Virus record (IMG/VR): IMGVR_UViG_3300045998_000148
Span: 35,878 to 99,877 of that record
Origin: a virus
Reading direction: 5' to 3' (one strand)
Length of the DNA stretch: 64,000 bases
Shown piece after piece: positions 1 through 64,000 of the stretch; within the stretch, counting starts at the first letter, position 1, and the number at the start of each line of letters is the position of its first letter. The notes below the pieces were generated by a model. The model saw only the letters and a program-made list of their open reading frames with translations, was not told the DNA's origin and searched no databases. The position numbers and the translations under genes are program-made.

Positions 1-30
1 CCAAAAATAAAAATAAAAAACCCGTACAAA

Positions 31-870
31 TCAGAGGTGGAAGTTCATGCAGACTACAAAATTGCCGTCGAGAGTTTTGACGGGCGCTTGTGCAATTTTC
101 ATAATTCCGGCCAGTGCAATATTGCCGCCATTGCTGCCCGCCGCCGAAGTAACGAAACCGGGATTGCCGCCGACATCGGCATAGACGGTCGAATCTTCCG
201 TCAGCGAGCCTTCGACAGTTCGCACCCATATTCCCTTATTAACGCCGACATCCGCTACTACGTCCATGACGCGCTGGGGCGGGTAGCCGTCTTCGCGGCT
301 GGCTCCCCTCGATTCCGACGCCTCAAATCGCGTCAGCTTGGTCACTCCCAACACTTTATTACTTGCAGCAGCGGGCAACTTGGCCGTATTGGGCGGCTCG
401 CCCGTCGCCCTCACTACGATGACCCCCATCGGAATCCAGAGTCCCATCCCGGCAGCGATTGTTTCGTCTACCGCCAGATCTTCGTCATTGGTAACAATCT
501 GGTTGCTGATGCCGAAAGCGTTTGCCGTCACCAGCAAATCCGTGCCGACTTTAGAGATCGTTCCTAGCGAATTGGCGATCGCATTGGAACGCCACGCACT
601 GAAAAGGCCGTCTTGCAGTTCGGCTTGAGTCGCGTTGGCATCCGTGGTGTAAGAAACGACCGCCGCATCGCCGTTGACGGAGAGGGTATAGGTCGAGCTG
701 TTATCGGGAGCGCCAGGTACTCCGACCGTCAAAACCTGTCGGACGAAACCGGACATATTCTGCAAGGGCAGTATTTTGGAGTCGGAATATTCGCCGTTCA
801 TCTGTCCGGGCAGGGCAATACCCGTAAACTCGCTGCCGTAAACTTTTAGGCGATTGCCTGCATATAGCAT
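31..870 (-). CDS. Probable capsid cement/decoration protein
   Basis: Directly downstream of the DUF2213 gene, the usual position before a major capsid gene (expected left of the window); IPMGVIVV...AKLP...LGV...GIWV pattern resembles phage cement proteins. Confidence 0.55.
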   Translation of the reverse strand: MLYAGNRLKVYGSEFTGIALPGQMNGEYSDSKILPLQNMSGFVRQVLTVGVPGAPDNSSTYTLSVNGDAAVVSYTTDANATQAELQDGLFSAWRSNAIANSLGTISKVGTDLLVTANAFGISNQIVTNDEDLAVDETIAAGMGLWIPMGVIVVRATGEPPNTAKLPAAASNKVLGVTKLTRFEASESRGASREDGYPPQRVMDVVADVGVNKGIWVRTVEGSLTEDSTVYADVGGNPGFVTSAAGSNGGNIALAGIMKIAQAPVKTLDGNFVVCMNFHL

Positions 871-975
871 AATTGCGTCCTCAGTAGAGAGAGTGAATGA
901 GTGCGGTCTTTCTGGAAAAACAAAACAAACAGGACAGGCGGGACTCTATTCGCGCCTGGTGCGCGTTTCCTTAGC

Positions 976-2733
976 CTAGCGAGCGACGGACGACCACACC
1001 GAGGGGGTGCTGTTTTTCCAGGCTTCGTTGATAGAAGGCGACAGGGTAGCAATGCGATCGACGACTCCATCCTCCCTCGCCTCTTTTGCTTGCGACTTGC
1101 CGCCGATGGCATTGAGTACGCTGTCGAACTGCCGAGCGTGTTTTGACGGCGGGCGATGCGTCGAATCGCTGCGGCTCGATGCGGACGCCGAATCGAGATC
1201 GCCTTCGCCGCCCTCTTCTTCTTGGGAATCGAGGTGGACTACTCCAGCGGTATTGGCCGCGTGCAGCCACGCATAGATCGAAGCCGCTCCATCGGCGGAA
1301 AGGCTGTCGTAGTGGAAGGATTCGCTGGGCAGCACGCTTTCCAATATGGCAATAGCGCCGCGCTTGGCGATATCGTCGAGTTCCGCCTGAGTCGGAAATT
1401 TCGAGTCAAACCGACTCAGTTCTTCTGCCATGTGAGGAAAGGCGCGATAGGTCGCCATTAAGTCGGCTGGAGTGACGGAATCAAAAGAATCGCTTCGGTG
1501 TTTTGCCTTGCCCTTCTTTTTAATAGTCGTTGACTCTCCCCCTTCTTCTCCTTCTTCTTCGCCCTCGCCTTCGAGTTCGTCGTCGAATTCGCCGTCTTCG
1601 TATTCATAATCCGTCTTTTTTTTCTTGGTCTGCATGGCATCGCCTCTTGTTTGATTTGATTTGTGGTTGTCCCGTCCGTTTTTTTCGCCTTCGAGAGGAT
1701 TGCCCTCGCTATCGAATCGCTCGTAGCCCGAAGCATCCAAATATTGCTCGAAAGCACTTCCCGCCTCTACCGCGTAGGAAACGCCATCCCAAATTATGCC
1801 CACTTGAGACATGGCCGCATCTGCCTGGTCGAGCCGCAGTTGCAGATCGCTCAGGGCTTCCTGCCATTCTTCGGATTTGACTTCGCTATCGCTGCGGGTA
1901 GTGCGCTCGGAATCCAGCTCTGTCCGCAGCGCGTCGAGAGAAGCATCCTTTGCCTGCAATACCTGAGACAGTATTGCGACCGAATCCGATCGGAGGTGTA
2001 TTTCAGTGCGATCGCCGTTTGCCAACTGCAACGAATAGGGCGTCAGCCCTATCAATTCGGAATTTTCATTGCCCATGAAAAAAAACCTCCTGTTAGGATT
2101 TTCTAAAATATCGGAATCGATGCGCCAGCCCATATCCCAATCGCGCAAGAAGGAATTATCGCCGTCGAGTCGCGAATCGAGGTGCAGCCGCGCCTCGCAT
2201 CCGGCTCTCGCCCTTTCAGTAGTTGCAAGGTGGTTGGGATCGATAAACGTCTGAATGCAATCGTAACGCTCCCCTCGGTAAATTCCCGGCTCGTGTTTCG
2301 GGATTAAATAATAGCCGAGCGACAGTTCGCGCTGCTGGGCGCGTTCGATCGCCTCGATCGCCTTGGCGTCGTAATAGGTAAGCCACCCATCGAGGCGCGG
2401 CGAGGCAAAAGAATAATCGCTGCCGAAGCCGACCATCAGCTCCTTCGTATTCTGCGCGTTCACCATGTAGCCGGGGGGATGTTCGATGGTGACGGGCAGC
2501 GGCACTTCCCGCGAACGAAGGGTATGCAACAGCCGCTCGTTTTCCGAGTCCGGCCTGTACTCCCGCACGACGCTGCCATCGGGCTTCTGATAAGTCAGTA
2601 TCCCCGACAGACAAATCGTGCCGGGAGCTTTTAAATATCCCTCTTTAGTACGGACGGCATTGCCCGTTATGGTTCCGGCATCGTACCGAATTGCCTTTCG
2701 GTCGTCGTTCACTTTTTCTGCTGCAATGAACAC
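976..2733 (-). CDS. DUF2213-family prohead protease/scaffold protein
   Basis: RTKEGYL...GILTY...REYRP...PVTIEHP...RELSLGY...GERYDCIQ...NHLA...RAG N-terminal domain followed by an acidic, coiled-coil C-terminal region. Confidence 0.85.
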   Translation of the reverse strand: MFIAAEKVNDDRKAIRYDAGTITGNAVRTKEGYLKAPGTICLSGILTYQKPDGSVVREYRPDSENERLLHTLRSREVPLPVTIEHPPGYMVNAQNTKELMVGFGSDYSFASPRLDGWLTYYDAKAIEAIERAQQRELSLGYYLIPKHEPGIYRGERYDCIQTFIDPNHLATTERARAGCEARLHLDSRLDGDNSFLRDWDMGWRIDSDILENPNRRFFFMGNENSELIGLTPYSLQLANGDRTEIHLRSDSVAILSQVLQAKDASLDALRTELDSERTTRSDSEVKSEEWQEALSDLQLRLDQADAAMSQVGIIWDGVSYAVEAGSAFEQYLDASGYERFDSEGNPLEGEKNGRDNHKSNQTRGDAMQTKKKKTDYEYEDGEFDDELEGEGEEEGEEGGESTTIKKKGKAKHRSDSFDSVTPADLMATYRAFPHMAEELSRFDSKFPTQAELDDIAKRGAIAILESVLPSESFHYDSLSADGAASIYAWLHAANTAGVVHLDSQEEEGGEGDLDSASASSRSDSTHRPPSKHARQFDSVLNAIGGKSQAKEAREDGVVDRIATLSPSINEAWKNSTPSVWSSVAR

Positions 2734-2786
2734 GGCCTACATTTGCCGTGGATTGCCTTTATTTTATAGTGTGACGCGGCGATCCG

Positions 2787-5507
2787 TCACAGCTCCGGGA
2801 AAAAGGATAGAAACGGAAACTCAAGCAAGCTAAACTGCAAGCCTAACGCGGCAAAATTGGGGGCGTATTTATCGAGGGGATGGGTCGCATTTTTGCGGCG
2901 CACGAACTTCAGATTGGCGCTGTCGAACGAATACAGATCGACGCGCCATTTATTTTGCACCCGTTCTAGTTCGGCCTCCGTAGGATACTGGGCGATCGCG
3001 ACGGTAAGGACGCCCTCGCGATCGGTATAGAGCGTTTCGTTATTGCGCTCGTCATAGTGGGAGGAATCAGAATCGCTCCACGAACGCTCGCGATCTAGGT
3101 AATCGAGCAGCAGGGCAGTAAAGTCACCTGCGGGCGCGACGACAATGCTGCGCGTCAGGCTGCGAGAATCGTTGCCGCAACAGAGGAAAGTCTTTCCGCC
3201 GCCGCCCGTAATTTGCACTCCTATCGAAACGGGACGAACGACCGTATTGTACGCATTTGCATCCCGCAAGCGCCAAGTATCGTAGGCGTAGCTGATGCTC
3301 TCGATCGAACCCTCGTATTCGGCAAACAGGGGGCCGCTTGCGTCCTGCACGAACAAGGCAACCTGAGTTCCCACCAATTGCGGCTCTCGACCTTCCCACG
3401 CATAGACAATCGACTCGGACTGGCTTCCGGTATAGGTATTGTAAGTAGAAGTATAGCTGCCCGAGCGAGTCACTTCGGCGACGGCGGTAGAGGTGATGCC
3501 GACCATCTCGGAAATGCCGACCCTAAAATGAACGCCATCGTCCGGCTCAAAGGTGACGGTTTGCGGAAAGCCAGCCGCCGCATCGATCGCGGGCTGCCCC
3601 GCCGCCGAAAAACGGACGTGAAAGCGGCTGCCGTCCGATCCGCCTTCCCCGTCAGCGAGGATGTAGTTTGCGCCCGCTTGCGAGACGACAAAACTCTCCG
3701 TCCTGTCCTTGAGGCTGCCGTAACCCCTGCCCTGGCCGCGATCGCCGACGCCAAATTCATACCCGCCCGTACAGGGCAAGACGGTCAACTTTTTTAGAAA
3801 GCTGTGAGGATTGAACGGTCGATTCCAACGCAAGTCGCTAATGGGTTGCAGCTCAATACCGTGTAGGTTCTGTTCGACAAAATCGCGAAAGGGAGCTATC
3901 GGCGTCGGCGAGGTGGCAACGTCGGCAAGAACCGTTTGGTCGCGGCTAAAATCATAGCTAAATTCGCGCTGCATCGCCGTTTCAGATACCGATACCGCCC
4001 ACAGTAACGACTGGGGTACTCCGCCGTCGCCAATGTCGCCGCACAGCAGGTAACGCGGCTTTTGCGTGCGATTCGAGCAGGCGATCGCGTCACTGAAGCG
4101 GTCTTGGAGAAAATAATAGCTCCGATCTGCCCCTGCTAGGACTTCATAGGTGAAGTAGGACTGGTGATAGGCGTCAAAAACGCGGGTAAAAGCGTGCGCT
4201 TCCTGGTAGTTCGAGATCGCATCGCTGCCCGACAAAAAAGGCATCGCCACATCGACGGCATTGCTGCGTTCGATATTGCCCGACCGACTTTCTTCGAGGT
4301 ATCGGCGCTCGATATTTGCCGGATAAGCGAACCCAGTCGGAAGCCCTCGCACCTCGTAACTGTAGGAAATCGTGCCGGAAGCCGACAGCCCGCGACTGCC
4401 CAGGTCGAGGGTATCGGCGACCACTTGCTCCGCGTTTGACGGATTGGAAACTAAAGGCGTTACGACAATCGCCCGCAGCGGAATCGAATGATTGGCGGCG
4501 ATCGTTTCCGATGTATTGACGGTAGTGCTGTAATTATCGCTATCCACTGTCGATTCGACGATCGTTCCCGACAGCGAAGAGAGAGTGCCGTACTCGACAG
4601 TATCGTAAGTCAGATTCAGGGAAGTCTGATTATTATTGCCTCCAAACTGCTGGCGGGCGATACGCTGCGCGACTGCCGTAAGGTCGGACATATCGTAATA
4701 TTCAGAGCCAAAGAAATTCAGTGCGGTCGGCCTCGGATATACCGTGTAATAGACGCCGCTGAAGAGATTGCTGTTGACGGGCGAATTGGCAGCGGAAGAA
4801 AATTGCAAGTAGGGAGCGCTGGCAAAGAGGTCGATAACTTCTTCGTAGCGCGAAAATAAAAACTGTCGGCCATAGCGCGTATCGCCGAGCGGCATTGCGC
4901 CAGAAACGGCAATCCTGCGAAGTCCCGGAAATTCGCCGCCCTCGAAGGGGGCGATCGCATCGACGGGGGCGATAAAATCGCCGCTTTCTTCATGCGAATG
5001 AAGGAGGCCGATACCGCCGCCGAGATGTCGGAAATGGGGATTGACGTTAAAAAAAACGGAGTCGGGGATATCCAAAGAAAAATTATTGACGTAGAGGCGG
5101 AATTCGCCCTCGTAGAAAGGAAGGTCGAGATAGTATTGGGCATCGAAGCGGCGCTGAATGCGAGCGACCCCGTAAAAAGAGACGAAATCGCTGCGAGACG
5201 TACCCGTATTGGCAAAGCCGATAAACAGGCAACTGTAATTATCGTTCTCTGCAAGGGTGGCCGCCGCCAGCAGGGTAGGAGATGGCCTGCGATCGCCGAA
5301 TACGACTGCGCCAATCGAGCCGTCCATCAGCCGATAATCCCAGCCCCCCTTAAACAGATAGCGCTTCTTAATGCGATTGGGCGACGACCCGCGCCGATAG
5401 CGAAAGGCGACCGAACGGCGTACCGACGGGCTGAGCGGCTCGGAAGGCGGCAATCTCTGTTGCTGCAATCGAATGATTTCGAGTAACTTGCGCTCGCGAT
5501 CGCCCAT
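2787..5507 (-). CDS. Large hypothetical protein, possibly virion-associated (906 aa)
   Basis: Long ORF co-oriented with structural genes; S/T/Y/F-rich; no motif recognised. Confidence 0.55.
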   Translation of the reverse strand: MGDRERKLLEIIRLQQQRLPPSEPLSPSVRRSVAFRYRRGSSPNRIKKRYLFKGGWDYRLMDGSIGAVVFGDRRPSPTLLAAATLAENDNYSCLFIGFANTGTSRSDFVSFYGVARIQRRFDAQYYLDLPFYEGEFRLYVNNFSLDIPDSVFFNVNPHFRHLGGGIGLLHSHEESGDFIAPVDAIAPFEGGEFPGLRRIAVSGAMPLGDTRYGRQFLFSRYEEVIDLFASAPYLQFSSAANSPVNSNLFSGVYYTVYPRPTALNFFGSEYYDMSDLTAVAQRIARQQFGGNNNQTSLNLTYDTVEYGTLSSLSGTIVESTVDSDNYSTTVNTSETIAANHSIPLRAIVVTPLVSNPSNAEQVVADTLDLGSRGLSASGTISYSYEVRGLPTGFAYPANIERRYLEESRSGNIERSNAVDVAMPFLSGSDAISNYQEAHAFTRVFDAYHQSYFTYEVLAGADRSYYFLQDRFSDAIACSNRTQKPRYLLCGDIGDGGVPQSLLWAVSVSETAMQREFSYDFSRDQTVLADVATSPTPIAPFRDFVEQNLHGIELQPISDLRWNRPFNPHSFLKKLTVLPCTGGYEFGVGDRGQGRGYGSLKDRTESFVVSQAGANYILADGEGGSDGSRFHVRFSAAGQPAIDAAAGFPQTVTFEPDDGVHFRVGISEMVGITSTAVAEVTRSGSYTSTYNTYTGSQSESIVYAWEGREPQLVGTQVALFVQDASGPLFAEYEGSIESISYAYDTWRLRDANAYNTVVRPVSIGVQITGGGGKTFLCCGNDSRSLTRSIVVAPAGDFTALLLDYLDRERSWSDSDSSHYDERNNETLYTDREGVLTVAIAQYPTEAELERVQNKWRVDLYSFDSANLKFVRRKNATHPLDKYAPNFAALGLQFSLLEFPFLSFFPEL

Positions 5508-5525
5508 AAGTTAAGTAAGGTCGGT

Positions 5526-6311
5526 TCAAAGAGAAAGGGCAGACCGCGCCCGATTCCAGTAGGCTAAGCGATCGTTTAATCCGTTGAGGCCGCCGTTAAT
5601 CCTGCGCGTAACCTGCTTGAAAGCGTTCAAGTTATTCGCTTTGGCAATCCTATTGAGCTGCCTCGTGTGCCAGAACCAGCCCGCCACCCCCGCACTGAGG
5701 TAGGGATCGTCGGCAACGCGCTCCGGTTCGCCCATCAAGTCCATATTAAAAAACTCCCCCGCCTGCTTGTAGTTTGTCGCGCCCGTCAGTTGGATCAGGC
5801 CGCGCCCCTTATAGCGGACGCCCCATCCCGGCCTGATATTGCCCAAATCCGCCCTGCCCTCGTAAGCGCTGCCGTCTGCAATCTCCTCCTTATAGCGGAG
5901 GGAACCGGACTCGTGAGCTAGTTGAGCGATAAACATCGCCACCTGAGACGGCGTTTCGATCGCGAAACGAGCCAGGGTAGCGTTAATCGGGTCGAGATAG
6001 GTATTGATATTCGCCCGACTCGCATTCGGCATGACGTAGCGATAGAACTCTTTATCCAACAACACGACTGGACTTTGCGGGCGTGCAGCGGGCGGCTCGA
6101 TGACAGACCAATGATCGGCAAAAACATAGCGCTTGCCCGAACGGGCGGCGAGGGTGACGAGCCAGTGGCCGGAAGGGGCGTCTTCTATCGTCTCGACGCC
6201 GTATTCCCTGCCTGCCGGAACGAATTGCAGCGCATCGGGCGCGAGGTCTTGCGAGGGCATGGGAGCCGACTTCAACCAAGTAATGACTTTAGCTTTAATT
6301 TTTTTTTGCAT
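5526..6311 (-). CDS. GH19 (chitinase-like) endolysin with N-terminal putative cell-wall-binding domain
   Basis: AMFIAQLAHESG, YEGRADLGN, YKGRGLIQLTG.NY, VTRRINGGLNGL motifs; start re-assigned to MQKKIKAK at 6311 because the longer ORF start lies inside a duplication. Confidence 0.9.
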   Translation of the reverse strand: MQKKIKAKVITWLKSAPMPSQDLAPDALQFVPAGREYGVETIEDAPSGHWLVTLAARSGKRYVFADHWSVIEPPAARPQSPVVLLDKEFYRYVMPNASRANINTYLDPINATLARFAIETPSQVAMFIAQLAHESGSLRYKEEIADGSAYEGRADLGNIRPGWGVRYKGRGLIQLTGATNYKQAGEFFNMDLMGEPERVADDPYLSAGVAGWFWHTRQLNRIAKANNLNAFKQVTRRINGGLNGLNDRLAYWNRARSALSL

Positions 6312-6724
6312 CGAACTCTTTATCCAACAACACGACTGGACTTTGCGAGCGTGCAGCGGGCGGCTCGATGACAGACCAACGATCGGCAAAAACATAGCGC
6401 AACACGACTGGACTTTGCGGGCGTGCAGCGGGCGGCTCGATGACAGACCAACGATCGGCAAAAACATAGCGCAACACGACTGGACTTTGCGGGCGTGCAG
6501 CGGGCGGCTCGATGACAGACCAATGATCGGCAAAAACATAGCGCTTGCCCGAACGGGCGGCGAGGGTGACGAGCCAGTGGCCGGAAGGGGCGTCTTCTAT
6601 CGTCTCGACGCCGTATTCCCTGCCTGCCGGAACGAATTGCAGCGCATCGGGCGCGAGGTCTTGCGAGGGCATGGGAGCCGACTTCAACCAAGTAATGACT
6701 TTAGCTTTAATTTTTTTTTGCATC
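6045..6724. repeat. Tandem duplication of a 268-bp lysin 5' segment; second copy holds a triplicated 72-bp unit
   Basis: 6045-6312 recurs at 6313-6724 (268+144 bp); the 72-bp units differ at a few positions. Confidence 0.9.
6295..6723 (-). CDS. Stand-alone copy of the lysin N-terminal domain with three 24-aa repeats (truncated paralogue)
   Basis: Same N-terminus MQKKIKAKVITWLKS; ends FDAKKN overlapping the full lysin start. Confidence 0.55.
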   Translation of the reverse strand: MQKKIKAKVITWLKSAPMPSQDLAPDALQFVPAGREYGVETIEDAPSGHWLVTLAARSGKRYVFADHWSVIEPPAARPQSPVVLRYVFADRWSVIEPPAARPQSPVVLRYVFADRWSVIEPPAARSQSPVVLLDKEFDAKKN

Positions 6725-7786
6725 GAACGCAGCCGCCAATTCTTTCAAAGTCGAATCAGTTGAGAGGTAAAAGCCCGCCGCATTGCGGTGGCCGCCGCCG
6801 CCAAAACGCAGGGCAATTTCGGAAACGTCCCAATTGCTGCCGTTTTTATCGGAGCGCAGCTCCCACTTGCCCTCCGCGTTGTAGCAGGCCACAAAAGGGG
6901 AGCCTGTATATTTTTTGTACAGCGCCCTGCAAATATCGGAAGCGAGATAATCGCGACCTTTCCCCGTCCTCACCGCAGGAATGGAAAAACGGTCAATTTT
7001 CACCCACTGCACCTCATTTTCGACATATTGGCGGACGATCCTTGCATTTTCTTCTACGGCGCGTTTGCCTACAGGCTGCAAAAACCAAAACAGCTCTTGC
7101 TCGGTCATTTCGGCAAGGCGATCGAGGAGCGCAAAATTGAGGCCGAGCGCCCGCAGCGCTTCGTGAATCCACTTCGTTTCGGGGTATTTGAACTCGAAGA
7201 GGTCGCGATCTTTGATGAATTTGAGGATGGGGGGCTTCTCTTGGCCCACAAAAAAATAATTCCAGCAGGCCGTAGCACCCGACTCTTCTAAATCGAAAAA
7301 ACAATCAGCCCTGTCGCCAATTTCTTTGAAAGCGCTTTTGTGGTGGTCGATGACGAGAAGGACGTTTACTTTAGACGCCAACAGATCGAGCTGATCTGGA
7401 GTAAAACTAAAATCGACCGCGTACAGCTTGTCGATGTCGTCCGGCAAAGTGGCGCAAAAAGCTTGGCGGCGATCGTAGGTACAGGGTACGGCGATCGCGT
7501 CGGGATAGTATCGCCGGACGACCCAGGCAGAAGCTATGCCGTCGTGACAGGACGTATCCTCGCTAAGTTGATGGTAAACTGCCGCGATTTTTACCCTCGC
7601 CGAGGTCGCACCGCCGTCTTGGTGCGCGTTCCCTTGGCGAGGAAGCCTCGCCGGGGTCGCACCGCCGTCTTGGTGCGCGTTCCCTTGGCGAGGAAGCCTC
7701 GCCGGGGTCGCACCGCCGTCTTGGTGCGCGTTCCCTTGGCGAGGAAGCCTCGCCGGGGTCGCACCGCTACCTGTATCGCTTGCCAT
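6707..7786 (-). CDS. DHH/DHHA1 phosphoesterase with N-terminal 17-aa repeats
   Basis: CHDGIASA, AVDFSF, VIDHHKSA, SGAT, IKDRDL, FGGGGHRNAAG motifs. Confidence 0.85.
   Translation of the reverse strand: MASDTGSGATPARLPRQGNAHQDGGATPARLPRQGNAHQDGGATPARLPRQGNAHQDGGATSARVKIAAVYHQLSEDTSCHDGIASAWVVRRYYPDAIAVPCTYDRRQAFCATLPDDIDKLYAVDFSFTPDQLDLLASKVNVLLVIDHHKSAFKEIGDRADCFFDLEESGATACWNYFFVGQEKPPILKFIKDRDLFEFKYPETKWIHEALRALGLNFALLDRLAEMTEQELFWFLQPVGKRAVEENARIVRQYVENEVQWVKIDRFSIPAVRTGKGRDYLASDICRALYKKYTGSPFVACYNAEGKWELRSDKNGSNWDVSEIALRFGGGGHRNAAGFYLSTDSTLKELAAAFDAKKN
7595..7767. repeat. 51-bp palindromic dispersed repeat, 3 full tandem copies plus a partial, in frame
   Basis: Unit CCTCGCCGGGGTCGCACCGCCGTCTTGGTGCGCGTTCCCTTGGCGAGGAAG. 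Confidence 0.9.
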
Positions 7787-7795
7787 GTTTGTTTT

Positions 7796-7978
7796 TCAAC
7801 GATTGCGAAGGGAAGAACGAGATCGCACGGTGCGGGTCAATTCCGTTTGGAGGGGATACTGTGCGACGACGCGCCCCCGCTCCCGAACGACCAAAAAGTT
7901 GCCTTCCTGTCTAATTGTACGGGAATTCAAGCGAATCAAGTCGATTAGTTTTTGCGCGTCACTGTTCGGGGGCGACAT
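7796..7978 (-). CDS. Small hypothetical protein (60 aa)
   Basis: Fills the gap between two co-oriented genes. Confidence 0.45.
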   Translation of the reverse strand: MSPPNSDAQKLIDLIRLNSRTIRQEGNFLVVRERGRVVAQYPLQTELTRTVRSRSSLRNR

Positions 7979-10397
7979 ACTTGAACCTCCTCCTATTTTC
8001 TAAGCCAGAAACGGTGCTGCCCAACTGTCCCGCCGCTCCCGCCGCAAAATCGGAAGACAGATCTGGATCTTTGGGGTTGCTGTTATTGTTATTTTGCTTC
8101 GGTTCCTGGCGATGGGTCAGCCCCGCCTTAACCAAACGCCCAGTCGAAATTTGCGTGCCGCCGCCCGTCATGGCATAGCGGTAGCCGCGCCGCGCCGAGC
8201 TGTCATCGCTATCGATCTCCAGCGACACGCTCGCACTCAACACGATTTCGTTCCCCGCAACAGCTCCCGGCAGCGCGTTGGGATAGTACCAGGCGATCGT
8301 CTTCTGACTGGCATTAGTCGAAAGAGACTGCAACTGCATTTCTGTCTTGGCCGCGACCATCGCCTCGTGTAAATTCCCCGCATACTGAAAGGAAATTTGT
8401 TCGGGCGGGTTGACTAACTTCTTACTGTTGCTAGACGTTATGTAGTAATCGAATTCTTTCTCGCGGAGCGCGTTGGGGTCGGCTTCGGTCGGATTGCCGC
8501 CGTCTTCGCGATCCTCCCACCTCGCCTGCCTCGAATTGGGCGACGGCGGAGTGCCGCCAATCGTCTCCTGCTCTACCTCCTGCGCGAAATCCTCAAAACC
8601 GACATTCTGACCGCTGGCGGAGGTGCGCTCCTCGAAGTAGGAAGAGGCGTCGATCAAGTTGCGCTCGACTTCCTGATAGAGTTCTTCTCCCGTCACCAGC
8701 GGCGGCGCGATCGGGTCGTCCGCCTTCTCTGGATCGGGCATCCAGGCAAAAGCAATCTTTTCCTTTTTCGTGCGGGCGATATAGTATTGCTCGACGTAAT
8801 TGGGATCGACGGTTACTACACCCACCCTTCCCTTCTTGTTGACGTACTTGCTATTCGTCACCAAACTTTTAATGCGCGGCGGCAGTTGACTATAATCCTG
8901 CCAGGAAACGGTGAACGGCGATTTCTGGCGCGTCTCCTTCTCTAATTTCGCCAGATCCTTGTCTGCTTGCAGGTTAGCAGTGGAAAGCGCCGCTAGGATG
9001 TCCTTCCGCAAGCTCTTGAGCAAGATAGTTTCTTCGCCGTAGGACTGCACCCAGCGAAAGCGATAGGCCGCCATGAGCCGATTAAATTCCGACTCAGAGA
9101 TGCCGCCCGATTGCAAGTCGAGCAGGTAATTGGCCGCTTCGTTTTCCTCCGACTCGCCTTTTAGAGGAATCCACTTGCGCCCCCTGGTCTTAACCCGCAC
9201 CAAAAATTCGACCGAGGGCTTGTAGCTGACAAAATTAGTAAAATCCGATTGCTGCTGGCCGACGAGGGGCAGGTAATCGGGGTCGATAATCAGCGGCGTC
9301 CCCCGCTCGAACTCGTTCGTCGGATCTTCGCGAGCTTCGAGGCGAAAGGCGATAGCGCTCAGCCCTTCGTAGATATACTCCTGCGCCTCTTCCTCGACTA
9401 TCTTCCAGTGTTTTTTTGGCTCGTCCGTCCCGATCTCGTAGTCGCCTTCACTGCCCTGGAGGATATCGGCAGAAAGATAGGCAAATCCCTTTGTCTGTTG
9501 CACGGTCTTAAAAGGCTGTCCGTCGTGTAGCGTCGTCGTCACCTTTGTCTTGAGCGGCCCACTCTTATGAGCATTGCTGTCGAGGGTAAGGATTATCTCG
9601 CTGCCCTGCGGCGGGTCGTCGAAATCCTCAGTCTGCTTTACGAATTCTCTTATTTCCGGCTCTCGCTTGGTAAAGCGCGGCGGGCGATCGTCGTTATCCG
9701 GGTCTTCGTCCTCATCTTTATTTTTGGGGGCGACATTATCCCAGCTCAATAGCGTATCGCTATAGCCGTACTCGTCGGTCGTCAGTATTTTTTGTTCGGC
9801 AAACCAGCGATCTTCTGTCGGCAGCGCGACTGCCTTGCCCCTGCCCAAGATGGCAAAGGCAATGCCCTTTTTGCCGTATTCGAGATAGCCGCCGTGGATG
9901 CGAGCTATCTCGACGGCGAGCTGCACTGGGTCGAATACCGCCTGCGTTGCCTTGTCGTCTTGCAGCCAGAGCAAGTGATTTGGCATCTGGATCGGACACT
10001 TGCACCGATTAAATACCTGACTCGTACTGATGTACTTTGTGCCGCGCTGGATGGGAACCTTCAATCGAGAGCGCAGCTCCCGCGACCACTTCCACTCGCA
10101 TTCGAGGCTGACATCGTAGGTTCGCAGATTGCCGTAGCGATGCACCGAGATCGCCTCGGCAAGGGTAGAAGAAACCGAGCGGACGACAAAGGGGAAGCCC
10201 TCAAAACTGACGCCCTGGCCGCCACTATTCTCTAGTTTCTTGCGAAAGGAACGAGTACAACCGCGATAGGAAATCGAGAGGGTAGGGGGCTGCTCGAACG
10301 AAGTCGAAAAACTGACCGAACCGTAAAACATATCCTGCGGCAGCTTCATATTGGGTCGCACGAGGTTGACGCTGGGACGGCTGACTCGATAACGCAT
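7959..10397 (-). CDS. Large putative tail/baseplate-associated protein
   Basis: Long ORF in the structural block; probable start MRYRVS at 10397, next to the upstream stop. Confidence 0.5.
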   Translation of the reverse strand: MRYRVSRPSVNLVRPNMKLPQDMFYGSVSFSTSFEQPPTLSISYRGCTRSFRKKLENSGGQGVSFEGFPFVVRSVSSTLAEAISVHRYGNLRTYDVSLECEWKWSRELRSRLKVPIQRGTKYISTSQVFNRCKCPIQMPNHLLWLQDDKATQAVFDPVQLAVEIARIHGGYLEYGKKGIAFAILGRGKAVALPTEDRWFAEQKILTTDEYGYSDTLLSWDNVAPKNKDEDEDPDNDDRPPRFTKREPEIREFVKQTEDFDDPPQGSEIILTLDSNAHKSGPLKTKVTTTLHDGQPFKTVQQTKGFAYLSADILQGSEGDYEIGTDEPKKHWKIVEEEAQEYIYEGLSAIAFRLEAREDPTNEFERGTPLIIDPDYLPLVGQQQSDFTNFVSYKPSVEFLVRVKTRGRKWIPLKGESEENEAANYLLDLQSGGISESEFNRLMAAYRFRWVQSYGEETILLKSLRKDILAALSTANLQADKDLAKLEKETRQKSPFTVSWQDYSQLPPRIKSLVTNSKYVNKKGRVGVVTVDPNYVEQYYIARTKKEKIAFAWMPDPEKADDPIAPPLVTGEELYQEVERNLIDASSYFEERTSASGQNVGFEDFAQEVEQETIGGTPPSPNSRQARWEDREDGGNPTEADPNALREKEFDYYITSSNSKKLVNPPEQISFQYAGNLHEAMVAAKTEMQLQSLSTNASQKTIAWYYPNALPGAVAGNEIVLSASVSLEIDSDDSSARRGYRYAMTGGGTQISTGRLVKAGLTHRQEPKQNNNNSNPKDPDLSSDFAAGAAGQLGSTVSGLENRRRFKYVAPEQ

Positions 10398-10401
10398 GGC
10401 A

Positions 10402-11307
10402 TCAATTCGCAGTAAGGCGCTGGTAGACGATCGCCAGCCCTGCCGCCCTCGGAATGGCTGCCGCCTCCAGCGAGCGGGAGTACAGTTTTTCACTCGCGGC
10501 AGCGGCGGGTCGCATCAATGGCAGGTAGAACAAGCCGACGTTGCGGTTGGCATTGGCCTCGTCGCCAATCGCGTCCGGCAGCCAGATAAAGCGACAGGGT
10601 GCTGGAAAATTTTGGCTCTCGTACCAGAGGGGGCGACCGTACATTTCGGCAAAGAGCGGCCTGTCCTCCAACTCCATCTCGATCGCAGTCAATGAAGGAG
10701 TCAGCGATACCTGCAAGTCGATGGCGATCGTCATTTCGTCTTCGGCGGCGATCGCGTACTGGGGAGGAGCCAAATGAAGCAATACCTCGCGACCGTCTTG
10801 CTCGAAACTTCCAGGCTGCGTTCCCGGCAAAAAACGACGCGCCCCGAGCGAGCGATCGCCGATGTCGATATAAGCCACCGATGCGCCGTCAAAGCGCTCG
10901 TCCAGGCGGTACTCGTAGCCAGTGCCGATAGAGACGCCCGAAACGACGGCAAAAAGCAGGCGCAGCGAGACTGCCTGCGACTGCCTCAGCGGGGAGAGAA
11001 AGTGAACGCAATTGCCCTCGACCCAACAAAAAATATCCTCCACCGCCATCGCGCCGAGCAACTCGACGGCATCGGGAAGGTCGTAGCGAGAGTAATAATA
11101 ATTGGCTGCGCCCACGGCAAAGCTGTCCGCAGGCGATACCCCGACAGGCAAGCCGCCAGCGTAATCGAAGGCAAAAGCAGCAGCGCCCTGCGGGGAAGGA
11201 GGCGCAAGGCGAAAAGCACCCGACCGCCCGCGCAATACCGCCTCGCCGTCCGCGATCGCTTCGGGCAAAAAAGCATCGCCTTCTGGGGATCTGCCGAGAC
11301 GAAACAT
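10402..11307 (-). CDS. Hypothetical protein, possibly virion
   Basis: Tightly packed between co-oriented ORFs. Confidence 0.5.
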   Translation of the reverse strand: MFRLGRSPEGDAFLPEAIADGEAVLRGRSGAFRLAPPSPQGAAAFAFDYAGGLPVGVSPADSFAVGAANYYYSRYDLPDAVELLGAMAVEDIFCWVEGNCVHFLSPLRQSQAVSLRLLFAVVSGVSIGTGYEYRLDERFDGASVAYIDIGDRSLGARRFLPGTQPGSFEQDGREVLLHLAPPQYAIAAEDEMTIAIDLQVSLTPSLTAIEMELEDRPLFAEMYGRPLWYESQNFPAPCRFIWLPDAIGDEANANRNVGLFYLPLMRPAAAASEKLYSRSLEAAAIPRAAGLAIVYQRLTAN

Positions 11308-11313
11308 CGGACT

Positions 11314-11724
11314 TTAGGTGTAAGCGCCCGAGCTGTATTCGAGAGAAACCTGCTGGTCGTAAACGGCAATGCCGTTGACCAAAGTAGGCACGGAAGGAGT
11401 AAACCTCGTCGGCTTCATCTCAAATAATTGAATAGCGCCCAAGACGATATCGAACGCGACGTAAGACTGCTGGATGAGCTGCACCTTACTGGTATCGAAT
11501 CGATTTTGAATGGTCGCCATGATCGCATCGTTAAGGCCGACCGCATTTAGGGTAAGCGTCCGCCGCACGAGCTGGACGACCGTTCCGACCGAATCCTGAA
11601 TCGGAATGTCCTTCGTCTCGCCATCTCCGATCTGCGCCTGGTCGGTAGGGACGTAAAAACTAATCCCCCCCGGCGTATCGTTAAATAAGAAATTTGTAGC
11701 TTGAATTGTCATGAGTGGAACCAA
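11314..11724 (-). CDS. Hypothetical protein, possibly tail component
   Basis: First gene of the leftward block; beta-rich composition. Confidence 0.5.
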   Translation of the reverse strand: MVPLMTIQATNFLFNDTPGGISFYVPTDQAQIGDGETKDIPIQDSVGTVVQLVRRTLTLNAVGLNDAIMATIQNRFDTSKVQLIQQSYVAFDIVLGAIQLFEMKPTRFTPSVPTLVNGIAVYDQQVSLEYSSGAYT

Positions 11725-11832
11725 GCCGCCGTATTGTTACCAACCATAGTAGCGCGATCGGAGGCGATCGCAATGCCCCTGACAACGCAATGCACCTGAC
11801 CGAAAAAAACGATCGCGAGGGATATAACGACC

Positions 11833-12147
11833 ATGCGGGACTTGAGCCAATTTTTGCGGGAGGACTGTTCCGATCGCTTTTCCATGACTCGGCTGATCTG
11901 CTTCTTTTTCGCCCTAAATGCGATCTACCTGAGCTGGACTCTGACGGGCAACGAACGACTCGCCGCGATCGGCGCGTTCATCGGCGGAGCGGCCTACACC
12001 AAAATCGCCCAGAAAAAAATCGAACGCAACATCTTGAAAGATCACAACTTGCAATACCCCGAAAACCCCCAAGACCCCCAAGACCCCCAAGACCCCCAAG
12101 AAAACGAAGCCGAACGCCCGACCCCCGACCAGTCCGAATTGAATTAG
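11833..12147 (+). CDS. Holin candidate (two TM segments) with PQD-repeat tail
   Basis: FSMTRL followed by two hydrophobic helices and a basic stretch; 9-bp CCCCAAGAC repeats near the 3' end. Confidence 0.5.
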   Translation: MRDLSQFLREDCSDRFSMTRLICFFFALNAIYLSWTLTGNERLAAIGAFIGGAAYTKIAQKKIERNILKDHNLQYPENPQDPQDPQDPQENEAERPTPDQSELN

Positions 12148-12259
12148 CCAAAAAAGACGCGATCGCAGACTAATTTAACAATTTTTAGCGAAAAAGACTT
12201 GTTCTTACCGCCTTTTTGAGCTATACTTTCATCAATACCGTTTTTTCGCCGCTATTATC

Positions 12260-13372
12260 ATGCCTACTGCTGCCAAGACAGCAGCGCGATCCCGCATGGC
12301 CGCACGACCTGACAGCAGTGCGACCCAAGGAAACGCGCATCAAAAGACTTTGCGCCATCGGTTCTACCGCGACGACCTGCTCTACCGCGCCGACGTAAAG
12401 AAGAAAGAGACAGTCCCCACCCTCGTCCTGTTTGCAGGGGGCGGGCTGGCCGATATCGGCTTACAGGCAGCGGGATTCGAGCCGATCGCCGCCGTCGAGA
12501 AAGACCCCGCGATCGCCGCTTGCTATCGCCTCAACCACGGCGAACGGGTAATCGAAGCAGACTGCAATGCAATCGACTACAAGCAATTCGGCAGGGGTTG
12601 GGCGAAAGCGATTTGGTGCAGTCCGCCCTGTCAGCAGTGGTCGCAAGCTCGCGATAAGGCGCTGCCCTGCCGCGAGGATGGCGACGTCAGCGATGCCATA
12701 ATCCGCGCAATCGCCGAGATCGAGCCGCAGTATTTCTTTTTGGAAAACGTGCGGGGATACCTCAAGTCTCCGGCCTACGCCGCAATAATAAGCTGGCTGT
12801 TTGCCTCCGGCTATGGCGTCGATGCCCGCGTCTACAACGCCGCCAACTACGGCGTACCGCAAAACCGACTGCGCCTGGTCGTGCGAGCCGTTCGCGATCG
12901 GGTCGTCCTTCCCTACCCCCCTACTCGCAACCCGCAGAAGGTCGGCTGGTTTGAGGCGATCGCCCCTCAATTGAGTGAATGCCCGCAAGTCGAACTCGCC
13001 AACTGGCAGAAGCACAAGTTATTCCAGCAGTACCCCGCCTTTTTCCTTTCCGAAAAGACGGAGAAGGGGCGTGCGCTCGTCCCCCGCGTCGGCTTTCGAG
13101 GAGATAAGCTGCCCCTATACACCGAACAAAAGACCGCTCCCACCCTGCGAGCGCTGGGTCACGACCGACATTGGCGGCAACTCGACGCGATTGCCTGGGA
13201 CGAACACCACCGCCTGTCCTCGGTACAAGCCGTCTCGCCTCGCTGTTTTGCAATCCTGCAATCCGTCCCCAAATGGTACGCCCTGCCGGAAGACAACTGC
13301 GACGCCACCCGCATTATCGGCAACGGCGTACCTCCCCTCCTCGCCTACGCGATCGCCACCTCCTTATTGTGA
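12260..13372 (+). CDS. C5 cytosine DNA methyltransferase
   Basis: LFAGGG (motif I), SPPCQ (IV), ENV (VI), YGVPQNRLR (VIII), IGNGVPP (X). Confidence 0.92.
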   Translation: MPTAAKTAARSRMAARPDSSATQGNAHQKTLRHRFYRDDLLYRADVKKKETVPTLVLFAGGGLADIGLQAAGFEPIAAVEKDPAIAACYRLNHGERVIEADCNAIDYKQFGRGWAKAIWCSPPCQQWSQARDKALPCREDGDVSDAIIRAIAEIEPQYFFLENVRGYLKSPAYAAIISWLFASGYGVDARVYNAANYGVPQNRLRLVVRAVRDRVVLPYPPTRNPQKVGWFEAIAPQLSECPQVELANWQKHKLFQQYPAFFLSEKTEKGRALVPRVGFRGDKLPLYTEQKTAPTLRALGHDRHWRQLDAIAWDEHHRLSSVQAVSPRCFAILQSVPKWYALPEDNCDATRIIGNGVPPLLAYAIATSLL

Positions 13373-13423
13373 GGTATTATTTTTTGCAAAGCCCGTCCTA
13401 ATATTTACAACAAGCAGGAAAAG

Positions 13424-13906
13424 ATGAAAGAGAAAACGATGCCCGCACCCATAGAGGAGATTGCCGTCGAAAAAGAGCTATCCTCTGCGATGGGCAATTT
13501 GACGGCAGCGGATGGCGTCAAAGCGCCCGTACCCGCTGCCAATACCCTTCGCCTACGGGAATGGCTTACTAGAGACGATCGCTCCTCGCGGCGAGAGAAT
13601 AGGCCGACCTTTGCCGACTGCTTCAGCAAGCCGTACTTCGCCCAATGGCAGACTAAGCGCGAAAAGTTCGGACTGACCTTTTACGAAGCGCTTTTATTTT
13701 TCGGTTGGGCTTGCGACAAGCTCGACCTACTGGCACTGGCGGAATTGATCGAACTAAACATTCGCATTTCTACCGCCGCACAATACGACAAATTCTTAGA
13801 AGCCCGCCACGAAAGTCGGCTTCCCCGCGATGGATTCGGCATCGACGAATTCGGCATCGATATCCTTGCGGACTACGAACAATCCCCCACTTGTAAAGTT
13901 TTATGA
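13424..13906 (+). CDS. Hypothetical protein
   Basis: AGGA RBS; coupled to the next ORF. Confidence 0.55.
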   Translation: MKEKTMPAPIEEIAVEKELSSAMGNLTAADGVKAPVPAANTLRLREWLTRDDRSSRRENRPTFADCFSKPYFAQWQTKREKFGLTFYEALLFFGWACDKLDLLALAELIELNIRISTAAQYDKFLEARHESRLPRDGFGIDEFGIDILADYEQSPTCKVL

Positions 13907-14151
13907 GCGCAGTAGTCTATCGCATTCAAATCCCGAAGCCCGATCCCCTCTTCCCCAAGCCGTTTAACTACTATGTCGTCAATATCGACGAAGTAAGTCG
14001 GCTGATGTCGGGCGTGCGCGGCGCTTCCTCGCTCCATACCGCCCTCGAATATCTCAAGCCCGGACAGGGCATCGTCGAAAGGCGCGGCAACCAATGGCAT
14101 TTCGTCCGGCAGTATATGTCTAACTACCCGACAGCCTGCTATCGCGCCTGA
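13903..14151 (+). CDS. Hypothetical protein
   Basis: ATGA overlap with the previous stop. Confidence 0.55.
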   Translation: MSAVVYRIQIPKPDPLFPKPFNYYVVNIDEVSRLMSGVRGASSLHTALEYLKPGQGIVERRGNQWHFVRQYMSNYPTACYRA

Positions 14152-14161
14152 CCGAATTAAT

Positions 14162-14509
14162 ATGAACGCGACCCCCAATCCCAACCTCAATAACCTTCTC
14201 GGAGAAAACGCCGAGCGCGTAATAGGCCGCGACTGGCTCGTCGTCGATGCGTCCGGCAGGGCTTACGTCGGCACTGCGATCGCCGCCGCCGCCGATCCGC
14301 CGCGCATTACCCTTCAAAATTCTCTAGAAGTCATACAGCCCGCCGACCGCGTATTCGCCTGGATGCGCGTTGCCCGCCACGGATTTCCCGTCGATGGCAA
14401 TTCCAGCGTTGCTACGATAGTCGGGCGAGGCAATATCGAGATCGCCAATCCGACCGATATGATGGAAGCCTCCGAACGCGCCATGCAGCACTTTCAAGAA
14501 TTTGCCTGA
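14162..14509 (+). CDS. Hypothetical protein
   Basis: Co-oriented, closely spaced ORF. Confidence 0.55.
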   Translation: MNATPNPNLNNLLGENAERVIGRDWLVVDASGRAYVGTAIAAAADPPRITLQNSLEVIQPADRVFAWMRVARHGFPVDGNSSVATIVGRGNIEIANPTDMMEASERAMQHFQEFA

Positions 14510-14970
14510 TCTCTTGGTGCGCTTTCCCCTGGCGAGGACGCCTCGCCGGGTTCGCACCGCTCTCTTGGTGCGCTTTCCCCTGGCGAGGACGCCTCGCCGG
14601 GTTCGCACCGCTCTCTTGGTGCGCTTTCCCTTGGCACGATACCTTGCTCCTGCAAGAAAGCAGCAATTTTAGCGGAAGCATCCGCGTGGCCGCAGGCAAC
14701 CAGGCAGATATAGCCGCTTTGTTCGAGCAGCCGGATAAATTGCTGCTCTTGCGTCGAAAGTTCGCTCTTGCGGTAGCGCGACTGGACGGTAAGGAACAGC
14801 CGCCACTCGGGAACGAACAGGTCGGGCAGGGAAGAGAGCGAACCGAGCGCCTTGAGCCGCCTTATACTCTCGCCGCTAAAGGCGTGCGGTCGAGGCAGGG
14901 CGCAGATCAGCTCCGCAAAATTTTGGCGGAACCACTCGACCGTCAATTTCTGCTCGTGATACCTGCTCAA
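14494..14970 (-). CDS. VRR-NUC-like nuclease-fold protein (active site looks degenerate) with C-terminal repeat extension
   Basis: LKALG...PDLFVPEWRLF...LS..EQ.FI..L...GY.C.V..G pattern; TVQ where ExK is expected. Confidence 0.6.
   Translation of the reverse strand: MSRYHEQKLTVEWFRQNFAELICALPRPHAFSGESIRRLKALGSLSSLPDLFVPEWRLFLTVQSRYRKSELSTQEQQFIRLLEQSGYICLVACGHADASAKIAAFLQEQGIVPRESAPRERCEPGEASSPGESAPRERCEPGEASSPGESAPRDQANS
14511..14635. repeat. 51-bp palindromic dispersed repeat, about 2.5 copies
   Basis: Unit CTCTTGGTGCGCTTTCCCCTGGCGAGGACGCCTCGCCGGGTTCGCACCGCT, a permuted close variant of the 7595 unit. Confidence 0.85.
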
Positions 14971-14993
14971 TCCGCTGATAGTGACAGACTCCC

Positions 14994-16205
14994 CTAATAA
15001 TTCCAGCGAATGCGTCCCTTTCGCCTATCTAGGTGTACGAATCCCTTGACCGCGCCGTAACCGAGGGCTTTATCGTTCCAGGCATAGAGGTCGAGCCAGC
15101 GCTGAAAGTTGAAAAGATCGTTTATATCGGCAGGGTAGACGTCTACTGCATTGCCCGTCAAGTGCTGGCTATCGCCAACACCGCCCACCTCCCGATTGAT
15201 TTCGGTAGGCCGATACCAGGAACTCGTCAGGATGGGCAGTCCCCGCAGCTCGCGCACCCGATCGAGTGCTTTCGCCGTCTCAATGATATTGACTTCATGA
15301 TTGGGATTTTTGGGAATGCGCCGCTTGTCCCCTAGCGTCACCTCTCGGACGGTAAAGAACTTGGAGATCTTGACAAAATTATTGCCCCAATCGATCTTGC
15401 CCGCGACGGCTTCGACAAAAGCCTCCTCTACGCCAAAGGCTTTCCTTGCCCGCTTCCAGTATTCAAAGCGAACGGAACTGCGGCTGAGCTGGGGACTGAG
15501 GGCGGCGACGATCGCCGCAAAATTATCCGTATCGCTATGGCGGTTCAGGTTGCGCGTCGTCCACAGCCAGCCCGCCGCGCCCAGCCCGATATCGATGCGC
15601 TCGGCGACCCAATCGGGATTTTTTTCGAGGTCATAGCCCAGGTCGAGGCCGCACTGTCGGTAATTGGCGCGTCCGACGAGGGGCAAAAACCCCCTCGGTC
15701 GATAGCGCTGAGCATCGCTTTCGTAATAATTGCCCAGGTAAATGTCCTGTTCGCCCGTGCTGCCTTTTTCCTCAAAAGGATGAGTGCGCCGCGAAAAATC
15801 GCTCGTCTCACAGGCGACCATCGCGAGAAAGGCGGCTGCCCGCTTGCCCGTCAGCAGGTTAAAGCGATTCAGGCATTTATTGAGCGGATCGATGAGGTTG
15901 ACAATATCGGAGAGGGCGGCATCCGGCGCGATCGCCTTCAGCGAGACGGTAGAGAGAAAGGTCTGTTCCTCCTTATTCTCTGCTATGTCCTCCCAAGGAA
16001 ATTGCCAATGTCCGCCCCAGGCATACCACAAGCCCGCCCCACCAGCTAGCTCTACCTGGACGTGGTTGCTGCGCGTCGTGACGTGGGAAGTGACGCCGTA
16101 GGACTGTCCTTTTTTGACGGCTACCTTTTCGTTTTCGGCCAGCTCGACTGATTGGACGACCTTCTTTTTGAGAAAGGTATCGGCGGTCGCGATTATTTTT
16201 TGCAC
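14994..16205 (-). CDS. Modular endolysin: N-terminal binding domain, divergent GH19 domain and peptidase M15 domain
   Basis: AAFLAMVACET and YRPRGFLPLVGRANY (GH19-like); SWYRP..NREVGG..SQHL.GNAVD and GFVHLD (M15). Confidence 0.85.
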   Translation of the reverse strand: MQKIIATADTFLKKKVVQSVELAENEKVAVKKGQSYGVTSHVTTRSNHVQVELAGGAGLWYAWGGHWQFPWEDIAENKEEQTFLSTVSLKAIAPDAALSDIVNLIDPLNKCLNRFNLLTGKRAAAFLAMVACETSDFSRRTHPFEEKGSTGEQDIYLGNYYESDAQRYRPRGFLPLVGRANYRQCGLDLGYDLEKNPDWVAERIDIGLGAAGWLWTTRNLNRHSDTDNFAAIVAALSPQLSRSSVRFEYWKRARKAFGVEEAFVEAVAGKIDWGNNFVKISKFFTVREVTLGDKRRIPKNPNHEVNIIETAKALDRVRELRGLPILTSSWYRPTEINREVGGVGDSQHLTGNAVDVYPADINDLFNFQRWLDLYAWNDKALGYGAVKGFVHLDRRKGRIRWNY

Positions 16206-16216
16206 AATTTTTGCTC

Positions 16217-18043
16217 CTACAGGATATTCAGTAATTGATCCAAGGCGGTTTGGCTCACATTTGTTTTCTTCCAGGCAGAAGAACTGGGGTTGACCGCAAA
16301 ATTCATGATCACCGTATCGGACTTGTCCGGCGATCGCCCGATAATGCGCTTCACTTCATCTTTCTCGTTAGCCTTAATCTCGATCTGCATCCCTATTTTT
16401 TGCGTGACGTGCCAGCGATGGGCGCACAACTCTTCGTGCAATTCGCGATCGGGCGGCAGCGAGATGGCAAAATCGTTGGTCGGGTCGAGCAATTCGCGCA
16501 TATTCCAGAGCATCTCGGTACGCTTGTCCTTAAAGACAATATTACCCGTGCGGTCGGTACAGGGGACGACTTTACCGGCTTCGTCTAATTTATAGGAAGA
16601 TCCGCCGAACACGATGCAGACAGGCTTCATCTTGTAGCGCTTGCAGGAATCGAAGGCCGTCGTGCCGACGCCCATCCCGTCGATCCGTACCTCGACTTGT
16701 TTGGACTCCCGCATCCGCATAATCTCGCGGGCAATCCGATCGCCCTCAATTTGCGAGTCGTCCTCGCGGTGCGTCTCGCTCTTGGGCAATACCTTGAGGC
16801 GCGAATGCCAGATATCATGGCGGGAACCGAGAACGGTACGGTCGCGACCGCCCCAGGAAATATCGGCGGCAATGTGCGTTTGAGCGGTAGGCGGTTCCGG
16901 CGTCCAGCGGCGCATCGCCGCCTTGACCCAGGCAGAAGGAATAATCTGAAAGCGGTCGTCCCTCTCGATATCGATGTCGAAACGCCCTTCCAATAACTGC
17001 GATCGCAGGGGTTCGGGAAAGGACATCAAGACAGAGCGATAATTGCTGTCGCGCAAATATTTATTGTCGCTGAGGCGACCGGGAATGAAAGTCCGGCTCG
17101 ACGGCTGTAGCGAGATGACTTGCTTGCCCGACTCTATCTCGACGTCCTCCGCCTGGGGATAGTAAATCTTGCCCCTATAGCCAATCGGAGCGTACTCCCT
17201 AACCGGAATGCGCCTGCCCCCTTCGAGAATAATGAATAGCTTGACCTGTTCCGGCTCCAGCTCGACATCGACCGGATTGCCATACTCGTCTGTATTGACC
17301 ACAAACCACCGCACCTCCCCCGGCAGCGCTGCCTTGCGCCCCGTCCGTTCTTCATAGCGCGGGTCGATCCAGGGCGCGAAGTAATCGACGACCCATCGGC
17401 CTTCCAGCGTACTCGGCGGATTGAACGTCGCTACGGTACGGCAGAGCTGGTGGATGTCCGACGAGCGGTTCCAACCTCGAATGAACTCGAACTGCGATCG
17501 CGAAAATTCGGTCAGCTCGTCGAACGCCTTCAAGTCGTGGTCGTGGCCGCGATAGCTCTCTTTGTCCTTCTCGTGTTCGCAGTGTCCGAACTGAATCGTC
17601 CGATCGCCGGGGATGTGATGGTAAACCTTGTCGTTGGAATTGTAAGACGCGCCCGGAGCCATTCGGTATTGGGCGATCGCGTTTTTAATAATCGCATTCA
17701 AGCGCTTAAAAGTACGCCTTAAAATTAAAGTCTGCCTGTGTTGGTTTGCCAGTACCAGAATGGCCGCCGACTTGCCCGCACCGCCCGCACCGCCCAACCC
17801 AATCGTATTGGCGATCGACCGGACTGCCGCCTGCTGCATGGGATTGTTCGCATCCGCCCGCCACGGCTGCCAGTTATTCTCCGCTTCGAGACGCGCAATC
17901 TCCGATTGCTCGTGGGAATGCAGGTAAGCCTCGACTTGGGGAGATTGCGACATCGCCACCTCGTATCCCAAATCCTCGACAAAACGATTGGCGCGTAATT
18001 TAACCTTTTTCGCGCTTTCCGCCGCCGTCAAATTTTTTGCCAC
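16217..18043 (-). CDS. terL: Terminase large subunit
   Basis: GGAGGAGKS Walker A, AFDELTEF Walker B, TFNP, IAADISWGGRD nuclease motif, C-terminal RSPDKSD. Confidence 0.92.
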   Translation of the reverse strand: MAKNLTAAESAKKVKLRANRFVEDLGYEVAMSQSPQVEAYLHSHEQSEIARLEAENNWQPWRADANNPMQQAAVRSIANTIGLGGAGGAGKSAAILVLANQHRQTLILRRTFKRLNAIIKNAIAQYRMAPGASYNSNDKVYHHIPGDRTIQFGHCEHEKDKESYRGHDHDLKAFDELTEFSRSQFEFIRGWNRSSDIHQLCRTVATFNPPSTLEGRWVVDYFAPWIDPRYEERTGRKAALPGEVRWFVVNTDEYGNPVDVELEPEQVKLFIILEGGRRIPVREYAPIGYRGKIYYPQAEDVEIESGKQVISLQPSSRTFIPGRLSDNKYLRDSNYRSVLMSFPEPLRSQLLEGRFDIDIERDDRFQIIPSAWVKAAMRRWTPEPPTAQTHIAADISWGGRDRTVLGSRHDIWHSRLKVLPKSETHREDDSQIEGDRIAREIMRMRESKQVEVRIDGMGVGTTAFDSCKRYKMKPVCIVFGGSSYKLDEAGKVVPCTDRTGNIVFKDKRTEMLWNMRELLDPTNDFAISLPPDRELHEELCAHRWHVTQKIGMQIEIKANEKDEVKRIIGRSPDKSDTVIMNFAVNPSSSAWKKTNVSQTALDQLLNIL

Positions 18044-18162
18044 CGCCCCCTTCTACTATCCCGGCAGTCGATCCGTCCGTGCCATTTTCCGATATTCTAC
18101 CGCGAGGTCGTCTTGCTGCGCGTTCCCTTGGCGATCGTCTCGCAAAATTATAAAATGGCAAA

Positions 18163-18966
18163 ATGCCAACCAGCAAGACAAGCATCGAGATGAACGGCGA
18201 ATCAGTAGCAACCAATTGTTCTCTGGTCTTCAACTACGGGGGCGGTCGGCAAACCGTGGCAATGTGCATCATGATAGCGAAGGGTGTCTTGCCAAAACCC
18301 AATGTTGTCGTAATGGCTGACACTAGCAGAGAAAACCCGATGACATGGGATTACCTTGAAAAGTACACGCAGCCGATGATGACTGAGCTTGGTTGTCCAG
18401 TGGAAATTGCTAGGCATGAGCTTGCAAAAGTGGATCTTTATGCGAACAACGGCAACTTGTTGCTCCCAGTCTATACAAAGGATGGCAAGCTTCCGACGTT
18501 TTGCTCCACTGAGTGGAAGAAGCGTGTTGTGCGAAGGCATCTGCGTGCAAGCGGACACAGTGGCGGAACGCAATGGTTGGGACTGGCGATGGATGAAAAG
18601 CGAAGATGGAAGAAACACCACGGGAAAGTTGAAGGCAAGTGGCTTACCGTTTGTCCGCTTGTTGATTTAATGATTAACACAGATGCCTGCCTGAGCGTCA
18701 TTAAGTCGTTCGGTTGGCCGGAACCGCACCAGTCAGCTTGTTGGATGTGCCCCCATAAGAAGAATGCAGAGTGGCGTGAAATCAGAGACAACCATCCTGC
18801 TGAGTGGAAGCGGGCTGTGGAGCTTGATAAAAAGATTCGAGCTTCCGATGACCACGGCGGCGTGTTTTTGCATCGCGATCGTGTGCCACTGGATCAAGCC
18901 AACTTGGACGCGGAAGAGACTCCCGAGCTAGTGCGGCAGTGCAGTCTCGGTATGTGTTTCGTGTGA
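18163..18966 (+). CDS. PAPS-reductase-family (adenine nucleotide alpha hydrolase) protein
   Basis: YGGGRQT PP-loop variant, MADT..E, CSTEWK, SACWMCP motifs. Confidence 0.75.
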   Translation: MPTSKTSIEMNGESVATNCSLVFNYGGGRQTVAMCIMIAKGVLPKPNVVVMADTSRENPMTWDYLEKYTQPMMTELGCPVEIARHELAKVDLYANNGNLLLPVYTKDGKLPTFCSTEWKKRVVRRHLRASGHSGGTQWLGLAMDEKRRWKKHHGKVEGKWLTVCPLVDLMINTDACLSVIKSFGWPEPHQSACWMCPHKKNAEWREIRDNHPAEWKRAVELDKKIRASDDHGGVFLHRDRVPLDQANLDAEETPELVRQCSLGMCFV

Positions 18967-19015
18967 CCTAACCTAGATTCAAAGAACCAGTCATTGGAAA
19001 ACTGCTAATAGCGAA

Positions 19016-19714
19016 ATGCCGACCAGCAAGACAAGCATCGAGTGGACAGACAAGACTTGGAATCCGACGACGGGCTGCAACAAAGTTAGTCCGGGCTGCC
19101 AGTATTGCTACGCCGAAGCACTGGCCGAAAGATTTCCCAAAAGTTTCACGCAGGGGTTCAAGTTGACCCTGCACCCCGAGCGGATAGAGCAGCCAAAAAA
19201 ATGGCGCAAACCCAGCCGCATTTTCGTGAATTCTATGAGCGATTTGTTTCACGAAGATCTGCCTTTTTCCTACTTGCAGGAGATTTTCGCGGTAATGCAA
19301 GATACGCCGCAGCATACCTATCAAATCCTGACCAAGCGCGATCGGAACTTGGCAAAATTAGCGCCCCTGCTTGAATGGCCTGAAAATATTTGGGCGGGCG
19401 TATCGGTAGAAAGCCAGTCTTATGTCTACCGGATCGATGCCTTGAGAGAAGTTCCCGCAAGAGTACGATTCCTTTCCTGCGAGCCTTTGTTGAGTCCGCT
19501 CGCCCTAAATTTGAAAAAAATTGACTGGGTGATCGTTGGCGGCGAATCTGGATACCGACATCGCCCCATAGAGCCGGAATGGGTGAGGGACATCTTGCGC
19601 CAAACGAGAGAAGCAAAGGCGGCCTTCTTTTTCAAACAGTGGGGCGGACGCCACTCGAAGGCGGGAGGCCGGACATTGGACGATCGCGTGTGGGACGAGA
19701 TGCCATCAGTGTAA
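19016..19714 (+). CDS. DUF5131 / phage Gp37-Gp68 family protein
   Basis: TSIEWTDKTWNPTTGCNKVSPGCQYCYAE, FVNSMSDLFHE, RFLSCEPLL, WVIVGGESG, FFFKQWGG. Confidence 0.92.
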   Translation: MPTSKTSIEWTDKTWNPTTGCNKVSPGCQYCYAEALAERFPKSFTQGFKLTLHPERIEQPKKWRKPSRIFVNSMSDLFHEDLPFSYLQEIFAVMQDTPQHTYQILTKRDRNLAKLAPLLEWPENIWAGVSVESQSYVYRIDALREVPARVRFLSCEPLLSPLALNLKKIDWVIVGGESGYRHRPIEPEWVRDILRQTREAKAAFFFKQWGGRHSKAGGRTLDDRVWDEMPSV

Positions 19715-20673
19715 TGAGCGGGGCTGAAAGGGCTAAGCGATGCCGGGGAAAAAACGGAATGCAAAGAATTAAGCCGTTATTCAGCTATTATGGGGGCAAG
19801 CGGCGTCTAGCAACGCGCATTGCAGCGGAATGCTGGAAAATCCCCCATTCAGTCTACACGGAGCCATTCGCGGGCGGTTGTGCCGTGTTGTTTGCCAAGG
19901 GATTGCCTGCCATCTCTAACAGCGATCATTACCGAGAAGCAATCAACGATCGCGACAGTCGGATCGCTAACATTTACTGGGTTGCGAGACATCACCCAGA
20001 CGAACTAGAAAGGCGATTGCAACTGACGCCTTACAGTCAGGAATGCTATCGGGAGGCAGTGCAACTATGCAAAGAAGGCAGCGACGACCGCATTGAGATG
20101 GCATGGGCTGCGATCGTCAATTTAGAGATGTCGTTTGCAAACAAGATGAATGGAGGATGGGGAACCAATGTTTGTAGCGAGAATCGTGCTGCAACATGGG
20201 CAGCAAAGCGAACAAGCCTGACATTTGCTATGAAAAGGCTTGATCGAGTCTATCTTGGCAATGAAGACGCACTGCGTTTTATTGAGAGATGGGATTCGCC
20301 CCAAAGCTTGCACTATACAGATCCTCCATACCCTAACACCGAACAAGGACATTACAGTGGCTATACTCTGGACGACTGGCAAGCCTTGTGCAACTTGCTA
20401 GACGACATTAATGGCAGCTACATTCTTAGTAACTATTTCCAACCTATTGAGCCAAAATCGGCACAGCAACGGATTGAGATTAGCGTAAATTGTTCTAGCA
20501 GCGGAGCTGGCATGGTTGGCAAGAACAGGGACAAATCGCGAGCTGCCACTGCTGAGGAATTAGGCGATCGCTCTCGGACTGAGGTTTTGTGGATTTGCGA
20601 TCGCTCCCACAAAATCAGGAAAGAACTTTACGCCGTCACTCAGAACAAGCACAAGCAACTCAAATTGCTTTAG
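19714..20673 (+). CDS. Dam-family N6-adenine DNA methyltransferase
   Basis: YYGGK, YTEPFAGG, IND, DPPY motifs; start either 19714 (TAATG coupling) or 19759. Confidence 0.88.
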   Translation: MSGAERAKRCRGKNGMQRIKPLFSYYGGKRRLATRIAAECWKIPHSVYTEPFAGGCAVLFAKGLPAISNSDHYREAINDRDSRIANIYWVARHHPDELERRLQLTPYSQECYREAVQLCKEGSDDRIEMAWAAIVNLEMSFANKMNGGWGTNVCSENRAATWAAKRTSLTFAMKRLDRVYLGNEDALRFIERWDSPQSLHYTDPPYPNTEQGHYSGYTLDDWQALCNLLDDINGSYILSNYFQPIEPKSAQQRIEISVNCSSSGAGMVGKNRDKSRAATAEELGDRSRTEVLWICDRSHKIRKELYAVTQNKHKQLKLL

Positions 20674-20730
20674 CGCCATCGGTGCAGTAATGCCGCAACA
20701 TCAAACCGCAAAACCGTTTAACCCTTAATA

Positions 20731-20825
20731 CCTTTGCCAGAAAAACCATAACTTTGCCAGAGGAAGCATAACTTTGCCAAAGGAACCATAAAACTTCCAA
20801 AACGGCAAAATTATGGTTCCTTTGG
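20731..20825. repeat. Three to four imperfect 20-bp direct repeats plus an inverted copy
   Basis: CTTTGCCAGAAAAACCATAA / CTTTGCCAGAGGAAGCATAA / CTTTGCCAAAGGAACCATAA, then TATGGTTCCTTTGGC. Confidence 0.7.
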
Positions 20826-20905
20826 CTGTCCCCGCACCCCGCAAAAAAAACCGATCGAATCTCGGCGACGATCGGCATACTCTCAAACGATTTAATTTCT
20901 ACATT

Positions 20906-21913
20906 TTAAACTTCTAGCGCAAGCATTTTTCTCAGCCCTTTCTTTTCAGCCACAAGCGAGTCAAATTCCAAGTCTGCAAACCCTTCGTACCACTCCGACC
21001 CCTTTGCCAGGTTTGCGACGATCGCGCCTCGGAGGGGGTTTGCCGAAACAAAACGCCTGCCTTCACTGTCGCTACCGCCCTTGTTTGGAAACATTTCCCG
21101 AATCCGTTCATAATCGGCAATATAGTCTTCCGTTGGGTGGGCTGTCTTCGCATCGACGATCGACGCAACGCGGTTGCTCGACCTCGAATAGAACTGATAG
21201 CCGTGGACGTACTGCTTATTGCGATCGCAGTAATCCGCACAGGCATCAATCAGGTTTGCCGCGACAAATCGATCGGCATCACAAGGCTTATTGAATTTGA
21301 TCGTCTCCAGGCTGACTATATCTGGACAAATCAGGCCGTAGCTGTATCTTCGCTTGTGTCCGAACTTTTCCTGAATTTGATAGAAACCCCAGGTTAGAGG
21401 AGAAAACAAGCTAGCGATCGCATTTTCAAACGACAACCGAATTCCGCTACTGGAATTGGGAATCGCAGTAGACTTCAGCGTAACCCCCTTCGCTCTCGCT
21501 TGAAACTTCAACTTTTTAGCAAAACCTTGATGGACGAACGACTTCAAAAACAACGTATTGAAAGCGATTTCTCCAAAAGGGGATTCGAGGGCGATCGCTT
21601 CAGGGTACAGCATGGGACGCGAGGCGGGCGATTGCAGTAAAGTCTCCAGCATCCCGATATGCGTTGTCAAATTACAACCAGGCAAAGAGATGATCCCGCC
21701 AGAGAGCCGGAAAGTCTGTCGAAACAGAAAATCCCAGGCTTCCACAAAATCGCCATCCCAAGAAACCTCAATTTTGGTTCGGTCTTTCTGCCACTGAAAG
21801 ACAGATTGCTCTTTAGGCAGAGATTCGAGGGCAAAGGCCAACCCCGCAATCCCGGCAGAAATATGACAGTCGCCAATAGAATGCGACAAAACATCAAAAG
21901 TCAATGAATTCAT
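20906..21913 (-). CDS. Orphan, C-terminally truncated Cas8 homologue (type I-MYXAN Cas8a1/Cmx1-like), 335 aa
   Basis: Colinear motifs recalled from cyanobacterial Cmx1: AGIAGL..AL, SWDG...WDFLFRQTF, ISLPG, H.G..ET.LQ, SFVHQGFA, ASLFSP, LICPDIVSLE, RGAIVANLAKG..WY..F, E.KGL.KM; start at 21913 with ATGA overlap and GGAGG RBS. Confidence 0.7.
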   Translation of the reverse strand: MNSLTFDVLSHSIGDCHISAGIAGLAFALESLPKEQSVFQWQKDRTKIEVSWDGDFVEAWDFLFRQTFRLSGGIISLPGCNLTTHIGMLETLLQSPASRPMLYPEAIALESPFGEIAFNTLFLKSFVHQGFAKKLKFQARAKGVTLKSTAIPNSSSGIRLSFENAIASLFSPLTWGFYQIQEKFGHKRRYSYGLICPDIVSLETIKFNKPCDADRFVAANLIDACADYCDRNKQYVHGYQFYSRSSNRVASIVDAKTAHPTEDYIADYERIREMFPNKGGSDSEGRRFVSANPLRGAIVANLAKGSEWYEGFADLEFDSLVAEKKGLRKMLALEV

Positions 21914-22290
21914 GCTGCTACCGCCTCCACTTCCCGACTCTCCCGCAAAAGCTCGGAAAAATCCGGCATATTCGACAGCCCGCTTTTTTTCCAGGCAAAC
22001 TGCCGGTTGTTTCCCATCACCCAATAGAGGCCATTCGTCAAAAAAACGGCGGCATAGGGATAGCCATCGTCTTCCGGGCATCCAGCCGCCGCCCGTAATT
22101 CCTTGCCAAAATCGTAGGGCGATTCAAATTCTGTACTGACCACCTCCTCGAAAATGAATTTGTCGAGCTGCGCCGGAAAGTGCGCGTTAATCCACCGATT
22201 GTCGGCGATCGCAATCCCCAACTTTTGCACGAAATCCAAATAAGCCGTGGCGTTTGCCTTAGCATCAGACTTATAAACGTAAACGGTCAT
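21910..22290 (-). CDS. Hypothetical protein coupled to the cas8-like gene
   Basis: AAGGAG RBS; stop overlaps the cas8-like ATG. Confidence 0.7.
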   Translation of the reverse strand: MTVYVYKSDAKANATAYLDFVQKLGIAIADNRWINAHFPAQLDKFIFEEVVSTEFESPYDFGKELRAAAGCPEDDGYPYAAVFLTNGLYWVMGNNRQFAWKKSGLSNMPDFSELLRESREVEAVAA

Positions 22291-22337
22291 TGCCTTACTC
22301 CTTTTTTTTCGTTTTTGCCGACAGGTCGAGATGGCTC

Positions 22338-22853
22338 CTAAATTTGCGCTGCGATGTTCCGTACTTCTGACGGCTTGGTGAGACTTTCTGGAACTTCCAG
22401 ACTGGAGGAACTATCCCCCAGCTTGAAAACCCGCTCGACTTCCCTCAGCGTCTCTTCGCCACAAGTGGGACGCTTCCAAAACCGCTCAGTAGCATCGATC
22501 GCAGCCATCGCCTCCAAAGAATTGAAGTTTGCAAGCTTTTCCAGCAGCTCGTGACGATCTGCACCCCACTTCGCATCCAACCCGTTCTCCTCGATCGCCG
22601 ATTCGACCGAAAGCAACAGCGCCGCATCTGGCGACAGACAGGGATCGAAAAATTCCCCATTGAGGGCATCGCAAAGCAGCAGGGCTTCATTGCGATTGAG
22701 CGACAATTTTTTAAGCGATCGATCGACCAAGGCATAATACCTCGCGAGATCTGACTGCGCCTGAACTCCCAAGGAAGCGCCCCACTTGACGCGATCGCTC
22801 AAGTTTTCTTGGAGCGCCTTGTTTAGACGGAAAGAGACACTGGGACTGGGCAT
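22338..22853 (-). CDS. Putative ribbon-helix-helix DNA-binding protein, first gene of the cas8-like operon
   Basis: N-terminal SVSFRL beta-strand followed by two helices; AAGGAG RBS. Confidence 0.55.
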   Translation of the reverse strand: MPSPSVSFRLNKALQENLSDRVKWGASLGVQAQSDLARYYALVDRSLKKLSLNRNEALLLCDALNGEFFDPCLSPDAALLLSVESAIEENGLDAKWGADRHELLEKLANFNSLEAMAAIDATERFWKRPTCGEETLREVERVFKLGDSSSSLEVPESLTKPSEVRNIAAQI

Positions 22854-22877
22854 TACGGACTCCTTTTCTTTTGCTCC

Positions 22878-22906
22878 ACTGTATTCCAACTGCCCACAGT
22901 TGTCAA
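22878..22906 (-). promoter_or_regulatory. sigma70-type promoter TTGACA-N17-TACAGT with an overlapping CAACTG-N4-CAGTTG palindrome
   Basis: Minus strand reads TTGACA actgtgggcagttggaa TACAGT just upstream of the operon. Confidence 0.65.
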
Positions 22907-22970
22907 CGCCTGCCTACAGCTATCTTTGTCCTGCTGATTTTGCAGCGCGATCGCCCCCGCTTCCGCCAGG

Positions 22971-23178
22971 GATTTATTGTCTACTTACCGACTTTATTAT
23001 CTATTTACCGACTTTATTATCTATTTACCGACTTTATTATCTATTATTTGCCGAATTACCTACTTACCGACTTTATTATCTATTTACCGACTTTATTATC
23101 TATTTGCCGAAGTATTTATTTACTGACTTTATTACCTACTTGCCAACTTTATTATCTATTTACCGACTTTATTATCTT
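22971..23178. repeat. AT-rich 20-bp tandem repeats (CTATTTACCGACTTTATTAT), roughly 9-10 copies, iteron-like
   Basis: Visible perfect and degenerate copies in intergenic DNA. Confidence 0.85.
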
Positions 23179-23197
23179 GCGTTTTTCAAAGAAAGCG

Positions 23198-24352
23198 CTA
23201 GTCGTTGAAAACTTCAGCAGGGTCGAGATATTCGAGTTCCGCCTGAATCTCCGAAATATCGCGTTCCTCGTGGGCGTGGGGGAATCCATTCTCGTCGAAA
23301 CGATCGTCGCGTTCGGATTCGACGATCGAGGGCAGGATATCGTTAGGGAGAAAAGAAGCGCCCGCCCCAGCGCGAATGCAATCGCGATCGATCTGATCGA
23401 TCATCAGCTCGAAGACCTTATTCAACCCGATCGCTTCGAGGAAATTGCGCTTGGCGACCTCATTAGAGTCGTTATTCTGCCGGATCGCGTAGGCCAATTT
23501 ACTAAGATGTCCCATCATCGCCCCGGTCTTGCTGAGCGTTTCGTTAGAAATTTCACCCTGACTCAACTGCGTCATCCAGACAGGCTCGATCGTCTCGTCG
23601 TACTTAACCTGCGGCAACAGGGTAGACAGGATGCCCTGAAAGCTCTCGTTCATCTGGCGGAGCCGCTTCCACTGCTCGATAAAAGCCTCGTAGAACTCTT
23701 CCAATTCCCGAATATAGGAGCGCTGCCTGTAGATACTCTCCCAAATCGGAACGTGCGACTCCATCCACTGCTTGAAAAACCGACCTCGATAAGCCCAAAA
23801 ATAATTTTCGTACCACCGCACCGTTGTCCTGAGATGGCTCTCGACCTTGGCAGAAATATCGACCTCCAAATCGCAATTATAAAAAGCAATGTCATTTTTT
23901 ACCTGCTTCAAGAACTCGATCGCGACGTATTTATAGCGCGGCATATTTTCGGGCAGCCGCTTGTAAAAACTAAAACAGTAAATCTTAAACGCCCGATACG
24001 CCGCCGCCGATTCGGTCGGATAGGGCGGAATGGGGAACTCGGCAAAAACAATTGACTTGTAATCCGAACGTGCAACGGCACGGGCGAGATTCCGATCGCC
24101 TGCAATGAAGCGAAGGGGATGCTCCTCCGGCAGCCCGCCGCCTGCACTATCGAGGTCGCCCGTATCGAGGCGATCCAAGACGCCTTCGTGGTGAAAGCCC
24201 AAATCCTCCGGCGATATCTGTAGGATATCCCGCCGCCGCGCACTGCCCTTTACTGCCCGTTCGCCGCCCTTCGCCTTGCGCCCTGCCGACTTCTCTTGCG
24301 AAGCAGGCGCTCCCGACCCCTCGCCGTATTCTTGCCGCCTAGATCGAGGCAT
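23198..24352 (-). CDS. Hypothetical protein (possible terminase-small-subunit-like segment)
   Basis: ESAAAYRAFKIYC resembles ESxxAYxAF motifs of some TerS-like proteins; weak. Confidence 0.45.
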   Translation of the reverse strand: MPRSRRQEYGEGSGAPASQEKSAGRKAKGGERAVKGSARRRDILQISPEDLGFHHEGVLDRLDTGDLDSAGGGLPEEHPLRFIAGDRNLARAVARSDYKSIVFAEFPIPPYPTESAAAYRAFKIYCFSFYKRLPENMPRYKYVAIEFLKQVKNDIAFYNCDLEVDISAKVESHLRTTVRWYENYFWAYRGRFFKQWMESHVPIWESIYRQRSYIRELEEFYEAFIEQWKRLRQMNESFQGILSTLLPQVKYDETIEPVWMTQLSQGEISNETLSKTGAMMGHLSKLAYAIRQNNDSNEVAKRNFLEAIGLNKVFELMIDQIDRDCIRAGAGASFLPNDILPSIVESERDDRFDENGFPHAHEERDISEIQAELEYLDPAEVFND

Positions 24353-24863
24353 TTTGACGCACCGCCCTTTTAACCTCTTCTTCCGTAAGACAGCTCGCCT
24401 TCTCCCCTCGCCACCGAGAGCGATAAAGCCCGTCTAGCACCTCGCGGACGGTTTCAGCAACGGCATCCCCCTCCAACTCTCCAGGCGCGACCAGCCGATC
24501 CATCTCGGCGGGCGAGGCGATCGCGATGCGAACCGCGTACTTCGCGCCCTGCGGCATCGCGACCGCAAATTCATTGCGCCCCAAATCCTCGCTATCCAAA
24601 TTTTCCAGCGCCTCTCCGATGGCCTGCCTCAATCGCAGCAAGCCGAGGCGATCGCCTACTATATACGCGCAAAACTCCTCGCCTTCCCCAAGGGGCGAGG
24701 CATAAACGTATAAAATATCGTCTCTCAATTTTTTGTATTTCACCGCTATTTCCCTGCCACTCGTTTCGGCAATTATAGCCTCAAAAAAAACCCCCTTGAC
24801 GATTTGGAGCGATCGCCGTACTATCTTGATGTCGAAAGACCGCAAAAAAGAATACAAATACAT
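24339..24863 (-). CDS. Hypothetical protein
   Basis: Overlaps the start of the downstream ORF; start codon uncertain. Confidence 0.45.
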   Translation of the reverse strand: MYLYSFLRSFDIKIVRRSLQIVKGVFFEAIIAETSGREIAVKYKKLRDDILYVYASPLGEGEEFCAYIVGDRLGLLRLRQAIGEALENLDSEDLGRNEFAVAMPQGAKYAVRIAIASPAEMDRLVAPGELEGDAVAETVREVLDGLYRSRWRGEKASCLTEEEVKRAVRQNASI

Positions 24864-24977
24864 ACTATGACCGAGATTGTTGCATCGTCCCTGCCCGTTT
24901 CGTCCCCATCAACGCAAAAGCGCCCAACCGATAGGCAGTTGAGACGCTTTGCAGGAAAAACTCGCGAGAAACAAGTC

Positions 24978-25012
24978 GTTTCCATTCAATTGGTATCCCC
25001 CCGAAGGGGAAT
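24978..25012 (-). CRISPR. Solitary CRISPR-repeat-like unit (not an array)
   Basis: Minus strand ATTCCCCTTCGGGGGGATACCAATTGAATGGAAAC: 5' hairpin plus AATTGAATGGAAAC 3' end typical of cyanobacterial repeats; single copy. Confidence 0.55.
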
Positions 25013-25150
25013 TTCAAAGTAGCCAACTATCAAGAGATCGACCGACGAAATCGAGGTATTTGGAGACTTTGACAACTTATGCAGCCCGTGTAGTAGCCGA
25101 ATAAGCCGGAGCCGATAAGCTTTAGCCGAGGAGCTTCAGCAAATCTAAAA

Positions 25151-27352
25151 ATGATAGTAGCCGATAAGTTTACACCCTGTCAAGACATTGCCCTGCCGAC
25201 CGATCGGACAGTGCGACTGCACGGCGGCATCCTGGCAGCAGGCGGCCCATATCTAAAGCTGTGGTACGCCCTGCGCTGGCTCGACACCAAAGGCAGCGGA
25301 CGCCTCACCCTCCCCGCCAAGGCGATCGCCGACCTCTGCGGGCTATCGACCAAGACGCTGTACCGCCACCTACGCGAAGGCCGCGCCGTAGGAGCATTCC
25401 TGCGCTATCGCCTCAAGAAAGGCGTCCTGACCGTAGAAATGGGCAGCAGGGCGCGGCTGACGGTTCACCTCGGCATCGAAGACTGGGGCAACACCGCCAG
25501 CTACCCCATCGACGAATTTTTAACAAATTTTTACACGATCGCGGCGACTCGCCTCACCGCCGCCGTCAAGCAAAAACAGGCTTACCATGCTGCCTGCCAG
25601 CAGCACGTTAAGGGAGTCGTGCCGCCAGAAAGCGCGATCGCGATGGCAAGAGAGCGGTGCGAACCCGGCGAGGTTTCCAAGTCCCCGACTGTCGAGGTTT
25701 CCTCGACAGCTCGTGCGGGACGCTCGCCAGGGGAAAGCGCACCAAGAGAAAGCCATGCGGAATCGGCGAAAACGGAAGACCTGCTCAGTACGAGCAAATC
25801 CCCCAGTAGCGAAGCAAACTCGCTTATAAAAATACGCTGTGAGAACGGGGATCAGCGGGTCGCGCACCATTTTCTCGACGTCCGCTTGCAAGAGTTCGAT
25901 GGCGCTGAAGATATCTCAACGCATCGAGACGACAGATCACCTCTATACCCGCGAAAGATAATAACGCCAGAACTTGTCAGTTTTCCCGATTGCGCGGAAA
26001 ATACGGTCGATGACAGGCTCTCATCCCAAGCGAATATCCCCCCTATCCATAGAGAGGAGTCTATGGAAAACGCCATTACCACGGCGTCAGTCTGGGGTTT
26101 TTTATTTGGAAAAAAGCGATTCTCAATAAGAGGAAAATCTTGTTTTTTTGCAAATGGAGCGGTACAAAGGCCGCCTGCAATTTTTTTCATTTCCAAAAAG
26201 AAAATCTTCGTTACGGGCAGTGCAAAGATCGCCGCTACTTCGCAAGAAAGTATCGCCGAGGCAATCGGGCGCTCAAAAAAAACGGTAAACAGGCACTTGA
26301 AGGCGGTTTTCAAGCGTCAGTATTGCCAATCAAACCCGAAAGTATTTTCACAAATTCAGCGCCAAACTCGCACCGGAGAAACCTTCTACGACCCGGAAAT
26401 CCTGGCTGAAATGACCCCAAACGGCGAAAAAGTAGCGCACTTGCGCGAAAAGATAGTACGTCGGGCGAGGTTGGAGAAGGGGCGCTGTTTCCAGTTCGAG
26501 GGCGAATTGGGCAGGGTTTTGGGCGATCGCAATGCTTTTATCAATAGACAGAGCATTTACGACCTACCCTATATCGTCCACAGCACGAGGACGGCAAAGC
26601 GGTACTTCCGGCGGAAATTCAATGTTTCTGCCGTAGAAGGCTACAGTAACGACTTTAGGCTCAATCCCGAGCGCGATCGCCTCTGCCGCAGCAACCCCTT
26701 CCGAAGGGGTATCCCCTACCGGGGGATGTACGAGCATCACTTCGAGGCTTGCCAAACCCTTAAAGGAAGCGATGTTTCGGGAATTGCGACTGCCGAACTC
26801 GCTTCCGCCGAACTCGTTTCTGCCGCCCCGCCCGCAAAACCCGTCTCGCCTGCAAGAGGGGCAAAAGCCGCGATCGACACTCTCATCGCGGACACCGAGA
26901 GCGCCTTACAGGGGCTTCCTGATTCAAAAGGTACTAACGCCTTGGCCGCAGCGAGGGAGGCGGTAAGGGCGGCATTCTACCGCTCGCAGGATGGCGATCG
27001 CGATTCCTTTAAAGCCCTCATCGAAGGGCGAATCGCCCTGCACTATTTCGACCTGACCGAAGGCGATCGCCAGCCCTTAATCGAAGCCCTGCTCGAAATT
27101 ATTGCCGATTTCACGGCGAGGACGGCGCTATTTCTCGCTCTAGCTCCCGAATGCTATGAACTATCGCCGAGCAGCGCGACCAATTTTGGACTGTGGGAAA
27201 CTGAAGGTGTAGAGGGATGCGATCGCTTACTCAATTCAATCGATTTTATTAATTTTTTTGAATATTTAATTTCGATTGGATTTTGTTTTGGGAAAGAGCT
27301 TGAAGTGCTGGCTTCCGCCGCTTGGAACTGGGGGAGCCGCAGCCTATCGTAA
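25151..27352 (+). CDS. Large HTH-containing protein, candidate replication initiator or regulator
   Basis: Two HTH-like segments (AKAIADLCGLSTKTLYRHL; SQESIAEAIGRSKKTVNRHL); carries a split copy of the 51-bp repeat. Confidence 0.5.
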   Translation: MIVADKFTPCQDIALPTDRTVRLHGGILAAGGPYLKLWYALRWLDTKGSGRLTLPAKAIADLCGLSTKTLYRHLREGRAVGAFLRYRLKKGVLTVEMGSRARLTVHLGIEDWGNTASYPIDEFLTNFYTIAATRLTAAVKQKQAYHAACQQHVKGVVPPESAIAMARERCEPGEVSKSPTVEVSSTARAGRSPGESAPRESHAESAKTEDLLSTSKSPSSEANSLIKIRCENGDQRVAHHFLDVRLQEFDGAEDISTHRDDRSPLYPRKIITPELVSFPDCAENTVDDRLSSQANIPPIHREESMENAITTASVWGFLFGKKRFSIRGKSCFFANGAVQRPPAIFFISKKKIFVTGSAKIAATSQESIAEAIGRSKKTVNRHLKAVFKRQYCQSNPKVFSQIQRQTRTGETFYDPEILAEMTPNGEKVAHLREKIVRRARLEKGRCFQFEGELGRVLGDRNAFINRQSIYDLPYIVHSTRTAKRYFRRKFNVSAVEGYSNDFRLNPERDRLCRSNPFRRGIPYRGMYEHHFEACQTLKGSDVSGIATAELASAELVSAAPPAKPVSPARGAKAAIDTLIADTESALQGLPDSKGTNALAAAREAVRAAFYRSQDGDRDSFKALIEGRIALHYFDLTEGDRQPLIEALLEIIADFTARTALFLALAPECYELSPSSATNFGLWETEGVEGCDRLLNSIDFINFFEYLISIGFCFGKELEVLASAAWNWGSRSLS

Positions 27353-27430
27353 AAGGAAGACATTTTTGAGAAAAAATCGGCCTTGCGCCCGCCGTGCTGC
27401 CACGCGGCAGCTTAGAGCGTCCGAACGCCG

Positions 27431-27934
27431 CTAGACGAGCAGGACGATCGTACAGCGGGGAGGCAGCTTGCGGTCGTAGCGAAGCCTGCCCCCCCACAAG
27501 GGGATGCAGTTGAGGTTGTCGTTGCGGAGGACGCCGCCCTGTACGAGGGCATCCCAAATGCCGCCCTCGACGTTATCGCCGTCCTGGGCGCGACTGCACT
27601 TGCCCGATAGCTCGATGAAAAGGCCGCTTGCCCTGGCGATGGGTTCGAGGCCGCCCTGTTCTCGGTATTGCACTCGCAGCTCCCAGGCGGCTTTTTCCTT
27701 CCACTGGCCGTACCCGCCCTGGTAGTAGGCGATCGAGCGACCGCCCGCCCTCGCAATTTGCGCCCGCTGTTTGGCGACTGGGTTTCCCTCCAGCTCGAAA
27801 CGGTACGTCGCTGCCGGATTTCCTTCAGCGGCTAGCAGCGCCCGAAAAAAGGCGATCGTCCTGTCCGCCGTCCGGTCGAACGGCTTTCCTCCTGCCTTGC
27901 GCCTGCCGCCGCCCGTATATCTGGATCTATACAT
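27431..27934 (-). CDS. rusA: RusA-family Holliday junction resolvase
   Basis: GNPVAKQR and DGDNVEGGIWDALVQGGVLRND motifs. Confidence 0.75.
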   Translation of the reverse strand: MYRSRYTGGGRRKAGGKPFDRTADRTIAFFRALLAAEGNPAATYRFELEGNPVAKQRAQIARAGGRSIAYYQGGYGQWKEKAAWELRVQYREQGGLEPIARASGLFIELSGKCSRAQDGDNVEGGIWDALVQGGVLRNDNLNCIPLWGGRLRYDRKLPPRCTIVLLV

Positions 27935-28481
27935 TCACCTGTCTGTGGCCTGCGCCCGTCCTACTTTTTTGGCGCAGTTCTTTTGTGGGAAGCTTGAGAG
28001 TTTCGAGCGCGTGCAAATAGGCTTGGTGAGCCTTATCGGGGGTAGGAAAACAGCCTAAATACAAGACCTTGCCATCGTGCCGGATCTGCGCCTTGAAGGG
28101 ATTGAGTCGGCTGCGGTTCGGGCTGACTCCCTTGTATCCAGTCGAGTTATGGTGTTTTGCCTCTAACTCCAGCCGCGATATTTTTTGCGACATCGGGAGG
28201 AGGCGGAGGTTGTCGCGCTGGCAGTTTAGCTTATTGCCGTCGAGCCATTCGATACACTGAGTACGATCCCACAGCCGTTCCTCGCAGCCGAGGACTTCGG
28301 CGTACATCGGCAGGTTGCGAATCTTGCCGTCCTTTTTGGCTTGGCGAATTACGATTTCTAGGATGGTCGTCGTCCAAGTGTAGGCGTTCAATTTTTCGTA
28401 GAGGTCGTCGTCTACCAATACGGACGATCCGACGAGCCTTCCCTTTCTCAAGATGATTTCAGCCATTTTCCGGTCAATCAA
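27927..28481 (-). CDS. HNH-AP2 domain protein (HNH degenerate)
   Basis: DGNKLNCQRDNLR plus AP2 segment STGYKGVS...FKAQIRHDGK.LYLGCF.T...A..AY. Confidence 0.8.
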   Translation of the reverse strand: MIDRKMAEIILRKGRLVGSSVLVDDDLYEKLNAYTWTTTILEIVIRQAKKDGKIRNLPMYAEVLGCEERLWDRTQCIEWLDGNKLNCQRDNLRLLPMSQKISRLELEAKHHNSTGYKGVSPNRSRLNPFKAQIRHDGKVLYLGCFPTPDKAHQAYLHALETLKLPTKELRQKSRTGAGHRQVNV

Positions 28482-28492
28482 ATTTTTTTAGC

Positions 28493-29131
28493 TTAAAAAT
28501 TCGGCGGCAGCAGGATTTTGGCAACTTCTTTTACCTGGCTGGCCGCCATCCAGACGATCGCGCTGCCGCAGGCGATGGGGAGCGCATTCTTGTTTTTCAG
28601 CTTTTGCGGTGCATTGTGGTAGCCGTCCCTTGCATTTACCTTGGCGACCGTACCGTACATTTTTTTGTCGGCCTGCTTCCAGCAGACTTCCGTTCCGACC
28701 GGGAGGGCGGTCGGATACAGGTCGCAAGCCCGCGACTGATAGCCCGTCGCAGTACAGCTCGGGTCGCAGCACTTGGCGGGCGTCCCCGGTATGGCTATCG
28801 GCTTGCCGCACGGACAGCGCCCAAACCGATAGCGGGCGATCGCATCCAATAGGGAAGGGGGGAATCCCTTCAGACTGGCATTCAGGTTGGCATTCAGGCA
28901 ACGGTCGTCACCTCCGAGGGCGCTTGTCGTGTCTCGATTGGCAGGGGTCGGCATTCCTTGGCTGTCCGGGCGGCTTGGAGCGGACGCCGAATCCGCTCGA
29001 CTTGTATTGCCTCTTGCAGGCGTTTTTCGTTCTTCTGGGCATTGGCGATCGCTTCGAGCTTTCCTTCGCTCGATTGTCCCCAATATCTCTTGTCGTCTTT
29101 CTTGGCTGAGTCCCTCGGGATGGCTATCCAT
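28493..29131 (-). CDS. Hypothetical Cys-rich protein, start uncertain
   Basis: CPCG...CCDPSC cluster and SH3/KOW-like C-terminus; 5' part overlaps the upstream gene. Confidence 0.35.
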   Translation of the reverse strand: MDSHPEGLSQERRQEILGTIERRKARSDRQCPEERKTPARGNTSRADSASAPSRPDSQGMPTPANRDTTSALGGDDRCLNANLNASLKGFPPSLLDAIARYRFGRCPCGKPIAIPGTPAKCCDPSCTATGYQSRACDLYPTALPVGTEVCWKQADKKMYGTVAKVNARDGYHNAPQKLKNKNALPIACGSAIVWMAASQVKEVAKILLPPNF

Positions 29132-29751
29132 ATTTTCGCCCGCGTCGAACTGTCGCTATCTAGATATCTCTTTTCTAGGGTAAAGTGCCGCTGCGCCATA
29201 ATGATCCGCACTTTTTCTACATCTGTCCAGCTATTTAAGTCCTGGCCGAGGTTGGCCTTCAGCATTTTGCTGTAAATCCATTTCTCGACCCGCTTTTCGA
29301 GTTGGATCAGGAAATACTTGTATATTTTGGATTTGCTGAGCGTACAGACGCCCTCTCGACTCATCGCAGCGATGGTGCGTATAAAATGGCCGTGTTCCTC
29401 CACGACCTTAATCATGTGCTTGCCCCGATGGTCGTCGGCATAGGCGTTGCACCCCTCTACTTTCGGATCGTACTCTTCGACGGTTTTGGCAATCTCGGAG
29501 ATCAGCTCCAACGCCATCTTTTTCTGGGCGGGGGTCTGCTGCGATCGCCGGACGGCAAATACCTCAAAATCCGTCTCGAACCTGAATTCCTCTAGCAGGT
29601 TGAACAGCGCCTTCGTGAAGGTGACGTGCTGGATCTCAGACAGGGCTTGCAGGGCGTAGTACAGTCTGTGCGGCAGGGTGACGCACTCCTCTACGCGGTA
29701 AATGCTCCTCGACAGGGCAAATCTTGTCTTTTTCTTTCTTTTTACAGTCAT
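28894..29751 (-). CDS. Hypothetical protein
   Basis: 285-aa ORF divergent from the replication operon. Confidence 0.55.
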   Translation of the reverse strand: MTVKRKKKTRFALSRSIYRVEECVTLPHRLYYALQALSEIQHVTFTKALFNLLEEFRFETDFEVFAVRRSQQTPAQKKMALELISEIAKTVEEYDPKVEGCNAYADDHRGKHMIKVVEEHGHFIRTIAAMSREGVCTLSKSKIYKYFLIQLEKRVEKWIYSKMLKANLGQDLNSWTDVEKVRIIMAQRHFTLEKRYLDSDSSTRAKIWIAIPRDSAKKDDKRYWGQSSEGKLEAIANAQKNEKRLQEAIQVERIRRPLQAARTAKECRPLPIETRQAPSEVTTVA

Positions 29752-29855
29752 ATTCGCAGGTGGGCGATTACTATATACTTTTATATTGTATCACTCGCTT
29801 AATTTAGTGATAAGATATTTGCAAACTCTTTTATCGCCTACAGCAATTAAACCCG

Positions 29856-30479
29856 ATGTCTCCCCGGACGATGATGGCGAAAACCGCCGCAAAAAACCAG
29901 AAGGCCGCCGCCGCCTATCAGCCACAGCCCATCGACTTGCTCGACATAAATGCCAGTCGGCGCTTTACGGCGGTCGTCCACTACAGCGACAGGATATCCA
30001 AGCTCGTCGAGTCGGGAACCAAACGAGCCGCGCTCTACCGCAGTCGGGTGACTCAATACATCATCGCCCTGCTGCTCGAACGCCGCCCTGCCGAAGAGGT
30101 CATCTGCCTCTGCGACTGTTTTATCGAAAGGCAGCGGCACGCGCTCAACCGCACGACGGCCTATGAGAATAACGAAGCCAATTATTCCGACACGATCAAG
30201 TACCTGTCGAAAATATTGGCGACGGAATTCGAGAGTCGGGTAATCGAGTTAAAGGTAGGAGAATTTTTAGATGCGCCAGCAGGAAAGAGGTCGGCGGCGG
30301 AAGCTAAAAAGCCCAAGAGAATGAAGTATTCGCGACAGCTCGCAATCGGCTACGAGCCGCCCCGCGAGGCATTGCGCCTCCCCGTGAGTCGCGGTCGCGA
30401 GGCGGGCGAGGAATACGATTGGCTGTGGGACGGCAAGGAACGCGGAGCTTGCGGTGCTAACGGACAGCTCCTCTTTTGA
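29856..30479 (+). CDS. Hypothetical protein
   Basis: First ORF of the coupled replication operon. Confidence 0.55.
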   Translation: MSPRTMMAKTAAKNQKAAAAYQPQPIDLLDINASRRFTAVVHYSDRISKLVESGTKRAALYRSRVTQYIIALLLERRPAEEVICLCDCFIERQRHALNRTTAYENNEANYSDTIKYLSKILATEFESRVIELKVGEFLDAPAGKRSAAEAKKPKRMKYSRQLAIGYEPPREALRLPVSRGREAGEEYDWLWDGKERGACGANGQLLF

Positions 30480-31033
30480 TGTTTTGCCAGCAGCGCGAGT
30501 TCAGGAGCATTCTCATCCTCGACGTGCGGACGGACGAGACTCCCGACCCGAAGCCTATCGATGCCGCCGCCATCTCGTTCGACGTTCGATACCGTACAAT
30601 TGTTTCCTGCTATTCGAGCGCGATTCGCAACGATCGCATTTTTGGGGCAACCAGCGCCAACCTGCCGAGCAGTTTGACCGATGCCTTCGCTCCCAACCTC
30701 GAAAGCTGGCTGCTGCGAAGTCTCGCCCTCAATATCGACATCGGATGCGCGGTCGCCCACGATGTTTCTTCCCTGGAGTCGTTTGTCGATCTTTCTCGCT
30801 TTGAGATTCCCCTGCTCTGTTCGATGCGCGATTTTAATTTGTTCGGCGATCGCTATAGGGGCGACCGCAATTTGCTGGAGTTGGCACTCGAACACGGCAT
30901 CGGCATTTCCCTAGCGCATCGGGCGATCCATCGGGCGCTGTTGCTGTCAGAAGTGTTTGCCCGCCGCCCCAATTTGGCCGACGACTTGAAACTGGCTTTT
31001 TTGAAATACAACCAAACCACTCATGGCAACTGA
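30476..31033 (+). CDS. DnaQ/DEDDh exonuclease-fold protein, probably inactive
   Basis: ILILDVRT, VAHDVS, LCSM, L.ELA...GI, AHRA pattern; several acidic catalytic positions substituted. Confidence 0.55.
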   Translation: MMFCQQREFRSILILDVRTDETPDPKPIDAAAISFDVRYRTIVSCYSSAIRNDRIFGATSANLPSSLTDAFAPNLESWLLRSLALNIDIGCAVAHDVSSLESFVDLSRFEIPLLCSMRDFNLFGDRYRGDRNLLELALEHGIGISLAHRAIHRALLLSEVFARRPNLADDLKLAFLKYNQTTHGN

Positions 31034-32582
31034 CGAAGCTGAAATCCTGAATTTAGAATCGCTCCGCGCACTTCGCCCCCTCCCGTCCGATCGCGCTGCC
31101 GAAGAGGTCGCCCTTTCTCAGTCGGCTCGATATTTGCGCGAGGAGGCGGACGTTCTCTGCGATGCGAAGGCGGAAGCTTTTATCCTCGCTGTCGGGATGA
31201 CCCAAGGGAGCGACGAGTCCGCGATCGCCGTCCTGAATGCCCTACACATCGACGATTTCAGCCAAGCCGCCCATCGGATTATCTACTCCGCGATTGCGGC
31301 ATCGATCGCGGCGGACGTCTCCCCGAGCTTGCAGTCGGTCGAGCTGTACCTGCGCTCCTCGAATCAGCTCGAAGCGGTCGGCGGCTACGAAGGACTGATC
31401 GCCTCGATCGCGACCGCCGCCGTCGCGTTTGAGAACTACAGCGACAGCCCGATGCAGTCGAGCATAGAGCGGACTGCCGCTCACCTCGCGGAATTGTCGG
31501 GCAAGCGCAAGCTGTTGGGCGTCCTCGAAACGAATCGCGTCGAACTGCTGCAATCGGTAGAGCGCGGCGTCAGCCTCAATCAGACGGTTCAAGACTTGGT
31601 AGAGAATTCCCTTGCCGTCCTCGGCTCCCGAGGGGGCGGCTCCGGGTCTATCTCCGACATCCATTTCGCCCAGCTCGATATTATCGAGCGAATACAGTCG
31701 GGAGAACTGCGCGAAACCTCGGTCGGGCTGACGGGATTGCCCGACTACAACGAGGCCACTTGTCTGACCTTCGGCGACATGGCCATCCTTAACGCCGAAG
31801 CGAAACAGGGAAAGACTTCCTGGCTCGTCTTCAACGCTTACAATTACGCAAGACAGGGCTACCCTACGATTATCTGGTCTGGCGAACAGCCTACCGCTCA
31901 GATCTGGTCGCGATTCCTCGCCTGCCATACGGGGATAAATCACCAAGTCCTGTCCCGCTCCAAACAATACCTCAACGAAAGCGACCTGATTAAGTTGGGC
32001 GAGTCGAGCGGCATTCTCTCGGAAATGCCCCTATTTATCGCTACTTCTACCAATGAAGCCGACTTTAATCGCGAATACGCCCAGGCGTGCAACTTCTTTG
32101 CTAGACTGGTGGATGCGGGCGCTCCGTCGAGTTGCAGCAGCGTACCGCAAATCTTGATCGTGGATTACTTGCAGCTTTTAGCTCGCAACGAATCCGCCGA
32201 GCTGGAGGAGTTCTGCAAGCGGCTTAAAAACGAGTACGCCAAGCGGCGCAACCTCCTGGTTCTCCTGCTCGCACAATCGCCCACCCTCGGCGATCGCAAG
32301 TGGCGGATGCCGGAAGCGGATGACATTTCGTACTGCAAGACGGCGAGGCAGCACGTCGATATGGTCATGGGACTCTACCGCCCGGATTACATTCCCATCG
32401 ACAATCGCGGCGATCGCTATCAGAATACCGACTTGCGCGAATGTACGACGTTTATCAAGATTACCGCCGCCCGCCACGTCCCCTTTCCCGTCTTGCTCCA
32501 GTTTCAAACGGATCTGGCAACCTGCCGCTACGGGCATATCGAACAAGAACTCAAGGTCTATCCCTATGTGGGCGGCGATTGA
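31023..32582 (+). CDS. dnaB: DnaB-like replicative helicase
   Basis: N-terminal DF...AHRIIY domain, TGLPDYN, KQGKTS Walker A, SGEQ, IVDYLQLL, LLAQ, DMVMGLYR. Confidence 0.85.
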   Translation: MATDEAEILNLESLRALRPLPSDRAAEEVALSQSARYLREEADVLCDAKAEAFILAVGMTQGSDESAIAVLNALHIDDFSQAAHRIIYSAIAASIAADVSPSLQSVELYLRSSNQLEAVGGYEGLIASIATAAVAFENYSDSPMQSSIERTAAHLAELSGKRKLLGVLETNRVELLQSVERGVSLNQTVQDLVENSLAVLGSRGGGSGSISDIHFAQLDIIERIQSGELRETSVGLTGLPDYNEATCLTFGDMAILNAEAKQGKTSWLVFNAYNYARQGYPTIIWSGEQPTAQIWSRFLACHTGINHQVLSRSKQYLNESDLIKLGESSGILSEMPLFIATSTNEADFNREYAQACNFFARLVDAGAPSSCSSVPQILIVDYLQLLARNESAELEEFCKRLKNEYAKRRNLLVLLLAQSPTLGDRKWRMPEADDISYCKTARQHVDMVMGLYRPDYIPIDNRGDRYQNTDLRECTTFIKITAARHVPFPVLLQFQTDLATCRYGHIEQELKVYPYVGGD

Positions 32583-32614
32583 AAATTTCTCTCAAACAAC
32601 CCCAAATCAAACCC

Positions 32615-33853
32615 ATGAACGAACCCGCACGCTCCCCCATCCCCGCTCAGTCGATCGCCAAGATCGCCGACTACCATCGCAACCTGCTCGCCCTGGCGAG
32701 GCAGTTGAGCGACCTCCTCTCTCCCGAAAGCACTTCCGAGCTGGCGGCTACCCTGCTCGAAGGCGTTGCTGCTGCCTTCGACCTACCCAGGAGTAACGGC
32801 GATCGCCCCTCCGCCGCCGAACCGATGGAAGCCGAAGACCTTCTCTCGGCGATCGTGGTCGCCCCTCCCGTTAAAAAACGGCTGTACTTCAACGTCGAAA
32901 ACGACGGCAATTGCGTCCTGCACTACTACGAGAACGACAAGCGGCAGTATCCCAAGCACTATCCCTATAAAGATGCGAGCTGCTGCACCCTGCGCGGCAA
33001 GCTCGTTCAAATTTACGTCCGCAAAAACGTCTTCGATAAATACAACAAATCCGGCACGGGTACGAAAAACGACATTCACTTTATCTTCGAGTACCAAGGC
33101 AGCGAGTTTGCCCTATTCAGCACCACTCACACGACCTTTAGTACCCAATTGCTCGGCGAAATTGCTAACGCCAGTGCCGAACAACTCGCGGGCATGGTTT
33201 CCGTCATGGTAATCGGAGGCGAGAATAAGGCCGTCTTTGCCCAACTCTACGATGCGGCGGGTCGCGAGATTGAACGGGATTTTACCTCGACGAAGGAAGC
33301 TCCCGATCCCCTCGCCCTCCTCGATCGCGTTAAAGAGTTGTCTTACCTGCACGTCGAAATGAAAGACGCTAAGGCTGCAATGCCGGACGATATCGGCTTT
33401 GCAAATACTCATCCCGCCGCTGCCAATCGATCCCCCGCTGCCTCGTCCGCCGCCCCTGCCGCCGCCACTACTGCCAATCGATCCCCCGCTGCCTCGTCCG
33501 CCGCCCCTGCCGCCTCGTCCGCTGCCCCCGCTGCCTCATCCGCCGCCCCTGCCGCCGCCACTACTGCCAATCGATCCCCCGCTGCCTCGTCCGCCGCCCC
33601 TGCCGCCGCCACTACTGCGACACAAACCATGCAGTACGATCTGGCGATCGCCGAAACCAATCGACTGCTCAAAGAATTAGGATGGACGCCGGAAGAGGGG
33701 CGCAAGTACCTGCTCAAGAACTACGGCAAGCGATCGCGGCAGCTCCTCGACGATGCCGAACTCTTCGATTTTATCGAGAAGCTGAAAGCGCGGCTTTACG
33801 CGCCCGAATCGAATCGCGAATTCGACGAGAATCGCGATGCCATTCCTTTCTGA
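32615..33853 (+). CDS. Hypothetical protein with Ala-rich repeat linker and cyanobacterial-type C-terminal domain (possible ssDNA-binding/recombination protein)
   Basis: LGWT.EEGR.YL...YGKRSRQLL.D.EL..F domain; acidic tail ending DAIPF as in SSB-like proteins. Confidence 0.5.
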   Translation: MNEPARSPIPAQSIAKIADYHRNLLALARQLSDLLSPESTSELAATLLEGVAAAFDLPRSNGDRPSAAEPMEAEDLLSAIVVAPPVKKRLYFNVENDGNCVLHYYENDKRQYPKHYPYKDASCCTLRGKLVQIYVRKNVFDKYNKSGTGTKNDIHFIFEYQGSEFALFSTTHTTFSTQLLGEIANASAEQLAGMVSVMVIGGENKAVFAQLYDAAGREIERDFTSTKEAPDPLALLDRVKELSYLHVEMKDAKAAMPDDIGFANTHPAAANRSPAASSAAPAAATTANRSPAASSAAPAASSAAPAASSAAPAAATTANRSPAASSAAPAAATTATQTMQYDLAIAETNRLLKELGWTPEEGRKYLLKNYGKRSRQLLDDAELFDFIEKLKARLYAPESNREFDENRDAIPF

Positions 33854-33939
33854 GCGGGATGGAACGGCGGGGGCGTCCCGTCTCGCACCCGTCGGGGAAC
33901 TCCAACCGCTCGATCCCCCCTCGCCAGCTCCCTACAATC

Positions 33940-34041
33940 GCGAGCTGGCGATCCACGAGCTAGCGATCCACGAGCTAGCGATCCACCGATCCCCAAAACC
34001 CGTGCCAGCGCGATCGCAGCTCCCACTAGCTAGCGATCCAC
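33940..34041. repeat. 15-bp repeats CGAGCTAGCGATCCA before the cassette array
   Basis: Three tandem copies plus a partial copy near 34030. Confidence 0.7.
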
Positions 34042-34090
34042 AAAATGCGATCGCTTGAGTATTTATACTCAATAGCTGGGATCTGCCCTA

Positions 34091-34186
34091 TAGCCGCGAT
34101 AATTTTATTGACGCTATACCGATTTAATCGGTATGATTGGCTAAACTGATTTATTTATCGCGGCTAAAATGCCGCTAGGGGATTGC
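34091..34186 (+). promoter_or_regulatory. Cassette upstream element A: TTGACG-N18-TATGAT, palindrome, flanking IR and RBS
   Basis: TAGCCGCGATAA...TTATCGCGGCTA inverted repeat encloses the promoter; GCCGCTAGGGG RBS block. Confidence 0.8.
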
Positions 34187-34516
34187 ATGAATTTAAAAGA
34201 CGCCTATCGGCTAGGGTACGATCGCGGCTATAGTATCGCCGATTATATGGAATTGCCCTACGATCGCGGGTTGGAGGAAGCGATCGAATATCTAGAAACT
34301 AATTTTCAAGAAATCGAAGATAACGATCGATCGTTTTCGCCATTCGAGTTTACAGCGAGAGATCTAAACAATTCTCGCGATCCTTATCGTTACTGGGAAG
34401 AATTCGATCGCGGGATAAACAACGGGTTGAGAAAAAAAATTAGAGAGATTAGATCTCAGATCCCTATAACTAAAGGACTGCTAGGGGGAGTCAGTATAGG
34501 GGAGATGTTTAAATAA
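34187..34516 (+). CDS. Cassette gene A, small acidic hypothetical protein
   Basis: ATG after the conserved RBS block. Confidence 0.75.
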   Translation: MNLKDAYRLGYDRGYSIADYMELPYDRGLEEAIEYLETNFQEIEDNDRSFSPFEFTARDLNNSRDPYRYWEEFDRGINNGLRKKIREIRSQIPITKGLLGGVSIGEMFK

Positions 34517-34539
34517 AATAAACAGATATATATAGATCG

Positions 34540-34568
34540 GCGATCGCAATGGGCGATCGCTTTTTTTT
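34540..34568 (+). terminator. Intrinsic terminator built from two HIP1 palindromes (variants at about 35561, 36443, 37214, 37984, 38879, 39353, 40006)
   Basis: GCGATCGC-AATGG-GCGATCGC-T8. Confidence 0.75.
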
Positions 34569-34573
34569 CGCTG

Positions 34574-34815
34574 GCTACAGATCGCCGCTACAGATCGCCG
34601 CTACAGATCGCCGCTACAGATCGCCGCTACAGATCGCCGCTACAGATCGCCGCTACAGATCGCCGCTACAGATCGCCGCTACAGATCGCCGCTACAGATC
34701 GCCGCGACCGCCGCTACAGATCGCCGCCACAGATCGCCGCTACAGATCGCCGCCACAGATCGCCGCTACAGATCGCCGCTACAGATCGCCGCCACAGATC
34801 GCCGCTACAGATCGC
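34574..34815. repeat. 13-bp tandem repeat GCTACAGATCGCC, about 18 units
   Basis: Directly visible. Confidence 0.95.
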
Positions 34816-34821
34816 TTTTTA

Positions 34822-34916
34822 TTGCCGCTTCTATTTTTATTGCCGCTATACCGATTTAATCGGTATAATAGGATCGAGTTTATTTATCGCGGCTAAAATG
34901 CCGCTAGGGGGTTTTT
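34822..34916 (+). promoter_or_regulatory. Cassette upstream element B: TTGCCG-N18-TATAAT
   Basis: Conserved TGCCGCTTCTATTTTT leader, TATACCGATTTAATCGGTATA palindrome, RBS block. Confidence 0.8.
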
Positions 34917-35537
34917 ATGAGTATTGATGTTACTGCCTACGATCGCGATATCGATCTATTGCAAGAGATAAAAGGATTTTACGATAGGCTAGAAAAAGAT
35001 GTAGAGCCAGCAAAACTCTATCCTGCCTATCTTCAATATTCTGATTACAGCGGTAGCCTAGTCGAGCGATCTAATGTTGAGTGTTTTTTAGAGAATTTTG
35101 GAGATGTTGAGGGGGTTACGACTGAAAGCGGCGTATATGGATATGAAGCGATCGCGATATCGGCGATCGCCTTTAGGGGCGATCGCGGCGCTGAAATACA
35201 GGAAACACTAGACGCGCTAAGCGATTACCCTTTAATTTCCGATGATCATTATACGGAATTATGCGAGGAAATTTTTTCTGTGTGTTGGGGGGAAGATGGA
35301 TATTCCGATTTTATTAGAGAACTAAAGAAAAAATTCGACCTAAGCGATACTACTGCTGAGTTTTTAGAAAAAATTCCGCTATTAGAGCTGTATTATGACG
35401 CGATCCCATCAGGAGAATATTATATAGACGAAAACCCCCAGTACATATACATTCCGATCGATCGCGCGGTTGATAATATCGATCGAGATACGCTGGCTCA
35501 TTACATTAAAGAGCAAAAAGCGAAAAAATCGATCTAA
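34917..35537 (+). CDS. Cassette gene B, acidic hypothetical protein
   Basis: D/E-rich 206 aa; SDYSGSLVERSN and L.DYPLISDD motifs. Confidence 0.8.
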   Translation: MSIDVTAYDRDIDLLQEIKGFYDRLEKDVEPAKLYPAYLQYSDYSGSLVERSNVECFLENFGDVEGVTTESGVYGYEAIAISAIAFRGDRGAEIQETLDALSDYPLISDDHYTELCEEIFSVCWGEDGYSDFIRELKKKFDLSDTTAEFLEKIPLLELYYDAIPSGEYYIDENPQYIYIPIDRAVDNIDRDTLAHYIKEQKAKKSI

Positions 35538-35594
35538 GCGCTATTCTCTATTGAGTTTTAACGATCGCCTATTATGGGCGATCGCTTTTTTTTA

Positions 35595-35911
35595 GCTACA
35601 GATCGCCGCCACAGATCGCCGCCACAGATCGCCGCCACAGATCGCCGCCACAGATCGCCGCTACAGATCGCCGCGACCGCCGCTACAGATCGCCGCCACA
35701 GATCGCCGCTACAGATCGCCGCCACAGATCGCCGCTACAGATCGCCGCTACAGATCGCCGCTACAGATCGCCGCTACAGATCGCCGCCACAGATCGCCGC
35801 GACCGCCGCTACAGATCGCCGCGACCGCCGCTACAGATCGCCGCTACAGATCGCCGCTACAGATCGCCGCTACAGATCGCCGCGATCGCCGCCACAGATC
35901 GCCGCGATCGC
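35595..35911. repeat. 13-bp tandem repeat GC(T/C)ACAGATCGCC, about 24 units including short variants
   Basis: Directly visible. Confidence 0.95.
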
Positions 35912-35919
35912 TTTTTATC

Positions 35920-36009
35920 GCCGCTTCTATTTTTATTGACTTATACCAATTAAAGGGGTATAATGGCGGCTATAAGCTAATCGCGGCTAAAATGCCGCTA
36001 GGGGAATAA
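35920..36009 (+). promoter_or_regulatory. Cassette upstream element C: TTGACT-N17-TATAAT
   Basis: Same leader; TATACC-N9-GGTATA; RBS block. Confidence 0.8.
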
Positions 36010-36423
36010 ATGCGCGGCTATAAGATTCAAGATATGTATATTCGCTTTGACGATAACAATCGCGATCGTCTGATAGTGCTAACAGCAAGGCGATTGTATA
36101 ATCATTTTATTTGTGAAGGCGATCCCGTCCTGCGCTGTTTTACAGTTTCCAATGGGACGGACTCCGGCAAAAAAGTCCTGTGGCAGTACGCATTTACTAA
36201 TACAAAACTGTCCGTAAAGGACAGTTATTCTGACAATAACAATAATAGACTACAAACGTTTGAAGTCGGTCGAGAAGGGTCTGGCCCTGAGACTTCCGTA
36301 TATTGGGCCGCGTATTTAAACGACTGCCCAATAGACTTAAACTACAGGCTAACACTGTTTAGGGATGAAGATCACACTTATTCAAATTGGGTAAATAGGC
36401 TAAAAAACAAATATCTTAATTAA
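36010..36423 (+). CDS. Cassette gene C, hypothetical protein
   Basis: ATG after the conserved RBS block. Confidence 0.75.
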   Translation: MRGYKIQDMYIRFDDNNRDRLIVLTARRLYNHFICEGDPVLRCFTVSNGTDSGKKVLWQYAFTNTKLSVKDSYSDNNNNRLQTFEVGREGSGPETSVYWAAYLNDCPIDLNYRLTLFRDEDHTYSNWVNRLKNKYLN

Positions 36424-36478
36424 CCCACTGTTCTTATGGATCGGCGATCGCCTATTATGGGCGATCGTTTTTTTATGC

Positions 36479-36547
36479 CTACAGATCGCCGCTACAGATC
36501 GCCGCGACCGCCGCTACAGATCGCCGCTACAGATCGCCGCGATCGCC
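36479..36547. repeat. 13-bp tandem repeat, about 5 units
   Basis: Directly visible. Confidence 0.9.
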
Positions 36548-36557
36548 TATTTTTTTT

Positions 36558-36649
36558 TGCCGCTTCTATTTTTATTGCCGCTATACCGATTAAAGGGGTA
36601 TAATGGCGGCTATAAACTAATCGCGGCTAAAGTGCCGCTAGGGGAAAAT
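36558..36649 (+). promoter_or_regulatory. Cassette upstream element D: TTGCCG-N18-TATAAT
   Basis: Same conserved element. Confidence 0.8.
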
Positions 36650-37186
36650 ATGATTGCAGTAGCCACCAGAAACAATCCCGCGATCTATATCGCTGACCTT
36701 GCCGCCTATAACGCGGGTATCCTGTCTGGCGAGTGGATCGACGCGGATCGAGAAGCAGACGAGATCCACCAGGATATAGTCGATCTGCTTTCCAGATCGC
36801 CCATCCAAAACGCTGAAGAGTATGCGATCCACGACTCAGAGGGGTTTTTTGGCTTAAAAATACATGACTTTGAATCGCTCGCAAAAATAGCGGAATATGG
36901 GCAAGCGATCGCCGAATTCGGGCGATCCGCCGCCGCTTTTATCGATTATCAGGGGGAATGGGATCGAGAGGCTTATCTAGACGCCTATATTGGCGAATAT
37001 GACAGCGAAGCTGATTTCTGCTATGCGCGGCTAGAGGAAACCGGAGAACTAGAGGCGATCGAAAAAGTCGCACCTAGCGCGGCTGCCTATATCGATTTTG
37101 AGGCAGTGGCTAGAGACTGGTTTCTAAGCGATTTTTGGGAAACTAAAGGCGATTCTGGCAAAATTTTAGTTTTCTATCGATGGTAG
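36650..37186 (+). CDS. ardA: Antirestriction protein ArdA (cassette gene D)
   Basis: IYIADLAAYNAGILSGEWIDA, EEYAIHDSEGF, Y.GEYDSEADF, YIDFEAVARD; highly acidic. Confidence 0.9.
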   Translation: MIAVATRNNPAIYIADLAAYNAGILSGEWIDADREADEIHQDIVDLLSRSPIQNAEEYAIHDSEGFFGLKIHDFESLAKIAEYGQAIAEFGRSAAAFIDYQGEWDREAYLDAYIGEYDSEADFCYARLEETGELEAIEKVAPSAAAYIDFEAVARDWFLSDFWETKGDSGKILVFYRW

Positions 37187-37243
37187 TAAGCAATTAGATA
37201 GAGGTTGTTCTGTAGCGATCGCCCATTGCGATCGCTTTTTTTT

Positions 37244-37421
37244 GGCTACAGATTGCCACGATCGCCACTACAGATCGCCGCTACAGATTGCCACGATCGC
37301 CACTACAGATCGCCGCTACAGATTGCCGCTACAGATCGCCGCTACAGATCGCCACTACAGATCGCCGCTACAGATTGCCGCGATCGCCGCTACAGATTGC
37401 CGGATCGCCGCCACAGATCGC
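37244..37421. repeat. Degenerate 13-bp tandem repeat, about 13 units
   Basis: Mixed GCTACAGAT(C/T)GCC units. Confidence 0.9.
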
Positions 37422-37430
37422 CTGTTTTTT

Positions 37431-37522
37431 TGCCGCTTCTATTTTTTTATTGACGCTATACCGATTTAATCGGTATAATAGGATCGAATTTATTTATCGC
37501 GGCTATGCCGCTAGGGGATTAA
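37431..37522 (+). promoter_or_regulatory. Cassette upstream element E: TTGACG-N18-TATAAT
   Basis: Near-identical to element B. Confidence 0.8.
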
Positions 37523-37963
37523 ATGCGATTAATTGAAACGCGGGTATATAGAATAGAAGAACACCCAGATAGGGAAGCGTGTTATAGGTGGATTCGCACC
37601 AACTGGGAAGATCTGACCGAACATAATGTTTGTGAGGTAGCGGACAGCATAAAAGCGCTGAGCGAGAAAATAGGCGGCACTCACAAGTATTGCATTTGCC
37701 CGCTATCCGATCCCCGTGAATACGTTATTTTTGAGGATTTTAGCCGCAAAAAACTAAACGCCTTAAACCCCTATAATTGCCCACTAACGGGGGTTTGTTG
37801 GGATATCGATTTAATTACCGGACTCAGAGAGGGAAACCCCGACAAAGTGCTGGAAGCGTTGCACCGTGAAACCGAATATCAGTATTCTGATGAGGGGCTT
37901 TTTGATATGTGCATGGCAAATGAATATGAATTTGACGAAAGCGGGGTTTTAGCAGCTCATTAG
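37523..37963 (+). CDS. Cassette gene E, conserved mobile-element protein
   Basis: MR.IET.VY.. N-terminus, CPLTGVC.D, EY..SDE...ANEYEFDESG C-terminus resemble a widespread plasmid/phage family. Confidence 0.7.
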   Translation: MRLIETRVYRIEEHPDREACYRWIRTNWEDLTEHNVCEVADSIKALSEKIGGTHKYCICPLSDPREYVIFEDFSRKKLNALNPYNCPLTGVCWDIDLITGLREGNPDKVLEALHRETEYQYSDEGLFDMCMANEYEFDESGVLAAH

Positions 37964-38046
37964 ATAGCCGTCAACTATAAAATAGGCGATCGCCTGTTAT
38001 GGGCGATCGCTTTTTTCTGCCTGCGCTTGCCGCGATCTTTTTTTTG

Positions 38047-38145
38047 GCTACAGATTGCCGGATTGCCGCCACAGGCTACAGGCTACAGGCTACAGGCTAC
38101 AGGCTACAGGCTACAGGCTACAGGCTACAGGCTAGCCGCGATCGC
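38047..38145. repeat. 7-bp GCTACAG tandem repeat (about 9 units), derived from the 13-mer
   Basis: Directly visible. Confidence 0.9.
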
Positions 38146-38155
38146 CTGTTTTTTT

Positions 38156-38230
38156 TGCCGCTTCTATTTTTGTTGACCTGTACTAATTAAAGCGGTATAA
38201 TGGCGGCTATAAACAAACTAATCGCGGGCG
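38156..38230 (+). promoter_or_regulatory. Cassette upstream element F: TTGACC-N17-TATAAT
   Basis: Same leader; downstream GGCGGCTATAA shared with C and D. Confidence 0.75.
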
Positions 38231-38254
38231 GTTGACCGCCCTTACTGTACTGTT

Positions 38255-38827
38255 ATGTCTGACAAAAAACTCACGGATCGAATCGAAAAAGCGGTTTATA
38301 CAATTGCGATCGCCGATGCCCGAATATTTTTCGAGGAATGGCAAGAGCCGTTAGATTCAGCGGCTACCGATTGGGACGCCGTTACCTGGGACTGGTCTAG
38401 CGCAGTAGTAACCGAGATCGATGAAAGCGCCGATCCCGAGATCTATTGGGATCTTTACAGTGCCACTCTAGAGGCGGAAACCAAGCGCCTTTCAAGTGAA
38501 TTTGATTCGAGATTTCAGATTAAAACGGATTTTTACGAGCTAGAGGTTATCGGCACTGAATTTGACAATCGCCATAATATTGTAATTCGCTTGCCTAAAA
38601 TTAGAATCACCTATCTCGAATCTAACAAAACCGGATTTTATAAGGAGATCTTGGCAAAACTCCGACAAATCGATCCGAACCTGTCCTATAGATTCAATCC
38701 CCTAACAGTTGATACGGCGGAAGGCGATCGGTGTATAGGATTAATTGAAACCGCCCCCATCAGTGAAAGTGAGCGCCTAGCCTATGAGCTGGCACGAGAT
38801 TGCGGCTATGACGTCATCAGCGCTTGA
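38255..38827 (+). CDS. Cassette gene F, acidic hypothetical protein
   Basis: ORF between promoter element and terminator. Confidence 0.75.
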   Translation: MSDKKLTDRIEKAVYTIAIADARIFFEEWQEPLDSAATDWDAVTWDWSSAVVTEIDESADPEIYWDLYSATLEAETKRLSSEFDSRFQIKTDFYELEVIGTEFDNRHNIVIRLPKIRITYLESNKTGFYKEILAKLRQIDPNLSYRFNPLTVDTAEGDRCIGLIETAPISESERLAYELARDCGYDVISA

Positions 38828-38910
38828 ACACCCCCCCCGATCGAGTGAGTAGGGGGCATTAGTGACAGCTAGCCTACAGGCGATCGCCCATTGCGGGCGG
38901 TCGTTTTTTT

Positions 38911-38956
38911 TGCCGCTTCTATTTTTGTTGACCTATACCGATTAATCAGGTATATT
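38911..38956 (+). promoter_or_regulatory. Cassette upstream element G: TTGACC-N17-TATATT
   Basis: Same leader; TATACC-N9-GGTATA. Confidence 0.7.
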
Positions 38957-38976
38957 GACTCTAGTTGTTTATTTAG

Positions 38977-39333
38977 GTGGTTTCAATGCGCGATCGAGGA
39001 GAGCTTATCGCTTTGCTGAAAGCCCTAGATCTGGAATTTGCCAGACTGGGGATCTCTGTCGATGACGATCCCTATAACGGGATCATGGCGGGATTGGCCC
39101 ATGAAGAGGGCGATCGAGAAGAGGGCGAGGAGATCCCCCCGATTGTAAATCTAGCTGCGCTTTCAGCGCTTGTAACGCTTTTTGACGATCGTGCGAGCGG
39201 CGATTACTATGGAATGCCGTTACTAAATTTTTTAAAAACCCTGCAACCGGAGGAGATAACGCTAGAAAGGGATAGCGAGACTATAGTTAAAAACAATTTC
39301 TGGCAGCTTATCAGTCAATTTGAAGCACGATAA
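38977..39333 (+). CDS. Cassette gene G, acidic hypothetical protein
   Basis: ORF between promoter element and terminator. Confidence 0.7.
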   Translation: MVSMRDRGELIALLKALDLEFARLGISVDDDPYNGIMAGLAHEEGDREEGEEIPPIVNLAALSALVTLFDDRASGDYYGMPLLNFLKTLQPEEITLERDSETIVKNNFWQLISQFEAR

Positions 39334-39384
39334 CAAAAAAAATACATAGATCGGCGATCGCCCATTGCGGGCGGTCGTTTTTTT

Positions 39385-39431
39385 TGCCGCTTCTTTTTTT
39401 TGTTGACGAGCATCAATTAAAACGGTATAAT
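39385..39431 (+). promoter_or_regulatory. Cassette upstream element H: TTGACG-N17-TATAAT
   Basis: Same leader. Confidence 0.7.
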
Positions 39432-39464
39432 GGGGGCATAGCTGAATTAATCGGAGCTAATACC

Positions 39465-39671
39465 GTGAATTTACCAGATAATGAAATATATCAAATTTAT
39501 ATCGGGGGAATAGATCCCCGTGATTTTGTCGGCAATTGCGAAACGACAGAGCAGGCGGTCAGCGATTTTATTGATAATTGGCCGTGGGGGGGAGAGCCGA
39601 TCCCCTCTGGGTTAGCCGATACTCTCGTGAGATATATCGATAGACAGATTGAATATTATCGAGGACTGTAA
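39465..39671 (+). CDS. Cassette gene H, small acidic protein
   Basis: GTG start after GGAG RBS, downstream of promoter H. Confidence 0.6.
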   Translation: MNLPDNEIYQIYIGGIDPRDFVGNCETTEQAVSDFIDNWPWGGEPIPSGLADTLVRYIDRQIEYYRGL

Positions 39672-39673
39672 TC

Positions 39674-39979
39674 ATGGCGGAAAAATACGGATCGAAATTT
39701 ACCGATCTCCTTTTTTACATAGCTTGGATAGTAGACGATTCCGGCAATGGAAGGCGATCTGGATCGGACGCCTGCCAGGAAGTAGATAGCAGCACTGTTT
39801 TAGTGTGCTATCAAAGCGGGTTTGAGCCTTCCATAGTAGCCGTTAAAGGCTTTTTTGAGGACGATCCCGATCAATTGTCAGACTCCGAAGCTGAGGAGTT
39901 AGCGCAAGAGTACCTTTTGGCGATTGGTTGGCTAACAGAGCCAAAAGCCTGCGATAGCATAATCCGATCGTATGAGTAG
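39674..39979 (+). CDS. Cassette gene I, small acidic protein
   Basis: GAGG RBS, 2 nt after the gene H stop. Confidence 0.7.
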   Translation: MAEKYGSKFTDLLFYIAWIVDDSGNGRRSGSDACQEVDSSTVLVCYQSGFEPSIVAVKGFFEDDPDQLSDSEAEELAQEYLLAIGWLTEPKACDSIIRSYE

Positions 39980-40180
39980 GGGGCATTAGTGACAGCCAAC
40001 CTACAGGCGATCGCCCATTGCGGGCGGTCGTTTTTTATTGGCTACAGGCTAGCCGCGATCGTCCGCCTCTCTAGTGCCAATGATACCGCAAAAGGAAAGA
40101 CGCAAACGCCTTTATTCACGGGCATCGAGCGGCAATCATACCGATTTAAAAAAATAAAATTAGAATGCTCCTAAAATTTA

Positions 40181-40209
40181 TTGACAAAAAAAAAGAACGC
40201 CCCTATAAT
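40181..40209 (+). promoter_or_regulatory. Consensus sigma70 promoter TTGACA-N17-TATAAT with a poly-A spacer
   Basis: Exact consensus hexamers; ATACC-N9-GGTGC just downstream. Confidence 0.8.
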
Positions 40210-40259
40210 TCTATTATACCTTTTTAAAAGGTGCTTAAAAGCCAGCAGGAGAGTAAAAA

Positions 40260-40439
40260 ATGCTCACGCGCTATAGGGGCGTTGCGATTGTCGCCCGTCC
40301 CGAGTCGCCCCCAGTCGGGCGGTTAATTTGGCAAGTAGAGGCGATCGGTGGCTCTTGCGAGGGCTTTTGCTCTCTCGAAGCGGCGATCGCCGAGATCGAA
40401 AAAATAAATCAATCTAAAACAATAGGAGTAACGCAATGA
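40260..40439 (+). CDS. Small ORF (59 aa) not in the ORF track
   Basis: AGGAG RBS; MLTRYRGVAIV...; stop overlaps the next ATG. Confidence 0.55.
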   Translation: MLTRYRGVAIVARPESPPVGRLIWQVEAIGGSCEGFCSLEAAIAEIEKINQSKTIGVTQ

Positions 40440-41605
40440 CACCAGCAAAACGCCTAGAAATTTTTCAGCGCTTGGGTCTAACTGAGCCAGCGCCCGCGCC
40501 GGAACCCGCGCCGGAACCCGCGCCGGAACCCGCGCCGGAACCCGCGCCGGAACCCGCGCCGCTTGTCGGCTTGCGGGAATCGGCTAAAATCAATTGCCAA
40601 AAGCGGCGAGATACCGCGTCTTTAACAAAAATCAAAGATGAAACGCTTTATTTGGTTAAAGTCAGCGTAATTGCGGGGGGCCGCCTCAGCAAGGCGTTAG
40701 AAGAAAAAGACCAGTCCGAGTGGGACGCTATCGATAAATCCATAGGAAAGCGCTCTCTTCCCTATCTGGATTTTTATAAAAAAGGGTTAAAGCGGCTTAC
40801 TAGCCGCGTGTCTAACCTATATCAAAAATATGGAGTAAGGATAGGCGAGGACTGGTATTTCTATGAATCCTCGCTAGAGGAGTTCTATCGAGAATACAAA
40901 GACATCCTCGAAAATAGCGAAGGACGGCCTTGCTTGTCCGATCTCCTCGCTCAGATCGAAGAAGACTATGAGAGCGATCGCGATAAATATTTGCTCTCGT
41001 TACGGCTTTTTTATGCCCATCAATATCCCGACAGTATAGAACGCCAAGAAGAGGCGATCGCCTATTACCTGGCTAGCTTTCCCGACAAAAGCGATCTGCT
41101 GATTCGCACGCGGGTTGAGATTTCGACCTTTATCGAGATCCCCTCGCTGAGGGCACAGCTTAGGGAAGATGCAGCGACCGCGATCGCCCTCGATTCCCTT
41201 GAAGAGGCTTCAATTAAAGAACAAGCTCGCCAACAATGGCGGCAATTCTACAGGCAGCAGCTTTCAGAAGCTCAGGGTCGAATCCGGCAAGAGTTTTTAG
41301 ATTTAATTATCGAAAACATCGAGCAGATCGAATCTATTGCGCTCGGCGATCGCCGCCTAACCGCCAAGCGTAAAGCCAGCGTAGCGGAATCGACCGAACG
41401 CATGATGCGCTTAATCGATTTTGATGGCGATCTGGGTGCAATTGCAGGTGACTTGACGACGTTTAATAACGCCGTACAGGGCGGACGGTCGCCCGAGCAA
41501 TTAAAAGCGGCAATCGAGGGAATCCGGCAATCGCTGAGGCTTAACCCCGAGATTGCAGAAATTAACGGGGTAGGGCATGAGGCGATTGCGGAATTCATGC
41601 TGTAA
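40436..41605 (+). CDS. Coiled-coil protein with PAPE repeats (position typical of DUF3150-like partners of AAA modules)
   Basis: Helical composition and gene context. Confidence 0.55.
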   Translation: MTPAKRLEIFQRLGLTEPAPAPEPAPEPAPEPAPEPAPEPAPLVGLRESAKINCQKRRDTASLTKIKDETLYLVKVSVIAGGRLSKALEEKDQSEWDAIDKSIGKRSLPYLDFYKKGLKRLTSRVSNLYQKYGVRIGEDWYFYESSLEEFYREYKDILENSEGRPCLSDLLAQIEEDYESDRDKYLLSLRLFYAHQYPDSIERQEEAIAYYLASFPDKSDLLIRTRVEISTFIEIPSLRAQLREDAATAIALDSLEEASIKEQARQQWRQFYRQQLSEAQGRIRQEFLDLIIENIEQIESIALGDRRLTAKRKASVAESTERMMRLIDFDGDLGAIAGDLTTFNNAVQGGRSPEQLKAAIEGIRQSLRLNPEIAEINGVGHEAIAEFML

Positions 41606-41653
41606 TCAATGACAGACACAAACACAAACACAAACACAAACAGGTAAAAAAAA

Positions 41654-42058
41654 ATGTCACACTTTGCCGCCGTACAAACTAAAATTGACGATCTGCTCAT
41701 TTTGGCGATCGCCCTTAAAGACTGGAGAAATTGGGATCTAATCCTTCCTAACAGTCCCTATCAGTTAAAAGGCTACTATGCTGGCTTGCAATCTGGAGAT
41801 TTTAAGGCGATCGCCTATGTTTCACATCTTCAGATGGGGCTAAAGGCCGATCTGGGCTTTATTCGCTCAGAGAATGCGACGGCTTATCAAGCCGTTTGTG
41901 ACGAGTATGAGTTAGGCCGGGAATTTAGCCGAGAGTTAGCCGTCCGATATAGTTTAGCGTGCCTGAAAAAGCTCGCCCAAGAGCAAAACGCCCACTTTAC
42001 CTATACGGTCAAAGACAGCGGATCGATTGAAGGCGAGATCGTTGCCAGTCTCTACTAA
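41654..42058 (+). CDS. DUF1257 / Ycf35-like protein
   Basis: MSHF..VQTKI.D...L..AL, DLGF..., Y...D.Y motifs. Confidence 0.75.
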   Translation: MSHFAAVQTKIDDLLILAIALKDWRNWDLILPNSPYQLKGYYAGLQSGDFKAIAYVSHLQMGLKADLGFIRSENATAYQAVCDEYELGREFSRELAVRYSLACLKKLAQEQNAHFTYTVKDSGSIEGEIVASLY

Positions 42059-42099
42059 ACGCAAAACAGGAGCAAGTAAGGAAATAAGGAAATAAGGAA

Positions 42100-42288
42100 A
42101 TGCAGAAAAAAATGAGGTTTATCATAACCCCCGAAGGTGAGATCACCTATGAGATGGAAGGGTTCACAGGGCAAGACTGTATCGACTTTACGGCCAACCT
42201 CGATCGGTTGGGAACCGTCACGAGGACGGTAACACAAGCCTTCTATGAACAGAAAACAGAAACGGACATCGAGGGGAGTATCGGCTGA
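42100..42288 (+). CDS. DUF2997 protein
   Basis: FIITPEG.I..E.EGF.G..C...T..L..LG.V...T..FY. Confidence 0.8.
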   Translation: MQKKMRFIITPEGEITYEMEGFTGQDCIDFTANLDRLGTVTRTVTQAFYEQKTETDIEGSIG

Positions 42289-43859
42289 TGTGTATCTATA
42301 CCCGGATCTTAGATTATTTTGCGGGGGCGCTTCCCGCCGTCGCAATTGCCACGCCCTCAGTAGAACATCTCCCGGCGATTGAGTCGATCGTCAAGGCGTT
42401 ATCGACTCACGATCGACTATCAACATATCCCGTCTATCTCTGGAATCTCGCCGAATTTAAGCGGGTTCATCGGGCGGATCAAGGCGGCTTGATTTTTCAG
42501 GAGTCAGATATTGATATTCCGCCGGGGGAAGTTCCCCTCACAATCCTTAAAGCGATCGATGAGTATCGCGGTGAAGCGATTTTTATCTTGCAAGATCTCG
42601 AAACCTTGCTGACTGGCAAAAACCGCAATCCTCGCGTCTTGCGACTCTTCAAGCAAGTTGTCGAGAGACTGAAGCGATCGCCAAATCGGGCGATCCTACT
42701 TTGTGACCGTTTCGATCTCCCTCAAGATCTCGAAGGGATCGTCTATACGTTTACCGATCGTTTGCCCGATTATGAGGGCGTTACGGCGGCGATATCCGAG
42801 CAGCTTGCCGATCTCAGATCAGCAGGCCGAACGGTAGACATAGGCAGGGATTCGATCCCCCTTCCCCTAATCCGAGCTTGTCAGGGATTGACAAAAACCG
42901 AGATCAAAGACGCGATCCGGTTGGGGACGATCGTTAATGGCGGCATTGCCAGCGAAGCGATCGCCTCTACTATACAGACAAAAAAAATCGAGAAATTAGA
43001 GCGCTTGGGCTTGAGTTTTGCCGCCCCCGCCCCCGTTGCGGTCGGAGGACTCGATCCCCTTAAACAATGGATAGAGGAAGCGGGAAAGCTATTTAATAGC
43101 CGAGATCCCAACCTCCCCAGTCCGAAGGGGGTTGCCCTAGTCGGCTTGCCCGGATGCGGCAAATCCTTGATCGCTAAAACCTTTAGCTCCCTATGGAATA
43201 TCCCCTGTTTGAGTTTCAATCTGGGAAGCGTTCTAGGATCGCTAGTCGGTCAGAGTGAATCTCAAATGCAGCATATTTTAGAGATAACAGAAAGCGTTGC
43301 CCCTATCGTATTGTTTATCGATGAACTGGAAAAAGCCTTTTCTGGGGTGACGACTGAAAACGATGGGGGCGTTTCTCGGCGGATCTTTGGGATGTTTCTA
43401 TCTTGGCTACAGGATCGGAAGCCGGGGGTTTTTGTAGTCGGTACGGCTAACAATATACGGGGATTGCCCCCTGAATTTCTGAGAAAAGGGCGATGGGATG
43501 AGATTTTTTTCGTAGATCTCCCCACTACCGCTGAAAGAGTTGAGATCTTGCGCTCTCAATTGATGCGTTTCAAGGTAGAATTACCGGAAGGGGCGATCGC
43601 CCAGATAGCCAAGAGTACCCCAAACTATTCAGGGGCGGATCTTGAGGCAATTGTCAGTGAAGCGATCAAACTTTCCTTTTTTAACGGGTGCTATCCCGCC
43701 ATTAAGCCAGTCCATTTTAAAAGCGCGATCGCCGCGTCTCGCCAATCGGTTCCCGCCGAGACTGTCGCCGATTTGCGTAGGTGGGCTAGCACTTCCGCAA
43801 GATTGGCGAATACCCCCGACCTTGAAAAAAATGGGCGGTCTAATGTTCACATGATCTAA
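42288..43859 (+). CDS. AAA+ ATPase, Ycf46-like
   Basis: VGGLD.LK.W, GLPGCGKS, LFIDELEKAF, TANN...LPPEFLRKGRWDEIFFVDLP. Confidence 0.9.
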   Translation: MCIYTRILDYFAGALPAVAIATPSVEHLPAIESIVKALSTHDRLSTYPVYLWNLAEFKRVHRADQGGLIFQESDIDIPPGEVPLTILKAIDEYRGEAIFILQDLETLLTGKNRNPRVLRLFKQVVERLKRSPNRAILLCDRFDLPQDLEGIVYTFTDRLPDYEGVTAAISEQLADLRSAGRTVDIGRDSIPLPLIRACQGLTKTEIKDAIRLGTIVNGGIASEAIASTIQTKKIEKLERLGLSFAAPAPVAVGGLDPLKQWIEEAGKLFNSRDPNLPSPKGVALVGLPGCGKSLIAKTFSSLWNIPCLSFNLGSVLGSLVGQSESQMQHILEITESVAPIVLFIDELEKAFSGVTTENDGGVSRRIFGMFLSWLQDRKPGVFVVGTANNIRGLPPEFLRKGRWDEIFFVDLPTTAERVEILRSQLMRFKVELPEGAIAQIAKSTPNYSGADLEAIVSEAIKLSFFNGCYPAIKPVHFKSAIAASRQSVPAETVADLRRWASTSARLANTPDLEKNGRSNVHMI

Positions 43860-43868
43860 TTTCGATTG

Positions 43869-43902
43869 ACCCCGCTCCCGCCATAATATCGAGCGGGGTT
43901 TT
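43869..43902 (+). terminator. Intrinsic terminator
   Basis: ACCCCGCTC...GAGCGGGGT followed by Ts, just after the ATPase stop. Confidence 0.55.
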
Positions 43903-43952
43903 CTGCAATTTTTTTGAATTTATACTTTTTATCTTCATTGAGGTTTGTTTTT

Positions 43953-45536
43953 ATGGTTGTCACGACTGATTTTTATGGCGATTATCAAAAACCCCAACAA
44001 GCCGCCCCTCTTGGCGATGGGAATGGCGAGGGGGTGGCGGCAAACGCGATCGCCCTCTTTAATCAAGCGGCGGCACTAACCCCCGCTCAATGGCAGGAGT
44101 TTTTGGGCGATCCAGAAAATAGTAACGCCATCGGTCAGATATTCAATACCCCCGATCGACTGGATACAAAAGGCCGAATACAATTCAGCCAAAAGGAAAT
44201 TGCGGCAATTTCAACTATCTTTAAGGGTTGGATTGCTACCAATCAAAATTTTATTGCTACAGGTGAAGCCGGGGATAGCTGGCAAGATCTTTTCCTCGCG
44301 ATGGAATGCGAGGGGCCAGACAGCCTTTTTGTGATGTATTGCGAGCTTTACAACGATCTGCAAAATGCCGACAATGCCGCCACTTCTACCGAGTTAGAGC
44401 GAGCGATCGCCTACATTCTCGACACTTGCGAGCAGGCGATCGAGAGTGTATCGGGCGGCGGCGATAGCGGTTGGGATACCTGGGAAGATTTAGAAAAATT
44501 CCCTAGCTTAGAGAATGCGGGCAAGCCAAGCATTGAAGATGTGCCAATTCCAGAAGAACCGATCGATCGCGGCTTTCTCGATGATTGGGACGATCGGGAA
44601 TGGCAAGCCGAACCGGAACCGGAACCCGAACCCGAACCCGAACCCGAACCCGTGCCGGAACCCAAACCCGTATCGAGAGCTAAGCCCAAGCCCAAACCGG
44701 AACCCGAACCCGAACCCGTGCCGGAACTCAAACCCGTATCGAAAATCAAGCCGGAACCCGAACCCGAACCCGAACCCGTGCCGGAACTCAAGCCGGAACC
44801 CGAACCCGAACCCATCTCGAAAATCAAGCCGGAACCCGTGCCGGAACTCAGGGCGGCAACCTGCAATCGCACGCTATCGATCGCGGTAGAGGTTGAGATT
44901 GAAGTAACGATCGATCCGGCCATCCCGGAAGCCGTTTCTTCATACCTGCAATCTCAAGCCGCAACGGGCGATCCATCGGCGATCGCGGCTTTACAGGCCA
45001 TTTCTACAGAAACCTGCAACCTCGACAAGGCGATCGCGGCATTGCGGGAAAAAGTCGCCGATGCTCTCGCAAGTCGGCAATTATCCGAACCCGCGCCGGA
45101 ACCCAAGCCGGAACTCAAGCCGGAACTCAAGCCGGAACTCAAGCCGGAACCCAAGCCGGAACTCAAGCCGGAACCAGCGCCGGAACTCAAGCCGGAACCC
45201 GCGCCGGAACCGTCAAAAGGCAGCGATGCAAAAAAAAAGCTGAAATTAGCAACCGCCAATAGGCAAAAGCTATCAGAATTTAGCGATCGCCTAAAAAGGA
45301 TGGAGTCGGCAATCGCCGAGACGGGTAAGCAAGGCTACCGCGCCAATGAGCAGCTAGTCGGCGATATCACTCAATCTCAATTTAATGAGGTTAATAAAAT
45401 TGCGGCGATCTTTAATGCCTGTCCCAAAGTCCGACAGGCGGTTGAAATGGGCGAAATATCCATGCGATCGGTCATTCGATTGCGGGGGCCAGTCTCTAAA
45501 ATGACTCCGGCGGAAATTGAGAGGTTACTGCTTTGA
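43953..45536 (+). CDS. Hypothetical protein with long Pro-Glu/PELK repeats
   Basis: GAGG RBS; two low-complexity repeat tracts. Confidence 0.65.
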
Positions 45537-45694
45537 CTTGAGGCGATCGGATGGCGATCGCCTTCCCCATTCATTCAGCCAGTGCCGCCAGAGCTTTCCC
45601 GCCTTTGGCGGTTCGGGCAAGATGCCAGCAACAAGATCGCTTTTGCTTCCGCTTTTGCTTCCGCCTTCAAAAAAATTACCGAGAAAAATTTGTC

Positions 45695-48600
45695 ATGTCT
45701 AAAAAAGCAATTACGGGCGCGATCGCCGCGATTTCGTCTTTAAAGTCCGAGCGCCCCGATCCGGGTTGCCTCATGCAGTTCCAAGGATGGGGCAACTGTA
45801 AAGCCCTTTTCGCAGGCGATAGCACGAGCGAGATCGCCCAATACCTGTTAGACGTGCCAGCTAACGCGCCAAATAAAAAGGATTGGCTGTTAGAGGCAAG
45901 GCGGCAACTTCGAGACTTGCTGACCCCTGCGGAGTGGCAGCAAGCGAGGGGATCGGCGCTGACTAGCTACTTCACCCCACCCCATTTAATTGATGCCCTT
46001 TGGAAGGCGGTTCGGCAGATCGGCTTTGATTTTGGCAGGGTTTTAGAGCCGGGATGCGGGCGCGGCGATTTTATCGCAAGATCGAATCTCGCGCAGCAGT
46101 CTTTCTTCGGGATCGAATCCGACCCCATTACGGCGGCGATCGCCCAAGCGCTCAATCCGAATGCCGCCATCTACAATAAAACGCTCGAAGGCGTCGATTT
46201 TCCCGATGGCTATTTTGACCTGGCGATCGGCAACGTCCCCTTTGGTTCTTATCGGGCGACCGATCCGCGCTATGCTCAACTCGGCGGCAACATACACGAG
46301 TATTTTCTCGCCAAGTCGCTCGATTTGGTACGCCAGGGGGGGATCGTCGCACTGATCGTACCCGTTTCCCTCTTCCAGCGAAAAAATCCATCTTTTCGCC
46401 GCTATGTCGGCGGCTACGAAGATCGGGTGCAAGTCTCTATTGCCAAAAAGGAACGAGATCGCCTGCGCCAAGAGGCCAAAAGGTCGGGCATGGACTCTAA
46501 GACCTCCATCCCAAGCTACAAATACGAGCGCTTCCGCTACGGCGGGATCGCCAAATTGGTAGAGGTAATCTGGCTGCCAGACAGCACTTTTGAGGGGACG
46601 CAAGCCCAGGCCGCGATCGCCGTCTTTCAAAAGAACAGACAAGGCGACTTTAAGCCCTGGACGGAAACGACCGAATTTTCCATAAACTTTGCCGCCTTCG
46701 AGCGCGATCGCGCACCCCAAACGGTGCGAGTCAACCGTTTTTTTGAAAGGGAGCTGCGCCTGCGGCAGGTGGACGGCATAAATCGACTTGTCAATGCAAG
46801 CAGCGATCCGATGTTCGATGACCCGCCCCGCTTTTTGGGCAGTCCCGATATCAACCCGCTTTACGGCGAAGGGCTGAGTTGCGCCGATAGCGGGCGCGAT
46901 ATCGCCGCCGATATTGCAGCTATTTTTAAATGGACGCCGAAGGTTTACGGCCAACCCATCGATCGGATATTCGACGGCCAAATCCTATCGCCGGAGATGC
47001 AGGATCTCCGAGAGGGAGAGTTTGTCTTTCATGAAGGCCGCCATTACTTCAGGAAAGAAGCACTCTTAAAACCCGTCCCGACAGTGACAGAGTTTGTCTA
47101 TCGCGGCAAGAAATACACGATCGACCGGACGGGCGACCGCATCGCCGATTTTATTCGACTTGCCAGCGCGACCGAACGGCTGGCACGGGCGCAGTCCGAC
47201 CCCGCGCCGATCGCGCCGCTACAGACCGTCTGCCGCATTTTTTATGCTACTTTTGTCCGGCGTTGGGGGCATTTCAAGCAAAAGGGCTTCAATGCTAACG
47301 AGGTGCTACTATCGGGCGACCCGCGCTATGCGCTGACAGCCGAACTCGAACGCTGGGACGGCGATCGCGTCGTGCCGTCGCCCATCCTGACCGAGCGCAT
47401 CGGGCGCGTTTACGGCGAACCGGAAACCTGCGACAATCCCCGCGATGCCATTATCGCCAGCTTGAATCGATTCGGACGCATCGATATAAATTACGTCGCT
47501 CGATTGCTTGGCGATACCGTCGAGCGCCTGTCTGAATACCTCGCTCACAAACAACTTGCCTTTTTCGACCCCGACAAGGGCGACTGGGCCTTTTGTGACG
47601 AATACCTCTCCGGCAACCTGCGGGAGAAGATCGCATCGGCACTCTCTCATTCCGGTTCCCTCGACCTGGCTGCCAATATTAAAGCCCTGCGGTCGGCACT
47701 GCCCAAGCCGATCTTGCCTCGCACCCCCGACCGCGAGCTAGCGATCGAGTGTTTGGAAGATCTCGACATTCCCGTAGCGGAATTAGACGAGCGCGAGCTA
47801 TCGGAATACCTCGATCGCCGATTTACGGTCGAGCTTGGCGCAACCTGGATTGCGCCGGAAGTTTACGCCCGTTTTGCCCGCGAGCGATTGGAAATAAAAA
47901 TTATCGAGGTGAGCTACTTGCCGCCGATTGCTACTTTTTTCGTTTCCGGCGATAGCCGCGACCGCTCGCAATGGGGGACGGAAGACATGACTTCCCTTCA
48001 AGTTTACGATTGCGCCTTAAATTTAAAGCGCCCCCGCATTGTCAGGCGGAATGCCGATGGCAGCTTTGACTACCACAATTCCGAGCTGGCAACCCGCATG
48101 GTTGTTGCCAAAATAGAGGACATGAACCGCGATTTTGTCGATTGGATTTGGAGCGATCGCAAGCGCACGATCGAGGTTTCCACCCTCTACAACCTCAATA
48201 TAAATTCCTGTATGCCGCGTCAATTTACAGGAGATTGGTTGGAGTTGCCCGGACTCAACCCCGCCATCGAACTCTATCCCTGGCAGCAGCGCGGCATCGC
48301 TCGAATCCTGCAATCTCAATCTACTTTTTTGAGCTGGTGTGTTGGGGCGGGCAAGACTTTGGCGCTGATTGTCGCCGCCGAAGAAATGCTGCGGCTAGAC
48401 ATGGCTCGCCGCCCTATCGTCGTCGTGTTAAATGGAACGGAAGGGCAGTTTTTAAACGAGTGGAAGGTAGCCTATCCCGCTTCTAACGTCGCACTATGCC
48501 CTCGCGCCAAAAAAGACCGCACTTCTTTTTTAGCTTCTCTGCCGCACCGTACCAAGGGGGCAATCGTCATGACTCACTCGCAATTTTTCATGCTCCGAGT

Positions 48601-51112
48601 AAGTCGAGAATATCAGCTCGCTTTTTTAAATTTCGAGAAGGATATGCTAGTAGACGCCTTGAATACTATCTCAAGGGAAGCGCGGGCGATCGGCGGCACT
48701 CAGCGCACGACCGAGCGCACCTTGCAACAGCACTTGAAGCGATTGCAGGCTAAGATCGACCGCGTTCTGATGAGTCAATCCAAACACGATGAGTTTGATT
48801 TCGAGTCACTGGGAATTGACTCCATCTTTTTTGATGAATTTCACGTCAATAAGCGCTTTCCGATTCAGACCAAACAGCAAGGCGTTCGCGGCATTCCCTC
48901 GGGCGATTCTCAGCGGGCGATCGATACCTATTGCAAGCTGGCCTACACTTTGGGTCAATTTTTTGCCGACCTCAAGCACGAGGTAAAGGGCAAGGTTGTC
49001 GCCGCTACTGGGACGATGCTTTCAAACACGATTGCTGAGATATACGTCTGGCAGCGAATGTTGCAGTTGCCCCTACTCGAAAAAATGGGTACGACTCACT
49101 TCGATGCTTGGGCATCTCAATTTGTCGAAATTAGTTCCGACCCAGAGGTTAAACCTGACGGGCGCTATGAGATGACCGATCGGATGAAGAGTTTCTATAA
49201 TATTCGCGTCTTACGCGCCCAAGTCGAGCAATTTGTCGATTTCTTTACCCCTAAAGACCTCGATGACGCCGCCATTGTCGCCAAGCCGACCGCGCATTAC
49301 ATCGATTGCGTCTGTCCGCCTAGCGAAGCACAAAAGCAATTTCTCAAGACTGCCCTGCGGCGGGCGGTTGCCATTCGCAGGCGGCAGGTTACGCCCGAAG
49401 AGGACAATATGCTCGTGCTGACCACCGATTTGATTAAGGCCAGTTTGAGCGTCCGACTCCTTTGCTGGAAGGAACCCCAACTCGACAATAAGATTCACTC
49501 CCTCGCCCTTAACGTCCTGTTTATTTATCGGGAAACCAACGGGACGCAACTTATTTTTTGCGACCTCTCTACCGATAAGGGGGAAGGCGAATTTAGCGTC
49601 TATCGCTACATCCGCGAGCTGCTGGTCGCCTGCGGCATCCCCGCCGACGAGATCGAGTACGCTCAAGACCACAAAAACGTCGAGCGCCGCAACGAATTGC
49701 GCGATCGCGTCAATCGCGGCGAAGTTCGCATCGTCATTGGCTCGACGGCTACGCTGGGGACGGGCTGCAATTTTCAAGAGTGGGGGCTGCACGCCCTTCA
49801 TCACCTCGACGCGCCGCACCGCCCGACTGACCTCGAACAGCGCGAGGGGCGCGGCATCCGCCAGGGGAACGGCAAAAATCAACTGGGGGAGGATACGACT
49901 TTTGCCTACTGTCTCGTCTTTCGCTACATTACCGAACGGCTCGATTCCCTGCGCTGGCAGGCGCTTCAAAATAAACGCAATATGATCGTCCAGTTTTTTG
50001 AAGGCCGCGACATCGACCAATTGCTCGAAATAAGCGAAGAAGAACGCCCCCTGACCTACGAAGAGGTCAAGGCACTCGCGACGGGCAATCCCCTACTTAC
50101 CGAAGATGCCCGACTTCGCAAGGAACTCGACGGCCTTCTCGCCCGCCAGCATCAATTTAATACGACTCGCCATCGCATTGCTTGGGATTTGAAGGCGATC
50201 TCTTCTCAAATAAAGGGCACGCTTTCTAAAATTGACGCAATTGAAGATTTTTTCCTCGCTCAAGGCGAGCCGACCCCCAGAACTCAATTGCAGTTCTTTG
50301 GGCTGGAACCCTGTAAGGTTCCCCTCGGCGATGCTCTCCGCCTCGGCCATACTTTTCGCGCCGTCGCCAATCAACTTAAGGGCAGGCGGCACGATATCTA
50401 CCCCATTATTTGCAAGCTGGGCAAGCTGGCGATCGCCCTCGAACATCAGACAATATACGGTTATACGTTCGTGCTGATAGGCAGTGCCATTGCAAAGGGC
50501 GAGGCAGTCGGGGAAAATACGGCAGATCGGCACTGCGAGGGCTTTACTATTAAGCTAAAGCAATTGACGGGCAAGCAAAATAGAAGCTATGACCTCAAGA
50601 GCAACAGCACGCCGGATGAGGCCGAACGAATTGGCGCTCAATTGCAGAAAATTTACCGCTTCGCCCTTTTGGATTGGCGCGATCGCCTGGTCGATGTCGT
50701 CTCTCACTTAAATCACAGTCAGATGCAGTTAGAACGGCAGCAATCACAAGGGGCTTTTTCTCAGAGCGATCGCATCTTGGAGGTGCGCGATCGCCTTGCT
50801 GAAATTGCAGAACTGCTGAAAGAAGATCGCGACATCCTCGAATTTGAAAAGGAAGAAGACCGCCCCATCGTTTACGATGACCTGGATTTTTCCCCAACCG
50901 AGTTTACCGTCCGCTATCTCCTGCACGGGCTAACTCAGTTTCAACCCGATTGGGCTTCCCTTCTCTCTCAAACGGTGACGAAATCGCGCTCTGGGGTGCT
51001 GCCCCTGAATGTTCGCGACGATGCTATCGAGGATGACGATTCCGACGATTCCGACGATTCCGACGATTCCGACGATTCCGACGCTCTCCCTCTTACCTGG
51101 CAGGTTAATTAG
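45695..51112 (+). CDS. Adenine methyltransferase-SNF2 helicase fusion (DarB-like)
   Basis: YFTP, VLEPGCG.G.F, IGNVPFG; VGAGKT, DEFH, ATGT..SN...E, LEQREGRGIRQGN. Confidence 0.88.
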   Translation: MSKKAITGAIAAISSLKSERPDPGCLMQFQGWGNCKALFAGDSTSEIAQYLLDVPANAPNKKDWLLEARRQLRDLLTPAEWQQARGSALTSYFTPPHLIDALWKAVRQIGFDFGRVLEPGCGRGDFIARSNLAQQSFFGIESDPITAAIAQALNPNAAIYNKTLEGVDFPDGYFDLAIGNVPFGSYRATDPRYAQLGGNIHEYFLAKSLDLVRQGGIVALIVPVSLFQRKNPSFRRYVGGYEDRVQVSIAKKERDRLRQEAKRSGMDSKTSIPSYKYERFRYGGIAKLVEVIWLPDSTFEGTQAQAAIAVFQKNRQGDFKPWTETTEFSINFAAFERDRAPQTVRVNRFFERELRLRQVDGINRLVNASSDPMFDDPPRFLGSPDINPLYGEGLSCADSGRDIAADIAAIFKWTPKVYGQPIDRIFDGQILSPEMQDLREGEFVFHEGRHYFRKEALLKPVPTVTEFVYRGKKYTIDRTGDRIADFIRLASATERLARAQSDPAPIAPLQTVCRIFYATFVRRWGHFKQKGFNANEVLLSGDPRYALTAELERWDGDRVVPSPILTERIGRVYGEPETCDNPRDAIIASLNRFGRIDINYVARLLGDTVERLSEYLAHKQLAFFDPDKGDWAFCDEYLSGNLREKIASALSHSGSLDLAANIKALRSALPKPILPRTPDRELAIECLEDLDIPVAELDERELSEYLDRRFTVELGATWIAPEVYARFARERLEIKIIEVSYLPPIATFFVSGDSRDRSQWGTEDMTSLQVYDCALNLKRPRIVRRNADGSFDYHNSELATRMVVAKIEDMNRDFVDWIWSDRKRTIEVSTLYNLNINSCMPRQFTGDWLELPGLNPAIELYPWQQRGIARILQSQSTFLSWCVGAGKTLALIVAAEEMLRLDMARRPIVVVLNGTEGQFLNEWKVAYPASNVALCPRAKKDRTSFLASLPHRTKGAIVMTHSQFFMLRVSREYQLAFLNFEKDMLVDALNTISREARAIGGTQRTTERTLQQHLKRLQAKIDRVLMSQSKHDEFDFESLGIDSIFFDEFHVNKRFPIQTKQQGVRGIPSGDSQRAIDTYCKLAYTLGQFFADLKHEVKGKVVAATGTMLSNTIAEIYVWQRMLQLPLLEKMGTTHFDAWASQFVEISSDPEVKPDGRYEMTDRMKSFYNIRVLRAQVEQFVDFFTPKDLDDAAIVAKPTAHYIDCVCPPSEAQKQFLKTALRRAVAIRRRQVTPEEDNMLVLTTDLIKASLSVRLLCWKEPQLDNKIHSLALNVLFIYRETNGTQLIFCDLSTDKGEGEFSVYRYIRELLVACGIPADEIEYAQDHKNVERRNELRDRVNRGEVRIVIGSTATLGTGCNFQEWGLHALHHLDAPHRPTDLEQREGRGIRQGNGKNQLGEDTTFAYCLVFRYITERLDSLRWQALQNKRNMIVQFFEGRDIDQLLEISEEERPLTYEEVKALATGNPLLTEDARLRKELDGLLARQHQFNTTRHRIAWDLKAISSQIKGTLSKIDAIEDFFLAQGEPTPRTQLQFFGLEPCKVPLGDALRLGHTFRAVANQLKGRRHDIYPIICKLGKLAIALEHQTIYGYTFVLIGSAIAKGEAVGENTADRHCEGFTIKLKQLTGKQNRSYDLKSNSTPDEAERIGAQLQKIYRFALLDWRDRLVDVVSHLNHSQMQLERQQSQGAFSQSDRILEVRDRLAEIAELLKEDRDILEFEKEEDRPIVYDDLDFSPTEFTVRYLLHGLTQFQPDWASLLSQTVTKSRSGVLPLNVRDDAIEDDDSDDSDDSDDSDDSDALPLTWQVN

Positions 51113-51933
51113 TGGCGGATCGGGTTTACTTCGCTACTGACGACTGCGACAATCCCCTGCTCGTATTTGCAGGGGACGTTCCTTTTGCCATTCACCGCAA
51201 AGTCGATACCTGCACTCGCATCATCCTTTCTGCCCTCGAAGAGTCGATCTCGGAGCAACTTAAATTGCAGGCAGGCTCGACGCCTTACTCTGATGGGGAC
51301 GTTTCCGAGGAAGTCTCCTCTAAAGTACGGCAGCTCTACCTCGAAACCCTCGCGGCCTGGGCGTCCCCCGAAAGCGAGGGCGAAAAAGCAGAGCTGCAAA
51401 AAATAATAGGCGACTCTAAAAATTCGGCGATCGCTCCCTATTTTGTCATGCTGCGCCAACTGACGGGGATTCCTTTTTCTGCCGCGTCCGCATTTCGCTT
51501 TTATATCTACGACCCGGAGCGATCGCCAGAAGGGGAGTTGATCTCTGGCTTGGCATGGCTGATGGAAGTACCCGAGAACGAATACGACTCCTCTGACTCT
51601 GAAGATTTGGAAGGATCGCCCCTGACGACAAAGGATGTTTTTCTCGACATAGAAATCGAGACGAGGCTGATGCTCAAGGAAAGCTTTTCCCCCGATATCT
51701 TTACGACTCATGCTATCAGCGAACTGATTTTGATGAACCGCTACCTGGGCGAACTCAATCGCCGCCAAAATGCGCGGCTCGAACGCGAAATGGACGGCAA
51801 AAAAGACCGAACCCGAGAACTGAATGCCGCCCTCAATAGCGACAGCGAAGAACCCGTCGCCCCCGCCGAAATAACCTCCGACCTTCGCGATCGCCTCGAC
51901 CAGGCGGGGATTGATTTACCCGAAAATGTGTAG
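51112..51933 (+). CDS. Hypothetical acidic protein
   Basis: Start overlaps the previous stop. Confidence 0.6.
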   Translation: MADRVYFATDDCDNPLLVFAGDVPFAIHRKVDTCTRIILSALEESISEQLKLQAGSTPYSDGDVSEEVSSKVRQLYLETLAAWASPESEGEKAELQKIIGDSKNSAIAPYFVMLRQLTGIPFSAASAFRFYIYDPERSPEGELISGLAWLMEVPENEYDSSDSEDLEGSPLTTKDVFLDIEIETRLMLKESFSPDIFTTHAISELILMNRYLGELNRRQNARLEREMDGKKDRTRELNAALNSDSEEPVAPAEITSDLRDRLDQAGIDLPENV

Positions 51934-51958
51934 CTCGTCCTTTTTTTCTGGAAAGATC

Positions 51959-52135
51959 GGACAGACAAAACAGACGGGACAGACGGGACGGGACGGACGG
52001 GACAGACGGGACGGGACAGACGGGACGGGACGGACGGGACAGACGGGACGGGACGGACGGGACAGACGGGACAGACGAGACAGATGGGACGGACGGGACA
52101 GATGGGACAGACGGGACAGACGGGACAGACGGGAA
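51959..52135. repeat. Low-complexity GACGG/GACA(G) tandem repeat tract
   Basis: Directly visible intergenic tract. Confidence 0.9.
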
Positions 52136-52193
52136 CAAGTTTTTGAATCGTCTGGTCTGTTCGTCCAGTACGACAAATCAGGAACGAGGAAAA

Positions 52194-52901
52194 ATGGCCC
52201 ATATCGACGATCTCCCCTTAGAATCTTTTGACTTAAACGGAAAAACTCTGGTAATGGCATCCGATCTGAGAGATTTTCTGAGCATTAGCCGCAGTGCTTT
52301 TTATGGGCGATTGAAAGAACTCAATTTCACGCCCAGGCGCATCGGCAAGGGTTCTTATTTGCTGGCCGAACAAGCTCAAGTCATGGCCGAGCTGCATTAT
52401 TTTTTGCACGAAGGCGGCAAGCTGGCCGTGTTTGTCGAGCGGAATGCCAATCGCCTGAATTCGGATCGTCCGGTCAGTTCGGATCGTCCGGTCAGTTCGG
52501 ATCGTCCGGTCAGTTCGGATCGTCCGGTCAGTTCGCTCAGTCCGACCCGTTCGCTCAGTCCGACCCGTTCGATCGTTCCTGCACTTACCGAACAGATCGA
52601 ACAGGTCGAACAGGTCGAATCAATTGTTTCCGCCGACTGCCAGGAAATTGCTGCCGCATCCACTAATTCGCAACCCTGCTGGCGCTACGAGTATTTTGAG
52701 GTTTTGGAAAGAGCGTGCGATTGCGGCTGGCTGTTCCCGACTAACGCCTTGGCTCAATTGCTGCACGTCAATCCGGCGACAATTTTGCGTCAAGGCTCAA
52801 ATTTTGCCGCCCTCGGCTTTTCTTTTACTCGCGCTGGGGATCGTTGGAATCGCTCGATTCAGTGGAAGGTCGCGAAGGCGATCGCCTGCCTCGCTAGTTA
52901 G
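52194..52901 (+). CDS. HTH DNA-binding protein with 18-bp internal repeats
   Basis: LRDFLSISRSAFYGRL HTH; C-terminal LE.A...GWL..T..LA.LL.V...T...GF.F.R.G domain. Confidence 0.6.
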   Translation: MAHIDDLPLESFDLNGKTLVMASDLRDFLSISRSAFYGRLKELNFTPRRIGKGSYLLAEQAQVMAELHYFLHEGGKLAVFVERNANRLNSDRPVSSDRPVSSDRPVSSDRPVSSLSPTRSLSPTRSIVPALTEQIEQVEQVESIVSADCQEIAAASTNSQPCWRYEYFEVLERACDCGWLFPTNALAQLLHVNPATILRQGSNFAALGFSFTRAGDRWNRSIQWKVAKAIACLAS

Positions 52902-53419
52902 GGCTGCGTTTTGAATGCCTGTTCCTGGCGGATCATGCGGGTTGATGGGGTGAAGTCAATAATATTTTTTGTTTTCAACATCAGGCAAAGATCGGATATG
53001 TTCTGCTGATTTTGCAGCGCGATCGCCCCCGCTTCCGCCAGGGACTTATTGATTTTCTTTGTCTGGAGGGAATCGCCCTCAAAATAGGAATTGATTTTTT
53101 GCGTCAGTAACTCGAACTTGTGGTCGGTGTCTTTATTGGCGATCGCCGTTCGGCTGTCAATCTCCTGCTGCAACTCTTTGAAGCGACTCGTTAAATTGAC
53201 ATTTAAGGTCGAAATGGCGTTTTTAATTTCGTTCTCATCGTTTCGCCTCTTGACAAACCAGCTTATTGTCTGGCTCGACAGGGAAAGCAGGGCCACCGCA
53301 AATCCGACTGCGCCAAAAATAAGGCTGAATTCGACAGACGAGTTATTTGCGATGGAGCCGCTTCCCGCTGGGGACTGAGAAAAATTGGGAGCTTGCCCGA
53401 TTACTTGTTGTACTGCCAC
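52898..53419 (-). CDS. Membrane-anchored coiled-coil protein
   Basis: One TM helix followed by coiled coil. Confidence 0.6.
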   Translation of the reverse strand: MAVQQVIGQAPNFSQSPAGSGSIANNSSVEFSLIFGAVGFAVALLSLSSQTISWFVKRRNDENEIKNAISTLNVNLTSRFKELQQEIDSRTAIANKDTDHKFELLTQKINSYFEGDSLQTKKINKSLAEAGAIALQNQQNISDLCLMLKTKNIIDFTPSTRMIRQEQAFKTQP

Positions 53420-53576
53420 GATGCCAAGCTCCCAATCCCTACCGTTCAGATATCCCGCTCTACGATCCGTATCATACTAAGGTTGCGATCGCGATCGCTT
53501 CCGTAGCAACACCCGATCGCCTGCGAATCGATCGCGAAACGAGGGGCGGTATATGCGATCGCGATCGCGAATCAAT

Positions 53577-53897
53577 TTACCGTTTTGTTTCGCATTCGCT
53601 GCCTTCAATTGGCACGAGCTTGCGCCCGTTATTCTCGTCAGGCGCAATCTTCACGCCGGGAACATAGGCAAGCGCCTCGGCAACCGCATAAGACCCATCC
53701 AAATTTCTCTGCTGCGTCGTGACTTGCACCACGCACCCACCGACGATTTCAATCGCCTTGGTCGATTTCAACCAGCCCTCGCTTTGGCTGGACGCCTTAC
53801 AGAGCAATTGGAACATATCGACATTCCCGACCACTTCAAGATCTGGGACGTTCTGCCTCGTGCCGGATACGTCTCTGTTGTGCAGGGTCTTTTCCAC
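53577..53897 (-). CDS. Conserved phage hypothetical protein
   Basis: KASS..EGW.KSTKA.EI..GCVVQV.TQQ...VAEAL..VPGV motif; GGAG RBS. Confidence 0.7.
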   Translation of the reverse strand: MEKTLHNRDVSGTRQNVPDLEVVGNVDMFQLLCKASSQSEGWLKSTKAIEIVGGCVVQVTTQQRNLDGSYAVAEALAYVPGVKIAPDENNGRKLVPIEGSECETKR

Positions 53898-53902
53898 TGT
53901 CT

Positions 53903-54022
53903 CTATCTCCTATTCCTTGAGTTGTTTTGCGTCTTGCAAATGTATTCGCCCGCTTGCTGTTTTTTGAATCGCTGTATCAGATCCGATTGTTCGCTGTCGC
54001 TGTCGTGTGGGGTCTTTTCCAT
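53903..54022 (-). CDS. Small ORF (39 aa) whose start duplicates that of the next gene
   Basis: MEKTPHDSD versus (M)EKTLHNRD; GAGG RBS. Confidence 0.4.
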   Translation of the reverse strand: MEKTPHDSDSEQSDLIQRFKKQQAGEYICKTQNNSRNRR

Positions 54023-54070
54023 GCGCTATCCTCTATTTATTGTACTGTCTTGCGCCTCGGTCGAGAAAAG

Positions 54071-55018
54071 TTAGGCGCTCAGAGTGCCGTACAATTCTAC
54101 CTCGCCCATAACTCCATACCCTAAAGACACCAAGGATGTCCACCTGAAATAAGAATAAGGAATTATATTATTGATCATTCCACTATTATAAAATCCAGAG
54201 CTTCCTACAGCGCCAGGATTTACGCTGGCTTGTATGGTATCCCAAGTTGTGCCATCCTGACTAGCTTGAAAGCTAAAGGTACTCCAATAACTAGGCCAAC
54301 CGTGATCGGTACTGGCTTGTAAGGTATATCTATTTAATACCAGCGTTTTGTCGTTCAATAATCGTATTTGAATCCAATTGCCAGCACTAAAGCCCGATGG
54401 ACTATGCCAACAACCATTAGTGCCATTGGTACTGCGATCCACCATTTTATTCGGAACTCGCTGATCGATAAATCCAGCACTGGCAGAACACAACACTGCA
54501 TTTCTTACGGCATCGGGATTCGCAAAAGAAGTTACAAGTCCCAATGTACCCAAATAGTACATTGCTCCATTGGCATCTCCATTGCTTTGCCAAGTTAATT
54601 CAATTCCTGCTGGTTTTCTAGACGGAATCCAGTCTTGTGAAACAGCACCCTCTAACAACAAGAGCTGTGTCGCACTTATTCTTACAAACTTAACTGACGT
54701 ATTTCTAGCAACAAAAAGCCCCCTGTCTACGACAAAAGGAGTGACAACTCCCGCTACATTTCTAATGTCTGCCCATTCATCGTTAAATAAGACTATTCCA
54801 AAAAGGTTTGGATTGGCATTTACAACGTGAATCACCGAACCGACAGGAGCCGTTACCTCTTGTTCTATATTGGCATTAATCGGATCGGTATAAATGCAAT
54901 TTATACTGTTGCTGAAATCGGTACTGTAATTGACAAAGCCTATACTGCCCTCACCTCCAACTTCCGGGCTTGCTCCGACAGCTCCAACTTTTTTATATCT
55001 CGATCGCAGGGTTGTCAT
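54071..55018 (-). CDS. Discoidin/F5-8 type C domain protein, putative receptor-binding
   Basis: WHS...NWIQI.L...Y.L...FQASQDG.TW...YSYFRW...EVELYG. Confidence 0.7.
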   Translation of the reverse strand: MTTLRSRYKKVGAVGASPEVGGEGSIGFVNYSTDFSNSINCIYTDPINANIEQEVTAPVGSVIHVVNANPNLFGIVLFNDEWADIRNVAGVVTPFVVDRGLFVARNTSVKFVRISATQLLLLEGAVSQDWIPSRKPAGIELTWQSNGDANGAMYYLGTLGLVTSFANPDAVRNAVLCSASAGFIDQRVPNKMVDRSTNGTNGCWHSPSGFSAGNWIQIRLLNDKTLVLNRYTLQASTDHGWPSYWSTFSFQASQDGTTWDTIQASVNPGAVGSSGFYNSGMINNIIPYSYFRWTSLVSLGYGVMGEVELYGTLSA

Positions 55019-55028
55019 GGCGCTTCCA

Positions 55029-56684
55029 TTAAAATTTAGGGACGCTTGTTTTATAAAGATGCGAATTATCTAGACTGGAACGAATGTTGTTGTCTAGAGC
55101 CAATTGATACTCGTATTTTTCTATTGCCCTCTTGTCAGTCGTATCTACCCAAAGAAAATCGTATAGTCTAAAATTCCCTGCCGAACTTTCATTCCCAATA
55201 CAATAATGATAGACCGAGCTATTAGAAAGAGCCGCGCTGGAATTACTTGGAGTTGTCGTCCGAGGCTGTTCTATCCCGTTAATGCGAAATTTTGAGCCAG
55301 CAGGAGCAAACGCCCTATAGTTTTCAGCATAACAACTTATAATACATTTGTTTTCTAAGATATTAGCAGGTATCGTAAACTCCGAAAAATAGAAAGTGCT
55401 ATAACATCTAAATTTTGTAGGAGAGGTTAGAGCCAATGCCCAGGTAACAAAACTCATGCTATCTATGTCGCGTTTCACATAGGCAAAGGGATAGTTTGAG
55501 GAAGCGTAAGACAAGACTTGAATTACAGCAATTAGTCCAACCGTGGTTCCTTGGTTCACCAAGGTCTTCATTGTCAGGGCTTTTAAAGTCTGATTGCTGT
55601 TAAATTCTATATATTTATTGGCTGCGTTATAAGTCGGCCTCGCCGCTCCCGAGGCGGTTAAATCTAGGGGCGTACCGGGGGTAGCCGAATAAAGAACGCC
55701 ATCCGATCGCAGGGCGATTACCTTGTCTGTATCGGCAACCGTCACTTTTCCCGCTTCCTGGATTGACAATCTAGACGGCACTGGAAATAAATTTTGTTCT
55801 AAATTAACGATCGAGTTATAGGAACTTATTAATGGAGGAGCCGACTTATGGATGTGATCGTTCGGCAACAAAGAAGTTAAATTCAAGCGATGGGCAAAAT
55901 ATCCTCTTATTTTTTCTATCTGTTTGTAAGAATCGGGATCTGTTACATCTAGTTGTGCGAGGTATAGGCACTTGACATCTATAGGAATATAAGAAGAGGA
56001 GTTATTACTTCCAAATCCGATATTCCCTTGTAGGAAATTAGACATTCCCCCATCTGTACTGGTAACGTATGTTTGAAAAGTTCCGCCATTTTTAGCGACC
56101 CTTATCGTATTTGTCCCACCTTGTCCGCTATGCGGGCGGAGGTCGTAGAAGACCTCCCACATCATCCAAGCATTCAATTCAAATCCACTAAAAAGATAGG
56201 GCTTGCTTCCCTGAGAGTTTGTCCTAATCCAAAGTTGATTGTTGCTACCACCCGTCACATGAAAGAGTATTGCAGTCGGCCCAGATATATTGAAGCCTCC
56301 TATATGGAGGTGAGGCGTCGAAGCATTTTGAAAGGAAGTTCTGAATACAAATAACGAATATAAGTAGTAAGTATTCAATCCGGCATAAGTCGCCAAGCCC
56401 TGTCCTTGATCGCCGTCTCCCGATCCAAATCCCCTGCCATGCCGCAAAGAATTACTGCCATTGCAGGAAACCATTCTTTCGCTGGCGTTAAAAATCGGCG
56501 CTCCCGCTCCGACGGGGAGGAAGGTTTGGCTCGGATTGTATTTATTCGGCCAGGTCGCTATATTTGACCCGGAGCTGAAGCTGAAATCGTTGTTGTCATA
56601 GGCTTCTTGCCAAAAAGCACCTGGAACTAAACTAGGAGTCCAAGGCTCAATTACCATTGTCGGGATATACGTCAATCGGTTCAC
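55029..56684 (-). CDS. Protein with two LamG/ConA-like repeats, putative tail-fibre component
   Basis: Two similar domain ends EKIRGYFAH...LP.DH.HKS.PP and EKYEYQLA...L..SH.YK..P. Confidence 0.6.
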   Translation of the reverse strand: MNRLTYIPTMVIEPWTPSLVPGAFWQEAYDNNDFSFSSGSNIATWPNKYNPSQTFLPVGAGAPIFNASERMVSCNGSNSLRHGRGFGSGDGDQGQGLATYAGLNTYYLYSLFVFRTSFQNASTPHLHIGGFNISGPTAILFHVTGGSNNQLWIRTNSQGSKPYLFSGFELNAWMMWEVFYDLRPHSGQGGTNTIRVAKNGGTFQTYVTSTDGGMSNFLQGNIGFGSNNSSSYIPIDVKCLYLAQLDVTDPDSYKQIEKIRGYFAHRLNLTSLLPNDHIHKSAPPLISSYNSIVNLEQNLFPVPSRLSIQEAGKVTVADTDKVIALRSDGVLYSATPGTPLDLTASGAARPTYNAANKYIEFNSNQTLKALTMKTLVNQGTTVGLIAVIQVLSYASSNYPFAYVKRDIDSMSFVTWALALTSPTKFRCYSTFYFSEFTIPANILENKCIISCYAENYRAFAPAGSKFRINGIEQPRTTTPSNSSAALSNSSVYHYCIGNESSAGNFRLYDFLWVDTTDKRAIEKYEYQLALDNNIRSSLDNSHLYKTSVPKF

Positions 56685-56723
56685 GAAAAAACCTGTTCGA
56701 TCGGGGTTTTTGCAAAGAGCCGC

Positions 56724-56864
56724 CTATTTTTTTTCGGGCTTTTTTTCTTTGCTCTGTCCTGGGGGAAGATCGTCTTTTTTAGCCAGACCCGGAGGAAGGT
56801 CGCCTGTAGGTGCATTTACTTGTAGGTGTTGTAGCGATGGGAGGTAGACAACAACATTAGCCAT
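56724..56864 (-). CDS. Small ORF (46 aa) with LPPGLAKK/LPPGQSK motif, not in the ORF track
   Basis: TGATG overlap with the upstream stop. Confidence 0.45.
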   Translation of the reverse strand: MANVVVYLPSLQHLQVNAPTGDLPPGLAKKDDLPPGQSKEKKPEKK

Positions 56865-57322
56865 CAGAGTACCTGTTCGATCAGAGTTACATCGTTGATA
56901 ACCTCTTCGACAAAAAGTTTTAAATTGGCGTCGGGAATTAACTCCTGTCGATAGCGCTTCCGTCCATTGCCTATTGACTCTAGCATTTCGTCAGTTGCGG
57001 GTAACGCGCCCTGTGTCAGCCCTGCAAGCACTATTTTTTTTGCCAGTGCCCTGCGATAACTGTCTTCCTCAATTGCCCTTCTCGTTACGCCAAGCAACTT
57101 GCTCTGAAGGGCAGAGAGAGGGGACGCGAGGGGTTCGGGGTCTTGTCCTTCTACAGGCTCGGGAGGTGGAGGAGCATTTGCTATGACAGTAGCGATCGCC
57201 TCGATAATTCCGCCCAAGGCAAAGAAGAGTATTCCTTCTACTCGATCGAAGAGGTCTTCGTCAATAGAAGCCAGCTTGACGGCCTTGGCACTTGTATGTT
57301 CCGGGATAGTAAATGTAATCAT
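56864..57322 (-). CDS. Hypothetical protein, possible fibre chaperone
   Basis: Coupled to the neighbouring genes. Confidence 0.55.
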   Translation of the reverse strand: MITFTIPEHTSAKAVKLASIDEDLFDRVEGILFFALGGIIEAIATVIANAPPPPEPVEGQDPEPLASPLSALQSKLLGVTRRAIEEDSYRRALAKKIVLAGLTQGALPATDEMLESIGNGRKRYRQELIPDANLKLFVEEVINDVTLIEQVL

Positions 57323-57999
57323 AATGCTGTGATTTGATATCGTATTTTCGCGTTAAGATTGACGCTGTTGGTAGAAGATACTACCTGTAATCGCAGTTGT
57401 TCGTTGGCCGTCATGGTATTGCCACCTGTTGCGGTATAGGTATTAAGGGAAGTCGTCACCGAATTAGAAGACAGTCCAGCAATGGCAGCAGCTCCGATCT
57501 TCCACGTTATCGTGGCAGATCCAGAATCGTTAAGAACCTCGACGCCTTGAATCTCAATATCAGAATTGGCAATATAAATCGGGACTTCCCCCGCGACTGG
57601 CACTCCAATTGTCACGGCCAGAGTCTCAATTACGGGCGCTCCAATCTCATCGACAAAATCTTCCGTGCCATAAAAAACCCACCTTCCGCCATAAAACACG
57701 AGTAGAAGGGTAGCTCCCTTAGAAGTAATTTCCAGGGAGGGCAGATCGTCGGTGGAGATTGCATCGCTGCCATCTGGATAGATCGTCAGGGGATTGGCCT
57801 CAAACGTCCCCTCGTAATCGACCAGTCCAATTCGATCGCCGTCTACTCCGGCAGGCAGGTTAAAAACTGTCGTTCCATCTAATAGATAGAGATTGCCCGC
57901 CGCGCCATTGACCGTCAGCTCGTTGGAATAGACCGGAATTAGGCCGCCGCCAGCTATGGGACTTTCAAGCTTTTTGTATATCGACCTTAAATCTGTCAT
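57319..57999 (-). CDS. Tail-fibre module protein (GGGLIPVYSNELTVNGAAGN module)
   Basis: Module shared with 59476-59946 and 61674-64000. Confidence 0.65.
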   Translation of the reverse strand: MTDLRSIYKKLESPIAGGGLIPVYSNELTVNGAAGNLYLLDGTTVFNLPAGVDGDRIGLVDYEGTFEANPLTIYPDGSDAISTDDLPSLEITSKGATLLLVFYGGRWVFYGTEDFVDEIGAPVIETLAVTIGVPVAGEVPIYIANSDIEIQGVEVLNDSGSATITWKIGAAAIAGLSSNSVTTSLNTYTATGGNTMTANEQLRLQVVSSTNSVNLNAKIRYQITAL

Positions 58000-58003
58000 A
58001 CGG

Positions 58004-58423
58004 CTAATAATCTTCCACCGTAAGTTGAACGGATATTGTCGCCGCCGCCGTTACCGCAGTTCGCGCTCTCGCCTTCAAAGTAGAACCCGCCGCCAACAAT
58101 ATATAGGGATTGCCAGACTCATCTATTTTTTTGCCTAAAATGCTTGAATTTGACAGGCCATTAATCGGATTTAGAACCCCATTGCTTCCAGTGTTGGCAG
58201 GGATGCCAACAAAACCAATCAAAGCGTCTGCCAGCCCATCTCCAATTAAAAGCTCTATCGTCTTATCGGCACTATCGGAACTGGTTATCGTAATAACCGA
58301 TATTATTGAATCATCAATTCCCCCAGTCACGAGAATTTTTGTATTAGTGCCATCGGCAGTTACAAAGCTTGCATTTATATTTCTGGCTTTTTGAGGAAAA
58401 ACGGGGGTATGTGTTTTAGCCAC
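58004..58423 (-). CDS. Small beta-rich fibre-associated protein, paralogue of 59946-60362
   Basis: Both read K.T..P.F.Q...F..AD.T..K...G.DDS.I..I..TS.D.A.K...EDY. Confidence 0.65.
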   Translation of the reverse strand: MAKTHTPVFPQKARNINASFVTADGTNTKILVTGGIDDSIISVITITSSDSADKTIELLIGDGLADALIGFVGIPANTGSNGVLNPINGLSNSSILGKKIDESGNPYILLAAGSTLKARARTAVTAAATISVQLTVEDY

Positions 58424-58426
58424 GAT

Positions 58427-59479
58427 CTATATCCAAGATAATCTAAGGGTTGACATTGTTTCGGCTCGTTCCGTAGCGTCTAAAATACGATTCCACATGG
58501 CAAATTCATATAACTCCATATCAGCATAGCCATTATCAGTCGCCCCGAAACCTAAGTAAAATTGGTTTAGTGCATTCAGGTGGGTAAAGGCAGTAGCTTG
58601 ATCGACTATCAATGTCCCTGCGCTATTCATAATAGCAGTGCGCTGATTTGTTCCGGCGCTCGTATTGAAATAAACCCAGAATCCCGCACTAGCAGCTCCC
58701 ATACTGGGAGAATCTTGAAAAGGAATTCTGTAACCCCAATTAGGTTGATTATAAGTAAGGGGCCAGCACACATTTTGTCCGTTAGTTTGTCCGCCGCCTC
58801 CCATACTTGCTATAAAGTGCGAAGTAGATACTTGCAAGTATCTGAAGGCTATACAAATTGTATAGGCGGGAGATGCTCCAAAGTTATTTGGGCCACCTAA
58901 ATACTGACTGGCTGCACGATTGAATCGCAAGGCTCTTTTTGCATTAAACGAACTAGGATTCAGAAGCGTCGGCCATCTTGTAGCGACGTCTGCGTTACTC
59001 AAACTGGGAAGAAATGTACTTCCATTTATTATATTGATGATGTTTGGTACGCGATCGCTTTCATCTTTTGTAAGAAAGCTGTCATTATCAAATCGATATC
59101 GAGCGACCGCGCCAGTCGGGATCGACGGTATGACAAATGGCCTATTTGGAATGACAACTAAGGGAGCGCTGCCACTTAAAACAATTACTTCTGCATCGGC
59201 AACTACCAGGAGTTCCACGGTTGTCGAGGGAGACACACCAATTCCCTGCGACAAGCCAATCGGAGTAGTATCGCGCTTTCTAAATCCAGTTAAGACGATG
59301 GTTCTAGTAGAAGTATTTATCCATTTAATATAGGTCGTCGGCCTTACATTATGGAAATTGACCTCTGTATTATTTGCTAGAGTTCTAGTAAGGAAGATCC
59401 CCCCGCCATTGACGGGCGATTGCCTCGTATCGTCGTGTATCGCGATCTGTCCATAAACGATTTTTCTGCCAGTTTTCAC
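58427..59479 (-). CDS. LamG/ConA-like lectin-domain protein
   Basis: LRFNRAASQYL...LYEFAMWNRIL; GTG start with AAGGAG RBS overlapping the upstream stop. Confidence 0.6.
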   Translation of the reverse strand: MKTGRKIVYGQIAIHDDTRQSPVNGGGIFLTRTLANNTEVNFHNVRPTTYIKWINTSTRTIVLTGFRKRDTTPIGLSQGIGVSPSTTVELLVVADAEVIVLSGSAPLVVIPNRPFVIPSIPTGAVARYRFDNDSFLTKDESDRVPNIINIINGSTFLPSLSNADVATRWPTLLNPSSFNAKRALRFNRAASQYLGGPNNFGASPAYTICIAFRYLQVSTSHFIASMGGGGQTNGQNVCWPLTYNQPNWGYRIPFQDSPSMGAASAGFWVYFNTSAGTNQRTAIMNSAGTLIVDQATAFTHLNALNQFYLGFGATDNGYADMELYEFAMWNRILDATERAETMSTLRLSWI

Positions 59480-59946
59480 AGGCCGCTCCTTGCATATATA
59501 GACGCCCAAACGGTATCGCTCGACGCGCCATTATTTGTAGTGGCATCGCTTATCGTCCCTACACTTAATTCATCGACAAAATCTTCCATGCCATAGAAAA
59601 CCCACCTTCCACCGTAAAACACGAGTTGAAGGGCAGCTCCCTTAGAAGAAATGTCCAGGGAAGGCAGATCTTCAACCGAGATCGCATCGTTGCCATCTGA
59701 ATAGATCGTCAGGGGATTGGCCTCAAACGTCCCCTCGTAATCGACCAGTCCAATTCGATCGCCGTCTACTCCGGCAGGCAGGTTAAAAACTGTCGTTCCA
59801 TCTAATAGATAGAGATTGCCCGCCGCGCCATTGACCGTTAGCTCGTTGGAATAGACCGGAATTAGGCCGCCGCCGCCGCCATTGTCTACACTGCCTTCTT
59901 GTGGAGGAGAGTACCTTCTTAATGATGATGTTCTCATCGATTGCAT
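59476..59946 (-). CDS. Second tail-fibre module protein (short)
   Basis: Near-identical DNA to 57648-57951; start may be MRTSS at 59937. Confidence 0.6.
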   Translation of the reverse strand: MQSMRTSSLRRYSPPQEGSVDNGGGGGLIPVYSNELTVNGAAGNLYLLDGTTVFNLPAGVDGDRIGLVDYEGTFEANPLTIYSDGNDAISVEDLPSLDISSKGAALQLVFYGGRWVFYGMEDFVDELSVGTISDATTNNGASSDTVWASIYARSGL

Positions 59947-60362
59947 CAGTAATCTTCTCCCAAAACAATGACATTTATTTGACAGGCAGCGGTTACGGCT
60001 GCAATAACATTAGCTCGCAATTCAAAGCCTCGCCTCAGCCTCAAAATTCTATTATTAGATTCATCGAACGGCAGCCCTGGAAGGACAGCCAAAACATTTA
60101 CTGCCAGATTAGCGACAGTAGTTCCAGCGCCTATTGGAATTGTCAGTCGATGCAATGGAAAATTAGTGAGTCCATCTGAAATATAAAATTGCATATCTTT
60201 ATTAGCGGTATCCGTCGAAGTGACGAGAATCGCCTTGATCACCGAATCATCTACGCCAGCCGTGTAACAGGACTTTACCGCCGTAGTATCGGCGGGAAGG
60301 AATACCTGCGGGATGTGGGGGTTGACGTTTTGGGTGAAAGGTACGGTGTATGTTTTAGGCAT
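59946..60362 (-). CDS. Small beta-rich fibre-associated protein
   Basis: Paralogue of 58004-58423. Confidence 0.65.
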   Translation of the reverse strand: MPKTYTVPFTQNVNPHIPQVFLPADTTAVKSCYTAGVDDSVIKAILVTSTDTANKDMQFYISDGLTNFPLHRLTIPIGAGTTVANLAVNVLAVLPGLPFDESNNRILRLRRGFELRANVIAAVTAACQINVIVLGEDY

Positions 60363-60380
60363 GATTTTGCATTCCTCTAA

Positions 60381-61364
60381 TTAGTCTGCCGCTTTAATCC
60401 GAAAGCCTTGCCACCCTATACTCCCAGTTGATAGATAGCGACTGCCATCGCTGGCGATAACCTGTTCGCCTTCTAGTAAAGAGGCCAATCCCCGATAGGC
60501 AAATTTAACTGTCCCCCTAAAGAAAAGAGGAGGCGGTAAAGCTATTCCCGCTTTACTTCCGCCACTTGTATTACCATAAGTATTAGTAGCACCACGTCCT
60601 TCTACATAATAATAAGGGGCTAAAAGAGGAGTACCTGTCTCGGCATTGACTTGACCGTTGCCCAGCATATACATAGGGTAATCATTGTTTGCATTGTTAA
60701 AACTGATACCGCCGCCGTGTGCCGTGTTAATCGAGGCATTGACAAAATCGCACGACCCACTGTTCATTATCCATATAGCAGAGGTCATCGCGTGAGCGGT
60801 GCTGGCAATAACATTCAACCAATCGGCACTTAATTGTCTCCAAACGGTATTGTTGATGCCCGATCGCATCACATAAGTTTGCCCTAAAGTAAAAGGATTT
60901 AGAGGGCCGATATAGCAAGCGGTATCGTCAGCATTATTGACTCTATTGACAAAACCAAAGTGTTGACCTCTAAGAGGTTGAGAGGCGTTGCCGCTTACAA
61001 CACAAATACAGCCTGCATCTCGATCGGCAGCTAGATAGAGGTAATTGGTTAAACTTGTATCGTAGTCGCAAACTGACTGAGCATTTGGAGATAGTGTGAC
61101 TCCGGTTCCATCTAAGTCGCCCCTTATGGTCAATCGACTTAAGTTGCCGCTAACCACAGAAGTCGTAAAAACCATCCAACACTGATGGGCATTGACTTCT
61201 GTTACTCCCCGCATTGTAATCGTGTTGCCGGGAATGTTATCGACAACGGCTGTCCATCCAGCCGATACCAAATTATTTCTTATTAAAGTCAATAACTCTG
61301 CGGAAGTATTGAAGGTTGCGCCAAGATAATTAGGGGCGCTTCCATTTACATAAATGATGGGCAT
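60381..61364 (-). CDS. Putative virion structural protein
   Basis: L..I...LV.AGWT N-terminus, N/G/T-rich. Confidence 0.55.
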   Translation of the reverse strand: MPIIYVNGSAPNYLGATFNTSAELLTLIRNNLVSAGWTAVVDNIPGNTITMRGVTEVNAHQCWMVFTTSVVSGNLSRLTIRGDLDGTGVTLSPNAQSVCDYDTSLTNYLYLAADRDAGCICVVSGNASQPLRGQHFGFVNRVNNADDTACYIGPLNPFTLGQTYVMRSGINNTVWRQLSADWLNVIASTAHAMTSAIWIMNSGSCDFVNASINTAHGGGISFNNANNDYPMYMLGNGQVNAETGTPLLAPYYYVEGRGATNTYGNTSGGSKAGIALPPPLFFRGTVKFAYRGLASLLEGEQVIASDGSRYLSTGSIGWQGFRIKAAD

Positions 61365-61369
61365 TTTAT

Positions 61370-61672
61370 TTATCTAGTCCTTGTTATTACTGTTTGTCCG
61401 GTAATGAGTTCTGGCTCAATTACGCTTGAGCTATTTATCGGGATTCCCCTAGTATTCCTGCTTCTGGTAACAGATTGTCCTGCAATGAGTTCTGGCTCAA
61501 TTACGTTTGAGCTATTTATCGGGACTCCCCTAGTATTCCTGCTTCTCGTGTTAGCCAAACCATTAATAAAAAACGGTTCTTGCTCTACAACAATGACCTC
61601 CTCTATAACCGTAATCGTTATAGGTTCGGGATCGGGCTGGCCGCCATATAATTCTCTTAATGTAGTTGTCAT
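61370..61672 (-). CDS. Small protein with an internal 27-aa duplication
   Basis: TRSRNTRG.PINSS.VIEPELI.GQ.V twice. Confidence 0.6.
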   Translation of the reverse strand: MTTTLRELYGGQPDPEPITITVIEEVIVVEQEPFFINGLANTRSRNTRGVPINSSNVIEPELIAGQSVTRSRNTRGIPINSSSVIEPELITGQTVITRTR

Positions 61673-61673
61673 G

Positions 61674-64000
61674 TCAAACTCCTGCTGCTATCAGTGCGTG
61701 TAAATTAGCCAACTCAAGGGGGAGGACTTCAGTAATATTGCTTTCTCCTCTAATATTCCAAAGACTGCGATTATAAATATAGTCTCTCTCATTTTGCGTT
61801 AATAATCGCTTGGATATACCGGCAAACATTATTGACCACTTGTTATTTAACGGCCAATTTAATACATTGCCGATCTGAAGATTGCCCGTATTTGTCCTGG
61901 GGACATTGGCGTACTGTACTACGACAAAACGATTCCCATTTACACTTATTCCGGCAGTCTGATTTTCTTCATTGTAATAAGCGTCAATTAAATAGAATGT
62001 ATTTGCCTGTAGGCTGGTTATTGGAAATATGGTTTCATAGCCAGTAGTATTAACTGTATTTCCAACACTAAATCTAAAGCCTTGGCCTACATACCAATTA
62101 ATAAACCAACCACTCCAAGGGTTAGCGGCATTGAAATTTCCCATAAACCCATGAGAATTATCGGGTGTAGGGCCGTGAAAATAAACCCCTATCATTATTT
62201 CCGTGGTACTAGAAAGCTGAAAGTCACTTTGATTGACTGCCGATACACTTTCAGAGCCACTTACCCTCAATCCAGATAGTTGTTTGCTGATTTCGCCTGC
62301 GGTTGCAGTTAGAGTAATGCCCGTCATGGCACTACCTGTCATTACAACATTGGAAATGGAATCCGTTTTGTTTGCAGTCAGTTGATTGGCTAAGTTCCAA
62401 TAATACGAAAAGGCAGTAAATCTATTATTGTTGGTTACTAATCCAACGATATTGTCTTCTCCAATTCCACCCGTAATAGTCCAGCGATTAGAATGGAGAA
62501 CCAATTCGAGCGCTTGACCCCCTCGATCCAATACAATACTGGTCGCGCCCTGGATGTCGTGTCCGGGATTGGCGAAGATCGTCAATGAATGGGTTCCAAA
62601 TCCCGTTAATAAAGAAGTATTGTTAAAGTCGGCCAGTCCAATTCGATCGCCGTCTACTCCGGCAGGCAGGTTAAAAAGTGTCGTTCCATCTAATAGATAG
62701 AAATTGCCCGCCGCGCCATTGACCGTCAGCTCGTTGGAATAGACCGGAATTAGGCCGCCACCACTATTGGGGGGCAATGTAGGCAGATTGTCTAAATCGT
62801 CATAGCTGCCACTCAGCGCGACAGTGGCAAAGGTGGGCTTGTCTGTGACCGCATCCCAATCGACGGATTGCAGGTATCCGGCATCGTTATTGAAAGCCGA
62901 AACATCGCTCGGGATGATGGGAATAGTGGGCCGATCTTCGAGGTCGTCATAGCTGCCACTCAGCGCGACAGTGGCAAAAGTAGGCTTGTCACTTATGTCA
63001 TTCCAAGCAACTTCCGTCAGGGTATTGGCATTAACAACATAGACGAACCAGCCGTTGTCTGAGTCGTAGCGGATCTCTGCCCGCTGTCCAACTTGTAGGT
63101 CTGTAGCTCCAGTAACGGGGGTAGGCTCGCCATCTACAGGTTTGAGGGCGATCGCGATATCTCCCACGTTTTCTACTGACACTTCAAAGAAATTCTCAAA
63201 GGAAGTAGCGTCGGGCAAGAGGATTTCTGAATTTGCGGCAATCGTCTTGGAAAGCAGGATTTTTCGTGCGTCTGAGGACTGTATCGTATAGCTTTGACCC
63301 CCGATCGCCGCCAAACTTCCGTATAGTTTGACGTCCCTATAGCTATAAAAATACCCGCCTCCTCCATGCTGGATGCCGACATAGCGCCAAGTCCCCGAAC
63401 TCGGCGCATTGTAATACCGCCAGCGATATCCGGCATTGTCTATAAAAGTAAAAGTGCCAGAGGCGATCGTCCAATTGGTAAGGTTGTTGCTAAAGAAAGC
63501 CGATCCAGCATAGCGAGAATCGGTTGTAACGTATCCGATATAAGTCGGGCTATAGGATTGCGATCCGAAATCAAAGACAATCCCTTCTCCATAGTTATTC
63601 GTTACTGGGCCGTATGTTGCCGGATTGTCGTCTGTAAAAACATCTAAAGGGGTTCCCAAGGTTACAGCTCCAAAGCCTATATTGGCCGGACACCAATAGG
63701 TTTTGAGATAGGAAGTATTTACCGGATTCGTGCCGAGAAGCGTTGCCATCTTGGAAATTAAATCATCCGCGCCATAGTTAAAAGAAACGGCTGGACTCGT
63801 ATAAGTGGCGGTTAATGGATTAGAACTGTAGGCGATTTCTTCGGGGATGTTAGAAACAAAGTCGGGCTTATCTTCAAGGTCGTCATAGCTGCCACTCAGC
63901 GCGACCGTGGCAAAAGTGGGCTTGTCTGTGACCGCATCCCAATCGACCGATTGCAGGTATCCGGCATCGTTATTGAAAGCCGAAACATCGGTCGGGATGA
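61674..64000 (-). CDS. Long tail-fibre protein, 5' end beyond the window
   Basis: Frame stays open from 63749 to the window edge (IPTDVSAFNNDAGYLQSVDWDAVTDKPTFATVALSGSYDDL...); KPTFATVALSGSYDDL repeats and a C-terminal LamG-like domain. Confidence 0.8.
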   Translation of the reverse strand, partial: IPTDVSAFNNDAGYLQSVDWDAVTDKPTFATVALSGSYDDLEDKPDFVSNIPEEIAYSSNPLTATYTSPAVSFNYGADDLISKMATLLGTNPVNTSYLKTYWCPANIGFGAVTLGTPLDVFTDDNPATYGPVTNNYGEGIVFDFGSQSYSPTYIGYVTTDSRYAGSAFFSNNLTNWTIASGTFTFIDNAGYRWRYYNAPSSGTWRYVGIQHGGGGYFYSYRDVKLYGSLAAIGGQSYTIQSSDARKILLSKTIAANSEILLPDATSFENFFEVSVENVGDIAIALKPVDGEPTPVTGATDLQVGQRAEIRYDSDNGWFVYVVNANTLTEVAWNDISDKPTFATVALSGSYDDLEDRPTIPIIPSDVSAFNNDAGYLQSVDWDAVTDKPTFATVALSGSYDDLDNLPTLPPNSGGGLIPVYSNELTVNGAAGNFYLLDGTTLFNLPAGVDGDRIGLADFNNTSLLTGFGTHSLTIFANPGHDIQGATSIVLDRGGQALELVLHSNRWTITGGIGEDNIVGLVTNNNRFTAFSYYWNLANQLTANKTDSISNVVMTGSAMTGITLTATAGEISKQLSGLRVSGSESVSAVNQSDFQLSSTTEIMIGVYFHGPTPDNSHGFMGNFNAANPWSGWFINWYVGQGFRFSVGNTVNTTGYETIFPITSLQANTFYLIDAYYNEENQTAGISVNGNRFVVVQYANVPRTNTGNLQIGNVLNWPLNNKWSIMFAGISKRLLTQNERDYIYNRSLWNIRGESNITEVLPLELANLHALIAAGV

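Follow-up and report, generated by a model that had tools for sequence, protein, structure and literature searches.

An orphan homologue of the Cas8 N-terminal domain in a three-gene viral operon: a candidate Cas-derived anti-CRISPR

The locus of interest lies on a 99.9 kb IMG/VR viral contig that carries terminase, capsid and tail genes, and coordinates are given for the window (the 64-kb stretch of this contig that was analysed). It consists of three minus-strand genes in the same orientation, read in the order P0003, P0002, P0001, together with the following signals:

22878–22906, minus strand: sigma-70-type promoter (TTGACA-17 nt-TACAGT); it agrees with the consensus at 10 of 12 positions and ranks highest in the region
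22887–22902: perfect palindrome CAACTG-N4-CAGTTG, overlapping the -35 hexamer and spacer; candidate P0003 operator
22338–22853, minus strand: P0003, 171 aa, with a ribbon-helix-helix (RHH)-like N-terminal segment and a helical domain that is acidic; a candidate autorepressor of the AcrIE10 kind that may also be an Acr
21910–22290, minus strand: P0002, 126 aa, an acidic orphan translationally coupled to P0001
20906–21913, minus strand: P0001, 335 aa, a homologue of the Cas8 N-terminal domain by profile, structure and clade
20850–20866, minus strand: terminator-like hairpin and T-run at the operon end, from a pattern scan, ~40 nt past the P0001 stop

An AGGAG lies upstream of the P0003 ATG, while P0002 and P0001 are joined by an ATGA in which the stop codon of the former overlaps the start codon of the latter, with a GGAGG 9 nt upstream. 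The P0001 start was placed at the methionine of MNSLTFD, which its homologues share; a longer, 391-aa frame was discarded as spurious because the homologues begin at this same methionine. The palindrome has a single match in the window (0.05 expected by chance). The initial annotation, made from the letters of the window, had proposed a three-gene operon ending in a 335-aa reading frame, a coupled 126-aa gene and a palindrome overlapping the promoter. This anatomy holds: all three genes lie on the minus strand, the coupling takes the form of the ATGA overlap, and the palindrome is perfect and sits inside the promoter (22906–22878). The operon also differs from its surroundings in base composition, with a GC content of 0.48–0.49 vs 0.55–0.58 on the flanks. 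Its neighbours are a Dam methylase, a PAPS-reductase-like gene and a DUF5131 gene; ArdA and a C5 methylase also occur on the contig, and this setting counts in favour of the counter-CRISPR reading given below.

In solved type I-B Cascades, the N-terminal domain of Cas8 sits on Cas5 at the crRNA's 5' end and reads the PAM. The C-terminal helical bundle of Cas8b is identical to Cas11; together with the Cas11 copies it makes up the "belly" of the complex, and it shifts when the R-loop forms in full. P0001 is truly homologous to the Cas8 of type I-B/I-MYXAN systems, and corresponds to the first of these two parts. Firstly, at the profile level, it matches the PADLOC Cas8b profile (3e-14) and TIGR03485 (cas_csx13_N; E 5.6e-13), the latter with 48.3 bits, which is below the curated cut-off of 80.85 bits; genuine cyanobacterial Cas8a1 proteins, used as controls, score 147–154 bits. 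A P0001 profile searched against the PDB finds the Cas8 of 8FCJ (chain I; E 1.4e-14) over chain residues 32–371 of 534, with motifs in colinear order. Secondly, the P0001 structure model (pLDDT 95) matches Cas8 in Foldseek with E 2.7e-20 and TM 0.83, and alignment to 8FCJ Cas8 with VIA gives Z 32.0 and an rmsd of 2.5 Å over 327 residues at 20% identity.

The superposition covers 8FCJ Cas8 residues 6–397 of 534; residues ~398–534, the helical bundle, are missing. P0001 is thus truncated just before the Cas11-like bundle. The remainder is not encoded elsewhere on the contig in recognizable form: the profile for the Cas8 C-terminal part (TIGR03486, csx13_C), which the Cas8a1 controls match along with TIGR03485, has no match in the six frames of the whole viral contig. 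P0001 is also an orphan, lying outside any cas locus. No match to Cas7/DevR, Cas5 or the Cas3 core and no CRISPR-like array was found on the contig, a statement that holds for the 99.9 kb of sequence examined, estimated at 88% of the complete genome; PADLOC, run on 94 ORFs, shows no other Cas family among the best 25 families listed. Cas8 homology and loss of the Cas11-like C-terminus, both suggested by the initial annotation from a colinear series of motifs, are hence borne out by profile and structure, and the lack of a cas operon or array that it had reported for the window extends to the full contig. Each computational check that the annotation had named came out in its favour, and its view of P0001 as a poison of the host Cascade is partly supported.

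P0001 belongs to a rare, old and diverged clade of short Cas8 proteins, and is no one-off truncation. A tree split with SH-aLRT support of 99 sets the short forms apart from full-length Cas8a1: one side holds 16 short forms and one N-terminally extended form, the other 35 rows, made up of 32 full-length proteins and three sporadic short ones. The clade comprises at least 16 cluster representatives, with identities down to ~30%, all of which end at the same point. Identities this low combined with a confident fold argue for a maintained function. Some members carry additions at the shared end point. Two (P0013 and P0017) have a C-terminal HNH_3 domain above the Pfam cut-off, and many have a conserved, basic C-terminal tail of 55 aa—a tail that also replaces the C-terminus of two truncated Cas8c/Csd1 proteins (P0030 and P0100). 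P0001 itself has neither tail nor HNH domain, and no separately encoded copy of the tail was found elsewhere on the viral contig. The HNH- and tail-bearing relatives suggest that a function was gained and speak against a dead subunit, a point against the preferred reading below.

Relatives of the short form were sought in several further collections. The matches in 401 sampled cyanobacterial genomes are nearly all open frames of ~490–620 aa, and no high-scoring short-family protein is among them. One of these genomes (G179) has two frames of 250 and 282 aa. Full-length Cas8a1 relatives have cas7 and cas5 downstream in all 17 of the 17 loci examined. The related-locus search found no short-family loci in viral contigs; in metagenome contigs it gave nothing for the short family, only a frameshifted remnant of the tail beside an IS630 transposase; and in genome contigs it gave only canonical full-length cas8 operons. 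Plasmids yielded only annotated cas8a1, INPHARED phages no match to the short family, and the BFVD viral structure library no P0001 relative at E ≤ 0.001. Homologues of P0002 and P0003 were not seen travelling with those of P0001, which counts against the preferred reading below.

The placement of the Cas8 N-terminal domain on Cas5 was examined for P0001 with a complex model, in which a cyanobacterial I-MYXAN Cas5 stands in for that of the host. The model scores 0.76 (best of three controls, 0.01). Of 80 solved complexes 58 attained that mark, as did two of 110 mismatched pairs; the partner pLDDT is at least 86. One of the three runs scored 0.01, and agreement between runs is at least 0% of contacts. 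A comparison of the interface list with the invariant columns found the predicted Cas5-contacting residues of P0001 to be no more conserved than the rest of the protein. The model supports docking of P0001 on I-MYXAN Cas5 but does not show it, and its high score may reflect only the likeness to the solved 8FCJ complex.

The leading gene, initially described as RHH-like, encodes P0003, for which AcrIE10 is the best and only clear structural match. The AF2 model of P0003 (pLDDT 77; as a monomer it lacks the N-terminal strand) aligns to AcrIE10 (9m7t_A) with Z 8.7 and an rmsd of 3.2 Å over 113 of 115 residues, while the next PDB entry reaches Z 3.7. Foldseek gives the same pair a probability of 0.98 (E 0.45). 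At the sequence level the two proteins are colinear, with a similarity that is not significant (E 0.95, 12.2 bits). P0003 has a basic N-terminal part (residues 1–50, pI 10.0) and an acidic remainder (residues 51–171, pI 4.5); it has four remote homologues of 142–160 aa, no family match in NCBIfam, Pfam, PADLOC or PHROGs, and no usable match in the ESM Atlas. AcrIE10 is a bifunctional RHH Acr-Aca repressor that binds an inverted repeat over the -35/-10 of its own promoter (PMC13530269). On the strength of the structural match and of the palindrome over its promoter, P0003 is a candidate AcrIE10-like autorepressor and possibly an Acr. Two other assignments were dropped: a CasPR-type repressor, CasPRs being CapR+AP2 proteins, and a toxin-antitoxin pair with an RHH antitoxin, the third gene being a Cas8 head and no toxin family giving a match.

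P0002 (pI 4.7) has no family match in NCBIfam, Pfam, PADLOC or PHROGs, no homologue in a word-index search of 5.8 billion proteins and no usable ESM Atlas match. Because it has no detectable relatives, its candidacy as a second Acr or as a partner of P0001 draws only on its small size, its acidity and its translational coupling.

Judged from its sequence and predicted fold, P0001 most likely sabotages or hijacks a host CRISPR complex. Our preferred reading, to which we give about an even chance, is that the operon is a phage counter-CRISPR module directed against cyanobacterial type I-B/I-MYXAN systems, in which P0001 takes the place of Cas8 in the host Cascade. Under this model, (i) P0001 would compete early in infection with host Cas8 for Cas5 and crRNA-loaded Cas7, (ii) a Cascade holding P0001 would neither complete or lock the R-loop nor recruit Cas3, such that interference fails, (iii) P0003 would repress the operon through the palindrome over the -35 hexamer, and (iv) the acidic helical domain of P0003 might bind a Cas subunit. 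We infer the assembly of P0001 into Cascade, the resulting inhibition and the autoregulation by P0003. The exact step blocked (R-loop locking or Cas3 recruitment) is a guess, because the Listeria inhibitors AcrIB3 and AcrIB4 acted upstream of DNA binding and over-expressed Cas8b was not inhibitory. None of the spacers from the few arrays examined matches the phage.

Since relatives carry alternative C-terminal additions (the basic tail or HNH), a repurposing of Cascade is as plausible as simple poisoning. One such alternative, which we consider doubtful, is that the short Cas8 replaces the host large subunit in a Cascade that still binds DNA and now serves the phage, either as a crRNA-guided repressor or, in the relatives, as a new effector with an HNH nuclease or basic tail; the tail-less form in the phage studied here would convert interference into harmless or useful binding. 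P0001 keeps the whole PAM-reading, Cas5-contacting N-terminal domain in a high-confidence fold, and the HNH_3 ends of P0013 and P0017 together with the shared tail point to a modular "large-subunit head plus new payload" design. However, P0001 lacks both payloads and the contig supplies no tail elsewhere, no phage-borne crRNA or I-MYXAN-like repeat was found, and stable R-loops may not form without the Cas11-like bundle. The related idea of a Racr or solitary repeat was discarded: nine I-MYXAN repeat variants searched against the phage gave a best match of 13 nt, and there were no spacer-like matches. More broadly, cyanobacterial mobile elements might encode modular "replacement large subunits" that plug into the crRNA-loaded Cascade of the host and turn it into a tool or a dud, a generalization that we hold to be rather improbable. 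It would have I-B/MYXAN or I-C Cas8 heads cut at the same domain border and fitted with nothing, the 55-aa tail or an HNH domain as payload, and would amount to modular hijacking of an RNA-guided host complex, not to simple inhibition.

An exapted DNA-binding or regulatory operon, unrelated to CRISPR and acting in replication, partition or gene control, perhaps through the neighbouring arrays of 20-bp repeats, is unlikely. Around ten iteron-like 20-bp repeats do lie directly upstream of the promoter (22976–23178), a 17-nt motif is clustered directly downstream of the operon (20742–20820), and in partition and copy-control systems RHH proteins are common binders of repeat arrays. Yet the operon holds no ParA-, ParM- or TubZ-type partner, the promoter is overlapped by the palindrome and not by the iterons, and other cyanobacterial elements without homologues of P0001–P0003 also bear the 17-nt motif; furthermore, the modelled Cas5 complex supports binding, and the nearest structure to P0003 is an anti-CRISPR. 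A reading of the 17-nt cluster as a Tn7/CAST end was also dropped: in the genome with the same cluster (G153), TniQ is confined to a different contig and TnsA has no match, and motif-bearing loci are without P0001–P0003 homologues.

It is very unlikely that the operon encodes a minimal or novel CRISPR-derived effector whose other parts are either unrecognizable (P0002, for example) or lie in the stretch of the genome that the contig does not cover. Completeness is put at ~88%, P0002 is tightly coupled and has no known fold, and compact phage type I systems are reported (PMC10161043), but the 99.9 kb contain no match to Cas5, Cas7, Cas3 or the Cas8 C-domain, no array, and no other Cas family among the best 25 PADLOC families listed, and the operon has its own promoter and terminator. 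Finally, a decaying, functionless remnant of a captured host cas8 is scarcely credible: P0001 is shorter than Cas8 by its missing C-terminus and does not reach the NCBIfam cut-off score, yet it has an intact frame, a Shine-Dalgarno sequence, translational coupling and a pLDDT-95 fold, and a separate clade of at least 16 representatives at ~30% identity with a common end point is hard to reconcile with recent decay.

Most demonstrations of Cas-derived anti-CRISPRs to date come from Listeria; there AcrIB3 copies Cas5 in full, and AcrIB4 the Cas11-like C-terminal part of Cas8b. If the preferred reading, a Cas-derived anti-CRISPR, is true, a conserved family of Cas8 heads, with the PAM-reading and Cas5-binding functions, would be the reciprocal case to AcrIB4 and a new, N-terminal-only Cas8 family; as far as is known, and in the literature searched, no earlier anti-CRISPR candidate would be directed at type I-B/MYXAN systems of cyanobacteria. 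The occurrence of the same tail on truncated large subunits of two subtypes, and of HNH on others, hints at a general means by which mobile elements re-equip host Cascades. P0001 could conceivably be used to switch off or re-target type I-B editors and CRISPR-associated transposons of type I-B, the latter being the source of the Cas8 that is its closest solved relative.

The operon can be compared with four known systems. The first is AcrIE10 of Klebsiella plasmids (PMC13530269; PDB 9M71, 9M7T), which P0003 resembles in combining an N-terminal RHH with a small helical domain, and whose locus has an inverted repeat over the promoter, in the same layout as the palindrome of the P0003 operon. P0003 differs from AcrIE10 in being longer, with a disordered acidic tail of ~45 aa, and in being the first gene of its operon, whereas in the acrIE9.2-acrIE10 locus acrIE9.2 is named first. 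The targets differ too: I-E* for AcrIE10, type I-B/MYXAN as proposed for the P0003 operon.

The second comparison is with the Cas8 of the type I-B CAST (8FCJ chain I) and with cyanobacterial Cas8a1/Cmx1, which share the fold and colinear motifs over P0001 residues 1–335. Unlike Cas8a1/Cmx1, P0001 has no helical bundle, no neighbouring cas6, cas3, cas7 and cas5 and no array, and it falls into a separate clade. Thirdly, Cascade variants whose large subunit bears an HNH domain have reportedly been described by Altae-Tran and colleagues (2023). P0013 and P0017 likewise join a Cas8 head to HNH, whereas P0001 is without HNH. The HNH-bearing Cas8 of those variants lies within a full cas operon with an array.

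The last, AcrIB3 and AcrIB4 of Listeria phages and plasmids, come from a study by Katz, Sawyer et al. (bioRxiv 10.1101/2023.06.24.545427) that collected 358 orphan viral cas genes. AcrIB3 is a homologue of Cas5 and is incorporated into Cascade; AcrIB4 is homologous to the final 90 Cas8b residues, and its incorporation could not be tested. Both act upstream of DNA binding and not at Cas3 recruitment, and over-expression of native Cas8b in Listeria did not inhibit interference (same source). The hosts of AcrIB3 and AcrIB4 are Bacillota, while the host phylum of P0001 is the cyanobacteria; and these two proteins inhibit type I-B immunity, whereas P0001 is known here from sequence and models. Like P0001, they are homologues of Cascade subunits that are carried by mobile elements, form clades of their own and lie outside cas loci. 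AcrIB4 corresponds to the Cas11-like end of Cas8b; P0001 is its counterpart, a complete N-terminal domain from which that end is missing.

The short Cas8 homologue P0001 is encoded by the last of three minus-strand genes downstream of a single promoter. The elements of this operon, and the genes directly adjoining it, are as follows (window coordinates):

22906–22878, minus strand: promoter TTGACA-17-TACAGT, by sequence pattern
22887–22902: perfect palindrome CAACTG-N4-CAGTTG, overlapping the promoter
22338–22853, minus strand: P0003, 171 aa, with an AGGAG-type ribosome-binding site
21910–22290, minus strand: P0002, 126 aa, with an AGGAG-type ribosome-binding site
20906–21913, minus strand: P0001, 335 aa, start overlapping the P0002 stop (ATGA), with GGAGG 9 nt before the start
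20866–20850, minus strand: hairpin and T-run, 3' of the operon
18163–20673: PAPS-reductase-like gene, DUF5131 gene and Dam methylase gene, directly adjoining the operon

The palindrome that the initial annotation placed over the operon promoter is indeed present, and occurs only once in the window (0.05 matches expected by chance). The GC content of the operon stretch is 0.48–0.49, versus 0.55–0.58 on the flanks. A longer, 391-aa frame for P0001 is an artefact, because homologues share the start methionine of P0001.

The phage carries several repeat families. Firstly, about ten tandem, 20 bp AT-rich iteron-like repeats (unit CTTTATTATCTATTTACCGA; 22976–23178) separate the operon promoter from the upstream 384-aa gene; possible roles include an origin, a centromere or a regulatory array. 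Secondly, a 17-nt motif, GGCAAAGTTATG[G/C]TTCC, is clustered just 3' of the operon (20742–20820; one inverted and 2–4 direct copies, at ~20-nt spacing). Similar clusters occur in the cyanobacterial genome G153—one of five copies upstream of a cas6-cas8-cas5 set without cas3, the others at contig ends—and in seven of ten IMG/VR contigs matched by exact 17-mer. No homologues of P0001–P0003 were found at these loci; the cluster could be an operator, or else an element resembling a transposon end. Thirdly, a 51 bp GC-rich palindromic unit forms near-perfect tandem copies at several separate phage loci:

window 7595–7767: tandem copies of the 51 bp unit
window 14510–14635: tandem copies of the 51 bp unit
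contig 32172–32274: tandem copies of the 51 bp unit
contig 32887–32989: tandem copies of the 51 bp unit

Both sequence and structure comparisons bear out the proposal that P0001 is a truncated Cas8. P0001 matches TIGR03485 (cas_csx13_N, type I-MYXAN Cas8a1/Cmx1) with an E-value of 5.6e-13 and 48.3 bits, which is under the curated cut-off of 80.85, and also matches the PADLOC Cas8b and Cas8a profiles. A three-sequence P0001 profile retrieved one match among PDB sequences: residues 32–371 of 8FCJ chain I, the 534-aa Cas8 of a type I-B CAST Cascade (E 1.4e-14). The same chain is the top Foldseek match (E 2.7e-20, TM 0.83) of the AlphaFold2 model of P0001 (49-row alignment; pLDDT 95, pTM 0.93); next come 8H67 and 8IP0, type I-B Cas8b structures from Synechocystis. 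VIA-align places model residues 1–335 on 8FCJ chain residues 6–397 (Z 32.0, rmsd 2.5 Å, 327 residues aligned), with lower scores for type I-B Cas8b (Z 16.8 and 16.6) and type I-A Cas8a (8.5). Judging from these extents, all of P0001 corresponds to the N-terminal domain of Cas8 and a short hairpin of helices, with the final ~137 residues absent. Cyanobacterial Cas8a1 controls (494 and 619 aa) score 147–154 bits with TIGR03485 and also match TIGR03486, the Cas8 C-terminal domain, at residues ~326–467; TIGR03486 has no match across the whole phage contig. In the Synechocystis structure, PAM reading falls to the N-terminal domain of Cas8b, acting with Cas5b; this domain also grips the non-target strand. 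The C-terminal domain, identical to Cas11b, makes up the belly along with three copies of Cas11b and shifts upon full R-loop formation, a step linked to Cas3 recruitment (PMC11096372).

P0001 (49-row alignment) was also modelled with a cyanobacterial I-MYXAN Cas5 (17-row alignment). This Cas5, a stand-in for the host protein, comes from the locus with the Cas8 that scores highest against the short family. The complex score was 0.76 (best of three controls, 0.01); 58 of 80 solved complexes attain this mark, as do two of 110 mismatched pairs. Given that a like complex, 8FCJ, has a known structure and that a stand-in Cas5 was used, the model speaks for a Cas8-like surface rather than for actual binding. 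Individual runs gave 0.76, 0.77 and 0.01, with a between-run contact agreement of at least 0% and a partner pLDDT of at least 86. Conservation at the predicted Cas5 interface of P0001 is no higher than elsewhere in the protein. On this model, the Cas5-facing surface of P0001 still looks Cas8-like.

Searching 1.84 billion cluster representatives exhaustively with HMMER returned 96 matches in two length classes: (i) about 12 proteins of 330–440 aa at E < 1e-25, and (ii) many of 500–570 aa, with weaker scores. A maximum-likelihood tree built from 52 proteins separates 16 short forms and one N-terminally extended form from 32 full-length and three sporadic short proteins, at a branch whose SH-aLRT is 99. 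Members of the short clade share only ~27–63% identity with P0001, and every one ends within ~25 residues after the RG..(A/V).N...G..WY motif. The family is rare, since its 90%-identity clusters hold only one or two members each. Among 401 sampled cyanobacterial genomes, 33 gave a match, nearly all of them open frames of 490–620 aa, and no high-scoring short-family member was seen. In one exception, genome G179, two open frames 22 kb apart (250 and 282 aa; G179:C1:3801506–3802231 and 3823129–3823920) match the first ~210–225 Cas8-profile positions; they could represent either fragments or a further short form. Full-length cas8 is followed by cas7 and cas5 in all 17 loci fetched, often with a 36-nt-repeat array nearby.

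Many short forms carry a ~55-aa conserved basic tail, WK..TGFE..D.RKGY.AG..A..RG...LP..W..GY..G, which P0001 lacks. Its carriers (P0004–P0010, P0027, P0030, P0052 and P0100) include two truncated Cas8c/Csd1 proteins (Pfam Cas_Csd1 at 60–438 of 559 in P0030 and 15–460 of 559 in P0100) and two small proteins, P0027 and P0052, the former with an N-terminus that is ribbon-helix-helix-like by eye. The tail, apparently a mobile C-terminal module, matches no Pfam family, and no separately encoded copy was found elsewhere on the contig. Two further members of the short clade, P0013 (419 aa) and P0017 (440 aa), instead have a C-terminal HNH_3 endonuclease domain, above the Pfam cut-off. On a metagenome contig, a frameshifted tail-module remnant adjoins an IS630-family transposase (L037:7585–7801). 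It is mainly because of these modular C-termini that, beside the reading in which P0001 disables host Cascade, we retain one in which it swaps in as the large subunit of a Cascade that then serves the phage.

The viral contig (99,877 bp, linear, 88% complete by CheckV estimate) encodes large terminase, major capsid, Mu-F-like and tail morphogenesis proteins, a DnaG/DnaB-type replication set, ArdA (window 36683–37132), and C5 and Dam methylases; the C5 cytosine methylase and ArdA are part of the anti-restriction set of the phage. A Pfam tally of 94 contig ORFs adds proteins with GAF and GGDEF signalling domains, along with two Glyco_hydro_19 proteins resembling class I chitinases. The window contains GCGATCGC sites, which are typical of cyanobacteria, and the relatives found are cyanobacterial without exception; together with the gene content, these features point to a cyanophage or prophage. 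The reported lack of cas3, cas5, cas7 and an array in the window extends contig-wide: six-frame searches gave no match to DevR/Cas7, Cas5 or the Cas3 core, a PADLOC scan of 94 ORFs found no other Cas families among the 25 listed, and no CRISPR-spaced arrays occur, the tandem repeats present being perfect head-to-tail units.

The lead gene, initially described as RHH-like, encodes P0003, whose model (pLDDT 77) matches the ribbon-helix-helix protein AcrIE10 over 113 of 115 residues, its full length (Z 8.7, rmsd 3.2 Å; next entry Z 3.7). The sequence match is colinear and not significant (E 0.95). The N-terminus of P0003 is basic (pI 10.0), the rest of the protein acidic (pI 4.5). P0003 and its four remote homologues have the motifs RDLARYY, EALLLCDALNG, KWG.D and DATERFW in common. 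AcrIE10, which also has an Acr domain, binds Cas7 and represses its own acr operon via an inverted repeat over the -35/-10 (PMC13530269). The P0003 promoter likewise carries an inverted repeat, a candidate operator, and the modelled P0003 resembles such an anti-CRISPR regulator.

The observation of a truncated Cas8 in an operon is confirmed, and the reading of the operon as anti-CRISPR is well supported as a candidate and unproven. No description of an N-terminal-only Cas8 family was found in the literature searched. Katz, Sawyer et al. list 358 orphan viral cas genes from IMG/VR (bioRxiv 10.1101/2023.06.24.545427). In the same work, the Cas5 homologue AcrIB3 and AcrIB4, which is homologous to the last 90 residues of Cas8b, inhibit type I-B immunity in Listeria, yet Cascade still assembles; incorporation into the complex was tested for AcrIB3, while AcrIB4 was not taggable. 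A later preprint proposes AcrIB4 as a Cas11 replacement. Cas-derived anti-CRISPRs are a kind already known; new here is an N-terminal-only Cas8, with an unexpected modular family behind P0001.
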